DNA of 56,079 nt from an uncultured Salinivenus sp. (GTDB lineage Bacteria; Bacteroidota; Rhodothermia; Rhodothermales; Salinibacteraceae). Shown piece by piece: positions 1 to 56,079 of this stretch (position 1 is the stretch's first letter; each line of letters begins with the position of its first letter). Made by a program: the position numbers and the translations under genes. Below the pieces are notes generated by a model. It was not told the origin of the DNA. It made no database searches and saw only the letters and a list, made by a program, of their open reading frames with translations. The stretch is from contig CAYULG010000001.1 of assembly GCA_964445365.1 (NCBI GenBank), positions 1 through 56,079 of the forward strand, read 5' to 3'.

Positions 1-2
1 GG

Positions 3-524
3 GCCGAATGGATCGACGGAAACATTCGCATCATAAGTCCTGCTTCTTCTACGCATCAGCGACTCGTACGCTTTCTTTCCACTATCCTGAGCGTGTGGGT
101 TGAGCAACGCGACGACGGCGAGGTATTCGTGGCCCCGTTTCAGATGAAGCTTGAACGTGGCCGCGAGCCGGATCTGCTGGTGATCACCGATGACCACCGT
201 GACCGGATCCGAGACACCCATCTTGATGGTCCCGCGGACCTGGTGGTGGAGGTCGTTTCTTCCGAAAGCGGGGCGCGGGATCGGGGCGAAAAGTTTTACG
301 AGTACGAAGACGCGGGCATTCCGGAGTACTGGCTCGTCGATCCGGAGCGGGAAGAGCTCGCCGTCTACCGGCTGGAGGAGGATCGCTACCGAACGGCGTT
401 CGAAGGGCACCAGGGACGGGCCGAATCGACTGTTCTCGAAGGGCTTTGGATCGAGGCCGAGTGGTTGTGGCAGGAGGAGTTGCCGGCGATTCTTGACGTT
501 CTGGACCGCTGGGAGCTGATTTAG
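3..524 (+). CDS. Uma2 family (DUF820) endonuclease-like protein, 5' truncated by the window edge
   Basis: Frame is open from base 3 (AEWIDGNIRIISPASSTHQR). Motifs EPDLLV, ADLVVEVVS, DRGEKFYEYEDAGIPEYWLVDP are typical of Uma2. Confidence 0.9.
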   Translation, partial: AEWIDGNIRIISPASSTHQRLVRFLSTILSVWVEQRDDGEVFVAPFQMKLERGREPDLLVITDDHRDRIRDTHLDGPADLVVEVVSSESGARDRGEKFYEYEDAGIPEYWLVDPEREELAVYRLEEDRYRTAFEGHQGRAESTVLEGLWIEAEWLWQEELPAILDVLDRWELI

Positions 525-573
525 CGAACTCGGACTCGACCCGACTATTTACTTTGTGCAAGAACTTCAGTAG

Positions 574-1716
574 ATGATGACCGACCGTGTTCTCATCGTG
601 GGCGGGGGCACCATCGGACTGGCCACCGGCTTCGAGCTCGTGCGTCAGGGAACGCCCGTGACGCTCTTCGATCGCGACGAGGCGGGCCGGGGCACCTCCT
701 GGCAGGCGGCCGGCATGCTCGCGCCCGACGCCGAGATTGGATTCGAGGAATTGGAGCTTTATCGGCTGAATCGCGAGAGCCTGCGCCGCTGGCCCGACTT
801 TGCCCGCCGCGTCGAGGCGGCCAGCGGGATGGACATCGATTACCGCGATGAAGGGACCCTGATCGTGGCCGACGACCGCGACAGCGCCGAAGCCCTGCGG
901 CGCCTCTACGAGTTTCAGAAGGAGCAGGGCCTGAAAGTGGAGTGGCTGACCGGGGGAGAGGCACGTGAAATTGAGCCGTTTCTTGCTCCTCGGCTGACCG
1001 CGGCCATTTTTTGCCCGTCGGACCATCAGGTGGACAACAGGCGCTTGCTGGACGCGGTCCGCGCGGCGTTCGAGGCCGAGGGGGGGATTCTCCACGAGGA
1101 CACGCCCGTCGAGGCCGTGGTGCCGGACGCAGATAAGCCTAGCGTCGTGACGGCGGACGGGGAGCGGGTGGAGGGGAATCAGGTGCTCGTCGCCGCCGGC
1201 GTCTGGTCGCGCGACCTCGACGGCCTGACGCCCGATGCCCAGCCTCCTGTTCGCCCCGTAAAGGGGCAAATGATGCAGCTGCGGCGCAAAACGCCGTTCG
1301 ACCTCCAACACGTGGTGCGCGGCCCGGAGGCCTACCTCGCTCCCAAGAGCGATGGGCGCATCGTGATGGGTGCCACCAGCGAGGAGATGGGCTTTGACAC
1401 CACGGTGACCGCCGGGGGGCTCTACGACCTGCTGGAGGGCGGGTGGGAAGTGGTGCCCGGGATCTACGACTTGCCGGTGGACGAGACGTGGGCCGGTTTG
1501 CGTCCGGCCAGTCGCGACCATGCTCCGCTACTGGGCCCTTCCGGCGCGCCGGGGGTGCTCTTGGCGACCGGCCACTATCGGCACGGGATTCTCCTCACGC
1601 CCGTAACGGCCGAAGAAATGGCGCGTCTCCTCCGAACGAGGGAAACCTCGACGTGGCTGGAGCCGTTTTCTCCCACGCGATTTTCCGAAGTTCAATCGTC
1701 GAATGTGTCCCCATGA
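574..1716 (+). CDS. thiO: Glycine oxidase
   Basis: GGGTIG FAD motif, AAGMLAP, PVKGQ, GLRP, GHYRHGILL. Overlaps the thiS start. Confidence 0.95.
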   Translation: MMTDRVLIVGGGTIGLATGFELVRQGTPVTLFDRDEAGRGTSWQAAGMLAPDAEIGFEELELYRLNRESLRRWPDFARRVEAASGMDIDYRDEGTLIVADDRDSAEALRRLYEFQKEQGLKVEWLTGGEAREIEPFLAPRLTAAIFCPSDHQVDNRRLLDAVRAAFEAEGGILHEDTPVEAVVPDADKPSVVTADGERVEGNQVLVAAGVWSRDLDGLTPDAQPPVRPVKGQMMQLRRKTPFDLQHVVRGPEAYLAPKSDGRIVMGATSEEMGFDTTVTAGGLYDLLEGGWEVVPGIYDLPVDETWAGLRPASRDHAPLLGPSGAPGVLLATGHYRHGILLTPVTAEEMARLLRTRETSTWLEPFSPTRFSEVQSSNVSP

Positions 1717-1946
1717 GTCCTGCGACCGACGAACAAATCACGGTGACCCTGAACGGGGAGGTTCGGACCGTGCCCGACGGATATCCACTGACGGAGGTGC
1801 TGCGCGATCTGGAAATCGATCCGGAAGAAAGTTCGGGGGTCGCGGTGGCGATCAATGAGAGTGTCATCCGACGGCAGGACTGGGACGGCGTAACCTTGTC
1901 AGAGGAAGATACGGTTGAGGTCATTCAGGCCCAGCAGGGAGGGTAG
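1713..1946 (+). CDS. thiS: Sulfur carrier protein ThiS
   Basis: ATGA overlap with the thiO stop. VTLNGE...VAVAIN...C-terminal GG. Confidence 0.95.
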   Translation: MSPATDEQITVTLNGEVRTVPDGYPLTEVLRDLEIDPEESSGVAVAINESVIRRQDWDGVTLSEEDTVEVIQAQQGG

Positions 1947-2112
1947 CGAGTTTGGGGTTCAGAATTTGGATTGTGGAATGGAAGGTCCCCGGTAGATACT
2001 GACCTGTGGGAACGTAGGGACGTCATTTTCCACGAGAGCCTGGGGATCGTGTGCAGCTGCAGGCAGGAACGGACGTCACGAATGTATTTCCGTACCGGTA
2101 AATCGGAAGTTT

Positions 2113-2937
2113 ATGGCTGAGGATGTATACACCAACGGATCGGTGACGACGGACGAAGGGGACCCGCTCGTCGTCGGCGGCGAGACTTTTTCCTCGCGCC
2201 TCATTGTAGGCACGAGCCGCTATCCCAATCCGCAGGTCATGCTCGAGGCCCTGGACGCGAGCGGGACCGAGCTCGTAACCGTCGCGATTCGCCGCGTGAA
2301 CGTGGAAAACCCTGCCCCCGAGAGCCATCTCGACCTCATCCGACAAGGGGGGTACCGCGTCCTTCCCAACACCGCCGGCTGCTACACCGCTCGCGAGGCG
2401 GTCCTGGTGGCGCAACTCGCCCGCGAGGCGTTAGACACGGACCTCATCAAGCTGGAGGTTATCGGGGACGACGAGACGCTAATGCCAGATGTGGAGCAGC
2501 TCCTTGAGGCCGCGAAAACGCTGGTTGACGACGGGTTTACCGTCCTGGCCTACGCTAACGACGACCCCATTACCTGCCGCAAGCTGGCAGACCTTGGCTG
2601 TGCGGCCGTCATGCCGCTGGGGTCGCCCATCGGGAGCGGAATGGGCATCGTCAATCCATATAACCTCCGCATCATTCGGGAAGTGATCGATGACACGCCG
2701 CTCATTGTGGACGCGGGCATTGGCACCGCAAGCGACGCCGTGACGGCGATGGAGTTGGGCTATGACGGCGTACTGCTGAATACGGCCATCGCGGAGGCAC
2801 AGCATCCGGTGGAGATGGCCCACGCCATGCGGCTCGCCGTGGAGTCGGGCCGCCACGCTCACCGCGCGGGACGGATTCCGCGCCGTTTGTATGCACAGGC
2901 GTCCTCTCCAACTGGGGGGCAGGTGAGCGCCGAGTAG
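2113..2937 (+). CDS. thiG: Thiazole synthase
   Basis: [38 protein letters not shown]. Confidence 0.97.
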
Positions 2938-3147
2938 CTCTCCCTGCGGCCTCCGCATTCCTGCATTTGCTCGTCGTCGTTGGGTTTTGTTACTTTCGCC
3001 GTCCCCAAATGTGGATCGTGTTGTAGGGAGAAATCCCTCCCTCAACGATCGCTCCTTCGGTTGCGCATCCCTTGTTTCGTGTCGACCCGACACAAACAGG
3101 CCGTTGCTCAGAGCAGACCGTTTCGAATCCCTGCGGCATTGACTGCC

Positions 3148-3780
3148 ATGGCTGAGCTTCCCTACCCGCGCCTTGCCCTCATTGCCGACGGGTTCAGCGA
3201 CGAAAACCGCGCCGACCGGGCCGTCACCGCCGTGCAGGCGGGGGTTCGGTGGGTACACCTCCGCGACCATCAGGTGGGGCCGGACACGTTCGAGGACGCG
3301 GCCCGCGACCTGACGGCCCGTCTTCGGGACGCGGCCGAGGACGTCACGGTCACCGTTAACACGCGCCTCGCCGTGGCGGACGCCCTCGGGACGGGCGTGC
3401 ACCTGGGGTGGCGGGGCCCGTCGGTGGAAGAAGCCCGGGAGCTGCTCGGGGACGATGCTCTGGTCGGATACTCGGCCCACGACGAGATCGGCCTTGAAGG
3501 GGATCGGGCGCCGGACGTGGACTACTACTTTTTTAGTCCCGTCTATGCCACCAGCAGCAAGCCCGACCAGCCCCCATCGGGCATTCCCGCACTGCGTTCC
3601 TTCTGTCGGGCCGCTGCGCCCACGCCGACCCTGGCTCTGGGGGGCATCACCCCGGAGCGCGTGCAGGCGTGCCGGGAGGCCGGGGCGGAAGGGGTGGCCG
3701 TGCTCTCGGGGATTATGGAGGCCGATCTCCCGGTGGCTGTCACACGGGCGTATCTACGGGCCCTCATTGCCCTCGCCTGA
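3148..3780 (+). CDS. thiE: Thiamine phosphate synthase family protein (ThiE or TenI-like)
   Basis: GVHLG, GYSAH, SPVYATSSKP, ALGGIT, GVAVLSGI, inside the thi operon. Some ThiE catalytic positions diverge. Start placed at ATG 3148. Confidence 0.75.
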   Translation: MAELPYPRLALIADGFSDENRADRAVTAVQAGVRWVHLRDHQVGPDTFEDAARDLTARLRDAAEDVTVTVNTRLAVADALGTGVHLGWRGPSVEEARELLGDDALVGYSAHDEIGLEGDRAPDVDYYFFSPVYATSSKPDQPPSGIPALRSFCRAAAPTPTLALGGITPERVQACREAGAEGVAVLSGIMEADLPVAVTRAYLRALIALA

Positions 3781-3825
3781 CGATTTTCGAACGACGCATT
3801 TTATCACAAGCGAACTTGTGTTCCT

Positions 3826-4671
3826 ATGTCCAACAAGCCTGTAGCCCTCACCATCGCCGGAAGTGACTCGGGCGGGGGCGCCGGCATCCAGGCCGACCTC
3901 AAAGCCATGGAGGCCAACGGCGTCTTTGCGACCTCGGCCCTCGCTGCCGTGACGGCGCAGAACACCGACACGGTCGCCGCGGCCCACGACCTGCCGCCAC
4001 AGCTCGTGGCGGCTCAGATCGACGCTGTGGCCGAGGACATGGACGTACAGGCCGCAAAGACCGGCATGCTTTCTGCGCCCGAAATCATCGAGACGGTAGC
4101 CGACCGCGTGCAGGCCCACACCCTGCAGCCGTTCGTCGTCGATCCTGTGATGATCTCTAAGACCGGCTTCAAGCTGCTTCAGGACGAGGCCATCGACACG
4201 CTCATCGACGAGTTGTTGCCGCTGGCGACGATCATTACGCCGAACGTGCATGAGGCGGCGCACCTCACCGACCACGACGACCTTGACACGGTCGATGACC
4301 TCCGCGCCGCCGCCGAATCGCTCTTTGAGAAGGGGCCGGAGGCGGTGTTGGTGAAGGGGGGGCACCTCTCCGGTGAAGAGGAGGCGATCGACGTGCTCGT
4401 GGACGGGACCGGCGTCCATTCCTTTGCCGCGCCACGCATCGACACGACGCACACTCATGGTACGGGCTGCACCTATGCATCCGCAATTGCCGCCAACCTG
4501 GCAAAGGGACATGACCTACATGCCGCCGTTGACCGGGCCAAGCGGTACGTCACCGGTGCCATCCAGCACGCCCTGCCGCTGGGGAACGGGCGGGGGCCCA
4601 CGAACCACTTCTTTCACATTGACGCGGAGGCCGCCGTTGCGGACGTGACGACGCCCGACCCGCTCAGTTGA
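3826..4671 (+). CDS. thiD: Hydroxymethylpyrimidine/phosphomethylpyrimidine kinase
   Basis: [34 protein letters not shown]. Confidence 0.97.
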
Positions 4672-4689
4672 GGACGTCGCCGCAAGTCC

Positions 4690-5037
4690 CTATTCGTCGT
4701 CGGACAGGGATTCGAGTTGACCGTTTGTGGGGGCTTCGACGGAGTGGAGGAGATCGAGTCGAGCCTGATACTGGTCGATCAAGACGTTCGTAGATCGAGT
4801 GTCGTCCTGGACCGTGACGACCTCGTCGCAGACCAGTTCAATGGCACGTTTGGCAATCTGTGATGGGGTGAGGCCCAACTGCTGCGCGACGGCCCGAAGC
4901 CGGTCGGCCCGGTCGCGGGGAAGAGAAAGGCGCAGGGGCACACTGTTCCTCTCCTCCGACACGTCCTCGGTGCTGTCGCGGGGAGGATCGTAAAGCGTTC
5001 TAGACGGTTCCGATGACGGATTGGGCGATTCACTCAC
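4690..5037 (-). CDS. Small hypothetical protein, possible ribbon-helix-helix DNA-binding protein
   Basis: LRLSLP-helix(RADRLRAVAQQLG)-helix(PSQIAKRAIE) pattern. GTG start. Confidence 0.6.
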   Translation of the reverse strand: MSESPNPSSEPSRTLYDPPRDSTEDVSEERNSVPLRLSLPRDRADRLRAVAQQLGLTPSQIAKRAIELVCDEVVTVQDDTRSTNVLIDQYQARLDLLHSVEAPTNGQLESLSDDE

Positions 5038-5311
5038 GAATCCAGACGAACGACTGTGTAAAAGGAATCGGCTGAACGCAAAACATGCAGATTACGTGCC
5101 AAAAGATGAACAGAGCCAATTGGGACAGGTTCAGCCCCTCTTCGGGTCGATGTCGGTCGCCGGGTCGTGATTTGCTCATGATGACGGTGGGAGAAGAGAG
5201 GGCGGGTGCCGTGAACACTTCGTGAGATTGTAAACCGCCGGATCTTTTTACGGATTTTCGGCGTGTAGCCCTCTCAGATTCCCGTGGTGCTCCCGCCGAA
5301 GACCCATGTAC

Positions 5312-5385
5312 CTGCCCGTAGCTCAGTCGGACAGAGCGCAGCCTTGCGGAGGCTGAGGCCGGGGGTTCGAATCCTCCCGGGCAGG
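5312..5385 (+). tRNA. tRNA-Arg, anticodon GCG
   Basis: Cloverleaf read by eye: acceptor CTGCCCG/CGGGCAG, D arm GCTC-AGTCGGACA-GAGC (A20 Arg identity base), anticodon arm CAGCC-TTGCGGA-GGCTG, T arm GGGGG-TTCGAAT-CCTCC, discriminator G. CCA is not encoded. Confidence 0.95.
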
Positions 5386-5405
5386 CATCCCGTCGCTTTC
5401 ATGTA

Positions 5406-5447
5406 CCTCTCCCTTGCCCAGCCGGTGAGGGAGGGGCTTTTTATTTT
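5406..5447 (+). terminator. Intrinsic terminator after the tRNA
   Basis: CCTCTCCCTT...GAGGGAGGGG stem followed by CTTTTTATTTT. Confidence 0.75.
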
Positions 5448-5506
5448 GACATCCGTTCTTCAATCCGAGGTGCCTTCTTGCCATCGCGAAGTCGCCTCTG
5501 AGTCAA

Positions 5507-6850
5507 CTAAGCGGTGGTCGGCAGGTCGCCGAGGGCGTCCACCTCACTGTTTAGGAGCGTACGGCTGTTGTCGGTCTCGATCCGTGGCTTAAGCTGGGTG
5601 AGAAGATTGAGGAGGCCCACCAGGGCCTTATTCAGGAAGATGAAATGGGGGGATCCGACGACCTCCCGCAGCCCCGACGCCTGCTGAAAGCACTCGTGCA
5701 GGTGCTCTCTGAAGTCCGGATCGCCAAAGTCGAATTTAGACCGGCGGTAGGGCTCCACCAGCAGCGACCCATAGCGGTCAAAGAAGTCGCGGATCTCATT
5801 CTGGACGTCGGTTGAGAGGTCGCTGTGCAGAATGTCGAGGCGGTGGAGGAGTTGGTTTATTGCGGCCTCGTCGTCCGCGATGCGGGCACGATAGAGCCGA
5901 AGCATGTCGTCTCGGAACGCCTGCGGGAAGGTCTTCACGCAGCCGAAGTCGATTACGCCCAGTTGACCGTCGTCGCGGAAGAGGAAGTTCCCTGGATGGG
6001 CGTCGGCGTGCAGCGTACGATGGTTGCCGGCCACTTGCTCGTGCAGAAAGTCCCACAGCAGCTGACCAAAGTGATCGCGGGTGGCCTGATCCGGGTCCTC
6101 CTCCAGAAATGCGTCGAGGTGGCGACCTTCGACGTGGGTCATGGTCAGAACCGTTTCGGTCGTGTACTCGTCGACGGCGCGGGGCGTCACAATCCCATCC
6201 CGGTTGTACTGCTCTGCAAAAAAGGCAATGTTCTGAGCCTCGTTGAGATAATCGGTTTCTTCTTGCAGGCGGGCACGAACTTCTTGGAAGTGATCGTCGA
6301 TCTCCCCGCCGCGAATGAGGCGCTTAAAGAGCGTGCGGGCTACGGCAAGATCCGATTGCACGGTCTCGCGGACGTTCGGGTACTGCACCTTTACGGCCAC
6401 GTCCCGGCCGTCGTCCAATTGAGCGCGGTGCACCTGCCCGATCGACGCCGCGGCGATCGCCTCCAGGTCGAACTCGTCGAAGAGCACCTTTGGAAAGCGC
6501 CCGAGTGCGTCGTGGATCCGCTTTCGCACGAGGGCCCTATTCATGGGCGGCACGTTGTACTGCGCCTCCGCCATCACCTCCATGAACTCGTCCGGCATCA
6601 TGCCGGTGTCCATGCTCATCGACTGCGCAAGCTTGAGGGCCGTACCGCGCAGGTGTGTGAACTCACGAAAGAGGTCCTTGGCGTTCTGCGTGTTGAGGGC
6701 ACGCCTTTGCTCGTCGGCGTCGCCCCCCGTGGCACGGTTGGCAAGGTACTGTGCGTAGTTTTTCCCGACCTTCAGACCCGTCTTGGCGAAAATCTTGCCC
6801 CGGTCTAGCTTCGAGGCGGGGAAGTCGTCGGAAGAATTCGGCTCATCCAT
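5507..6850 (-). CDS. ABC1/AarF/UbiB family atypical kinase
   Basis: LRGTALKLAQ, AAASIGQVH, VAVKVQYP, HADAHPGN, IDFG. Confidence 0.92.
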   Translation of the reverse strand: MDEPNSSDDFPASKLDRGKIFAKTGLKVGKNYAQYLANRATGGDADEQRRALNTQNAKDLFREFTHLRGTALKLAQSMSMDTGMMPDEFMEVMAEAQYNVPPMNRALVRKRIHDALGRFPKVLFDEFDLEAIAAASIGQVHRAQLDDGRDVAVKVQYPNVRETVQSDLAVARTLFKRLIRGGEIDDHFQEVRARLQEETDYLNEAQNIAFFAEQYNRDGIVTPRAVDEYTTETVLTMTHVEGRHLDAFLEEDPDQATRDHFGQLLWDFLHEQVAGNHRTLHADAHPGNFLFRDDGQLGVIDFGCVKTFPQAFRDDMLRLYRARIADDEAAINQLLHRLDILHSDLSTDVQNEIRDFFDRYGSLLVEPYRRSKFDFGDPDFREHLHECFQQASGLREVVGSPHFIFLNKALVGLLNLLTQLKPRIETDNSRTLLNSEVDALGDLPTTA

Positions 6851-6952
6851 GAGGCACAGACTGGATTCGTGAAAGGAGTGCCCGAATCGAGGGCTGGCAT
6901 TTCGCATTGCGTCATGAGCGACTGGCGCCTGAACGACGCAATAGAGGGAGGC

Positions 6953-7645
6953 TCAGTCGGTCGACGTGTCTTTTCGCCCAGGAACCAGCCACCCCACGAC
7001 GGGCAGCCGCCGCACCCCCAGCGCGTCGTGCTGCACCACGTGCCAGGCCAGTTCTACACCGGTTGACACGCCACGGAACGTGACCAGTTCAGCGACGAAT
7101 GCAACGAGCTTGTCGACGAGCGCAGTGGTAGCAGCCTGGTTCTCGGTGTCGTCGTTGATCCAGTGCCGGATGATAGCGAATGTCACCTCCGTAAGCACCG
7201 CCTGGACCGGCCAAAAGCCCGTCACGAGCTGGTTCGTTTGTGGAATGCGGTCGTCGGTGAACAGGCTGCGAAGCGTCTCTTGCACGTCGGTTCGAAACGA
7301 AGACCTGTAGCGAACCTCGCTGTCGAACGTGGCCTGGACGAAGGCACGCTGCTCCCCGAGGGTATCGAGCAGAATGTAGGAAAAAGAGGCCAGCCGCTCT
7401 TCGAAAGTGAAGTCTTCATAACTGTCCGTTGCGACGGTGAGTAGGTGATACTGGTCCACCACCAAGTCGTAGAATGCAGGAAGGAGGTCGTCGGGGCTGT
7501 CGAAATGGGCGTGAAAGGTTTCTTTCGGCACACCTGCCTCGGTACAAACGGAATTGACCGTCAGTGCCGTGTCGGCGGTTCGGTCGAGGTGGATGGCCGC
7601 CTCGACGAGGGCCTTCTTCTCGGCAAACCTATCGGGGTCTGGAAT
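6953..7645 (-). CDS. TetR-family regulator (HTH plus C-terminal domain); start codon uncertain, ATT at 7645 proposed
   Basis: The frame upstream of the GTG at 7531 encodes KKALVEAAIHL...LTVNSVCTEAGVPKETFHAHFDS, a TetR HTH. It sits upstream of the UbiB kinase on the same strand. Confidence 0.75.
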   Translation of the reverse strand: MPDPDRFAEKKALVEAAIHLDRTADTALTVNSVCTEAGVPKETFHAHFDSPDDLLPAFYDLVVDQYHLLTVATDSYEDFTFEERLASFSYILLDTLGEQRAFVQATFDSEVRYRSSFRTDVQETLRSLFTDDRIPQTNQLVTGFWPVQAVLTEVTFAIIRHWINDDTENQAATTALVDKLVAFVAELVTFRGVSTGVELAWHVVQHDALGVRRLPVVGWLVPGRKDTSTD

Positions 7646-7845
7646 AAGCGTGGACTGATTGTTGAGATAGAATCGGACGTGTTGTTCGGGCAGGCCCGTG
7701 GAGTGATCCGGTCGAAAAGGAGGATCCCAAAAATTGGGTCATCGTTGCGCTCGCACTCCCCAGTGGCTACGTTGATACCGTCTGGACGGACGCCACCGTG
7801 TGTTGGGATGGGGATTCAATATCCGTTATTGCAATGCAAGTCACG

Positions 7846-10530
7846 ATGTTCGATTTCCTTTTACGGAGTGACCGACGCCCTGTCTTCGTGCTCCTAATGG
7901 GAATTTTCTGCTTCGCCCCGACGCTTGCTGCCGGTCAGGTACCCGTTCCGGAAGACGTATTCGGTTTCGAGCCGGGCGCCGATCGCAAGCTGGCGAATTA
8001 CGATCAGGTGACGACCTACTACGCCCAACTGACCGAGGCGAGCGACCGGGTTCAGATGAAGGCCATTGGGACGACGGTTGAGGGGCGGTCGATGAAGCTG
8101 CTCTTCATCTCGAGCGCCGAAAACCTTGACAATCTCGACCGCTGGCGTGAGGTCAGCTCGACCCTCGCCCGGGCCCGTGTGGACGAGGAGAAGGCCCAGT
8201 CGCTCTCCCGGGAGAGTCCCGCTATCGTTTGGGTCGACGCCGGCCTGCACTCTACGGAGCGAGCGCCCGGTCAGGCCATGCCCGCGCTCGCTCACCGGAT
8301 GGTGACCGAGGAGAGTGCGGAAATGCAGAAGATCCGGGAAAACGTGGTGCTCCTTCTGATGCCGATGATGAATCCGGACGGGTTGGATATTGTGGAAAAT
8401 TGGTACGACCGCGTGCTCGGTACTCCCTACGAGACCAGCAATCCCCCGTGGCTCTACCACAAATACGTGGGCCACGACAACAACCGCGACTGGTTCATGA
8501 ACACGATGCCGGAGACGCGGGCGGTCACGGACGTGATCTTCAACGAGTGGTACCCGCAGATCGTCGTCAATCACCATCAGACGGCGCCGGACTGGGCACG
8601 CATCTTTATCCCGCCGTTCACGGGTCCCGTCAATCCAAACATCCATCCCGGTGTGGTGAGTGGCGTCAACCAGGTGGGGACGGCGATGGGGCAGCGATTT
8701 GCAATGAAGGACATGCCGGGGGTGATTTCGAACGACACGTTTACTATGTTCTGGAACGGCGGGATGCGCACGGCGCCCTACTTCCACAACCAGATCGGCA
8801 TCCTCACGGAGGTGGCCCACGCCACGCCCACCCCGCGTTACTACGAGCCCGATTCGCTACCCGACCGCGTGGGGTACGGCAACCCGCAGGCGACCGACGG
8901 AACGGCGCTTTTCTATACCGATCCCTGGCCGGGTGGCGAATCACGCTTCCGTGACGCCGTCAACTACACGAACACCGCGTCGATGGGCGTGCTTGACGTG
9001 GCGGCCGACCGCCCGCAGCAGTTTCTCTACAACATGTACCGCATGGGCCGCGACGCCATTGAGGCGGGTGAGCGGGGCGATCCGTATGCCTACGTCATCC
9101 CCCCGGATCAGTGGCACCCACGCGAGGCGCACACCCTCGTCAACATCTTGCGACAGGGGGGCGTGGAGGTTGACCGCGCCACGTCTTCGTTCGAGGCTGG
9201 GGGAGAAAGCTATCCGTCCGGCTCCTTCGTCGTCCCGGCGAGCCAGGCCTTTCGCCCATTCGTGATGGACATGCTTGAGCCCCAGGAGTATCCCACCCGC
9301 CGCACGGCGACGGGTGAGCCGGAGACGCCCTACGACCTCGCGGGCTGGACGCTCCCGATGCAGATGGGCGTGACGGTCGACCGGGTGAACGCCCCCTTCG
9401 ACGCTCCGGCAACCGCTGTGATCGACTCGGTTGCGCCCGCTCCCCGCCCCGTGCAGGGCAATGCGAGTTTCGGCTATGCGCTGTCTCACCGACCCAACAC
9501 GAGCATCGAAGCCGTGAACGAACTCCTTTCGGCCGGAGAAACGGTCCACTGGGCCGAAGAGGGGCTCTCCGTGCGCGGCACCGACCTGGGACCGGGCACC
9601 ATCGTGGTCGAACGCCAGGACACGACCGCGGATCGGGTGGAGCGGATCGCTCGGGAGCACGGCCTAACCGTCCGGGGACTGCGGTCGGAGCCGGCCGGCC
9701 CCCTCCACGAGCTGAATCCGCCCCGCGTGGCCATCTACAAGTCCTGGGTGCCGAGCATGGACGAGGGCTGGACCCGGTGGGTGCTACAGGAGTACGATCT
9801 GCCGGTGGACACCCTCCACGACGCGGACGTGCGGACTCGTGATCTCTCGCAGTACTCGGCCATCATTCTGCCGCACCACTACTCGAACGACGTTCTCCTG
9901 AACGGGCACGACCCAAGCGAAATGCCGGGCGAATTTGTGGGGGGACTGGGGATCGAGGGGACGGCCGCGCTGGAGCAGTACGTGACCAACGGCGGCACCG
10001 TCGTCGCCTTCGACCAGGCCAGCAACTTTGCAATCAAGCAGTTCGGGCTGCCCGTCGAGGACATTACAGAGGGGCTGTCCAGTAACGAGTTCTTCATTCC
10101 CGGATCCCTCATCCGCGCCACCGTCAATACGGCGCACCCGCTGGCGTACGGCATGCAGGACACCGTCGCGGCCTCCTTCAGCCAGAGCCGGGCCTTCGAA
10201 GCGGTGCGTCCGGACCAGAGGGGCGAGGGGGGGCGCGAGGACACGGAACTGACCAATCCTCCCCCGGTGGAGGTCGTGGCTCGCTATGCCGACGATGATC
10301 TCCTTATGAGCGGGTGGGCGCTGGGGGAAAAGGAGCACATCGGCGGCACACCGGCGATGGTGCGCGTTCGAGAGGGGGAGGGGGACGTGGTCCTCTTTGG
10401 CTTCCGGCCCCAGTTCCGCGGCCAGCCGCGCGGCACCTACAAACTTCTTTTCAACGCCCTGCACGCCGCCACGATTGACGACCTGCCCCGGGTTGGCCAG
10501 GTCTCCGCCGATCCGTTCGCGGCGGACTGA
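7846..10530 (+). CDS. Secreted M14 family zinc carboxypeptidase with C-terminal GATase-like domain
   Basis: Signal peptide ending TLAAG, GLHSTE (HxxE), NPDG, DNNRD, NHHQ, DEGWTRW, FGFRPQFR. Confidence 0.88.
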   Translation: MFDFLLRSDRRPVFVLLMGIFCFAPTLAAGQVPVPEDVFGFEPGADRKLANYDQVTTYYAQLTEASDRVQMKAIGTTVEGRSMKLLFISSAENLDNLDRWREVSSTLARARVDEEKAQSLSRESPAIVWVDAGLHSTERAPGQAMPALAHRMVTEESAEMQKIRENVVLLLMPMMNPDGLDIVENWYDRVLGTPYETSNPPWLYHKYVGHDNNRDWFMNTMPETRAVTDVIFNEWYPQIVVNHHQTAPDWARIFIPPFTGPVNPNIHPGVVSGVNQVGTAMGQRFAMKDMPGVISNDTFTMFWNGGMRTAPYFHNQIGILTEVAHATPTPRYYEPDSLPDRVGYGNPQATDGTALFYTDPWPGGESRFRDAVNYTNTASMGVLDVAADRPQQFLYNMYRMGRDAIEAGERGDPYAYVIPPDQWHPREAHTLVNILRQGGVEVDRATSSFEAGGESYPSGSFVVPASQAFRPFVMDMLEPQEYPTRRTATGEPETPYDLAGWTLPMQMGVTVDRVNAPFDAPATAVIDSVAPAPRPVQGNASFGYALSHRPNTSIEAVNELLSAGETVHWAEEGLSVRGTDLGPGTIVVERQDTTADRVERIAREHGLTVRGLRSEPAGPLHELNPPRVAIYKSWVPSMDEGWTRWVLQEYDLPVDTLHDADVRTRDLSQYSAIILPHHYSNDVLLNGHDPSEMPGEFVGGLGIEGTAALEQYVTNGGTVVAFDQASNFAIKQFGLPVEDITEGLSSNEFFIPGSLIRATVNTAHPLAYGMQDTVAASFSQSRAFEAVRPDQRGEGGREDTELTNPPPVEVVARYADDDLLMSGWALGEKEHIGGTPAMVRVREGEGDVVLFGFRPQFRGQPRGTYKLLFNALHAATIDDLPRVGQVSADPFAAD

Positions 10531-10533
10531 TGG

Positions 10534-11319
10534 TCATCGCAGTTGGGTGAGCAGCACGCCGGCCTCCTGCTTGTGCTCGCGGTCGAACGGGGAGCCGGCC
10601 GTTTCGAGGGCCACGCGCAACTGGGCCCGAGCGTCGTCCTCGCGGCCGAGCGCCAGATACGTCTTCGCCAGTTCGAGGTGATTGTACGGCTTGGACTCCC
10701 GCGCGATTGCGTGGTTGAAGTCCCGGATGGCCTGCTCGTAGGAGGCGTCGGGCAGGCCGCCGTAGAGCGCTTTTACCAAGGTGCGCGTGATGAAATTCAG
10801 GTCGGCCACCTCGCGGTGCCAGCGGCCCCGGAGGTGATAGGCGCCCGCCAGGGTCGAGTCCAGGGCGATGGCCCGGTCGGCGTGTCGCTTCACCGCTCGG
10901 GATAGCGTGATGCGTCTGGACCGTCCGACGTGGAGGGTGAGCCGGCCTGCGGTGAGCGCCGCGCAGAGATGGGCATGGGCGCTGGTCGAATCCATACGGA
11001 TGGCCGTGTCGGCCATTGCCTTGGCCTCCTTGTAGTGGGCGATCGCGGCGTCTTTTCCCTCGGTGACCTTCCCGAGATCCGTGTGGAGAAGGGCCCGTCG
11101 CCACTGCAGGCCGACCCGATTCGGATGCTGATTAGCGAGGGAGTCGAGCATCGCCACCGCCGTCCCGAACTGGCGGTGGGACCGCAGGCTATCGACGGTG
11201 GCCAACTCCTCTTCGAGCGGCGGGGAGGGCATCGGTGACGGTGCTGCGGCCAAAAGGACAGACAGAAGTACGGTGCCCGTCCCCAGTGAGGCTGCCCAAA
11301 AGAGAGAAGGACGCGACAT
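10534..11319 (-). CDS. Exported TPR protein (RMDN-like)
   Basis: Signal peptide, helical TPR repeats, GRWHREVADLN...LYGGLPDASYE. Confidence 0.8.
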   Translation of the reverse strand: MSRPSLFWAASLGTGTVLLSVLLAAAPSPMPSPPLEEELATVDSLRSHRQFGTAVAMLDSLANQHPNRVGLQWRRALLHTDLGKVTEGKDAAIAHYKEAKAMADTAIRMDSTSAHAHLCAALTAGRLTLHVGRSRRITLSRAVKRHADRAIALDSTLAGAYHLRGRWHREVADLNFITRTLVKALYGGLPDASYEQAIRDFNHAIARESKPYNHLELAKTYLALGREDDARAQLRVALETAGSPFDREHKQEAGVLLTQLR

Positions 11320-11564
11320 GGGAGGGAAGCAGAGTAGCGGGGCCGTCGAGGCCCGGATCCGGAAGCGTGCAGTCCCATGCCAAGCACCCGGGTGTAATCG
11401 TACTACGGCGACCAGGTGCAGTTCAGGGCACGGTTCACAGCCGCCGGGCTAATTGGGCGTTAGCGACCGACTCTGAACGGCTCGGTCCGACTGAACGAGG
11501 AACGCGAGGGGGCGTTTGGGAGACCGCTATCATTTCTAACTCTCTTCTCGATTCTGCCGTCTGT

Positions 11565-13265
11565 ATGACTCTTGCCCACACCGACGACCGGCAGTGGTGG
11601 AAAGAAGCCATCGTCTACCAGATCTACCCCCGGAGCTTCAACGACACCACCGGCTCCGGCAGCGGCGACCTGGCCGGCATCACCGCCAAGCTCGATTACT
11701 TGACCGACCTGGGGGTGGATGTCGTGTGGGTGAGCCCCGTCTACGACTCGCCGATGAACGACAACGGCTACGACATCCGCGACTACCGGGCCATCGACGA
11801 CCGCTTCGGCACGATGGCCGACTTCGACGAGATGCTGGCCGCGATGCACGACCGCGGCATCCGGCTTATGATGGACCTCGTCGTCAACCACTCCTCCAGT
11901 GAGCACGAGTGGTTTCGGCAGTCGCGGCAGTCGACGGACAATCCGTACCGCGACTACTACCACTGGCGGCCGCCGGCCGACGACGGGGGGCCACCTACCA
12001 ACTGGCGCTCCTGCTTCGGCGGATCGGCCTGGACCTTCGAGGAGGAAACCGGCGAATACTACCTCCACCTTTTCGACGACACGCAGCCCGACCTCAACTG
12101 GACCAACCCAGCGGTGCGGGCGGAGGTGTACGACTTGATGCGCTTCTGGCTCGACAAAGGCGTAGATGGCTTCCGGATGGACGTCATTCCGTTCATTTCC
12201 AAGCCCCCGTTTGAGGATCATCCCGACGCGGCGGGCGACGACCTGTTCGGCTTCTACGCTGGGGGGCCCCACGTGCACGATTACCTCCAGGAGATGCACC
12301 AGCGGGTCTTGACCGATTACGACGTGATGACGGTCGGAGAGGGGCAGGGCGTGCGTCCCGAGGACGCCCGGCGCTACGCCGGACGCGAGCGTCAAGAACT
12401 CCAGTCCTTCTTCTACTTCGACCACGTCGGGATCGGCCGCGCCGACGGGGACTGGAACCAGCCCGCAGACTGGACCCTCCCGGACCTGAAGCAGACGATC
12501 GCGACCTGGGACGAGGCGTTCGGGGACGCCGCCTGGCCCAGCGTCTTCCTGGGCAACCACGACCTGCCGCGGGCGGTCTCGTACTTCGCGGACGACCGGC
12601 CCGGGTACCGTCGCCGCTCGGCCAAAATGCTCGCGACGCTTCTCTTCACCCTGCGCGGCACACCCTACGTATACCAGGGCGACGAGATCGGCATGACGAA
12701 CACACTCTTCGAGACGCTCGACGACTTCGAAGACCTCAACACCATCAACGACGTGCACGAGAAGGTGGCGGCGGGGATGGATCGCGAGACGGCCCTGGAG
12801 CACCACCGTCGGCTGAGCCGCGATCACGCCCGCACGCCGATGCAGTGGGGCGATTCTGAGCACGCCGGCTTTACGAACGGAAGGCCCTGGCTGCGGGTGA
12901 ACCCCAACTACGACCGGATCAACGTGACGGCGGCCCGGAACGACCCCGACTCGGTCTGGCATTACTATCGCAGGCTCATCACCCTCCGCCGCAAACGCGA
13001 TGTCCTCGTGTACGGCGACTACGAACTCGTGGCGCCCGAGCACCCCGACGTGTTCGCTTATCGCCGGACGCTCGGAGAAAAGGAGGTGGTCGTCTCGCTC
13101 AATTTCACGGACGAACCCGTCTCCTTTGAACGGATCGCTGAGCAAACGGGTGCGTCTCCCGCGCGCCTCATCGGAACGTACGACGAGCCGACAGCCGACG
13201 AGGGAGGACGTGTACTTCGGCCCTACGAGGGACGCGTCGACGCCGTTGGGGAGAGGGAGGAATAA
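11565..13265 (+). CDS. GH13 alpha-glucosidase / oligo-1,6-glucosidase
   Basis: YQIYPRSF, DNGYD, DLVVNH, QPDLN, GFRMDV, VGE, NHD catalytic regions. Confidence 0.93.
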   Translation: MTLAHTDDRQWWKEAIVYQIYPRSFNDTTGSGSGDLAGITAKLDYLTDLGVDVVWVSPVYDSPMNDNGYDIRDYRAIDDRFGTMADFDEMLAAMHDRGIRLMMDLVVNHSSSEHEWFRQSRQSTDNPYRDYYHWRPPADDGGPPTNWRSCFGGSAWTFEEETGEYYLHLFDDTQPDLNWTNPAVRAEVYDLMRFWLDKGVDGFRMDVIPFISKPPFEDHPDAAGDDLFGFYAGGPHVHDYLQEMHQRVLTDYDVMTVGEGQGVRPEDARRYAGRERQELQSFFYFDHVGIGRADGDWNQPADWTLPDLKQTIATWDEAFGDAAWPSVFLGNHDLPRAVSYFADDRPGYRRRSAKMLATLLFTLRGTPYVYQGDEIGMTNTLFETLDDFEDLNTINDVHEKVAAGMDRETALEHHRRLSRDHARTPMQWGDSEHAGFTNGRPWLRVNPNYDRINVTAARNDPDSVWHYYRRLITLRRKRDVLVYGDYELVAPEHPDVFAYRRTLGEKEVVVSLNFTDEPVSFERIAEQTGASPARLIGTYDEPTADEGGRVLRPYEGRVDAVGEREE

Positions 13266-13383
13266 GTGGTAGCATCGCAGGACTTGAAAAAAAATGAACC
13301 ACGGCCGGGGAAGCTGTTGTTTTATGCCCTAAATATCGACAATGGCATTACGCTGTCCCGCGTCCCGTCTCGTCCCGTCCCCC

Positions 13384-16300
13384 ATGTCTGACGTCATCTC
13401 TCCTTCCCCGTCCACAGATTCCTCGTCCACAGAATCGGACCGCCCGCTCGTCGTGGGGCTGGGCGGCTCGGCCGGCGCCGTCGAGGCACTGCAGCACTTT
13501 TTCGACGCGGTGCCCGAGGAGCCGGGGCTCGCGTTTGTCGTCGTCATGCACCTGGCGCCCGAAGAGACGAGCCACATGGCCGAGGTGCTTCAGGACCACA
13601 CCTCGATGCCGGTCACCCAGGTGAGCGAGCCGGTTGCCATTGAGGCCGATCACGTGTACGTCGTGGCTCCGGGGCAGACGCTCGTCGTGGAGGAAACGAC
13701 GCTCGTTCCCTCTGCAATGGAGGGGCAGAAAGAGCGGCGGCATCCCATCGATCGCTTCTTTCGCTCCCTGGCGAAGGCGCCCCTCGAATCGATCGGCGTT
13801 GTCTTCTCTGGGGCCGGAACGGACGGCAGCTTAGGGCTTCGAGCCATCACCGAAGCCGGGGGGCTCACCGCGGCTCAGGATCCCGGGGAGGCCGCACACG
13901 ACAGCATGCCCCGAAGTGCCGTCGAGACAAGCCGGGTGGACCTCGTGCTGCCGGTGGCCGACCTCGCGCGCCGACTGTGCGAACAGCGGGCCATCCTCCG
14001 CCGGCTTCAAGAGTTGGGCGAGACCGAAGAGGTGCTCCCGGAAGAGAAGCAGGAGATCCTGCAAGCCATCTTCGAACAGGTGCGGAGCCAGACGGGTCAC
14101 GACTTCAGCCAGTACAAGCGCTCCACCATGCTACGCCGCATCCGACGGCGTTTGCAGGTGCACCAGATTGCGTCACTCGACGAGTATCGGGCCTATCTGG
14201 ACGAGCATCCGGGAGAGGCTACGGCCCTGCAGAAAGACCTGCTGATCAGCGTCACAAACTTCTTCCGAAACCCAGAGGCCTATGGCGCTCTGCGGGAGGA
14301 GGTGCTCCCTTCACTGCTTTCGAGGAAGGGAGTGGACGACGAGCTTCGGGCGTGGGTCGTCGGCTGTGCGTCCGGGGAAGAGGCCTACTCGATTGCCATG
14401 CTCCTGCTGGAGCAAGCTGCCAAGTCGGACCTTTTGACCGAACAGATCCAGATTTTTGCCTCGGATCTCGACGAAGGCGCTCTGGCCACGGCCCGGGAGG
14501 GCCGCTACCCCGAGGCCGTCTCCGCCGACGTTCCGGAGCGCTACCTCGACCGTTTCTTCCGCAAGGACGGGGCCGAGTACGTCGTACAGGAATCAGTTCA
14601 AGAGCGGGTGCTATTTACGCCCCACGATTTGCTGCGGGACCCGCCCTTCTCAAACCTCGACCTCATTTCGTGCCGCAACCTGCTCATTTACCTTCGTCGG
14701 GACCTCCAACGGTCGGTCTTCGACCTCTTTAGCTATGCCCTGAATGAGGAGGGCTATCTGTTTTTGGGCAACTCTGAGTCGGTCGATCTTTCGGACGACC
14801 TGTTCCAGCCGGTGCGAAAGACGCATCGATTGTACCAGCGGCAGAAGGGCCCCCGCACCGTGCCGGAGTTGCCCGCCCTGCCGCTCTCGTCCAGTACGAT
14901 CGAGCCCCCGTCACCTGATCCTCTTGATACGGACCGGTCCTCCGAGGCGGCCCTCCACCGTCGCCTCCTGGAGAGCTACGCGCCGCCCAGCGTCGTCGTC
15001 AACGAAGACCACACGTTCCTGCACCTCTCGCAGACTGCGGGGCGGTACCTGCAACATCCCGGGGGGACGCCCAACTCCAATATCGTCGACATCGTGCGAC
15101 CGGAGCTCCGGGTCAAGCTGCGGTCGGCCCTCCGCGAGGCCTTCGACCAGGCAACAACGGTCCGCACCCGTCCGGTGACGGTGCAGTTCGACGGGGACGC
15201 CCGTCCCGTTCGGCTCGTGGTGCGGCCCGCACAAGACCTGCCCGAGGCGAGCAGGCTCGCCCTCGTCGTGTTCATCGAGTCCGAGGAAGAGGAGGTCGCT
15301 CCCGACGAGGACCTGGGCCTTGACGAACAAGCCGACGGGCGCACGGAGAGGCTCGAATCGGAACTGGATCAAACCAAGAAAGAGCTCCGGTCGACCCTCG
15401 AGGAGTACGAAACCTCGAAGCAGGAAATGCGGGCCGCCAACGAGGAGCTCCGGTCCATGAATGAGGAGTACAAATCGATGACGGAGGAGCTGGAAACGAG
15501 CAAAGAAGAACTCCAGTCGGTCAACGAGGAACTAAAAACCGTCAACCGGGAGCTCGAGGAAAAAGTTGACGCGTTGCAGGAGGCCAACAGCGACCTGAAG
15601 AACCTCATGGCTTCCACAAACATCGGCACGCTTTTTCTCGACGGGGCCCTCTGTATTCGGCGCTATACTCCCCGGATCGAAGAGTTTTTCAGTGTGCGAG
15701 ACTCGGACCTGGAGCGCCCCGTCAGTGAGCTCACGCATCAACTCCAGTTCGACGAGTTGGAAGCCGATGCGCGAGAGGTTTTGGACACCCAGGATCCCGT
15801 CGAACGAGAGGTGAGAAGTGAACAGGGCAACTGGTTTTTGGTGCGATATCATCCGTACCGGCCGGTGGAGGCCCCCGAGGCGGGTGAGTCCGTCGAAGGT
15901 GTGGTCATTTCGTTCGTGGACATCACGCGCCGCGTCGAGGCCGAACAGGACCTGCGCGCCTCGCACAAGGAGCTGCAGGACCGCACCGAACAGGTGCAGG
16001 CGCTTTCCCGGGCGCTCACGTCGGCGGAAGAGCGGGAACGGAAGCGCATCAGCAAAATTTTGCACGACGACCTGCAGCAGACCATGTTCGCCGCCCGTAT
16101 GCGGGTGGATCACCTGCAGGAACAGAGCACGTTCGATACGGAACAGAGCGGCCTTGCGGCCCGGGCGATTGAGTTGCTCGACGAGGGCGTAGAAAAGGCC
16201 CGCACCCTCTCGCATGAACTCGACCCGCCGGTCGGCGACCAATCGCTGCGCGACTCGCTGGACTGGCTTGCCCTTCAGATGGAAGACTCGTACGGCCTTT

Positions 16301-16665
16301 CGGTGGCGGTGCTGGCGAGGGGGGCGGCGAAGACGACGGACAAGAACCTCCGGTACCTTCTTTTTCGACTTGTGCGGGAGCTGCTCTTCAACGTCGTGAA
16401 GCACGCCGACGTCGACGAGGCGACGGTGCTGCTCGTGGAGGGGGAGGACCGTCTGCGGGTGGTGGTGGAAGACGAGGGCGCCGGGTTCGATCCGGACGAA
16501 CAGCTGCAGGGTGAGGCCGGGCTGGGGCTCGTCGGGGTTCGCGAGCGCATCGAAATGATTGGGGGCACGTTCACGGTCGATTCGGCTCCGGGGGAGGGTA
16601 CGCGCGTGGCGATTGAGGTGTCGTTGGACACCGACGTGCTAGAACCGACTACGAGGCTGGAGTAG
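13384..16665 (+). CDS. CheB-CheR-PAS-histidine kinase hybrid
   Basis: CheB (GGSAGA, VMHL, GTDG), CheR (SVTNFFRN, GCASGEEAYS, CRNLLIY), EEL coiled coil, PAS, HisKA_3 LHDDLQQ, HATPase NVVKHA/DEGAGF/GLGL. Confidence 0.93.
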   Translation: MSDVISPSPSTDSSSTESDRPLVVGLGGSAGAVEALQHFFDAVPEEPGLAFVVVMHLAPEETSHMAEVLQDHTSMPVTQVSEPVAIEADHVYVVAPGQTLVVEETTLVPSAMEGQKERRHPIDRFFRSLAKAPLESIGVVFSGAGTDGSLGLRAITEAGGLTAAQDPGEAAHDSMPRSAVETSRVDLVLPVADLARRLCEQRAILRRLQELGETEEVLPEEKQEILQAIFEQVRSQTGHDFSQYKRSTMLRRIRRRLQVHQIASLDEYRAYLDEHPGEATALQKDLLISVTNFFRNPEAYGALREEVLPSLLSRKGVDDELRAWVVGCASGEEAYSIAMLLLEQAAKSDLLTEQIQIFASDLDEGALATAREGRYPEAVSADVPERYLDRFFRKDGAEYVVQESVQERVLFTPHDLLRDPPFSNLDLISCRNLLIYLRRDLQRSVFDLFSYALNEEGYLFLGNSESVDLSDDLFQPVRKTHRLYQRQKGPRTVPELPALPLSSSTIEPPSPDPLDTDRSSEAALHRRLLESYAPPSVVVNEDHTFLHLSQTAGRYLQHPGGTPNSNIVDIVRPELRVKLRSALREAFDQATTVRTRPVTVQFDGDARPVRLVVRPAQDLPEASRLALVVFIESEEEEVAPDEDLGLDEQADGRTERLESELDQTKKELRSTLEEYETSKQEMRAANEELRSMNEEYKSMTEELETSKEELQSVNEELKTVNRELEEKVDALQEANSDLKNLMASTNIGTLFLDGALCIRRYTPRIEEFFSVRDSDLERPVSELTHQLQFDELEADAREVLDTQDPVEREVRSEQGNWFLVRYHPYRPVEAPEAGESVEGVVISFVDITRRVEAEQDLRASHKELQDRTEQVQALSRALTSAEERERKRISKILHDDLQQTMFAARMRVDHLQEQSTFDTEQSGLAARAIELLDEGVEKARTLSHELDPPVGDQSLRDSLDWLALQMEDSYGLSVAVLARGAAKTTDKNLRYLLFRLVRELLFNVVKHADVDEATVLLVEGEDRLRVVVEDEGAGFDPDEQLQGEAGLGLVGVRERIEMIGGTFTVDSAPGEGTRVAIEVSLDTDVLEPTTRLE

Positions 16666-16767
16666 CTCTGTCGACCGCCGTCTTGTCTTGACCCGGGCTC
16701 GACTGAACGTTCGTTGGGGGAGGAGAGTACGGAAAGGAAGCCTCGGTCCTAAGGGGGCTCTCCGTTC

Positions 16768-16992
16768 ATGACAAAACGTTATTTCGTGCCCGACTCCGAT
16801 CAACGATATCGCCAGTACGCCGGACTTGCCGTTGTGATTGTCGCCTTCGTCGGAGGCATCGTAGGGTGGAGCTGGGCGGCCCTGTCCGTCGAGTCTGGGC
16901 CGTCGTCCCCCGACTCCACCCACACGCGAGTTGAGCCCTCCGACCCCGCTTCGGGACCGACGCCCACTGAAACAAACCCAGATGGCCTGTAA
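16768..16992 (+). CDS. Small single-pass membrane protein
   Basis: ATG start, one hydrophobic stretch, Pro/Ser-rich tail; fills the intergenic gap. Confidence 0.5.
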   Translation: MTKRYFVPDSDQRYRQYAGLAVVIVAFVGGIVGWSWAALSVESGPSSPDSTHTRVEPSDPASGPTPTETNPDGL

Positions 16993-17045
16993 CGAAGCCA
17001 AGCTGGGGGTCATGGGATTCATCTATTTCTGCCGACTGAGCCGCC

Positions 17046-17885
17046 ATGTGCCTTCGTGCTTTCGTTTTTGGCGTTCTCGCCCTTGGACTGGTGGGGGGAA
17101 GAGGAACGGCCCACGCCCAGGATTCGACCCGAGCCCCGACGACGGTCGTTCGCGACTCGATGGACCACGGCGCCTTCGACCGGGTGCTCCGCCGCTTCGT
17201 CGACACGGAGGGGCAGGTTGACTACGCCGGCCTGACAGCCCGGGCCGACTCGGTCCTCCGCCCCTACCTGACCCAGCTTGCGACCACGGATCCGGCCGCC
17301 CTCGCCCGCGACGCACGCCTGGCTTTCTGGATCAACGCATACAATGCCCTCACCCTGAAGCTCATCGTCGACCACTACCCGGTTGAGAACATCTGGGGCA
17401 TCACGCCGGGGCCGGCAGAACCGAAGGACGACAGCCCTTTCGAACGGGCGGTGGCGACGGTCGCCGACACCGTCCGAACGCTCGACGAGATCGAGCACGA
17501 CATCATCCGCGAGCGCTTCGACGAGCCCCGCATTCACTTCGCGTTGGTCTGTGCCGCGGAAAGTTGTCCTGTGCTCCGCCGCGAGGCCTACACGGGGCCC
17601 GGCCTCGACCACCAACTGGACAACCAGGCCCGCACCTTCCTCCACGATGAGAGCAAAAACCGCATCCCCGCCGAGGAGGACCGAATTGCCCTGTCCCGCA
17701 TCCTCAAGTGGTACGGGGAGGACTTCGGCCCCACGACCGATGCGCTTCAAAGGGCTATTGCCTCTTACTTCGACGGACGCCTGAACGAACGACTTGCGTC
17801 GGCGGGCTACAGGGTAACGTATCTTCCCTACGACTGGTCGCTCAACGATCAGGCTGACGGCCCGGCCTCTGCTTCTGAGGAGTAG
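17046..17885 (+). CDS. Exported DUF547 domain protein
   Basis: Signal peptide, VDY, LAFWINAYNA, EPRIHFALVCAAESCP, YDWSLN. Confidence 0.9.
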   Translation: MCLRAFVFGVLALGLVGGRGTAHAQDSTRAPTTVVRDSMDHGAFDRVLRRFVDTEGQVDYAGLTARADSVLRPYLTQLATTDPAALARDARLAFWINAYNALTLKLIVDHYPVENIWGITPGPAEPKDDSPFERAVATVADTVRTLDEIEHDIIRERFDEPRIHFALVCAAESCPVLRREAYTGPGLDHQLDNQARTFLHDESKNRIPAEEDRIALSRILKWYGEDFGPTTDALQRAIASYFDGRLNERLASAGYRVTYLPYDWSLNDQADGPASASEE

Positions 17886-18068
17886 GGGGGACTCCAACAG
17901 GCGGAGCGGCACTCGGGCCTCTCTCACGCTCTTGTCGAGAATTCTCCCGGGAGGATGGAGCGCCCGGCCTCTCCCTTCGAACATTTACGGAGGGCCCCGG
18001 GTATCTTCAGCCAGACAATGGGGTTGCCCCTCCTTTCGCCGTTCACTTCACCCAGCCTTCCTTCACGC

Positions 18069-19592
18069 ATGTCGTACGAGACATACGAGCCGGTCATCGG
18101 CCTCGAAGTCCACGTTCAGCTTCAGACCGACTCGAAGATCTTCAGCACCGACGCCACGGCCTTCGGCGCCGAGCCCAACTCGCAGGTCGACCCGGTAAGC
18201 CTGGGGCATCCCGGCACCCTGCCGGTGCTAAACGAGAAGGTCGTTGAGTACGCGCTGCGGCTGGGCCTGGCTACAAACTGCTCCATTGCCCCCCGGTCGG
18301 TTTTCGCGCGGAAGCACTACTTTTATCCGGACCTGCCGAAGGGCTACCAGATCTCCCAGTACGATACGCCCATCTGCTACGACGGCTACGTGGAGGTCTA
18401 CCCGGAGGAGCATGAGGAAGAGGAGCAAAAACCGGCGGATTCGGCCTCAAAGCGGATCGGCCTCACTCGCATCCACCTGGAGGAGGACGCGGGCAAGTCG
18501 ATTCACCAGGAAAACGGCCCGACGCGCCTCGACTTCAACCGATGTGGGGTGCCGTTGCTGGAGATGGTGACGGAGCCGGACCTCCGGACGCCCCGTGAAG
18601 CCTACCTCTTCCTCAAGCGGCTGCGCCAGTTGGTGCGCTACCTCGACATTAGCGACGGGAATATGGAGGAGGGCTCGCTCCGCTGTGACGCGAACATCAG
18701 CGTGCGTCCTCGGGGCCGCCAGCAGTTTGGCACGCGGACGGAGTTGAAGAACATGAATTCGATGAGCCACGTCGAAAAGGCACTCGACTACGAGATTACC
18801 CGGCAGATTGCGGAGCTGGAACAGGGGGGGACGGTGGAGCAGCAAACCCTACTGTGGGACTCGGACGCCGGGACCACGCATCCGATGCGGTCGAAGGAGG
18901 AGGCCCACGACTATCGGTACATGCCGGACCCGGACCTGGTGGAGGTGGAGGTCGACGACGAGATGATTGAGGACGTGCGGGCCAATTTGCCCGAGCTTCC
19001 CCGCCTTCGCCGCCAGCGGTTTGTGGAGGAGGTGGGCCTGCCGCCGTACGACGCCAGGGTTCTCACCGAGGACCGGACCGTCGCTGACTACTTCGAAGAA
19101 GCCCTCGATGAATTGTACAAGCGGACCAAAGGCGGGGACACCGACGCGCAGGCGAAGCTTGTCTCGAATCTGGTCATGACCGACGTGATGCGCGTTCGAA
19201 ACGAGCGGTCCCTTTCGATGGATGAGCTGCCGGTGGACCCGGAGCGGCTGGCGCAGCTGGCCTTCCTTCGGGTGCAAGAGAAAGTCAGTTCCAACGGGGC
19301 GCAGGAGGTCTTCGAGGCCATGCTGCAGGAGACCGACAAGAGCGCGGGCAAGATCGCCGACGAACGCGATCTCATTCAGGTGACCGATCCCGACGCCATC
19401 GCGCCGGTCGCGGAGTCTGTGGTTGAGGATCATCCCGACAAGGTGAAGACCTATCTGGGGGGGAAGGAGGGACTGCTGGGGTTTTTCATCGGTCAGGTAA
19501 TGCAGCGCTTTGATGGGTCGCCCGATCCGGAGCTCGTGCGCAAATTGCTCCGCGAGAAGCTGGACGCCCACCGTGAAGTCGTCGAAGAGTAG
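18069..19592 (+). CDS. gatB: Asp/Glu-tRNA amidotransferase subunit B
   Basis: VIGLEVH, RKHYFYPDLPKGYQISQ, HLEEDAGKS, EGSLRCDANIS, GFFIGQVM. Confidence 0.98.
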   Translation: MSYETYEPVIGLEVHVQLQTDSKIFSTDATAFGAEPNSQVDPVSLGHPGTLPVLNEKVVEYALRLGLATNCSIAPRSVFARKHYFYPDLPKGYQISQYDTPICYDGYVEVYPEEHEEEEQKPADSASKRIGLTRIHLEEDAGKSIHQENGPTRLDFNRCGVPLLEMVTEPDLRTPREAYLFLKRLRQLVRYLDISDGNMEEGSLRCDANISVRPRGRQQFGTRTELKNMNSMSHVEKALDYEITRQIAELEQGGTVEQQTLLWDSDAGTTHPMRSKEEAHDYRYMPDPDLVEVEVDDEMIEDVRANLPELPRLRRQRFVEEVGLPPYDARVLTEDRTVADYFEEALDELYKRTKGGDTDAQAKLVSNLVMTDVMRVRNERSLSMDELPVDPERLAQLAFLRVQEKVSSNGAQEVFEAMLQETDKSAGKIADERDLIQVTDPDAIAPVAESVVEDHPDKVKTYLGGKEGLLGFFIGQVMQRFDGSPDPELVRKLLREKLDAHREVVEE

Positions 19593-19608
19593 AGGGCGAC
19601 GCCCCATC

Positions 19609-21018
19609 ATGATGCACTGTCCAGCTGTGCAGGTGTCCCGGAGCGTCCGTTCGTTTGCCAGGGCCACGCTCGTCTTTTTTGGTTTGCTTCTGCTTTGGGG
19701 CTGCGAACCCCATCAGGAGGAGTACCAGGGGTACCTGCAGGGGCAGATCACGGCCCGGTCGGATGTCACGGCAACGGAGGAGTATGGCGGGTTTCAAGTC
19801 CTCGTGTTGGAGGCCGAGGGCCGGTCCATCGACACCCTTGCCAGCGCTGAGACGGACGAGGACGGCCACTTCGGCACGACCGTCACGGTTCCCGAGCGGG
19901 GCATCTACACCCTTACGGTGTGGGGGCGGCGTCCAAAAGACCAGTTGGTCAGCACGGAGTACGTAGTGGCGGATGGGGACTCGACCATACTGAATCTGAC
20001 CCTTCCGATCGACCGGCAGCGCCTGCAGCTCCGCTCTGAGGAGAATCAAGCCCTCGACGTGTACCGGAACATCCTTGCGTTGCACCGCAATTCGCTGGTG
20101 AACGAACTCCGGTCTGACCTTACCGATGCGAAGCCCATGACTCGTCGCATTCGGCAGACGAGCAGTATGCTGTGGCGATTGCAGAACACCTTCCCGGGAA
20201 CCTACGCGAGCCAGCTGGCCGCGACGGAGTCTCTCTCGCTATTGGCCAACCGGGCCGATTCTGTCGTCCTGGAACGGGTTCACTCCATCGAGCCGTCGAA
20301 CCCACGGTACGTGCAGGCTGTCCAGATTGGGGGACGGGCTGCCGCACGGCTTCAGGGACAATCGGCCGCTCTCGACGTCTTGGACACCCTTGAAGCCCGC
20401 GCAGGCTCCAACGCTCAGCGCGCCGGTGTGCAGGCCGCCCGCGTCCAACTGTTTATTGACAGCCTCCAGTCCAAAGCAGCCCTCTCAGCGGCGGCGACCC
20501 TTCGACGCGACTATCCTCAGACTCGGTGGGCGGAGTGGGCACGCCGGGCCAGCTATGTGGTAAAAAACCTGGTCCCGGGCCTGCAGGCGCCGACCCTCAC
20601 GGCCCGAACCGTGGCGGGCGATTCTTTGTCTCTTCGGTCGCTTCGAGGTCATCCCGTCCTGCTTGAATACTTCGCGCCGGGCGACGACCTCTATGGTCGC
20701 CAACTTGCCACTCGGAATGCCCTCTACGAAGCGACTCGACCGGACTCCGTTGCTTTCGTCTCGGTGTCGGTTCAGCCGGACACGTTGCTCTACCGGGCGC
20801 TCCTAACCGATCGGTCCCTTCCGGGCCGTAGTGTGATCGCGGCGGACGGGCGGGCGGATCCCCTCGTCCAGGCGTACAACGTCGTCGACGTTCCCACTCG
20901 GTTTCTGATTGACAGCGACGGTCGCATCGTCGATCGGTATTCGAGGGGAGCATTTCTCGCCCTTCAGGAGGATCTGACCAAGCTTGTGAACGGAACGCTC
21001 CGGATCCGGAAAGAATAG
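19609..21018 (+). CDS. Lipoprotein with C-terminal TlpA-like thioredoxin fold lacking CXXC
   Basis: Lipobox LLWGC; APTLTARTVAGDSLSLRSLRGHPVLLEYFA, YNVVDVPTRFLIDSDGRIV. Exact start uncertain. Confidence 0.8.
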   Translation: MMHCPAVQVSRSVRSFARATLVFFGLLLLWGCEPHQEEYQGYLQGQITARSDVTATEEYGGFQVLVLEAEGRSIDTLASAETDEDGHFGTTVTVPERGIYTLTVWGRRPKDQLVSTEYVVADGDSTILNLTLPIDRQRLQLRSEENQALDVYRNILALHRNSLVNELRSDLTDAKPMTRRIRQTSSMLWRLQNTFPGTYASQLAATESLSLLANRADSVVLERVHSIEPSNPRYVQAVQIGGRAAARLQGQSAALDVLDTLEARAGSNAQRAGVQAARVQLFIDSLQSKAALSAAATLRRDYPQTRWAEWARRASYVVKNLVPGLQAPTLTARTVAGDSLSLRSLRGHPVLLEYFAPGDDLYGRQLATRNALYEATRPDSVAFVSVSVQPDTLLYRALLTDRSLPGRSVIAADGRADPLVQAYNVVDVPTRFLIDSDGRIVDRYSRGAFLALQEDLTKLVNGTLRIRKE

Positions 21019-21172
21019 GGCTGCTTCTCAGCAATCCTTCACGGAGAACGTCCTATATTTGTTTGAAAGGGGCTACGTCTTGCCCCTACCTTGCACTGTC
21101 CGTCGGGCTTACTTCCGGCGAGAAGATGCGTGGACGCTCCAATCTTCTTTGCAGAAACCGCCCATTGTACTC

Positions 21173-21742
21173 GTGCCGACACTCGCGGGGACACTCTCGT
21201 ACATCAAAAATTTCATTCAGGATCGGGACGTGGCGGCCATTGCCCCGTCCTCGTCCTTTCTTGTCGAGCGAGTGTGCAAGTGGATTGCGTTCGATCAATC
21301 GGCAGTCATCGTCGAGTACGGCCCAGGCAATGGGGTTTTCAGTCAGTACATTCTGGAGCACATGACTGCGGACTCGACGCTGATTTTGATTGAGAGCAAT
21401 CCCGACTTCGTGGAAGAGCTCCAAGAGAAGATTCAGGACGACCCGCGAGCGATCGTCGTACGAGACCTTGCGCAGAACGTGGACCAGATCCTGGCGGATC
21501 ACGGGATTGCCGAGGCGGACTATATCATCTCCGGCATTCCGTTTTCCTTTCTCGACCGGGAGGAAAGAAAGGGGCTCCTCGATCGCACCTGCGAGGTGTT
21601 GGCCGACGATGGCAAGTTCCTCGTTTATCAGAACTACAATCACCTCGAAGAACCCCTCCGTGAACATTTCTCCGAGGTGACCACGGAGCGAGAGTTCCGT
21701 AACATCCCCCCGACGATGCGGGCCTACGAGGCCTGCAAGTAA
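21173..21742 (+). CDS. Class I SAM-dependent methyltransferase (phospholipid N-methyltransferase-like)
   Basis: AIAPSS, IVEYGPGNG, IESNPDF, IISGIPF. GTG start assumed. Confidence 0.85.
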   Translation: MPTLAGTLSYIKNFIQDRDVAAIAPSSSFLVERVCKWIAFDQSAVIVEYGPGNGVFSQYILEHMTADSTLILIESNPDFVEELQEKIQDDPRAIVVRDLAQNVDQILADHGIAEADYIISGIPFSFLDREERKGLLDRTCEVLADDGKFLVYQNYNHLEEPLREHFSEVTTEREFRNIPPTMRAYEACK

Positions 21743-21937
21743 GAACCCGTCCCGCACGGCGCCCTCGAGTCCTGTGCTCAGAGATTGTGTTTCCCCGGTT
21801 GGACTGCTTTGAGGTCAGGGTGAGGGCCTCCCTTTGACGGCCAGTGCCGTCTCTCACGACTTCCCCCGACACCCCGACTTCCGAAATTCGGAGGCTGATC
21901 GGGCTCGCTACTTCTTTCATTCAATTCGAGACGCTCC

Positions 21938-22714
21938 ATGCTCATTGCTGGCAATTGGAAGATGAACACCGATCTTCCGGACGGGCGCGCGCTTGCCGAA
22001 AACATCGCCTCAGGAATCGACGAGGCTGGATCGACCTTCGATGCATTGGACTTTGCCGTCTGTCCGCCGTTTGTGCATCTGCAGGCGGTTGGGGCGGCCC
22101 TGGCCGACGCGCCCGTGGCCCTCGGGGCGCAGGATGTCCACGCGGAGGAGGACGGGGCATACACGAGCGATGTGTCGGCCCCAATGCTGTCATCGGTAGG
22201 ATGCACGCACGTCATCGTTGGCCACTCCGAGCGGCGTCAGTACTACAACGAGACCGACGCAGAGGTCAACGAGAAGGCCCGGCAGGCCCGGGCTCACGAC
22301 TTGGTTCCCATCGTCTGCGTCGGGGAGACCCTGGACCAGCGGGAGGGGGGCGAGGCCAAATCGGTCGTGCAGACCCAACTTGACGGTGCGCTCGATGGCG
22401 TTGCTATTGAGTCTGCAGATGACCTTGTGGTGGCTTATGAACCGGTTTGGGCGATCGGGACGGGAGAGTCTGCAACCCCTGCACAGGCGCAGGACATGCA
22501 CGCCGTGATTCGGGCCGATTTGGAGGAGCGATATGGCGCGGACGTGGGCGCGGGCGTGCCGCTGCTCTATGGGGGCAGTATGAAGCCGCACAACGCCGCC
22601 AATTTGCTATCGGAGCCGGACGTGGATGGAGGCCTCATCGGCAGCGCAAGTCTTAGGGCCGAGTCGTTTCTTGGCATTGCCGAGCGGGCAGTCGAGGTGC
22701 TTGGGGAATTTTGA
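21938..22714 (+). CDS. tpiA: Triosephosphate isomerase
   Basis: AGNWKM, GHSERR, AYEPVWAIGTG, LYGGS. Confidence 0.98.
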   Translation: MLIAGNWKMNTDLPDGRALAENIASGIDEAGSTFDALDFAVCPPFVHLQAVGAALADAPVALGAQDVHAEEDGAYTSDVSAPMLSSVGCTHVIVGHSERRQYYNETDAEVNEKARQARAHDLVPIVCVGETLDQREGGEAKSVVQTQLDGALDGVAIESADDLVVAYEPVWAIGTGESATPAQAQDMHAVIRADLEERYGADVGAGVPLLYGGSMKPHNAANLLSEPDVDGGLIGSASLRAESFLGIAERAVEVLGEF

Positions 22715-22831
22715 GTCCCTCGCGGATTGCCCTGTCTGAACCGTTAGATGTTGTAAAGACTGTCTTCTACGTTATAACGCGGTAGAGCGACAATCGCTCA
22801 GTCCACCAAAACAGCGACCTGCACTTCTGCT

Positions 22832-23368
22832 GTGGATAGCTTTTGGGGTAACATTTTCCGTCAGACGGATGAGGAATCCGTCTACAGCCTGCTCAGCGAC
22901 ATTCCGCTCTTTGACGAATTGTCCAGCGGGGAGCTGTCATCGGTCAAGTCCATTCTGCATCGGCGGGAGTATGATCCCGACGAGGTGCTTTTTCACCAGG
23001 GTAACCCGGGGGTGGGAATGTACATCATACAAGAGGGCACCATTGAGATCGTTTACGAGCCCACCGACGACACGCTGGCCGAACTTTCGGACGGTGATTT
23101 CTTCGGGGAGCTTGCGCTGCTCAATGAAACCCCCCGTTCCGCCACGGCTTTGGCCCAGACCGAGTCGGTGCTTTACGGCCTCTTTCGCCCTGATCTGCTG
23201 GGTCTCGTGGAGCGAGACCCATCCCTCGGCGTCGAGATCCTCCTTCGCATGTCGCAGGTTATCAGCGAACGTCTCATCCAGACCAACGAGCAGGTCCAGG
23301 AGCTGCGAAAGCAACTTCACGACATGCAACAGACTGAACACGAGCAAATGAGTGGACATGAGGGGTAA
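22832..23368 (+). CDS. Stand-alone cyclic nucleotide-binding domain protein
   Basis: LFHQGNPG, YIIQEG, FFGELAL...PRSATA phosphate-binding cassette; no HTH. Confidence 0.92.
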   Translation: MDSFWGNIFRQTDEESVYSLLSDIPLFDELSSGELSSVKSILHRREYDPDEVLFHQGNPGVGMYIIQEGTIEIVYEPTDDTLAELSDGDFFGELALLNETPRSATALAQTESVLYGLFRPDLLGLVERDPSLGVEILLRMSQVISERLIQTNEQVQELRKQLHDMQQTEHEQMSGHEG

Positions 23369-23422
23369 AATCCCTGACTCTTGTCTCTTCGTTCGGGTTG
23401 ATTCGTCCTGTACGTAACTCTT

Positions 23423-24481
23423 ATGGCGGAATCCGATGACGCTTCCATCGTAACCCTGGTGCAAAATTTTCTGCGCCGGATACGTGGGGTTTTGTTTTTG
23501 GTGGGGGTAGGGGCAACCTTTTATTTCCTGCAGGGGATCGCCCAGCTTCTGCTTCTGGCGACGCTCATTGCTTATCTCCTCAGTCCGATCGCGAGCCGGT
23601 TGGAAAAGCACACAAGTCGCACGAAGGCTACGCTTAGTGTTTTTGGGTTGTTGGTTCTTCTTTTGGCCGTAGCAGGAGTGGTGATTGGGCCGGTCCTCAC
23701 AGGTCAATTTCAAGATGTTGCCGAGCGCGCATCCCTTCAAAACATTACGGGCACTGTCGAGATGCTCGACGAACAGCTCAGCATGGTGTCCCAGCAACTC
23801 GGAGGAGAGCCGCTCAACCTCCAACGGAAGCTAGAGGGATGGGTGAATAACCGGATGCAGAAGTTGTCGAGCCTTACGCAAGGCCTATTGGGAGTGGTGA
23901 CCAACATGGTCCTGGTTCCATTCATGGCCGTCTTTCTGCTCCGAGATGGTCCTCGCATCAAAAGAGGGCTGATTCGTTTCGTGCCCAATCGCTACTTTGA
24001 GTTCAGCCTCGAAGCCCTGCACAAGATCGACATGCAGCTGAGAAATTATCTCCGTGGGATTGTTTTCGAGGTCACCCTGATCTCGCTACTTTCTATTCCC
24101 ACACTCTGGCTCTTGGATGTTCCGGCCTACGTCCCGATTGGGATCCTAGCTGGAATTACAACCGTAATTCCCTACGCCGGCTCGCTGCTTGGTGGCTTTG
24201 TGGGCTTTATCGTCAAATTAGCAACTACCGGACAATTTGCATCTGCCGCGCCTGTGTTGTTGGCGTTTCTCGCTATCCAAATCGCGGACGAGGCCTTTAT
24301 CCAGCCCTTGGTGTTTGCGCAGGCGGTAGACCTTCACCCCCTAGAGGTATTGATTGCTGTATGGATCGCTGCACAATTTTTCGGAGTGGTCGGCATGGTT
24401 TTGGCTATTCCCATAACCAGTGCGGGCAAAGTTGTTGTGTCGGAGGGAGCAGCGCTCATCCAGCAGTATCAATTTAGTTGA
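23423..24481 (+). CDS. AI-2E family transporter
   Basis: Multiple TM segments; AYLLSP, FLLRDG, YLRG, IPYAG, IQP...LHP. Confidence 0.9.
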   Translation: MAESDDASIVTLVQNFLRRIRGVLFLVGVGATFYFLQGIAQLLLLATLIAYLLSPIASRLEKHTSRTKATLSVFGLLVLLLAVAGVVIGPVLTGQFQDVAERASLQNITGTVEMLDEQLSMVSQQLGGEPLNLQRKLEGWVNNRMQKLSSLTQGLLGVVTNMVLVPFMAVFLLRDGPRIKRGLIRFVPNRYFEFSLEALHKIDMQLRNYLRGIVFEVTLISLLSIPTLWLLDVPAYVPIGILAGITTVIPYAGSLLGGFVGFIVKLATTGQFASAAPVLLAFLAIQIADEAFIQPLVFAQAVDLHPLEVLIAVWIAAQFFGVVGMVLAIPITSAGKVVVSEGAALIQQYQFS

Positions 24482-24642
24482 TTGCGGGAAGCGCTGGGGC
24501 GATCGAAGTAGCCGAGAGACCAAATTTGGCCCAAACATTCGAAACGTGGTCCGCATTGCTTAACCAACGGTACAGGGTTTGATCAAATAACTCCACGAGA
24601 GACTTTTTTTGCTGTCCATACTCACGGATTTCTTTTGCAATT

Positions 24643-25293
24643 ATGTCTGAGACTCTTGGCTTAAAGGCAGTTTCCCGCGTCGACGAAACAGACCGATTCC
24701 CCTTTCTCAAGGCGTTGGCTCACATTGCTGCCGCCGACGACTCCGTTGATCTCAACGAGAAGCAGATGGTGGAGCAGTACTCCGACGCTTGGGACCTTGA
24801 TTCCGGAAAGAAAGCAGAAGTGCAGGACATTCTCCGAACGCAGTCCTCGCTTTCGTTGCGTCAGTTGGTGTCGGAGTTTTCGGAATCTGGAACCCGGTTT
24901 TTGCTCGTTCAGGAGCTCATGCGCCTCGCCTACGCCGACGGCACCTACGGGAAGGTCGAACGGAAAGAGATTGCGAGCATCGCCCATCGCCTGGGGATGT
25001 CTGAGGATCAGTTTCGTGAGGTTGAAAAGTGGGTAGGACGAGGTCAGGCCTGGGGGGTAACCAGTGGGGAGGCGGACGATTCGACGGAAGAGGATCTTGA
25101 AAGGGTGCTGGATCAGGATGATGAGGACCAGCACGATCTCTCCGACATCCAAACGAACGAGTCGGACCTTTCTGACATCGACTCAAATCTCAACGAGGTG
25201 CAATCGTATGAGTCCGATGAGGAAGAAGACGCTGACGACAGCAATCACCCCGGGCCGAAAGGGGAGGCCGATGGGGACTCGGGAACGGATTGA
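24643..25293 (+). CDS. TerB-family protein with acidic tail
   Basis: LAHIAAADDSVDLNE and LAYADGTYGKVE repeats. Confidence 0.85.
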   Translation: MSETLGLKAVSRVDETDRFPFLKALAHIAAADDSVDLNEKQMVEQYSDAWDLDSGKKAEVQDILRTQSSLSLRQLVSEFSESGTRFLLVQELMRLAYADGTYGKVERKEIASIAHRLGMSEDQFREVEKWVGRGQAWGVTSGEADDSTEEDLERVLDQDDEDQHDLSDIQTNESDLSDIDSNLNEVQSYESDEEEDADDSNHPGPKGEADGDSGTD

Positions 25294-25541
25294 TCCGAGG
25301 TGATTTTCACTCGCTGGTTTGAACTCGTTTGGCGGAGGCCCGGAACGGCTGAAATATGAACGAGTGCACGTAGCGTGAGATTAGAGAAGGAACCACTAAC
25401 CTCGAAGCTTGGAAGAGATAGGCCTTGACGGCTTTCCTGAAGACCGCTCCATGATGATTTTGGAACCATCGCTTTGCTCTTCCGGGATGGCTTTCCTCAG
25501 CTGACCCCTACACGTTTTTCGCGTCGATCTGAATTCACCCG

Positions 25542-26444
25542 ATGTCTCGCACTACCGAGCTTGCCATCTGCTTCGCCGACATCTGCGACAGCACGGCGCT
25601 TTTTGAGGAATATGGGGACGACAAAGCCCGCGACATTGTGGGCACTGTCCTCGATCTGATCTCCGATGTGATCCGGGAGTACAACGGAACGGTGGTTAAG
25701 ACCATCGGCGATGAGGTCATGGGCACCTTCCCGGAGCTCGTGGCTGCGACCAGTGCTGTCACACAGTTTCCCCCGGCTGTGAAGCGAGACGATCAACTCG
25801 CTGCCCTCGGAATCGAGATTCGTGTGGGAATGTGCTATGGGTCGGTTGTGCAGGAAGACGATGGGGACGTCTACGGCGATGCGGTGAATACAGCGTCCCG
25901 GCTCGTAGATTGGGCAAAGGCCGAACAAGTGGTGACCACAGCGTCAACTCTCGAACCGCTGCCCGACTTCTTTGAGAGTCGAACCCGCAACCTTGGAGCG
26001 ACCATGTTGCGGGGGAAGGAGGAGTCCGTCGAAATCGTCGAACTTCTTGGCGAGCAGAGCGGCTCGAATCTGACTGTGGTGGAAGGGGGAGGTCCCGAAC
26101 CCGAGATGGAGGAGAAGCGGAATGTACTTTCTCTCCACTTTGATGAGGATGAGATTACGGTGGAGGAAGGACCGCTGATGATTGGACGCGGCACGAAGAG
26201 CGATCTTCAGATCCCGGACTCACGTGTCTCTCGGATGCACGCCGTGATCGAACGGCAGCGCGACTCGTTCATGATCACCGATAGCAGTACCAACGGGACC
26301 TACGTCCAAATCGGGGACGAGGAAGTCATGTTTTTACACCGAGAACAGCTTCGACTCCACGGCAGCGGCCATCTCAGCCTTGGACGGCACGTCGAGGCCG
26401 AGGACGCGAAGCTTCTGCGGTTCGAGTGCAAGACCCTTTCTTGA
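25542..26444 (+). CDS. Class III adenylate cyclase with C-terminal FHA domain
   Basis: FADICDST, VKTIGDEVM, DVYGDAVNTASRL; FHA IGRG...VSRMHA...SSTNGT. Confidence 0.93.
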   Translation: MSRTTELAICFADICDSTALFEEYGDDKARDIVGTVLDLISDVIREYNGTVVKTIGDEVMGTFPELVAATSAVTQFPPAVKRDDQLAALGIEIRVGMCYGSVVQEDDGDVYGDAVNTASRLVDWAKAEQVVTTASTLEPLPDFFESRTRNLGATMLRGKEESVEIVELLGEQSGSNLTVVEGGGPEPEMEEKRNVLSLHFDEDEITVEEGPLMIGRGTKSDLQIPDSRVSRMHAVIERQRDSFMITDSSTNGTYVQIGDEEVMFLHREQLRLHGSGHLSLGRHVEAEDAKLLRFECKTLS

Positions 26445-26663
26445 CATGGGGTCTAGACGAGGAGTCGTCCCTCGTGGTGGTGGGGATGCTGGGACTTGGC
26501 CAGTGACCAGGTAGCGTTTAGCAAGGTCAAAGGCACGGGAGGAGAGGGCTCTGCTCTTGCACTTCTCCGCCCACAAAAAACCTCGCACCCGTCAGCCGGG
26601 CGCCGGCACAGCCTGATGTCACAGAGACCAGCCTCGGCTGTAGTCGATGCACGATTCCCCGTT

Positions 26664-26903
26664 TCAGTCGTCCGCTTCGGAGGAGTTGTCGTCGCCCGAC
26701 CCGTCTGATTTGTCAATTGGGCCGTGGTCGTCGTAGTCGTTGACGTGGAAGCCCTCGCCCTTGAAGATCACACCCGCATTGCCCGTGATAATGCGTTCCA
26801 CATCCTGGCCGGTCTCGGGACACTCCTCAAGCGGGTCTTCAGTGATGCGCTGCCGCACGTCAAAGGTGCTACCATCTTCTCGGCGGTAGGTGTAGGTCGG
26901 CAT
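26664..26903 (-). CDS. FmdB-family zinc-ribbon-like protein
   Basis: MPTYTY...PLEECPETG...FKGEGFHVNDY. Confidence 0.85.
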   Translation of the reverse strand: MPTYTYRREDGSTFDVRQRITEDPLEECPETGQDVERIITGNAGVIFKGEGFHVNDYDDHGPIDKSDGSGDDNSSEADD

Positions 26904-27114
26904 AGGAGCAGTCAGCGGTTAGTGACAGTCGGACAAACAAGAAAGCATCCTTCAGAGAACGCTTGGCAATGGAATGGAAGTTCCGAATGCGGTCGGGGGG
27001 TGTGGGGCTTCCATGGGATTTTCGTTGTCGGAAGGATCATCTCGCATTCGGCACGACTCGCAAGTCCAGAAGCCTCTTGATTCCAACAGAAACAGGCCCC
27101 TCTAGTGGTCGCAG

Positions 27115-28719
27115 CTAGCCTAGAACCCTTTCGAGATTGGGGCCAGCGTTATGCACAGCACGGGAGACTTCGTCGGTGTATGTCTCGAAGTTCTCGGCGA
27201 ACATTCGGGCAAGTTCGCTGGCCTGGCGGTCGTAGGCCGCCGGGTCGTCCCACGTCTCCCGTGGAGAGAGGACGGCGGAGGACACACCGGGCACGGTGCG
27301 GGGGACCGAGACCCCGAAGACGCGATGTTCGTGCCGTTCGGTGTTTGCAAGTGTGCCGCTGAGGACCGCATCAACCATCGCCCGGGTATCGTCGAGGTCG
27401 ATTCGATGCCCGGTGCCGTAGGGCCCCCCGGTCAGGCCCGTGTTAATGAGCCAGCAGTCGGTGTCGTGTCTCCGCATCTTTTGTCCCAAGAGGTCGGCGT
27501 AGACGCTGGGATGACGCATCATGAACGGTTTGCCGAAGCAGGTGCTAAACGTGGCCTTGGGCTCGCTCACCCCGCGCTCCGTGCCGGCGACCTTTGCGGT
27601 GTAGCCCGAGAGAAAGTGGTACATTGCCTGTTCGGGCGATAGCTCAGAGACGGGCGGAAGGACCCCGAACGCGTCGTACGTTAGAAAAACAATGTGGGAG
27701 GGATGGTCGCCCCGGCCCGTTTCCGATGCGTTTGGGATGTAGGACAGCGGGTAGGAGCCCCTCGTATTCTGAGTGATGGCGTCGTCCGCAAAGTCGGGCT
27801 CCCGTGTCTCCGGGTCCACAATCACATTTTCGAGAATGGTCCCAAAGCGCTTCGTGGTGCTGTAAATTTCGGGTTCGCTCTCGGGCGTAATGTCGATCAT
27901 CTTGGCGTAGCATCCGCCTTCGAAGTTGTAAACCCCCTGGTCGCTCCAGGCGTGTTCGTCGTCCCCTATGAGGGTACGCTCGGCGTTGGCCGAAAGCGTC
28001 GTCTTTCCCGTTCCGCTGAGGCCGAAGAAGACAGCGGTCTCTCCGTCATCTCCTTTGTTTGCCGAGCAGTGCATAGGGAGCACGTTCTCCTCGGTGAGCA
28101 TGTAGTTGAGCACCGAGAAAATGGACTTTTTGATCTCGCCGGCGTAGTGGGTGCCCCCGATCAGCACGAGCCGCTGGTCAATGTCTATAAAAATAGCTGC
28201 CTCCGAGTTGGTGCCGTCGCGGGACGGATCGGCCTCAAACTCGCAGAGGTCGAGGACGGTGAAGCCGGGAGAGAAGGTCGACGGATCAACGTCCCGTCGC
28301 ACGAACATGTTGTGCGCGAAGAGGCTGTGCCAGGCCTTTTCGGTAATGATCCGCACAGGGAGGTGATAGTCTTGGTCCCAGCCGGCAAACAGGTCCTGTA
28401 CGAAAAGGTCTCGATCTTCGGCGTGAACCCCCATCCGCTGGTGCAGGTGGTTAAACGTCGCGCGGTCCGTTGGCTGATTTACGGCCCCCCAGTTGATCGT
28501 ATCGGCCACGCTCTCGTCTTTTACAACATAGCGATCGTTGGGGCTCCGGCCAGTGTGAGGATCGGTACGGACCACGAGCGGGCCGTCAGCGGCCAACTTG
28601 CCCTCGTCCCGAGTCAGCGCGGCCTCGTACAGACGAGCCGGGTCCAGATCATAGTACACGGTTCCGGGATTCAGGTCGAGGGCTTGCAGGTGATCGCGGA
28701 GCGAACTGGGAATGTTCAT
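27115..28719 (-). CDS. pckA: Phosphoenolpyruvate carboxykinase (ATP)
   Basis: TGRSP, YAGEIKK, MHCSAN, GLSGTGKTTLS, LIGDDEH, EGGCYAK. Confidence 0.98.
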   Translation of the reverse strand: MNIPSSLRDHLQALDLNPGTVYYDLDPARLYEAALTRDEGKLAADGPLVVRTDPHTGRSPNDRYVVKDESVADTINWGAVNQPTDRATFNHLHQRMGVHAEDRDLFVQDLFAGWDQDYHLPVRIITEKAWHSLFAHNMFVRRDVDPSTFSPGFTVLDLCEFEADPSRDGTNSEAAIFIDIDQRLVLIGGTHYAGEIKKSIFSVLNYMLTEENVLPMHCSANKGDDGETAVFFGLSGTGKTTLSANAERTLIGDDEHAWSDQGVYNFEGGCYAKMIDITPESEPEIYSTTKRFGTILENVIVDPETREPDFADDAITQNTRGSYPLSYIPNASETGRGDHPSHIVFLTYDAFGVLPPVSELSPEQAMYHFLSGYTAKVAGTERGVSEPKATFSTCFGKPFMMRHPSVYADLLGQKMRRHDTDCWLINTGLTGGPYGTGHRIDLDDTRAMVDAVLSGTLANTERHEHRVFGVSVPRTVPGVSSAVLSPRETWDDPAAYDRQASELARMFAENFETYTDEVSRAVHNAGPNLERVLG

Positions 28720-28936
28720 AAGATCGAGACCTTTTGAGCAATGTAGCGATCAGGAACAGGAAGCACATGTAATCGAGTGCACCCGTGAAAGCGCTTCCGA
28801 AAAGAGTACACAAAGGCTAATCATCCCGTTTGAAAATTGCTGTGAACTATTTGTTGTACTTCCGGAATTTTGGAAATCGCGCCCACCCGATTTCGTGAAG
28901 GCGAACGCGGTTTGGTAAATCACTGTGGAAAACTGA

Positions 28937-29809
28937 ATGACGCTTTCGTCGCCGGACGATCCTGAGTCGTGGTGGGTCGGGCTCGCCTACGACCCGCTTC
29001 CGATTGGAGGGATCGCCGTGGCGCTTCTCCTTGGGACGTACGCGCTCCTGCAACTCTCCCCGTCGCTCCCCCTGCTGATAACGGGGTTCTGCGGAGCCGC
29101 TCTCGTCTATGGGGTCGATCGAGCCGTTGTGCCTTCCCCGGAAGATGCTCTGAATCATCCCCAGCGGCGTCGGTGGTACAGAGACTACCGGCCCTGGGTC
29201 GTGGGAGAGGTGGGGAGCCTGGTGATCGTTGGAGGGGGGGCACTGACGTACCTCCGGCCGAGGACCCTCTGCGCTGCTGGGGGATTGGCTGCACTCATCG
29301 CGCTTCATCTGGTGCCGATGGGGCACTGGGGGCGTCCCTTGAAGTCACTGGGACTGGGGAAACCCCTCGTCGTAGCGGGTGCGTGGGCGCTCGGGGCCAC
29401 CCTCTTGCCGGCCCTTGAGGCGGGCCAGGCAGGCGACTACGAGGTGTGGGGGCTGGCCGGCTACCGCCTGTTGTTCATTCTCCCCAATGTGTTGATGGCG
29501 GATTGGGGCGACCGGCGTGGCGATGTGGCAAGCGGGGTTCATCCCTGGACACGGAACCGAACCGGACATCGGCTGCGGTGGACCGCCACGGGGCTTTTAG
29601 GCCTGGCTACCGGGAGCGCGCTTCTTGCTTCTTCGGTGGCCCCAGTACCCGTTCTCCTCTGGGTGGATGCTGTGGGTCCCCTTCTTCTAATGGGTGCAGT
29701 GTGGGCCCTTTCGCCAAACCGTCCCGGCGCCCGGTTGGTGATGGACGGGCTGGTGGGCTGGCCGCTGGTGACGGCGCTTGCCGCCTGGGGGCTCAGCGGC
29801 CTCGGATGA
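28937..29809 (+). CDS. Membrane protein, UbiA-prenyltransferase-like
   Basis: Multi-TM; YGVDR...EDALN and DWGDRRGD acidic motifs. Confidence 0.65.
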   Translation: MTLSSPDDPESWWVGLAYDPLPIGGIAVALLLGTYALLQLSPSLPLLITGFCGAALVYGVDRAVVPSPEDALNHPQRRRWYRDYRPWVVGEVGSLVIVGGGALTYLRPRTLCAAGGLAALIALHLVPMGHWGRPLKSLGLGKPLVVAGAWALGATLLPALEAGQAGDYEVWGLAGYRLLFILPNVLMADWGDRRGDVASGVHPWTRNRTGHRLRWTATGLLGLATGSALLASSVAPVPVLLWVDAVGPLLLMGAVWALSPNRPGARLVMDGLVGWPLVTALAAWGLSGLG

Positions 29810-29910
29810 AAGAGGGAACCTGAGACTGCGACCCTGTATCACGAGGACGGTGCTGGGCCGCCTCGCCCGACCGATTTCATCAGTTTGCTTACCCAATTCC
29901 CGAATTCCGC

Positions 29911-31452
29911 ATGTCCGAGCCGGAGACCGCCTCCCCCGACCGCCCGATTGAAGACTTCACCCGCATCGAAGCCCTTGAGGACCACGTCGACGAGACCGTG
30001 ACCCTGAAGGGCTGGCTCCACAATAAACGGGGGTCCGGCGGTATCAAATTCCTCATCCTTCGCGACGGCTCCGGCTTTGTGCAGTGCGTGGTCGCGCAGG
30101 ATGGGGTCGACGAGGACAGCTGGGCGGCGGCCGACGATGTGCGGCAGGAGGCCGCGATAGAAGTTGTCGGCTCCGTCAGCGAAGACGATCGAGCGCCGGG
30201 CGGCTACGAGCTTCAGGTCGACTCCGTGGCCCCGATCGGCGAATCCGGCGATTACCCCGTGACGCCCAAAGAGCACGGCATCGACTTCCTGATGAACCAC
30301 CGCCACCTCTGGCTCCGCAGCGAGAGCCAGTGGGCCGTCATGCGTATTCGCAACCGCACGATCCGGGCAATCCACGAGTTCTTCCAGGACCGGGGCTTTT
30401 TGCAGACCGATGCGCCCATTCTTACGGGGAACGCGGTGGAGGGGACCTCAACGCTTTTTGAACTCGATTACTTCGAGGATGAGCAGGCCTACCTCACCCA
30501 GAGCGGCCAACTGCACGGGGAGGCCATGGCCATGGCGTACGGCAAGGTTTACACCTTTGGCCCCACGTTTCGCGCGGAGAAGTCCGACACGCGACGCCAC
30601 CTCACGGAGTTCTGGATGATCGAGCCGGAGATGGCCTTCTACGACCTGGAGATGAACATGCAACTGGCCGAAGACTTTCTGAGCCACATCGTGCAGACGG
30701 TGCTAGATGACTGTGAGGATGAGTTGGCGGCGCTTGATCGCGACACGAGCGCCCTCAACCGGGTTGAGACGCCTTTTCCACGCATTAGCTACGACGAGGC
30801 CGTCGAGATCCTTCGCAGCGACGAGACGGTCGACATGATCGATGAACAAATGGACGCCCTGCGCGAGGAGAAGGCGGAGCTTCAGGAGGAGAAGGAGGAA
30901 AACCAACGGCGTCGCGGACAGGCCAAGAAGCATGTGAAGCGCGAGATCGACGCCCGCGACATTGAAATCAACAAGCGGATCGATGAGATCGAAGAGTCGC
31001 TGCGCAACCTGCCGGACTGGAAAGAATCCGCCCAGACCTTCGAGTGGGGTACCGACTTTGGCGGGAGCGACGAGACGGTGCTCACCTGGCACTTTGACCG
31101 TCCGGTGATGGTGCACCGCTTCCCCGCGAAGATCAAGGCCTTCTACATGAAGCGCGACCCCGACGATGACCGACTGGCGATGGGTGTGGACGTCCTTGCC
31201 CCTGAGGGCTACGGTGAGATCATCGGCGGGGGCGAGCGAGCCACCGACATCGACTATCTGAAGGAACAGATCGACGCGCACGACCTGCCGGAAGACGTTT
31301 TCGACTGGTACCTCGATCTCCGCAAATTTGGCGCAGTCCCCCACAGCGGATTTGGGCTTGGGCTGGAGCGGACGATTTCCTGGCTCACTGGACGGGAGCA
31401 CGTACGGGAAACGATCCCCTTTCCTCGGACGATTGGGCGGTTGCACCCGTAA
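29911..31452 (+). CDS. asnS: Asparagine--tRNA ligase
   Basis: OB fold LRDGSG, YLTQSGQL, FRAEKSDTRRHLTEFWMIEPE, GEIIGG, PHSGFGLGLER. Confidence 0.95.
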   Translation: MSEPETASPDRPIEDFTRIEALEDHVDETVTLKGWLHNKRGSGGIKFLILRDGSGFVQCVVAQDGVDEDSWAAADDVRQEAAIEVVGSVSEDDRAPGGYELQVDSVAPIGESGDYPVTPKEHGIDFLMNHRHLWLRSESQWAVMRIRNRTIRAIHEFFQDRGFLQTDAPILTGNAVEGTSTLFELDYFEDEQAYLTQSGQLHGEAMAMAYGKVYTFGPTFRAEKSDTRRHLTEFWMIEPEMAFYDLEMNMQLAEDFLSHIVQTVLDDCEDELAALDRDTSALNRVETPFPRISYDEAVEILRSDETVDMIDEQMDALREEKAELQEEKEENQRRRGQAKKHVKREIDARDIEINKRIDEIEESLRNLPDWKESAQTFEWGTDFGGSDETVLTWHFDRPVMVHRFPAKIKAFYMKRDPDDDRLAMGVDVLAPEGYGEIIGGGERATDIDYLKEQIDAHDLPEDVFDWYLDLRKFGAVPHSGFGLGLERTISWLTGREHVRETIPFPRTIGRLHP

Positions 31453-31634
31453 GGACTCGCGCCTCCCCGTCGCTTGGTACTTTTTGTTCTCGCCATCTCA
31501 AGGAAATGGCCTGGGCTGCTGATCTGAGAATACGGAGCCTCGCAGTGTCTTTGGAAGGAGGCAGAAGGGAAAATAATTGCTTCTTGGATCCGTTTAGAAG
31601 TTGAATAGGCTGATCATTTGTCGACCCTTCTTCC

Positions 31635-32369
31635 ATGTCTCGTTTCTTTAGAGGACTCTCTCTTTTTCTCGTTTCGGTATTGCTGGCGGTTCCGTGTCAG
31701 GCCCAGTCGAACGCCGGGACGGATCGGACCGTGCGGGTTGGTGGCGAGGCGACGGTGAGTGCCGTCCCGGACGAGGCCACCGTCCGATTCGGCGTTGTGT
31801 CCAAAGCCGAGACGGCAGAGTCGGCGCGTCAGCAAAACGCCGAGGCAGCGAAGAACGCGATGAATGCCGTCCGCCAGTTGGAGGTCCCCGAGTCCAAGAT
31901 GCGCATGGAATCCTTGCGCCTCCAGCCCCGCCGAGAATACAACCCGCAGACGAAGACCCGCGAGGAGAAAGGTTTTGAGGCCACGCGGGAGGTAGTGGTT
32001 GAGCTGTCGACCCTGGAGACTCTGCCACGCCTCGTCGCGAAGGTGGTGCAGCGTGGAGCGAATCGGCTTGAGGGAATTCGGTACGGACTGAGTGATCGAA
32101 CAATCAAGCGGGATGAAGCCCTCCAGCAGGCGGCGACCAGCGCCCGGGAGAAGGCTCGCCTGCTGGCCTCTACGCTCGATTCATCGTTGGGGGCCGTCCG
32201 TCAGATCACCGAGCAGGATTTTCGCACAGACAGACCGCAGCCGCGTGTCCAGCGGGCTTTTGCCAAGTCGGCAGAGAGCGATGCAGAGCCGGAGCCGGAC
32301 GCGTTTGCCGCCGGGGAGATTGAAATCTCCGCTCAGGTTGAGGTGATCTTCGACCTGCTTGAAGAGTAG
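31635..32369 (+). CDS. SIMPL (DUF541) domain exported protein
   Basis: Signal peptide, VGGEATVSAVPD, GANRL, AREKA, GEIEISAQVEVIF. Confidence 0.9.
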   Translation: MSRFFRGLSLFLVSVLLAVPCQAQSNAGTDRTVRVGGEATVSAVPDEATVRFGVVSKAETAESARQQNAEAAKNAMNAVRQLEVPESKMRMESLRLQPRREYNPQTKTREEKGFEATREVVVELSTLETLPRLVAKVVQRGANRLEGIRYGLSDRTIKRDEALQQAATSAREKARLLASTLDSSLGAVRQITEQDFRTDRPQPRVQRAFAKSAESDAEPEPDAFAAGEIEISAQVEVIFDLLEE

Positions 32370-32581
32370 TCTTGGAGGAGAGTCGTTGGATGCTCGTCAA
32401 GCCCGACGGGACGTCCAGTGGTGCTTTATGCATGTATCCTGAGACCAGAGGGTGCTCTTCTGAGTGAAAAGATTCGATTCAGTAGCTAAAGCCACGCCGG
32501 CTCACGAATCATGTATCACGCCCGAATCGATACGTTCGCACCGGAAAATGAGGGCAATACGGCTGTTGCCACCTCGTTCGG

Positions 32582-33445
32582 TCAAGATATCCGTTCCTCC
32601 AGCCACGTGCCGAGATCTCGGAGCACCTCGTCCTTCTCGGGCTCGTTGAACGTTTCGTGGTAGAGCCCGTCGTAGAGTTCGATCGTTTTATCGTCGGCCG
32701 CGGCACGGTCGTAGAGATGCCGACTCCAATCGGGGTTTGTGAGGGAGTCGGCGGTTCCGTGAATGACGAGGAATGGGTCTGTAAGAGCATCCAAGCGCGC
32801 CCGCACGTCTGCGCCGGCCCGCAGAAGTTCGGCCCCCGTGCGGGCGAGGACGCGGCCGTGATAGTTGAGCGGATCGTTCTCCGCCTCCGCCACCACGTCG
32901 GGATCGCGCGAGATCGCGTCGTCTGGGGAACGGGTGGTGGGAAGAGTCGGGAAGAGGCGTCCGATGATCTGAGCGATCCGACGCAGGAGAGGGGCGAGGT
33001 CTGGGTTGACTTCGAGGGCGGGTGCACTGAGGAGCAACCCGTCGAGGGAGGGAGACCGGTCCAGCACGTACTTCAGCACGACCAGGCCGCCCATGCTGTG
33101 TCCGAAGAGGAAAAGGGGAAGGTCGGGTTCTTGCGTTCGTACGCCCTCGAGAAACTGCTCGAGGTCGTCGATGTAGCGCTCGAAGGAGTCAACGTATCCT
33201 TGACGGCCCTCGGAGTGGCCGTATCCCCGCTGGTCGTAGGCATAAACCACCGCCCCCTGCTCCGTCAACGTTTGTGCCACGTGGTCGTACCGACCGCTGT
33301 GCTCGGCGTACCCGTGGACCAGTCCGACTACGGCACGGGGAGCGGAGGAGGGCCACCACGCCCGGGTGTAGAGACGGAGCCCGTCGTCGGTGACGAGATC
33401 GGGAAGAGGAGAATGGGAAGAACCGGACATCGGATCTGTGCTCAT
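32582..33445 (-). CDS. Lysophospholipase / monoglyceride lipase (alpha/beta hydrolase)
   Basis: HGYAEHSGRY, DQRGYG, GHSMGG, HGTAD, YHE. Confidence 0.92.
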   Translation of the reverse strand: MSTDPMSGSSHSPLPDLVTDDGLRLYTRAWWPSSAPRAVVGLVHGYAEHSGRYDHVAQTLTEQGAVVYAYDQRGYGHSEGRQGYVDSFERYIDDLEQFLEGVRTQEPDLPLFLFGHSMGGLVVLKYVLDRSPSLDGLLLSAPALEVNPDLAPLLRRIAQIIGRLFPTLPTTRSPDDAISRDPDVVAEAENDPLNYHGRVLARTGAELLRAGADVRARLDALTDPFLVIHGTADSLTNPDWSRHLYDRAAADDKTIELYDGLYHETFNEPEKDEVLRDLGTWLEERIS

Positions 33446-33607
33446 CGAGGGAAACTGTTTCGTCGTCAATACCAAAACCGATAGGCGGTGGCTCGCAGGT
33501 GAGGACCGGTGGCGGTTGGTAGGGACCGTTTTCCGAAGGTTGTGTTGCACAAAGCCTCGGCGTTGATCGTGACGCCGTGAATCCCCCACCAATTTGGCCA
33601 CTCCAGG

Positions 33608-33636
33608 TTGAGAGGAACAATTCGTACGAATACGTT
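33608..33636 (+). promoter_or_regulatory. Putative sigma70-type promoter for the uORF-secD-secF unit
   Basis: TTGAGA, 17 nt spacer, TACGTT, ending 42 nt upstream of ATG 33679. Confidence 0.45.
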
Positions 33637-33678
33637 ATTGCTGATGTCGTCGCTCACTGTTCGCGAACCCAGGGTCCA

Positions 33679-33933
33679 ATGGGCACTTTGCCGTTCATAT
33701 TTCAGGGCACGGGGCTTTTTGCTCTCTTGATGGGGGTGCTTCCGGCCGTTCGGGAGATGGCCCAGGAAACCCTGTCGCGAGCTCGCGAGCACTACGACGC
33801 CGGTCGTGGTGGGGAAGAGCTGATTCCTTCTGTAACTAGACTCGACCCGGCCGTTTTGTCCGCGTTCGTTCCCTCGGTTCCGACGGGGCGCCTTACCCGT
33901 CTCCTCGTCGATGCACGTCCGATGGGTCCGTAG
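33679..33933 (+). CDS. 84-aa leader ORF upstream of secD; candidate ribosome-arrest (secretion monitor) peptide
   Basis: Hydrophobic N-terminus (LPFIFQGTGLFALLMGVLPAV) and C-terminal ARPMGP-stop; same strand as secD, 177 nt upstream. Confidence 0.6.
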   Translation: MGTLPFIFQGTGLFALLMGVLPAVREMAQETLSRAREHYDAGRGGEELIPSVTRLDPAVLSAFVPSVPTGRLTRLLVDARPMGP

Positions 33934-34110
33934 CACCCGAAGGGCGATCCACCTCTTTCTGCTCTTCGCGAGGGACCGATTCGTTCTGTGCTTGATCGCG
34001 TGATGATCCCCCCATGTGCCCGACTTGCGCGTGGGCGACTCTGTGCGTGAGTTGGACCTGCGTCCCTCAGACGAGTATCCGATGATTGTTGAATTGAGTT
34101 ACCGACTGTA

Positions 34111-36066
34111 ATGCAGGGGAACGGATTTAAGCTTGGCCTTACGATATTCTTTGTTGGACTGTGCGGGTACTATCTCTTCCCATCGGTCCAGAACATGTAC
34201 ATCTCTTACCAGATGGACCAGATGGAGGCGTCCGAGCGCCAGGAGTACGTGGAGGAGAGTCGCCAGCGCATCGAAACCATTGAACAAAACTCGCTGAACC
34301 TCGGCCTCGATCTTCAGGGGGGAATGCACGCGACGATGGAACTGAGGGTGGAGGCACTGCTCGAACAACTTTCCACGAGGAAAGACGAAAACTTCCAGCA
34401 AATCCTCAGTGCGGCTGTCCAGCGAGCCGAAGCCGAAGACTTGACTGTCGTCGAGGCGTTTGTCCAGGAGTTTGAGTCTCGCAATCCGGATGGGCGACTT
34501 TCCCGCTACTTTCGCAATGAGTCGGAGGGCATCACGCGTCGGTCGTCCAACGACGAAGTGGAGACCTATTTGTCCAACCAAGTCGGGGACGCGGTCAGCA
34601 CGGCCATGGACATTGTCCGGAACCGCGTCAATCAATACGGTGTCACTGAGCCCTCCATCCAGAAGCAAGGCGCCCAGCGCCTTTCCGTTGAGCTTCCCGG
34701 CGTTGAAGACCAAAATCGAATGCGAGATTTGCTCGAAAGCGCCTCGCAACTCACCTTTCATCTGATGGCCGATCCGGACCGGGTACGCTCTGCCGTTCAA
34801 GCGATGATTGATTACTACGAGCCGACCGCTGAAGACTCGGCCCGATTGGCGGGGGGTGGGGCTGCCGACACCACGGACACGGGGACGATGGGGGAGGCCG
34901 ACACCACTGAAGCAGAGGCTACAGACTTGACGGCTGCCGGGCAGGGGCAAGACGACCCGTCTCAGCAGGGAACGTCATTGTCTGAATCCGACGAGGGAGA
35001 GCAGGCCGGGCCACAGAATCCCCTGCTCTCCGTCATGCAGCCCCTTCCTCGCCAGGGAGCGGCGACTGTCGGGTACGCCTCTGGGCGGGACACGTCTCGT
35101 GTGAATGAACTACTGAACGAGTCGGAGGTCACGGAGATGATTCCTCCGGGCGTTCAGTTTGTATGGACCGCCAACTCGTTACCTGGGAGCCAGGACACAT
35201 ACGAGTTGCTCGCACTTCGGGCGGACGCGGAGCTCACCGGAGAAGTCGTCACGAACGCCTCGGTTCAATTTTCCCGAAACACCAACGAGCCGGAAGTCGG
35301 AATGTCTATGAACTCGGAGGGCGCCCGGATCTGGGGGCGGCTGACGAAGGCGAACGTCGGAGAGCGAGTGGCCGTCGTGCTGGATGGAAAGGTGTATTCG
35401 GCCCCGAACATCGAAGAGCCGATCCTAGGGGGGCGGACGAGCATTAGCGGACTTGAAAGCCGACAGGAGGCACAAGACATTGTGACAATCCTCCGGTCCG
35501 GCTCCATGCGGGCCCCGATGGACATCATTCAAGAACGGACCGTGGGACCGAGTCTCGGAGCAGAATCGATTCGAGCGGGCTTCCTCTCCGTGACGGTTGG
35601 CTTCTTGCTCGTGGTGCTGTTTATGGTCCTGTATTACCGTACCGCCGGTCTCGTGGCCGATGTTGCGTTGCTGCTGAACTTGATTCTCATTCTCGGCATT
35701 CTTGCCGGCTTCAACGCAACGCTCACGCTGCCGGGGATTGCCGGTATTGTTTTGACAGTCGGTATGGCTGTGGATGCGAACGTGCTCATCTACGACCGGG
35801 TGCGTGAGGAGCAGGCAACCGGTAAAACCTTGAAAGCCGCGATCGCGGCGGGGTACGAAAACTCCCTTAGCGCGATCCTGGACGCCAACATCACGACGTT
35901 TTTCGTGGGCGTGATCCTGTATTCCTTTGGTGTCGGGCCCATACAGGGTTTTGCCGTTACTCTCATGGCTGGGATCTTGTCCTCACTCTTTACAGCCATC
36001 ATCGTGACCCGGCTCATCTTCGACTATATGGTCGAAGAGAAGAAGATGGAGGTCAGCTACGGATAG
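34111..36066 (+). CDS. secD: Protein translocase subunit SecD
   Basis: LGLDLQGG, RVNQYGVTEP, VELPG, VGPSLG, TLTLPGIAG, GMAVDANVLI, DANITT. Confidence 0.97.
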   Translation: MQGNGFKLGLTIFFVGLCGYYLFPSVQNMYISYQMDQMEASERQEYVEESRQRIETIEQNSLNLGLDLQGGMHATMELRVEALLEQLSTRKDENFQQILSAAVQRAEAEDLTVVEAFVQEFESRNPDGRLSRYFRNESEGITRRSSNDEVETYLSNQVGDAVSTAMDIVRNRVNQYGVTEPSIQKQGAQRLSVELPGVEDQNRMRDLLESASQLTFHLMADPDRVRSAVQAMIDYYEPTAEDSARLAGGGAADTTDTGTMGEADTTEAEATDLTAAGQGQDDPSQQGTSLSESDEGEQAGPQNPLLSVMQPLPRQGAATVGYASGRDTSRVNELLNESEVTEMIPPGVQFVWTANSLPGSQDTYELLALRADAELTGEVVTNASVQFSRNTNEPEVGMSMNSEGARIWGRLTKANVGERVAVVLDGKVYSAPNIEEPILGGRTSISGLESRQEAQDIVTILRSGSMRAPMDIIQERTVGPSLGAESIRAGFLSVTVGFLLVVLFMVLYYRTAGLVADVALLLNLILILGILAGFNATLTLPGIAGIVLTVGMAVDANVLIYDRVREEQATGKTLKAAIAAGYENSLSAILDANITTFFVGVILYSFGVGPIQGFAVTLMAGILSSLFTAIIVTRLIFDYMVEEKKMEVSYG

Positions 36067-36133
36067 CGCTGCCCTCTGATAGTAGTGTTTGCGAGTTCGA
36101 CCCTGACGTACTTACTACGACCGTCTGACTGCT

Positions 36134-37045
36134 ATGCGTCTGTTTGAGAACGCCGATTACACCCTGATTCCGAACCGGAAAATGGGCTATATCTTTTCCG
36201 GAACCCTTCTCGTGCTCAGCATTCTGTCCCTGGCCTTCAGGGGGCTCTCTCTCGGGATTGACTTTCGGGGGGGGATGGAGTTCGTGGTTGGAGGAATCCA
36301 GGATCTCGACGTAGTGGAGGTGCGGTCGGCCCTTGCCGAGCCGCTCGGGAGTAACCCGGAAGTGAAAACCTTCGAGGAAGATCTCTTGATTCGGGCGCCG
36401 GCTACGCAGGACATGAACACAACCGAGACGCAAGAGCTGATTCTCTCCACAATCGAAAAAGAGTTTGAGGAAGCGAATCCGGAGATTATAAAGACGAGCA
36501 TCGTCGGGCCTCGGTTTGCGGAGGATTTAAAGCAAGGGGCCTACTACGCGGTCCTTGGGGCATTACTGGTCATATTCCTGTACATTTTGGTTCGGTTTGA
36601 ATGGAAGTACAGTGTGGGGGCTGTGGCCGCTTTGGTGCACGACATCACGATCACACTCGGACTGTTTTCGATCCTCGCGGGGGTCGTGCCCTTTTCCTTG
36701 CAGATCGATCAGGGCATCATTGCTGCTTTCCTGACCATAGTCGGATACTCGCTCAATGACACCGTGGTCGTGTTTGACCGCGTGCGTGAGTACGTCAATC
36801 TTTTCAAGACGGAGACCTTCCCGGTCATCGTCAACAAGTCCATCAATGCTACCCTCAGCCGTACCGTCGTAACCTCGCTTACGACGTTTATCGTCGTTGC
36901 GATTCTGTTTGTGTTCGGGGGAGAAGTGCTGCGCGGCTTCTCCTTTGCACTCATCATCGGCGTCGTCATTGGGACGTACTCCTCCATCTTCGTCGCGTCG
37001 CCGACGATCGTCGAGCTGGATCGACGGCTGGGACAAACCGCGTAG
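36134..37045 (+). CDS. secF: Protein translocase subunit SecF
   Basis: GIDFRGG, VGP, HD, GYSLNDTVVVFDRVRE, TLSRT, GTYSSIFVA. Confidence 0.97.
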   Translation: MRLFENADYTLIPNRKMGYIFSGTLLVLSILSLAFRGLSLGIDFRGGMEFVVGGIQDLDVVEVRSALAEPLGSNPEVKTFEEDLLIRAPATQDMNTTETQELILSTIEKEFEEANPEIIKTSIVGPRFAEDLKQGAYYAVLGALLVIFLYILVRFEWKYSVGAVAALVHDITITLGLFSILAGVVPFSLQIDQGIIAAFLTIVGYSLNDTVVVFDRVREYVNLFKTETFPVIVNKSINATLSRTVVTSLTTFIVVAILFVFGGEVLRGFSFALIIGVVIGTYSSIFVASPTIVELDRRLGQTA

Positions 37046-37120
37046 GCGGTTGGTCCGCTGCGCTCCAGGTTCTTTTGGCACGCTGTTCATCAACTGCGCT
37101 CGTACCTGGGGCCTGAACAT

Positions 37121-37146
37121 GCGCCCTTCAGCGGGTCGCTTTTTTC
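37121..37146 (+). terminator. Possible intrinsic terminator between secF and purA
   Basis: GCGCCC-TTCAGC-GGGTCGC imperfect stem followed by TTTTTT. Confidence 0.45.
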
Positions 37147-37177
37147 TTGTTTCGTTTTCTAACGTACTCCGAATGTA

Positions 37178-38500
37178 ATGCCGGTATCCATCGTCATTGG
37201 AAGCCAGTGGGGTGACGAGGGGAAAGGGAAGATTACCGACCTCATGAGTCCCCAATTTGATATCGTGGCGCGCTACCAGGGAGGGGCCAACGCGGGCCAC
37301 ACCATTGTATGGGAGAACGAGAATGGGACAGAGGATGAGTTTGTGCTGCACCTCGTCCCCAGCGGTATCTTCCATGAGGATGTCACCTGCGTCATCGGCA
37401 ACGGTGTCGTTCTGGATCCGAAGGCCGTACTTGAGGAAATCGAAAAGATCCGTTCTCTGGGGGTCGACGTGGAGGAGCGTCTCAAGATCTCCCACAACGC
37501 CCACCTCATCATGCCCTACCATAAGGCCATTGAGGAGGCTCAGGAGGAGGAGCGAGCTTCGGCCTCGGACGACGACGCGATTGGAACCACCGGTCGGGGC
37601 ATTGGGCCCGCCTACACGGATAAGTTTGCCCGAACCGGCATTCGGGTCGTCGATCTACTCGATCGCGACGTGCTTCGCCAGAAGCTCCGTCGGGCCATCG
37701 AGGAAAAGAACGCCATTCTCCAAGACATCTATGGCGCAGAGGCCCTCGACGTGGAGCGCATCGTGGAGGAGTACGTCGAGTTCGACCAGAAAATTGACCC
37801 CTACGTGACGGACACGTCGACGTATCTTTGCAACGCCCTCGAGGAGGGGGCAGATGTGCTCGCCGAGGGGGCCCAGGGATCTCTGCTTGACGTAGACTTC
37901 GGCAGCTATCCCTACGTCACCTCTAGCCACCCAACCGCCGGAGGCTGTTGCACGGGGCTTGGCGTACCACCCACAGACGTGAACCGGGTCTTGGGCATCG
38001 CAAAGGCGTACTGCACGCGTGTCGGGAACGGGCCGTTTCCGACGGAACTGGACAACCAGGCCGGTGAGCGGCTGCGGCAGAAGGGAAGCGAATTTGGGGC
38101 CACGACCGGTCGGCCCCGCCGCTGCGGCTGGCTCGACCTCGTGGCGCTTCGCTACACCAGTATGATCAACGGCTTCAGCGAGCTGGCCATCACCAAGCTC
38201 GACATTTTGTCAGGAATGGACGAGTTGAAGGTGTGCACCCAGTACCGGTACGACGGAAAGAAGACGCCGCGCTTTCCCAGTGAGCCGCAGACCCTCGAAC
38301 AAGTGACCCCCATTTACGAGACGCTTCCCGGCTGGTCGGACGACATCTCAGCGGTGCGCCACATCCAAGATCTCCCAGCGGAGGCGAGAGATTACCTTGC
38401 GTTCATCGCAGACTACCTCGACGTAGATGTCGGGATGGTTTCGAACGGTCCTCGCCGGGACCAGATCATTTCGGACGTAGAGGAGCCCATCGCGGCTTAG
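37178..38500 (+). CDS. purA: Adenylosuccinate synthetase
   Basis: QWGDEGKGK, GGANAGHT, GTTGRGIGPAY, EGAQG, TTGRPRRCGW. Confidence 0.98.
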   Translation: MPVSIVIGSQWGDEGKGKITDLMSPQFDIVARYQGGANAGHTIVWENENGTEDEFVLHLVPSGIFHEDVTCVIGNGVVLDPKAVLEEIEKIRSLGVDVEERLKISHNAHLIMPYHKAIEEAQEEERASASDDDAIGTTGRGIGPAYTDKFARTGIRVVDLLDRDVLRQKLRRAIEEKNAILQDIYGAEALDVERIVEEYVEFDQKIDPYVTDTSTYLCNALEEGADVLAEGAQGSLLDVDFGSYPYVTSSHPTAGGCCTGLGVPPTDVNRVLGIAKAYCTRVGNGPFPTELDNQAGERLRQKGSEFGATTGRPRRCGWLDLVALRYTSMINGFSELAITKLDILSGMDELKVCTQYRYDGKKTPRFPSEPQTLEQVTPIYETLPGWSDDISAVRHIQDLPAEARDYLAFIADYLDVDVGMVSNGPRRDQIISDVEEPIAA

Positions 38501-38632
38501 CGGGAGCGGGGAGCGCCAGGGACGTAGTGACCTGACGGTCACGGGAGGGGCCGAGACCCACGACGGGAACGAGTCCCGGGCTGGTCAATGGGACTGTAGA
38601 CCTTCCTCCGTGCTCAAAAACTGGGTCCCTCC

Positions 38633-40021
38633 ATGCAGGCATATCGCTGGTCCGTTCGACTCAAGCTCGGTCTCATCGTGCTGGCGGGGGTGATCGCCGT
38701 GGCCTCGCTCCTCTACACCCAGCGCCTCGTCGATCGGCTCCGCGATCGGGAGCAGGCTGTCATCCAGCTATGGGCCGACGCGCAGGCGGAAGTGGTGAAG
38801 GCTCAGCGTCAGCTCATTAATCCGCATCTGGGCGATTTGCAAGAGCTGGAAGCTTACCTCCGGCGCCTGGAGCAAAGCGGTGTGGCGTCTCCTCCCACCA
38901 ATGAGCAACTCGCGAGGTATCGCCGCGCTGTAGACTGGGCTCAGACGATGCCGCCGACCAACGAACTCAATTTCATCCTGAACAAGATTCTAGAGCCGAA
39001 TCAGTTTGGGGTGCCGGCCATCATCACCGATTCGACCGGCCAGGAGCCGCGGTTTTGGCGAAATGTAGGGGTGTCCGAGACCGCAGCCCTTTCGCCCTCT
39101 GATTCGGCGGAGGCCTACGAGGAACTTCGGCGGCGGCAGGACGAGATGGCCGCGACCTTTGAGCCCATACCGATTCGTGTGAACCTGCCGGAGGCGAATA
39201 GCCCGTCGGCGATGGCGCGCAACCGGCAGCTGACGCAGTACCTCTATTACGACGAGTCCTGGCTCATTCAGGAGCTTCGTATCTTTCCCTGGCTCCAGTT
39301 CGTCTTCGTTGGGCTCTTTATTTTCGTCGGTTACCTTGGCTTCTCGTACGTCCGGCGTAGCGAGCAGAGCAGCCTGTGGATGGGCATGGCCCGCGAGGCT
39401 GCCCACCAGCTCGGCACGCCCCTCTCGAGCCTTATGGGCTGGATCGAAGTGCTCCGATCTCCGGAGGTAAACGAGGATCAACGCGAGCAAGCCCTGAACG
39501 AGATCGAAAACGACGTGGCTCGTCTTCAACGCATCACCGATCGCTTCTCCGACATCGGCTCGAAGCCCAAGCTGGAGGCTCGCAATCTAGTCCCCATTGT
39601 CGTAGACACCGCGTCGTACATCCGGCGTCGCCTACCCCATCGGGGGCAAAACATCGAGTTGTCGGTCGATCTACCGTCGTCCCTGGAGGTCGAGGTGAAC
39701 GAGGAACTCTTCGCCTGGGTGCTGGAGAACTTGCTTAAGAACGCGCTCGACGCCATCGAGGACGACGACGGCCGCATCGTTGTGACCGGCGGTCAAGAAA
39801 AGGAACGGGTCTTCGTTGAGGTCTCGGATACCGGGGCCGGCATCGAGCGACAGCAGTGGGGCACCATTTTCCGTCCCGGTTACAGCACCAAGCAGCGGGG
39901 GTGGGGACTGGGCCTGAGCCTGGCCCGTCGTGTGGTGGAGACCTATCACGATGGGTCGCTTGAATTGGTGGAGTCCACGATCGGTGAGGGATCACGATTT
40001 CGGATTGAACTGCCGACCTAA
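38633..40021 (+). CDS. Membrane sensor histidine kinase (no adjacent response regulator)
   Basis: Two TMs, AHQLGTPLSSL H-box, ENLLKNA, DTGAG, GWGLGL. Confidence 0.93.
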   Translation: MQAYRWSVRLKLGLIVLAGVIAVASLLYTQRLVDRLRDREQAVIQLWADAQAEVVKAQRQLINPHLGDLQELEAYLRRLEQSGVASPPTNEQLARYRRAVDWAQTMPPTNELNFILNKILEPNQFGVPAIITDSTGQEPRFWRNVGVSETAALSPSDSAEAYEELRRRQDEMAATFEPIPIRVNLPEANSPSAMARNRQLTQYLYYDESWLIQELRIFPWLQFVFVGLFIFVGYLGFSYVRRSEQSSLWMGMAREAAHQLGTPLSSLMGWIEVLRSPEVNEDQREQALNEIENDVARLQRITDRFSDIGSKPKLEARNLVPIVVDTASYIRRRLPHRGQNIELSVDLPSSLEVEVNEELFAWVLENLLKNALDAIEDDDGRIVVTGGQEKERVFVEVSDTGAGIERQQWGTIFRPGYSTKQRGWGLGLSLARRVVETYHDGSLELVESTIGEGSRFRIELPT

Positions 40022-40035
40022 GTCGCCGCGGATGT

Positions 40036-41322
40036 CTACAGGCGAATGCGGGATCGGAGGGTATCGGCCTGCAGGGCCGGAGCCACGATGACGAAAATGT
40101 CGTCACGCTCACGCCAGAGAACCACGCCGCGGTCGTCCCGCTGTTCGGCGAGAAGGGTCTCGTTGGAGGTGAGGTCCGCACGGTGATCGCGGGCGAGCGC
40201 AGCGCGACCACCGAGTTCGTCCAGTAGCGCGTAGTTATACGCGAGGGCCACAATCTCTGTCTCCGTTTCGTCGTCGAAGTAAAGAAGGGCCGGCACGTCC
40301 GTGTCCAGGGAGAGGGACAGGCGCCCCACGCCTCGCAGGGACGCGCCGTCAACTTCAGGGACCGAGATTCGGCGATCAAAGGACTGTCGGACGAAGGCCG
40401 AAGCCCGACTCGGGGTTTCGGTTTGGAGAGCCATCTCGACCCGGTCGGCCTGCTCCGCCGAGAGATCGACGATCCCGTCTGGGCTTGGGGGCGCCGAAGA
40501 GGAGGAAAAGAGATAGGAGGCTCCCCCAATGCTCGCCGTCACGATAGCGAGAAAGACGAGCCCCCCGAGGACGCCACGAAGAGAAAGACGGTCCCGAACG
40601 ATGTTGCGCCCCCAGTTCCACATGGCACGGACTGGGGCCGCACCGGGGATCGCCGTCGAATCAGCAGAGACAGCGTCATCCCGTCGTTCCTGTCGGGCCC
40701 GCGCCAGAACGCCCAGGACGGTGGACTGAAGCGACGCCGGAGCAGGATGGAAGCGATCAAGAAGCAGGTCGCGGAGGTGCTCTCGCAGAACCTCGTCGGG
40801 GAGGGCGACGTCCACGAGCATCCGTTCCGGACCTCTCAACACGTCACGGAGGGAGGCGCGCAGCGCTGACCGGGCCTGATCCCGAACGGAGCGGGCGTTG
40901 GTAACTGAGGTGTCAAGTGCGGCGGCTAATGCTTCGTCGGACGGCTCGTCAAGCACGTCAATCGCCAGGATGAACCGCTCGTGGACGGAACACGCCGCAA
41001 AGGCCACCGGCAGCCGCCGCTCCGCGGTTTCTTCCGCCACATCTCGCCGAAACGGGTCGTCTGTAAACGACGTGTCGCTGCCCGGGTGCCCCTCCGCCTC
41101 GGGCGGTTGGAAGTCTCCATCGCGCGCCTGGAGCATGAGGCGAAAGAGCCAGGCTCGTTCGTCTGACGGGCGCTGCGTGGGGGGCACCTCGGCGGCCCGC
41201 TCGTAGACGGTGCGGAGGAGGCTCGAGGCTTCGTCGGCCCCGGTCACCACCCGGGAGAGGGCATAGAGGGATTCCAGGTGGTGGGCGAGGGAGCGGTCGG
41301 CATCAGACTCGGGCAACGGCAT
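40036..41322 (-). CDS. Degenerate ECF sigma-like domain fused via a TM helix to an anti-sigma-like domain
   Basis: LYALSRVVTG and RAWLFR (region 2-like); ERFILAI...LAAALD...SVRDQARSALR (region 4-like); TM VLGGLVFLAIVTASIGGASYLF. Confidence 0.6.
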   Translation of the reverse strand: MPLPESDADRSLAHHLESLYALSRVVTGADEASSLLRTVYERAAEVPPTQRPSDERAWLFRLMLQARDGDFQPPEAEGHPGSDTSFTDDPFRRDVAEETAERRLPVAFAACSVHERFILAIDVLDEPSDEALAAALDTSVTNARSVRDQARSALRASLRDVLRGPERMLVDVALPDEVLREHLRDLLLDRFHPAPASLQSTVLGVLARARQERRDDAVSADSTAIPGAAPVRAMWNWGRNIVRDRLSLRGVLGGLVFLAIVTASIGGASYLFSSSSAPPSPDGIVDLSAEQADRVEMALQTETPSRASAFVRQSFDRRISVPEVDGASLRGVGRLSLSLDTDVPALLYFDDETETEIVALAYNYALLDELGGRAALARDHRADLTSNETLLAEQRDDRGVVLWRERDDIFVIVAPALQADTLRSRIRL

Positions 41323-41379
41323 GGGACGCACAAACGATCGGTGGAGCGGACGAGCCCAACGGAGAATCAGGAGGGACCG

Positions 41380-42219
41380 CTACGGCGATTCCGAAAAGGC
41401 AATTTTAATTGAGTCGCCCTTTCGAATGTCCAACAGTTCGGCGGCGTTCCCCCCATTAACGGCGACCTCCAGAGAGCCTGTGCTCCCAAACAAGAGGAGC
41501 GGCTCCCCTTCTGCCACGGCGCCATACGTGTCGTGAACTGACTCCAGGACCGTGCTCCCCACGTACCCGTCGATGGGGGGGAGGACCTCCGCACTCGGGG
41601 CATTTTCATTGACACCTAGGGCCTGGGCGAAGGTGGGGCGCCGGATGTTCGTCACGCAATTGCCAAAGTGATCGATGTGCACGACCCGGCCCTCGATCGC
41701 GTGTTCATCGACGAATGGTTGTGCCCACTGCAACGGCTCCAGGCGCTCGATGGGCGAGCCAATGTTGTCGAGCGTCCGTCCAGCGGCGAGGTGGGCGGCC
41801 GCCGGGGCAAAGATGTCGCGCCCGTGAAAGGTATTGCTCGGGGAGGGGGTGCGCCACGCGTCGGGCTCGTCCAATTCCACGGCTGCATCGGGCGAGTTCC
41901 CTTCAAAGATGAGCGGGAAGAGTCCGTTGTCGGGGCCAACAAACCAGTGTCCGTCCTGCTGGAGGGCCACGGCCCGGCGCTCGGTGCCCACCCCCGGATC
42001 GACCACCACGAGGTGTATGCTGTTCGGCGGGAAAAAGGGGAGGGCCGATTGTAGGACGTAGGCGGACTCCATAACGTCTTGAGGGGAAATCTCGTGGGTG
42101 AGGTCCACGAGCCGGGCATCCGGTGCAATCGACAGCATCGTCCCCTTCATGGCAGGCACGTAGGCATCCTCTGTGCCGAAATCGGTCGTAATGGTGATGA
42201 TCGGCGAGTCGCTAGGCAT
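41380..42219 (-). CDS. DUF62 SAM hydrolase (SAM-dependent halogenase superfamily)
   Basis: TTDFG, VVDPGVGTERR, GPDNG, TFHGRDIFAP, IDHFGN, LEVAVNGG. Confidence 0.92.
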   Translation of the reverse strand: MPSDSPIITITTDFGTEDAYVPAMKGTMLSIAPDARLVDLTHEISPQDVMESAYVLQSALPFFPPNSIHLVVVDPGVGTERRAVALQQDGHWFVGPDNGLFPLIFEGNSPDAAVELDEPDAWRTPSPSNTFHGRDIFAPAAAHLAAGRTLDNIGSPIERLEPLQWAQPFVDEHAIEGRVVHIDHFGNCVTNIRRPTFAQALGVNENAPSAEVLPPIDGYVGSTVLESVHDTYGAVAEGEPLLLFGSTGSLEVAVNGGNAAELLDIRKGDSIKIAFSESP

Positions 42220-42406
42220 GCAGTCAGGTAGGCGTGTATACGGAGACGAGCGAACAGAAATCTACAAAGCCGGCGCGTCGATTCGTAGTTCCCCCGAGAG
42301 CTTCACACACTACAGAAACAATTCCCACGGGAGACGGAGTAGAGACACGCGCATGAGTGTTGCCTTCACAAGTCCGCCGGTCCACGGGAGACGCGTATTC
42401 AGCACC

Positions 42407-43048
42407 ATGGTCTCATCGAATTCATCAGCTTCGTCTGGGCGCTCAGCCGAAGGGGCGGCCCCGAGTTCCAGACACAGAGAAGCCGTGGACCGCTTTGTTT
42501 CGTTCTGGGGCCAGATGGCTTCGAACTGGGGCATCAACCCCACTATGGCCCGAGTGTACGCGTTGCTGTACTGTGTGGGACGTCCGCTCAATACCGACGA
42601 GATCATGGAGCGGCTCCAGATCAGTCGGGGCAGTGCCAACATGAACTTGCGCTCCCTCGTCGACTGGGAGCTGCTGGAAAAAGAGGCCGTGCCGGGCTCC
42701 CGCAAGGATCACTATCGGGCGGAGCGGGACGTGTGGCAGGTGACGGCACGCATCATTGAGGAGCGGGAGCGACGGGAGGTGCGCCCCGTGAAAGAACGCC
42801 TGCAGGGCCTCGCGGACGACCTCGTTCCGGAGGAGGCGTCGCTGGAGGATCGGCCGGACGCCGAACGTCGCCTGTACGACCGGCTTCAAAACCTGATTGA
42901 GCTCATGGAGGTGTTTGAAGGGGTGTTCGAGGCCCTCCTGCCTCTGGTCAAAGAGCGGAACGAGCCCTTTATCCGACAGCTTATTTCAACCGCACAATCG
43001 TTGGATGTCGAGGCCGGTACTTCGGCATCCGCTCCGACGGACGAATAG
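42407..43048 (+). CDS. GbsR/MarR family transcriptional regulator
   Basis: [14 protein letters not shown]...[24 protein letters not shown]. Confidence 0.88.
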
Positions 43049-43077
43049 CACTGACTGGAAGACGGTTCGCGTCTGCT

Positions 43078-43443
43078 ATGCCGACGACCAATGACATTGG
43101 TGATCGCGGTGAAGACCTGGCTGCCTCCTATCTTGACGAGGCCGGGTATCGAGTGCTTGAGCGGAACTACCGATCAGAGCGCAACGAAGTGGATCTCGTT
43201 TGTGAGGAGCCCGACGAGGGAGAAATTGTGTTTGTCGAAGTCAAAACCCGCTCAGGATGTCGGTTTGGGCCTCCGGAGGCCTCCGTCACGGACGAGAAGC
43301 AGGCGTCACTGATTGAGGTGGGTCGGGCCTATCTGTTTGAGCACAGCCTCGAAGGCACGTCCGCCCGCTTCGATGTCGTCGGCATTTTGCTCTCGGGCAA
43401 TGAGCCCCAGATCCAGCACCACGAGAACGCGTTCTGGGCCTGA
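43078..43443 (+). CDS. yraN: YraN (UPF0102) family protein
   Basis: [29 protein letters not shown]. Confidence 0.93.
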
Positions 43444-43475
43444 GGGCCCGTCGGCTTTTGCGGAAGAAGCATCCG

Positions 43476-44615
43476 TCACCGGGGCTCAGAGGAAGCCAGT
43501 GTTGTATTTGGGGGGCGGTACTCCCGAGGAAGAAGCTCGGCCATGCGCCGGGTGAAGGCGAAATACCCGTAGAGGGTTGCCCCGTAAGGTTCGACAATCT
43601 CACCGTGTTCATCGACGTGGATGGGCTGTTCGTTGAGGCGAATACGAGAGACCTGGTGGTCACGTGGTTGCCGGCGCAGACTGCCCCAATCCAGGAAGTC
43701 CTCACTTTCGGGTTCCCCATCGTAGATGACCTCTAGGGCGCCGGTAAACTGAATCTCGTGGAGGGAGTCGGCGGGGGTGCCCAATATGCGATCCCGGTCG
43801 GTCGGCAAGCGATCGGCCCGGTCCACGTGCCGGTAGGCCTGAGCACGGGGAATCCGGTACATCCGAAACTGCTCTTCTTCGACTCGATCGTTCAACAGGG
43901 CCAGAAGGAAGTGGCGAATGGAGCCCCGGAAGGCCCGGCGACGATTTTCGGTCCAGCGTCGAGCTTCCGTGGAGTCGCGCGGCGAAAGTGCGTGGAAGAC
44001 CGGTTCGCCGTCCCACCGTATGACGTCGCCCCGCTCCTCAAACTCCTTCAGGTAGTAGGTAAGTCGGTACCCGAGTGCCCGGTTCTCGACGGTCAGGGGG
44101 CGGCTCGCGTCCGCTTCGAATCGGCCCCACCAGGCCGTATCGAATTGAAGGGCCTTCGGATTGAGAAGGTAACACCGCTGTGCCGGGCCGGATTCTCCAA
44201 TGAACAGGCGCTTGAAGCGGCTGAGGTGCTCGTACCACTCGTCTCCGCGTTCGGCGGTTACGGTGACCGTCCCCGCTTCGATCACCGTGGTGTTGAGCCG
44301 TATGTTGAGGGTGAGCGTCGTGTCGGTGCGGAGCAGAAGGTCCTTCTGGACCGGTTTATACCCGAGCCGTGTCACGTAAAGTCGTTTCGAACCGGTGGAG
44401 AGCCCACTCAGATGAAACCCCCCGTCCTCCGCAACGGTGGTGCCGGCCATTGTGCCGGAGACGAAGACGTGGGTATCCGGGAGGGGGGCACCGGTGCTGT
44501 CGTCTACGACCGTACCCTGAATGGTGACGCCCTCTCTCGGTTGGGCATGCAGGGGAGGTACCGTCAGTAGAGCCAGCCCGATCAGGACAGAAAAGAGTGA
44601 CCAGCGGCCGATCAT
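43476..44615 (-). CDS. Exported protein with carboxypeptidase-regulatory-like N-terminal domain
   Basis: Signal peptide, GTVVDDSTGAPL...GY, ENRALGY, R...F.GS.RHFL. Confidence 0.8.
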   Translation of the reverse strand: MIGRWSLFSVLIGLALLTVPPLHAQPREGVTIQGTVVDDSTGAPLPDTHVFVSGTMAGTTVAEDGGFHLSGLSTGSKRLYVTRLGYKPVQKDLLLRTDTTLTLNIRLNTTVIEAGTVTVTAERGDEWYEHLSRFKRLFIGESGPAQRCYLLNPKALQFDTAWWGRFEADASRPLTVENRALGYRLTYYLKEFEERGDVIRWDGEPVFHALSPRDSTEARRWTENRRRAFRGSIRHFLLALLNDRVEEEQFRMYRIPRAQAYRHVDRADRLPTDRDRILGTPADSLHEIQFTGALEVIYDGEPESEDFLDWGSLRRQPRDHQVSRIRLNEQPIHVDEHGEIVEPYGATLYGYFAFTRRMAELLPREYRPPNTTLASSEPR

Positions 44616-44714
44616 TGCGGAAGGGGCGCGACCCCGTCTTTCATGCCTACCTCACTCAGGGGACCTGAAACATCGAGCCCTCATTGAAGATCCCAACCGG
44701 CGGGGCATAGCCGG

Positions 44715-46694
<1,980 letters not shown>

Positions 46695-46856
46695 AAAGCG
46701 TGGGCAACGGCGTGTATGCAACTGAGAACAGGCAACGAGTGAAGGGCAAGAAAGCCAATACCTCAGTTGATAACAACCGAGATTCGGTGTGAGTGGCAAG
46801 TCGTTGTCCCAGACGACGCTCTACCACGGGTGCAGAGGAACGACACGATGGTCGAT

Positions 46857-46911
46857 GCTATAACAAGACCTTCTTGTGGAATACGCGCTATAACAGGACC
46901 TTTTCGTAGAA
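46857..46911. repeat. Two imperfect 25-nt direct repeats, 30-nt period
   Basis: GCTATAACAAGACCTTCTTGTGGAA and GCTATAACAGGACCTTTTCGTAGAA in the divergent acyl-CoA synthetase/ftsH intergenic region. Confidence 0.8.
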
Positions 46912-47097
46912 GAGGACACAATCTCTCCCGTAGGGTGTACGATCTGATTGCATAAAGAAAACACCAGCAACCCTTTCCATTCGCCGCTCGCCTTTCACGA
47001 TCGACGGCGACCGTGGAATTTAAGGGGGTGGCGGTGTGCTCATGACAGTGCCCCCCTGTACAACCGACTTTTTACTACTACCAAGTAGCTTACTGAC

Positions 47098-49143
47098 GTG
47101 GCCAACAGAACTCCTACCGACGATGAGAAAAATGGGGCAGGTGTGTCAGATAGTCAGACGCCCGGCGGCGGGCGCTGGCGGCTGATCATCTATGTCGTAT
47201 TCGCGACGCTGTTCGCCCTCTGGGCCTGGGAATACTGGGGAGGAGGAGCAGCCGGTGGTGAACGTATCAGCTACAGCGAATTTCGCAGCCAGCTCCGATC
47301 CGGAAATGTCCAGCAGGTTCAGGTTGAGGGGAAGAATGTAACCGGCGAACTGAAGTCGACGGCCAGTCGGACCGAACAAGGCAATACCGTTGAATACGAT
47401 CGCTTCGTAACCTATCTTCCCTCGTTCGGGGACGAGGATCTTATGAGTATGCTCGAGTCCCAGGGGGTGGAGGTTGTGACGAAGCCAGAAAGCTCGTTCC
47501 CTTGGAGCTTGGTGATCATGGGGCTTCTGCCAGTATTGTTGTTGTTCGGGGTGGGGTATATCTTCCTCCGTCGTATGCAAGCCCAGGGACAGGGACTCTT
47601 CTCCGTTCGTCAGAGTAAGGCTGAACTTTACGATAAGGGCGAAGAGGACACCACTTTCGACGATGTGGCTGGGGCCGATAGTGCCAAAGAGGAGCTCCGC
47701 GAGATCATCAAATTTCTCAAGAGCCCGGAGCGATTCGAGCGACTTGGCGGCACGGTGCCGAAGGGCGTGCTCCTTGTGGGGCCGCCCGGAACCGGAAAAA
47801 CGCTGCTTGCCCGTGCAGTTGCCGGGGAAGCGGAGGTGCCCTTTTACAGCGTTTCCGGGTCCGACTTCATGGAGATGTTTGTAGGGGTTGGGGCCTCTCG
47901 GGTGCGCGACATGTTCAGTGACGCGAAAGAGACGGCACCGGCCATCATCTTTATTGACGAACTCGACTCGATCGGCCGTAAGCGAGGGGCCGGCATGGGT
48001 GGTGGACACGACGAGCGCGAGCAGACGCTCAATCAACTTCTGTCGGAACTCGACGGGTTTGAAGAAAACGAGGGCATCGTGGTAATGGCGGCTACCAATC
48101 GGCCCGACATTCTCGACTCTGCGCTCACGCGCCCGGGCCGGTTCGATCGCCAGATCACCGTAGACCTTCCTACTCAGAAGTCCCGACACGAGATTCTCAA
48201 GATTCACGCTCGGGAGAAGCCGCTCGGCGACGAGGTTAACCTTGAAGAAATCGCCCGGAGTACGCCTGGGTTCAGTGGCGCCGACCTTGAGAACTTGCTC
48301 AACGAGGCCGCCCTTCTCGCCGGTCGTCACGAACACAAAGAGATTGAGCGATCGGACCTTGAACAGGCTCGCGACAAGGTAATGATGGGACTCAAGCGCG
48401 AAGGCATGGCTCTTGATGACCAAGACAAAAAGTTGCTGGCCTACCACGAGGCGGGCCACGCGATCGTCGGGGCGACTCTTCCCAACGCCGATCCCGTGCA
48501 CAAGGTGACAATTGTGCCCCGAGGCCAGGCCATGGGGGTGACCCAACAACTCCCGGAGAAAGACAAGTACCTATACCGGGAAGACTACATCCTCGATCGG
48601 CTGGCTGTGATCATGGGGGGGCGGGCGGCCGAAAAAGTGGTGTTCGATACACCGACAAGCGGAGCTGAAAACGACCTCAAACAGGTCCGAAAGATGGCCC
48701 GGAAGATGGTCCTCGACTGGGGCATGGGCGAACGGTTTGAGCACATTTCCCTTGGAGAAGATCAGGGAAATGTCTTCCTTGGGGAAGAATTGGCCCAAGG
48801 TCGTGACTACAGCGACGAGACAGCCCGAGAGGTTGACGAGGAGATTCAGCGGATTACTGCAAATGCCTTTCAACGCGCCGTCGATACCCTGCAGGAACAT
48901 CAAGACGCGTTCGAGGGCTTGGCCGAGATGCTGATCGAACACGAGGAGGTACCGGGAGAGGAGGTGCTGAAGCTGGTGAATGGAGAGGCGGAGGTGTTCG
49001 AAGAAGTAGCCGCAACCAATGGCACTCACTCCGACGAGGGAACCCATGCATCCGAGGAGTCCGCCGAGGAGGCTGACGTCGTGGAGGAGACCAGTTCTAG
49101 TGGCACCCCGGACGTGGACGATGCGGCGTCGGGGCAACAATGA
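47098..49143 (+). CDS. ftsH: ATP-dependent zinc metalloprotease FtsH
   Basis: Two TMs, [25 protein letters not shown]. Confidence 0.97.
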
Positions 49144-49197
49144 GTTCGCCTCACAGCTTGCCCGGAGCCTTTTTTCTCCAAAACAGCCTCCCACTCA

Positions 49198-49638
49198 ATG
49201 ACTGATCCATCTGACTCATCCCTAATGGACGACACGGACAACACCCGTCCCACCAACGACGATCTCCGCGAGAAGCTGTCCAAAGAGCAATATCGCGTGA
49301 CCCAGGAGGCCGGGACCGAACGGGCATTCTCGGGGCAGTACTGGGACTACAAGGCAGACGGGACCTACCGCTGCGTCGTCTGTGATACCTCCCTCTTCGA
49401 CTCCGACACGAAGTTCGAGTCCGGGACCGGCTGGCCTAGCTTTTACGATGTGGTTGACAAGGGAAACGTTGAGACTAAGCCTGACCAGAGCCACGGTATG
49501 ACCCGAACGGAAGTCGTGTGTGGAGAGTGTGGAGCTCATCTGGGTCATCTTTTTGATGACGGCCCGCCTCCCACGGGCAACCGCTACTGCATCAATTCAG
49601 CTGCCCTGGACTTTGAGGAAAACGGAACGGGCGATTAG
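49198..49638 (+). CDS. msrB: Peptide methionine-R-sulfoxide reductase
   Basis: GTERAF, CxxC twice, GWPSF, HLGHLF, RYCINS. Confidence 0.96.
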
Positions 49639-49834
49639 GGGCTTTTTAGTCAGCATCGGGCGCCATGGTGCAGGTTTGGTCTGCATCTTGACGTTTTGGG
49701 GTTATAATTCAGATATTAGCGTTGTGCCCGTTTATTACTTAGACGGCACCTCGCAACTCGCTGCGTGCTGAACTCACGCCTCAACTGAGAGCGTATCCTC
49801 CTCGTCCCAAAAATTAACGTATCCCCTCGGTGTA

Positions 49835-50398
49835 ATGACCGAACTGCAGAGAGCAAAGCAGGTCCACTATTTCAACGTTCTCGATTACAACAGCGACGGC
49901 GTCCTCGAAAAGCAGGACTTCGTTGACATCGCTGATCGTCTCGCCGACTTGCGGGACTACGAAGAGGGGTCCTCTCGCCATACGGCCGTCCGTCAAGAAA
50001 TACTACGAATGTGGACAAATGCGCGGGCGCTCTCTGGAAAAGAGGGGAAAGCGAAAATTACTCTCGAGGACTGGTTGGCCCACGAGCAGAAGGTGATTGA
50101 CTCGAATGTTCTCATCCATTCCTATGTCCAGGGCATTGCCCGCGCCATCTTCGATATTCTCGACGAGGACAACGATGGGGTTATCTCCGAGGATGAGTAC
50201 CTCAAATTCTTTCGCTCATTTCGAGGAAACGTGGAGGACGGAGAAATTGCGTTCCAGAAGTTGGACGACGAAGACAAAGGATACTTGACGCGCCAACAAT
50301 TCCTTGAGGCCGTCACCGAATTTCACCTTAGTGACGACCCAGATGCGCGAGGGAACTGGCTTTTTGGGCCCTACGAAGAAGCGGGCTCTTCTGCCTGA
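49835..50398 (+). CDS. EF-hand calcium-binding protein (calerythrin/SCP-like)
   Basis: DYNSDGVLEKQD, DEDNDGVISEDE, DDEDKGYLTRQQ loops. Confidence 0.88.
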   Translation: MTELQRAKQVHYFNVLDYNSDGVLEKQDFVDIADRLADLRDYEEGSSRHTAVRQEILRMWTNARALSGKEGKAKITLEDWLAHEQKVIDSNVLIHSYVQGIARAIFDILDEDNDGVISEDEYLKFFRSFRGNVEDGEIAFQKLDDEDKGYLTRQQFLEAVTEFHLSDDPDARGNWLFGPYEEAGSSA

Positions 50399-50479
50399 AT
50401 CCCCTTGACGGTTGAAATTGATTGAGTCCAGCGTTGCCTCCGGTTTCGACAGCGAAATTTGGAAATTTCCAATACGACA

Positions 50480-50514
50480 GAAAAGGCCCCCCACCTCCCG
50501 GGGCACCCTTTTTC
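50480..50514 (-). terminator. Probable (possibly bidirectional) terminator between the convergent EF-hand and hppD genes
   Basis: GAAAAGGCCCC...GGGGCACCCTTTTTC, GC stem flanked by A and T tracts. Confidence 0.55.
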
Positions 50515-50536
50515 AGTTAGTCCCTGGTATTTGGTT

Positions 50537-51682
50537 TTATAGATTCCCCCTCCGCTCCTGCTCGCGCTCAATGGCTTTAAAGAGGGCCTTGAAGTTCCCA
50601 GCTCCGAAGGAACGGGCACCTTCTCTCTGAATGATCTCGTAGAACACGGTCGGACGGTCCTGAACTGGTTTTGTGAAAACCTGCAGCAGGTAGCCGTCGG
50701 GATCGCGATCGACAAGAATGCCGAGCTCCTCGAGGTCGTCAATCGACTCGTTGATCTCGCCCACGCGGCCCGTCAAGACCTCACGGTCGTAATACGTGTC
50801 CGGCACGCGGAGAAATTCGACGCCACGCCGACGAAGCTCGCTTACGGTCGAGATAATGTCGTCGGTCGCGAGGGCGACGTGTTGCACGCCGGGACCGCGA
50901 TAGAACTCGAGATACTCTTCAATCTGACTCTTCTTTTTCCCCTCAGCGGGCTCATTGATGGGGAATTTGATCTTCTCGTCTCCGTTGGCCATCACCTTCG
51001 ACATCAGCGCTGAGTACTCGGTGGAGATGTCCTCGTCGGTGAATTTGAGCATGTTATAAAAGCCCATCGTTTGGGCGTAGTACTCCACGAACGTGTCCAT
51101 GTCTCCCTCGCGAACGTTTCCAACGCAGTGATCGACATACTTCACGCCCGCTGTTGACGGGGCCTCCCAGTACTCATTTCTCCAGGACTCAAAACTGGGA
51201 AAAAAGAGGCCATCGTAATCAGACCGCTCGACGAATGTGTGAACGGTGTCGCCGTAGGTAGCAATCGTGGCCGTAATGATACGACCGGTTTCGTCTTCGT
51301 GCACGGTAGGCTCTTGAACAGGGGGGGCGCCTCGCTTGGTGGTCTCCTCAAATGATTTTTCAGCGTCGTCTACGTGGAGGGCGATGTCCTTTACACCGTC
51401 CCCGTGTCGCTGTGTGTGGTCGCTAATTGGAGAGTCTGGCCCAAGGGCTGACGTGAACACGAACCGAATCTGGTTCTGCTCGAGCAGGTAACTGACTGCA
51501 TGCGTTGAGCCGGTCTCCGGTCCGCGATAGCCCATGATTTGAAAACCGAACAAATGGGCGTAGTACTGAGCAGCCTGTTTGGCGTTGCCGACGTAGAATT
51601 CGATGTAGTCGGTGCCGTTAATCGGCAGGAAATCCTCGGGTGTTTCGGCGTCAGTTTCAGGTGCAACCGGAGTCTCAGCCAT
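50537..51682 (-). CDS. hppD: 4-hydroxyphenylpyruvate dioxygenase
   Basis: HGDGVKDIA, VDHCVGN, PINEPA, GVQHVAL, LLQVFT, FYEIIQR, FGAGNFKALF. Confidence 0.97.
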   Translation of the reverse strand: MAETPVAPETDAETPEDFLPINGTDYIEFYVGNAKQAAQYYAHLFGFQIMGYRGPETGSTHAVSYLLEQNQIRFVFTSALGPDSPISDHTQRHGDGVKDIALHVDDAEKSFEETTKRGAPPVQEPTVHEDETGRIITATIATYGDTVHTFVERSDYDGLFFPSFESWRNEYWEAPSTAGVKYVDHCVGNVREGDMDTFVEYYAQTMGFYNMLKFTDEDISTEYSALMSKVMANGDEKIKFPINEPAEGKKKSQIEEYLEFYRGPGVQHVALATDDIISTVSELRRRGVEFLRVPDTYYDREVLTGRVGEINESIDDLEELGILVDRDPDGYLLQVFTKPVQDRPTVFYEIIQREGARSFGAGNFKALFKAIEREQERRGNL

Positions 51683-51810
51683 GGCGTATCTGGGATTGAA
51701 TTCAAGGAGGCGTGGAGGGTTGAAAGCGCTTCCAAATATCCGGAGAGAGTAGGATTTACCCAACTCGGGCTGGGGGGTTCCTTTTATCTAACATCGGACC
51801 GTTCTTCTAA

Positions 51811-52554
51811 TTACCTCCTTGAGCCCCTACGAGAGGTGCGGAAGGAGGTGGTATCTTGCTTTTCAAGTTCAAATCGAATTGGGAGCGACATTCGGACTGG
51901 AACCGGTTCACCCTGCCGCTTCGCAGGCCGAAATCGGACCGATCGAAGGCCGCGAACGGCCGCGGAGTCGCAGAGTGGATGGAGGGACTTTTCCACGTCG
52001 ATGTGCCGGATGCCGCCTTCCGACGTGACGGTGAAGCTAAGTTTGAGGCGGCCCTCGATGCCTTGCCTCCGAGCTTTATGGGGATAGCTAATGTGAAGGT
52101 AGAGCGCGTGGTTGCCTCCGACGAGTTGCGGCTTACGATCTGTGCCCGTGAGAGTAGTGATGGAAACCACCTCTTTGTCAGAGATTTTGGTGTTCCGGTC
52201 ATCCTCTTTCCCGGTGTTCCCAGGGTTTGTATCTCCCTTATTCACCGCCATCGTCCGTGACTCTTTCACGCGAGGTCCCTGGCGAGTCGGCGGAGGAGAA
52301 TCGTCATCCTTCCTCGATGTCTCCTCTTCGAAGACGTCCTCGTCGGCGTCCTCTGATCGATCAACCTCACTAATGGAAATCACTGTTGGTGCGCGGACAT
52401 ACCAGGTCGGGGGTTCAAATCCCGCACCGAATGGCAGATGAAGAACAAGGAGAAGAACCCCCAGGCTGCCCAGAAGACCCAGCAGGATACGCGTCGAGTA
52501 ATCGCAGAGAAGGACCGACTGGAACCGGGATCGCTGTCGACCATTCTCGGGCAT
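51811..52554 (-). CDS. tonB: Energy transducer TonB family protein
   Basis: N-terminal TM, charged linker, YPHKARRQGIEG...F.PA...G.PV C-terminal domain. Confidence 0.85.
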   Translation of the reverse strand: MPENGRQRSRFQSVLLCDYSTRILLGLLGSLGVLLLVLHLPFGAGFEPPTWYVRAPTVISISEVDRSEDADEDVFEEETSRKDDDSPPPTRQGPRVKESRTMAVNKGDTNPGNTGKEDDRNTKISDKEVVSITTLTGTDRKPQLVGGNHALYLHISYPHKARRQGIEGRLKLSFTVTSEGGIRHIDVEKSLHPLCDSAAVRGLRSVRFRPAKRQGEPVPVRMSLPIRFELEKQDTTSFRTSRRGSRR

Positions 52555-52811
52555 AACCCGGGAGGGAAGCTGGTTTAAGCAGACATCGTCATTTCTTCAT
52601 ACAGGGCTGGACGTGAAAAGTGCCGACGGGTCGGTGAGTTTGTCAATCATTGAGAGGGCCACTTACTCACGGGGTGTCTTGAGAGTCTCGCGGTCGCCTG
52701 CTAATTTCCCGTGCCGTCGGTTGACAGTGACCTGCGCGCAGGATACCGCATGGTCCGTATTGGTACGCCGACAGTATCGGTTCCTTTCCATTTCCAACTC
52801 CCTCAAGCCCC

Positions 52812-53813
52812 ATGTTTGATGCCCTCGTTCTTGATCGCTCCGTCGGGGACCTCGTCGTTGACGTGCGACAACTGGATTTGGCCGATCTTCCCGACGCAGG
52901 GCCAGACGAGGTCCGAGTCGAGGTCCTTTACTCTAGCCTGAACTACAAAGATGCGCTTGCAGTCACCGGGGCGGGAAAAATCATTCGGAGCGGCTACCCG
53001 ATCGTGCCGGGCATCGACCTGGTAGGCCGCGTGGTTGAGAGTAGAGTCGATGCCTTCGAGCCCGGGGACGACGTTATCGGCACCGGGTGGCAGCTCGGAG
53101 AGGTAGATTGGGGCGGATACAGTCAGCAGGCGAAGGTAGATGGCACCAAGCTCGTGCCCCTGCCCGACACGTTGACGCCGAAGCAGGCAATGGTGGCGGG
53201 CACGGCCGGGTTTACGGCAATGCTTTCCGTAATGGCCTTGGAAGAACACGACGTGGAGCCCGACGATGGGGAAGTAGTGGTTACGGGCGCGTCGGGGGGC
53301 GCTGGGAGCCTGGGTGTCTCGCTGCTGCGCGGTCTCGATTACGACGTGGTGGCCTCGACCGGGAGCACGGATACGCACGATTATCTCCGCGCTCGGGGAG
53401 CAGACCGAATTGTTGATCGCACTGCGTTCGAGGAGGGGCCGGAGCGACCAATGGAGGCGAGCCGGTGGGCCGGTGCACTGGATGCCGTTGGAGGAAAAAC
53501 CCTTTCCACGATCCTCTCTCAGCTCCAGCGGCACGGCGCGGTCGCCTCCTTCGGAAACGCCGCCGGGCACGAACTGGAAACGTCCGTCTTTCCGTTCATT
53601 CTTCGCGGGGTGAGCCTTCTCGGCATCGACTCGAACACGTGTCCGAACGATCGTCGACGGCGGGCCTGGCGCCGCCTCGCTTCTATTCTTTCCGAGGAGG
53701 ATTTCGACGCCGTGACGGCCCGAACCATTGGCCTAGGCGAAATTCCATCAGTGAGCCAGGAGCTTCTTGCGGGAGATGTTCGGGGTCGCATCGTGGTGGA
53801 TGTACAGCAGTGA
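52812..53813 (+). CDS. MDR family oxidoreductase (YhdH/AcuI acryloyl-CoA reductase-like)
   Basis: SSLNYKDAL, PGID, GTAGFTA, TGASGG, PFILRGV...GIDS. Confidence 0.92.
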   Translation: MFDALVLDRSVGDLVVDVRQLDLADLPDAGPDEVRVEVLYSSLNYKDALAVTGAGKIIRSGYPIVPGIDLVGRVVESRVDAFEPGDDVIGTGWQLGEVDWGGYSQQAKVDGTKLVPLPDTLTPKQAMVAGTAGFTAMLSVMALEEHDVEPDDGEVVVTGASGGAGSLGVSLLRGLDYDVVASTGSTDTHDYLRARGADRIVDRTAFEEGPERPMEASRWAGALDAVGGKTLSTILSQLQRHGAVASFGNAAGHELETSVFPFILRGVSLLGIDSNTCPNDRRRRAWRRLASILSEEDFDAVTARTIGLGEIPSVSQELLAGDVRGRIVVDVQQ

Positions 53814-53963
53814 GGAGGAGGTAGAGAACGGAATTGAGCAGCAGACGGATTGGGCCTCCCTGAACTGTCACATCCCCGGGCACGTATATCTGTCTATCAC
53901 AGCCGGACCGACTAGCGCATCGTCCGCAGACTCAGACTGACGGGGTGGTGTCGTACAAACGAG

Positions 53964-55202
53964 ATGACCGTTTCGCATTGGCAGCAGGCACACCGCGACC
54001 GGACAACAGCCTATGATGTCGTCATCGTTGGAGGCGGGATCGTGGGCGCTTCGACCGCCTACTGGCTCGAACGACAGCGATCCTCTCTGCGGGTGGCCAT
54101 CGTGGAGGCGCGAACCCTGGCCAGTGGTGCCAGTGGCCGCAATGCCGGGTTTGTTCTTCAGGGCACGGCATCCGATTACCTGACGGATGTGGAGCGGTAC
54201 GGGGAACGCACGGCTCGCCGCCTCTGGCACTTTACTCGTTCAAATCGAGACCTCATGGCCGATGAGTTGCGAGGCTCAGCGTTCGGGTGGCAGTCGGCCG
54301 GCAGTCTCTCGGTGGCCGGGAACACCGAAGAGGACGAGCGCCTCCGGGCCAGCGTCTCCTCGCTCCGGGCCGCTGGGGCGCCCGTGGTATACCAGGCGCC
54401 CGAGAAGGTCAACGCACGTCTCTCAGCCAGAGGCCTGCACGGGGGGCTCTACGTCACGACCGGCGCAGTTCTCAATCCATTGCAGCTGGTTCGGCATCTC
54501 GCCTATGAAAGTGAAGCTGCCCTGCGTACCCATCAACCGGTGCAAACCATTCGGTGGGATCGCAACGGCGCGACCCTTTGTACGCCCGACTGTGAGCTCT
54601 GGGGCCGCCGAGTCCTCCTTGCCGTCGGGGCCGCTCTTCCCGATCTGGTGCCGTCGGTGTCTCCGGTGGTGCGGCCGGTTCGGGCCCAGATGCTGGCTAC
54701 GGCCCCCGAAGAGGCGCCGTCGATCCCGGTCCCGGTGTATTCGCATGAAGGAGGCTTCTACGTGCGGCAGCTGTCAGACGGGACGGTTCTGGCGGGTGGG
54801 GGGCGCCACCCGCACCGCTCCGCGGAGGAGACGGACGTGGACGCAACGACGCCGGCCGTGCAGGCCACCATTGAGCGCTACCTCCACACGCACTATCCCT
54901 GGACCCGGTCGCTGTCGATTCAGCGGCGCTGGAGCGGAACGATGGGCTTTTCGCCCGATGGACGGCCGGTGGTGGGGCCGGTGCCCGAGCACCCCGACAG
55001 CCTCTTCGCGACGGGATTTACCGGCCACGGAATGGGCTACGGGTTTCGGATGGGGCGGCTCCTGGCCGAGCGGATCTGCGGGACCGCACGCCCGGATGGG
55101 TACGACCTCTTCGCGGCTTCTCGCTTTGAGGAAGAGGAAACGGAAGATACGGGGGACGAGCCGGTCTCGTCGGGGGCGCGAGCAGACGCACCGCCCTCGT
55201 GA
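53964..55202 (+). CDS. FAD-dependent oxidoreductase (DAO/PuuB-like)
   Basis: GGGIVG, GASGRNAG, W.GTMGFSPDG.P, GFTGHG. Confidence 0.9.
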   Translation: MTVSHWQQAHRDRTTAYDVVIVGGGIVGASTAYWLERQRSSLRVAIVEARTLASGASGRNAGFVLQGTASDYLTDVERYGERTARRLWHFTRSNRDLMADELRGSAFGWQSAGSLSVAGNTEEDERLRASVSSLRAAGAPVVYQAPEKVNARLSARGLHGGLYVTTGAVLNPLQLVRHLAYESEAALRTHQPVQTIRWDRNGATLCTPDCELWGRRVLLAVGAALPDLVPSVSPVVRPVRAQMLATAPEEAPSIPVPVYSHEGGFYVRQLSDGTVLAGGGRHPHRSAEETDVDATTPAVQATIERYLHTHYPWTRSLSIQRRWSGTMGFSPDGRPVVGPVPEHPDSLFATGFTGHGMGYGFRMGRLLAERICGTARPDGYDLFAASRFEEEETEDTGDEPVSSGARADAPPS

Positions 55203-55273
55203 TGAGCCGCCGAAATCGACTCCGTGAACGAGCGAGTTCGACCTACGAGTTTACGACAAATGGTTTCTGGCCT

Positions 55274-55753
55274 GTGCGCGTCCTTCTCCTCGTTGTTTTT
55301 CTGAGTGGTTTCGCCCTTCCAGTCATGGCCAATCCCCCGTCTGACTCTGTCGACCTTCGGCTTCAGGCCCACCGCTGGGAGCATCGACTGCTTTTCGTAT
55401 TTGCGCCGTCGGATCAGGCCGACTCGTTGGCGGCGCAGGAAGAGGCGTTTGACGGGCACGGGGCGGGCTTTCGGGACCGTGACCTGCTGTTGCTGACGAT
55501 CACGGGTGGCGAGGAGGGGACCCTGCGAAAGGCGCCCGGAACAGAGTCGCAGCTGCTCACGGACGCGTCCGTTCGGCGGCTGTACGACCACTTCGGGGTG
55601 CCGGCCGACGCCTTTCGGGTGGTGCTGGTGGGGAAGGACGGGACCGAAAAGCGCCGCGACGCGGAGCCGGTGACAGTCCGCTCCGTCTTTGACACGATCG
55701 ACGCGATGCCGATGCGGCAACGCGAAATGCGAGACGCCTCTGGGGAAGAGTAG
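55274..55753 (+). CDS. Exported DUF4174 domain protein
   Basis: Signal peptide, RWEHRLLFVFAP, VLVGKDG.EK, IDAMPMRQRE. GTG start assumed. Confidence 0.88.
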   Translation: MRVLLLVVFLSGFALPVMANPPSDSVDLRLQAHRWEHRLLFVFAPSDQADSLAAQEEAFDGHGAGFRDRDLLLLTITGGEEGTLRKAPGTESQLLTDASVRRLYDHFGVPADAFRVVLVGKDGTEKRRDAEPVTVRSVFDTIDAMPMRQREMRDASGEE

Positions 55754-55830
55754 ATGCGGAAATTTGGACGCAACCACGCCGGTGCCAGTAAATGTTCAGG
55801 CCTGTCTACGTCCAACCTTCCATACTGAGC

Positions 55831-56079
55831 CTAGAGTTCCACGCCGATCAGCCAGCGGAACGCAAACTCGTCCTCGCTGGGATCAATGAGAGCCGGGTCG
55901 CTGGCCCAGACGGGAAATTTGGCGACGATGTCGAGGCCCTGTAGGAAATCAGACTGGGCCGTCCAGCGGTCGAGGTGGGGAATGTCCGAGAAACTGTAGC
56001 TTGCGCCGAAGCCTGCATCGGCCACGAGGTCCTCTGTGCTGAAGCCCGCAAAGTAGTCGCCATTGGACCACGTGGTGCC
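55831..56079 (-). CDS. C-terminal fragment of a protein running in from beyond the window; beta-strand-like end suggests an outer-membrane domain
   Basis: Frame is open to the window edge: GTTWSNGDYFAG...ADAGFG...FPVW...FRWLIGVEL-stop. Confidence 0.6.
   Translation of the reverse strand, partial: GTTWSNGDYFAGFSTEDLVADAGFGASYSFSDIPHLDRWTAQSDFLQGLDIVAKFPVWASDPALIDPSEDEFAFRWLIGVEL

Follow-up and report, generated by a model that had tools for sequence, protein, structure and literature searches.

An 84-aa Pro-stop upstream ORF before secDF in Salinibacter, a likely termination-arrest peptide whose long relatives carry a SecD-like domain

The window analysed here (the whole stretch of 56,079 nucleotides from an uncultured Salinivenus sp.) carries, directly before secD and secF, an 84-aa upstream ORF (uORF) that is probably an arrest peptide of the Pro-stop type, which would stall its own ribosome at the stop codon and sense export capacity on behalf of secDF. 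By analogy with the tested uDF_NAP-stop peptide, its C-terminal residues would hinder the action of the release factor, here RF1, and its hydrophobic N-terminal segment, about 60 residues away, would engage the Sec machinery as in monitors of the SecM/VemP type. Working export would free the stall by pulling, again as in those monitors; when export is poor, the stall would last and secDF would rise. The weakest step of this scheme is the coupling, in which the stalled ribosome would cover a pyrimidine-rich tract after the stop codon and prevent transcription termination in the spacer. New here are the selection on UAG, the domain of putative SecD origin that the long relatives contain, and the minimal form in Salinibacter.

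The upstream ORF and its locus

The ORF (33679–33933, forward strand) starts with ATG and ends RPMGP-TAG, in agreement with the initial annotation, which had described an 84-aa ORF on the secD strand ending RLLVDARPMGP-stop. The secD ATG lies at 34111, which leaves 177 nt between the two, and secF follows downstream of secD (Table 1). An in-frame GTG at 33577 would make a 118-aa ORF, but an in-frame ATG is aligned with that at 33679 in 28/28 loci of the genus. Within its own genome, the 84-aa ORF is the sole match to the family profile at E < 0.03, and its end ranks first among 22,776 genome ORF ends (score 20.0; next 11.4) when scored with a 12-column matrix built from 88 ORF ends outside the genus. 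Neither the short nor the long forms of the uORF match a Pfam or NCBIfam family at cut-off, and an Rfam scan gave no match to E ≤ 1.

Table 1. Coordinates of the features at the secDF locus (window positions)
Feature	Position	Strand	Evidence
Conserved DNA box of the GTGAA..CCC..CAATT type, probably regulatory	33577..33595	+	Alignment of 28 genus loci
Putative promoter-like region, TTGAGA-17-TACGTT overlapping AACAAT-N12-GTTATT	33608..33639	+	Element conservation
Upstream ORF of 84 aa in the short form of Salinibacter, likely a termination-arrest peptide	33679..33933	+	Conservation, selection, ORF-end matrix, family profile
Hydrophobic uncharged N-terminal segment, residues 1–24, likely membrane or Sec-targeting signal	33679..33750	+	Hydropathy; low-confidence model
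Conserved last 15 codons and TAG, likely arrest element ending P-M-G-P-stop	33886..33933	+	dN/dS 0.07–0.08; invariant residues
177-nt spacer before secD	33934..34110	+	Pyrimidine-rich start; TGAAyTGA box near −20
secD, likely regulated gene	34111..36066	+	Pfam PF21760, PF22599, PF02355, PF07549
SecD residues 79–171, helical insertion in the periplasmic part, with homology to the long-form uORFs' central domain	34345..34623	+	hhalign 90–97%
secF	36134..37045	+	Pfam PF02355, PF07549

Conservation and selection within the genus

Enough upstream DNA was available at 28 loci from 27 genomes of the genus (L024 was left out as too short), and all 28 carry an ORF of 84, 85 or 87 aa at the aligned in-frame ATG, 147–212 nt before secD. 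The overall dN/dS, calculated on nine 84-aa and fifteen 87-aa members, is 0.27–0.28, indicating purifying selection; it takes values of 0.07–0.08 in the last 15 codons, 0.19–0.27 in the middle (linker) and 0.51–0.61 in codons 2–25, the least constrained part. The ORF ends R-P-[ML]-[GT]-P-TAG, with R-11, L-9, R-5, P-4, P-1 and the stop TAG invariant at the 28 loci, and 15 database relatives all share the ARPMGP end. The S. ruber form is recorded as a hypothetical protein (CBH24960.1), with WP_208427143.1 in the same cluster.

The 84-aa ORF is a real gene and likely a functional one. The initial annotation had taken it for a uORF of the secDF-monitor type, and as a uORF it is borne out by conservation, selection and the fixed C-terminus before secDF; the comparison of relatives upstream of secD that had been proposed there came out in its favour, with a conserved ORF, a drifting middle and a fixed C-terminus (dN/dS 0.07–0.08), but N-terminal hydrophobicity was only partly kept. 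It is extremely improbable that the ORF merely reflects a conserved RNA or DNA element acting in cis and encodes no functional peptide. Some conserved DNA boxes do lie nearby, but change in the ORF (dN/dS 0.27) is biased to third positions, the frame is open in 28/28 loci against stops in the other frames in 18–23 of the 28, and neither an Rfam match nor a consensus RNA structure in the spacer was found (2 pairs and no covariation among 23 loci).

Two side observations concern the genus as a whole. The short forms (L002–L045) are mostly strongly basic, with net charges of +3 to +15, and the window's own is neutral; the proteome is otherwise acidic, as gene proxies selected for acidity have a median charge of −0.05 per residue. 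One genome (G009) has two secD copies (L006 and L041), each preceded by its own 85-aa Pro-TAG uORF, which reflects either a duplicated operon or contamination (estimated at 6%).

A Pro-stop family in Rhodothermia

The survey of DNA upstream of secD covered 123 Rhodothermia genomes, among them that of the window, with 124 loci in total; these comprised all genomes of a first search, 60 of the 148 genomes with a match in a second one, and class-level loci, after eight duplicate loci had been dropped. Of these 124 loci, 116 have a Pro-ending uORF before secD, nearly always as [GA]-P-stop, and they represent 27 of 28 families, a count that is partly circular (113 members were assigned by a motif rule and 3 by hand) and overstated by the non-independence of related genomes. 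As a control, the [GA]P end was seen in just 4 of the 157 other same-strand ORFs that terminate within those 500 nt. An independent search with a whole-protein profile found the [GA]P end in 149 of the best 150 matches (365 clusters in all). The ends of the 116 members are PLGP (41), PMGP (18), PRAP (16), INAP (10), IGAP (7), PQGP (5), PRGP (4) and rarer forms; NAP ends occur in 11 of the 116, and RAP or RGP ends in 21 of the 96 Rhodothermales members.

Outside the genus, the ORFs are 125–225 aa long, mostly about 180 aa. Longibacter and Salisaeta, sister genera in the same family, have the long form, and we infer on this ground that the short form is derived from it. Short and long forms align only over their last 11–13 residues, so that their common descent is argued from position, motif and one shared DNA element (at L049). 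Proteins of family f29, which end in NAP or GAP, show homology with the long forms of Rhodothermales (hhalign 95%, E 2.7e-8). When the long-form profile was used to look for still longer proteins, 7,993 candidates yielded none, a result of little weight, and all matches in an Atlas search were under 0.9.

The eight loci without the uORF are all four of f25, two in f20, G142 (70% complete) and L024 (short upstream DNA); the absences in f20 and f25 look like independent losses. At the two f20 loci (L055 and L060), secD adjoins a gene like that of the window's 29911–31452 protein, which we take by eye to be an asparaginyl-tRNA synthetase.

The family had been thought possibly specific to Rhodothermota. 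This did not hold for the Pro-stop class, since the order of G272, another in the Bacteroidota and probably Cytophagales by inferred name, has a Pro-ending uORF at 25 of 30 loci (L213–L242). The NAP-stop peptides of that order have no profile similarity to the Rhodothermia family beyond the tail pattern. Four of its five loci without a Pro-stop uORF come from small genomes of 1.0–1.6 Mb, which suggests loss in reduced lineages. Among 40 loci of other Bacteroidota lineages, several with a mis-set SecD start, one convincing Pro-stop uORF was found (that of G272).

The stop codon itself is strongly biased. The 116 members use TAG in 109 cases, TGA in 5 and TAA in 2, against a background of TAG in 621 of 1,680 gene proxies of the window's genome and in 41 of the 104 Pro-ending ones. 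The secD genes at the same loci (n = 52) end in TAA (24), TAG (18) or TGA (10), and in the AT-rich f29 the uORF stop is TAG at 16/17 loci while that of secD is TAA at 16/17. Because the paired secD stops differ in this way from the uORF TAG, selection appears to act on the stop codon itself, with the reservation that related genomes are non-independent. UAG is read by RF1 only. Such selection would be expected if the stop codon occupies the A site while the peptide acts, and it points to a release-factor-specific arrest. The Pro-ending uORFs of the G272 order (n = 25) are divided among TAA (12), TAG (11) and TGA (2). The few non-TAG members in Rhodothermia (L090, L095 and L099 of f21; L101 and L127; L114 and L116 of f27) end in RAP or GAP followed by TGA or TAA, so which stop is preferred may depend on the variant of the tail.

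Comparison with known arrest peptides

The uDF_NAP-stop class was defined in three Bacteroidota orders (Fujiwara et al. 2024, PMC10987492). The tested peptide, from Echinicola, ends P-N-A-P-stop according to its primer, with Asn at −3; in vitro, peptidyl-tRNA amounted to 30–50% (E. coli) and over 50% (B. subtilis), and the toeprint placed the stop codon of the stalled ribosome in the A site; the stall required the stop codon and residues −3 and −1 (PMC10987492). The 84-aa ORF is likewise a small ORF (<300 aa) directly upstream of secDF on the same strand, with a conserved terminal Pro beside the stop (28/28 genus loci, besides the profile matches above) and a host in the Bacteroidota, where the genome table of PMC10987492 places Salinibacter. 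By hydropathy its N-terminal segment is a putative signal or membrane segment, and the roughly 60-residue linker that the initial annotation had pointed out (residues 24 to 84) is well over the 30 aa asked of the spacer in this class. The ends P-N-A-P-stop and P-M-G-P-stop share a P-x-[AG]-P frame.

However, the 84-aa ORF is much shorter, and it ends M-G-P rather than N-A-P or the RAP/RGP of the published script, whose filter would miss it together with 75 of the 96 Rhodothermales members. A further point against the preferred explanation is that the Asn at −3, which matters in the tested peptide, is Met in the 84-aa ORF and variable across the class (L/M in the genus; L/M/R/Q/N/G overall). 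Because the terminal Pro, the preceding G/A and the stop codon are what is kept, the family is assigned to the Pro-stop termination-arrest class. The 84-aa ORF fits as a variant within this Bacteroidota class that would work like uDF_NAP-stop while falling outside its literal motif. Read in this way, the family would extend the N-A-P motif of the Pro-stop class to P-x-[GA]-P and form a bridge to RAP|P.

The novelty first claimed for the ORF is thus reduced: the class is already published, and the script of PMC10987492 files Rhodothermales uORFs ending in RAP or RGP under uDF_NAP-stop, with S. ruber among the genomes screened, but the M-G-P end stands outside the script's filter. The main text of that paper names neither Rhodothermales nor Salinibacter, and its Supplementary Data 3 or supplementary figures may hold PMGP/PLGP members. 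No mention of the UAG preference or of the SecD-like domain of the long forms was found in its accessible text. A literature search, mostly of papers outside subscription, likewise found in print neither the UAG preference nor the SecD-domain homology nor the loss of the domain in Salinibacter with the weak, amphipathic N-terminus of the S. ruber clade; it found no arrest peptide for Rhodothermales, NAP-stop only in PMC10987492, and nothing relevant on Salinibacter secD, on secD duplication as an origin of arrest peptides or on the periplasmic insertion of Bacteroidota SecDF. In their accessible parts, PMC7897499 has S. ruber in its genome list and no PMGP entry in its supplement, PMC12992588 mentions neither NAP-stop nor Rhodothermales, and the LudP preprint (10.64898/2026.10.26.761930) does not mention NAP-stop.

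VemP, ApdA, ApdP and uDF_RQH share the gene position and the proposed feedback on secDF. However, ApdA, ApdP and RQH arrest elongation while the A site holds Pro or Gly, and they have an essential Arg; neither applies to the 84-aa ORF, and R-P-M-G-P-stop does not match the RQH motif, (R/Q/H)-(A/G/D)-(P/G/S)-(P/G), in which the A site is occupied by a sense codon. The tested RQH member relies on a hairpin that covers its Shine–Dalgarno site (PMC10987492), whereas the Rhodothermia loci have no Shine–Dalgarno site and no conserved hairpin. That the downstream gene is induced was shown in the accessible text of that paper for the RQH member, not for NAP-stop.

The initial annotation had preferred a SecM/RAGP register with a shifted Arg. 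SecM resembles the 84-aa ORF in combining an export signal with a C-terminal stall that ends in GP; it differs in lying before secA, in arresting elongation and in having Arg at −2 from the P-site Gly, and the 84-aa ORF lies before secD and is without RAGP. At curated cut-offs, the 84-aa ORF has no Pfam or NCBIfam match. A SecM/RAPP-type reading based on the Arg and the GP end would explain why R-5 is invariant in the genus and why RAP or RGP ends recur in Rhodothermales, and the RAP-stop and RGP-stop members would stand in the RAP|P register with the stop replacing the last Pro. However, R-5, present at 28/28 genus loci, occurs at just 9 of 88 outside the genus, which undercuts the shifted-Arg register, and the motif always abuts a stop codon whose identity is selected. 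Moreover, RAPP-type arrest requires Arg two residues before the P-site residue (PMC10951233), a place that would be taken here by Pro. Such a reading is therefore very unlikely.

In TnaC, a termination stall controls the downstream gene (PMC11890864), as is proposed here for the Pro-stop peptide. TnaC differs in being induced by tryptophan and in blocking RF2, whereas in the Rhodothermia family UAG, an RF1 codon, is the favoured stop and the N-terminus is of the export type.

The SecD-like domain of the long forms and the origin of the family

A sub-threshold NCBIfam SecDF match on the Salisaeta uORF protein (E 0.015) gave the lead to a direct comparison with SecD. The central domain of the long forms matches residues ~79–171 of Rhodothermia SecD (hhalign probability 90–92%) and the corresponding insertions, taken from 39 of the 40 other SecD(F) proteins of Bacteroidota (94–95%), and an independent profile of 142 representatives matches the SecD insertion at 95–97% (E 1e-10 to 2e-8). 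Decoys (reversed, and 20 block-shuffled) scored 10–16.5, versus 48 for the real match between long form and SecD. In the opposite direction, an HMM of the SecD insertion reached at least 10 bits in 26 of 85 long uORFs, in 0/85 reversed ones and in 0/28 short forms, and with an HMM of the long uORFs the window's SecD was the best among 32,164 six-frame segments of the genome (E 1.8e-6). A second match to the latter HMM, on C284, looks by eye like a fragment of a tyrosine recombinase and was taken as chance.

The insertion, for which no Pfam family was seen, aligns with the uORF domain over about 75–80 columns; in SecD(F) it is part of the translocon subunit itself, and it is absent from the 84–87-aa Salinibacter ORFs. 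AlphaFold predicts a confident helical bundle for residues 41–120 of the long form (pLDDT 94–98), followed by a poorly ordered tail. Fold searches with this model gave no Foldseek match at E ≤ 0.001 and a best VIA Z of 6.3, and are not informative; the homology rests on sequence profiles. In f29 the domain gives a weak direct match (E 0.005–0.01), and it was not found in the peptides of the G272 order or in the window's 84-aa ORF. The short form compared with SecD TM1 or with the insertion gave no significant match (E 0.14–0.9).

The insertion spans the phylum and the domain-bearing uORF is seen only in Rhodothermia, which makes SecD the probable donor. A partial duplication of secD, involving its 5′ part, likely gave rise to the family; later shortening would have followed in Salinibacter, which we infer to have lost the SecD-like domain. 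According to the discussion of PMC10987492, Sec/YidC monitors are believed to have emerged repeatedly, from a source that is not known, and long forms with a recognisable SecD domain would offer a concrete origin for such a monitor, namely duplication of the regulated gene. The complete scenario would be a secDF monitor built from a 5′ duplicate of secD (membrane segment plus insertion), with a Pro-UAG tail blocking RF1, acting by transcription attenuation and cut to 84–87 aa in Salinibacter. This full combination is rather unlikely to hold in every part; if true, it would provide a secretion monitor of traceable origin and a new mode of coupling for a lineage without Shine–Dalgarno sites.

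The ORF could also encode a small accessory subunit of SecDF in the membrane or periplasm, co-transcribed with secDF and YajC-like in position, with the tail as a binding or structural motif. The long forms combine a signal-like N-terminus with a helical bundle (pLDDT 94–98) homologous to the periplasmic part of SecD, as such a subunit might, and the linker is under purifying selection (dN/dS 0.19–0.27). However, an accessory subunit leaves unexplained both the selection on the stop codon and the terminal Pro shared with tested arrest peptides, and both Salinibacter and the G272 order do without the folded domain, so that the accessory role is quite unlikely as the explanation of the ORF. The accessory and arrest roles need not exclude each other.

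The N-terminal segment and the sensing of export

Residues 1–24 of the 84-aa ORF contain no charged residue and no basic n-region, and reach a best 12-residue Kyte–Doolittle mean (KD12) of 2.49; a structural model gives an N-terminal helix at low confidence (pTM 0.28). The hydrophobic N-terminus described in the initial annotation is thus present in the window, but only partly kept in the genus. In the window's clade KD12 is at least 2 in 8/9 and 4/4 members, whereas in the 87-aa clade, which includes S. ruber, it is so in 5/15, with a median of 1.71 and charges within the 12-residue window. The N-terminus of that clade is basic and amphipathic, with a hydrophobic moment of about 1.0 and Arg pairs inside, and it is doubtful whether the clade has an export signal. 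Judged by eye against consensus motifs, neither a Tat nor a lipoprotein signal was accepted for the 87-aa clade. The long forms outside the genus have a basic hydrophobic N-terminus, partly by construction, as their starts were picked beside a hydrophobic window.

These features bear on whether the Pro-stop peptide, while stalling, no longer senses Sec pulling in Salinibacter, so that a fixed pause, or a sensor of RF1 supply, membrane binding or salt, would set secDF output. The basic, amphipathic N-terminus of the 87-aa clade, the lack of a basic n-region in the window's peptide, the rapid change of the N-terminus relative to the rest of the ORF and the UAG that is invariant in the genus would all suit such a loss. 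Against it, the window's clade keeps an uncharged hydrophobic run, the length is fixed at 84–87 aa, so that the distance from signal to stall is kept, and the position before secDF is constant. On balance the loss of Sec sensing is unlikely, and the preferred reading remains a peptide whose stall would be relieved by export. The long and short forms provide a natural deletion series, about 180 aa versus 85 aa and a strong versus a weak signal, in cultured organisms, among them Rhodothermus marinus and Salinibacter ruber, so that termination arrest and its coupling can be tested directly in a lineage without Shine–Dalgarno sites.

The spacer and coupling to secDF

The first 20 nt after the uORF stop have a C+U content of 0.70 versus 0.51 in the background, and C+U is above 0.5 at 62 of 67 other Rhodothermales loci; the window's own tract reaches only the 76th percentile of the background. 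A hairpin followed by a U-tract, by criteria that are loose and against a background taken from the window's genome alone, is present at 49/96 loci compared with 40/240 in the background, an excess of about three times, and at 2/20 loci in other orders. A terminator scan at the window locus found none. The genome encodes rho (a full rho on C307); a second rho-like gene (G000:C30:3754–4857) scored 425 bits, under the cut-off.

An SD-like 4-mer precedes secD at 6 of 116 loci. In place of a Shine–Dalgarno site, a TGAAyTGA-type box conserved in the genus lies about 20 nt before the secD ATG (34089–34097 in the window). The spacer ranges from 36 to 380 nt across the class, the value of 36 probably coming from a mis-set start. 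When a ribosome footprint was masked at the 28 genus loci, predicted accessibility of the secD start rose by at least 0.05 in 8, fell in 3 (the window included) and was unchanged in 17, giving no support to a simple start-site switch at secD.

TnaC has a long spacer and acts by Rho-dependent attenuation. A TnaC-like transcription attenuation in the spacer is favoured for the Pro-stop uORF, though with slightly less than even confidence, because of the pyrimidine-rich post-stop tract, the excess of hairpins with U-tracts, the presence of rho, the few SD-like sites and the lack of a consistent masking effect. A translation-start switch at secD is possible but on the unlikely side, and other routes of coupling are slightly less likely still.

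DNA elements upstream of the ORF

The promoter TTGAGA-17-TACGTT named in the initial annotation is present as hexamers (TTGAGA at 33608, TACGTT at 33631) at the 17-nt distance, but a sigma-70 scan lists no site in this region, and TTGAG is kept at just 15/28 genus loci. The overlapping element AACA[AT]T-N12/13-G[TG]TATT is better conserved (26/28 genus loci), with one match in the whole genome; among the long-form loci it occurs at 1/85, the Longibacter locus L049. Further upstream, the box at 33577–33595 lies about 100–120 nt before the uORF ATG in the genus alignment, whatever the upstream gene, and is possibly the site of a regulator. It stands at two spacings, about 15 nt apart, from the promoter-like element.
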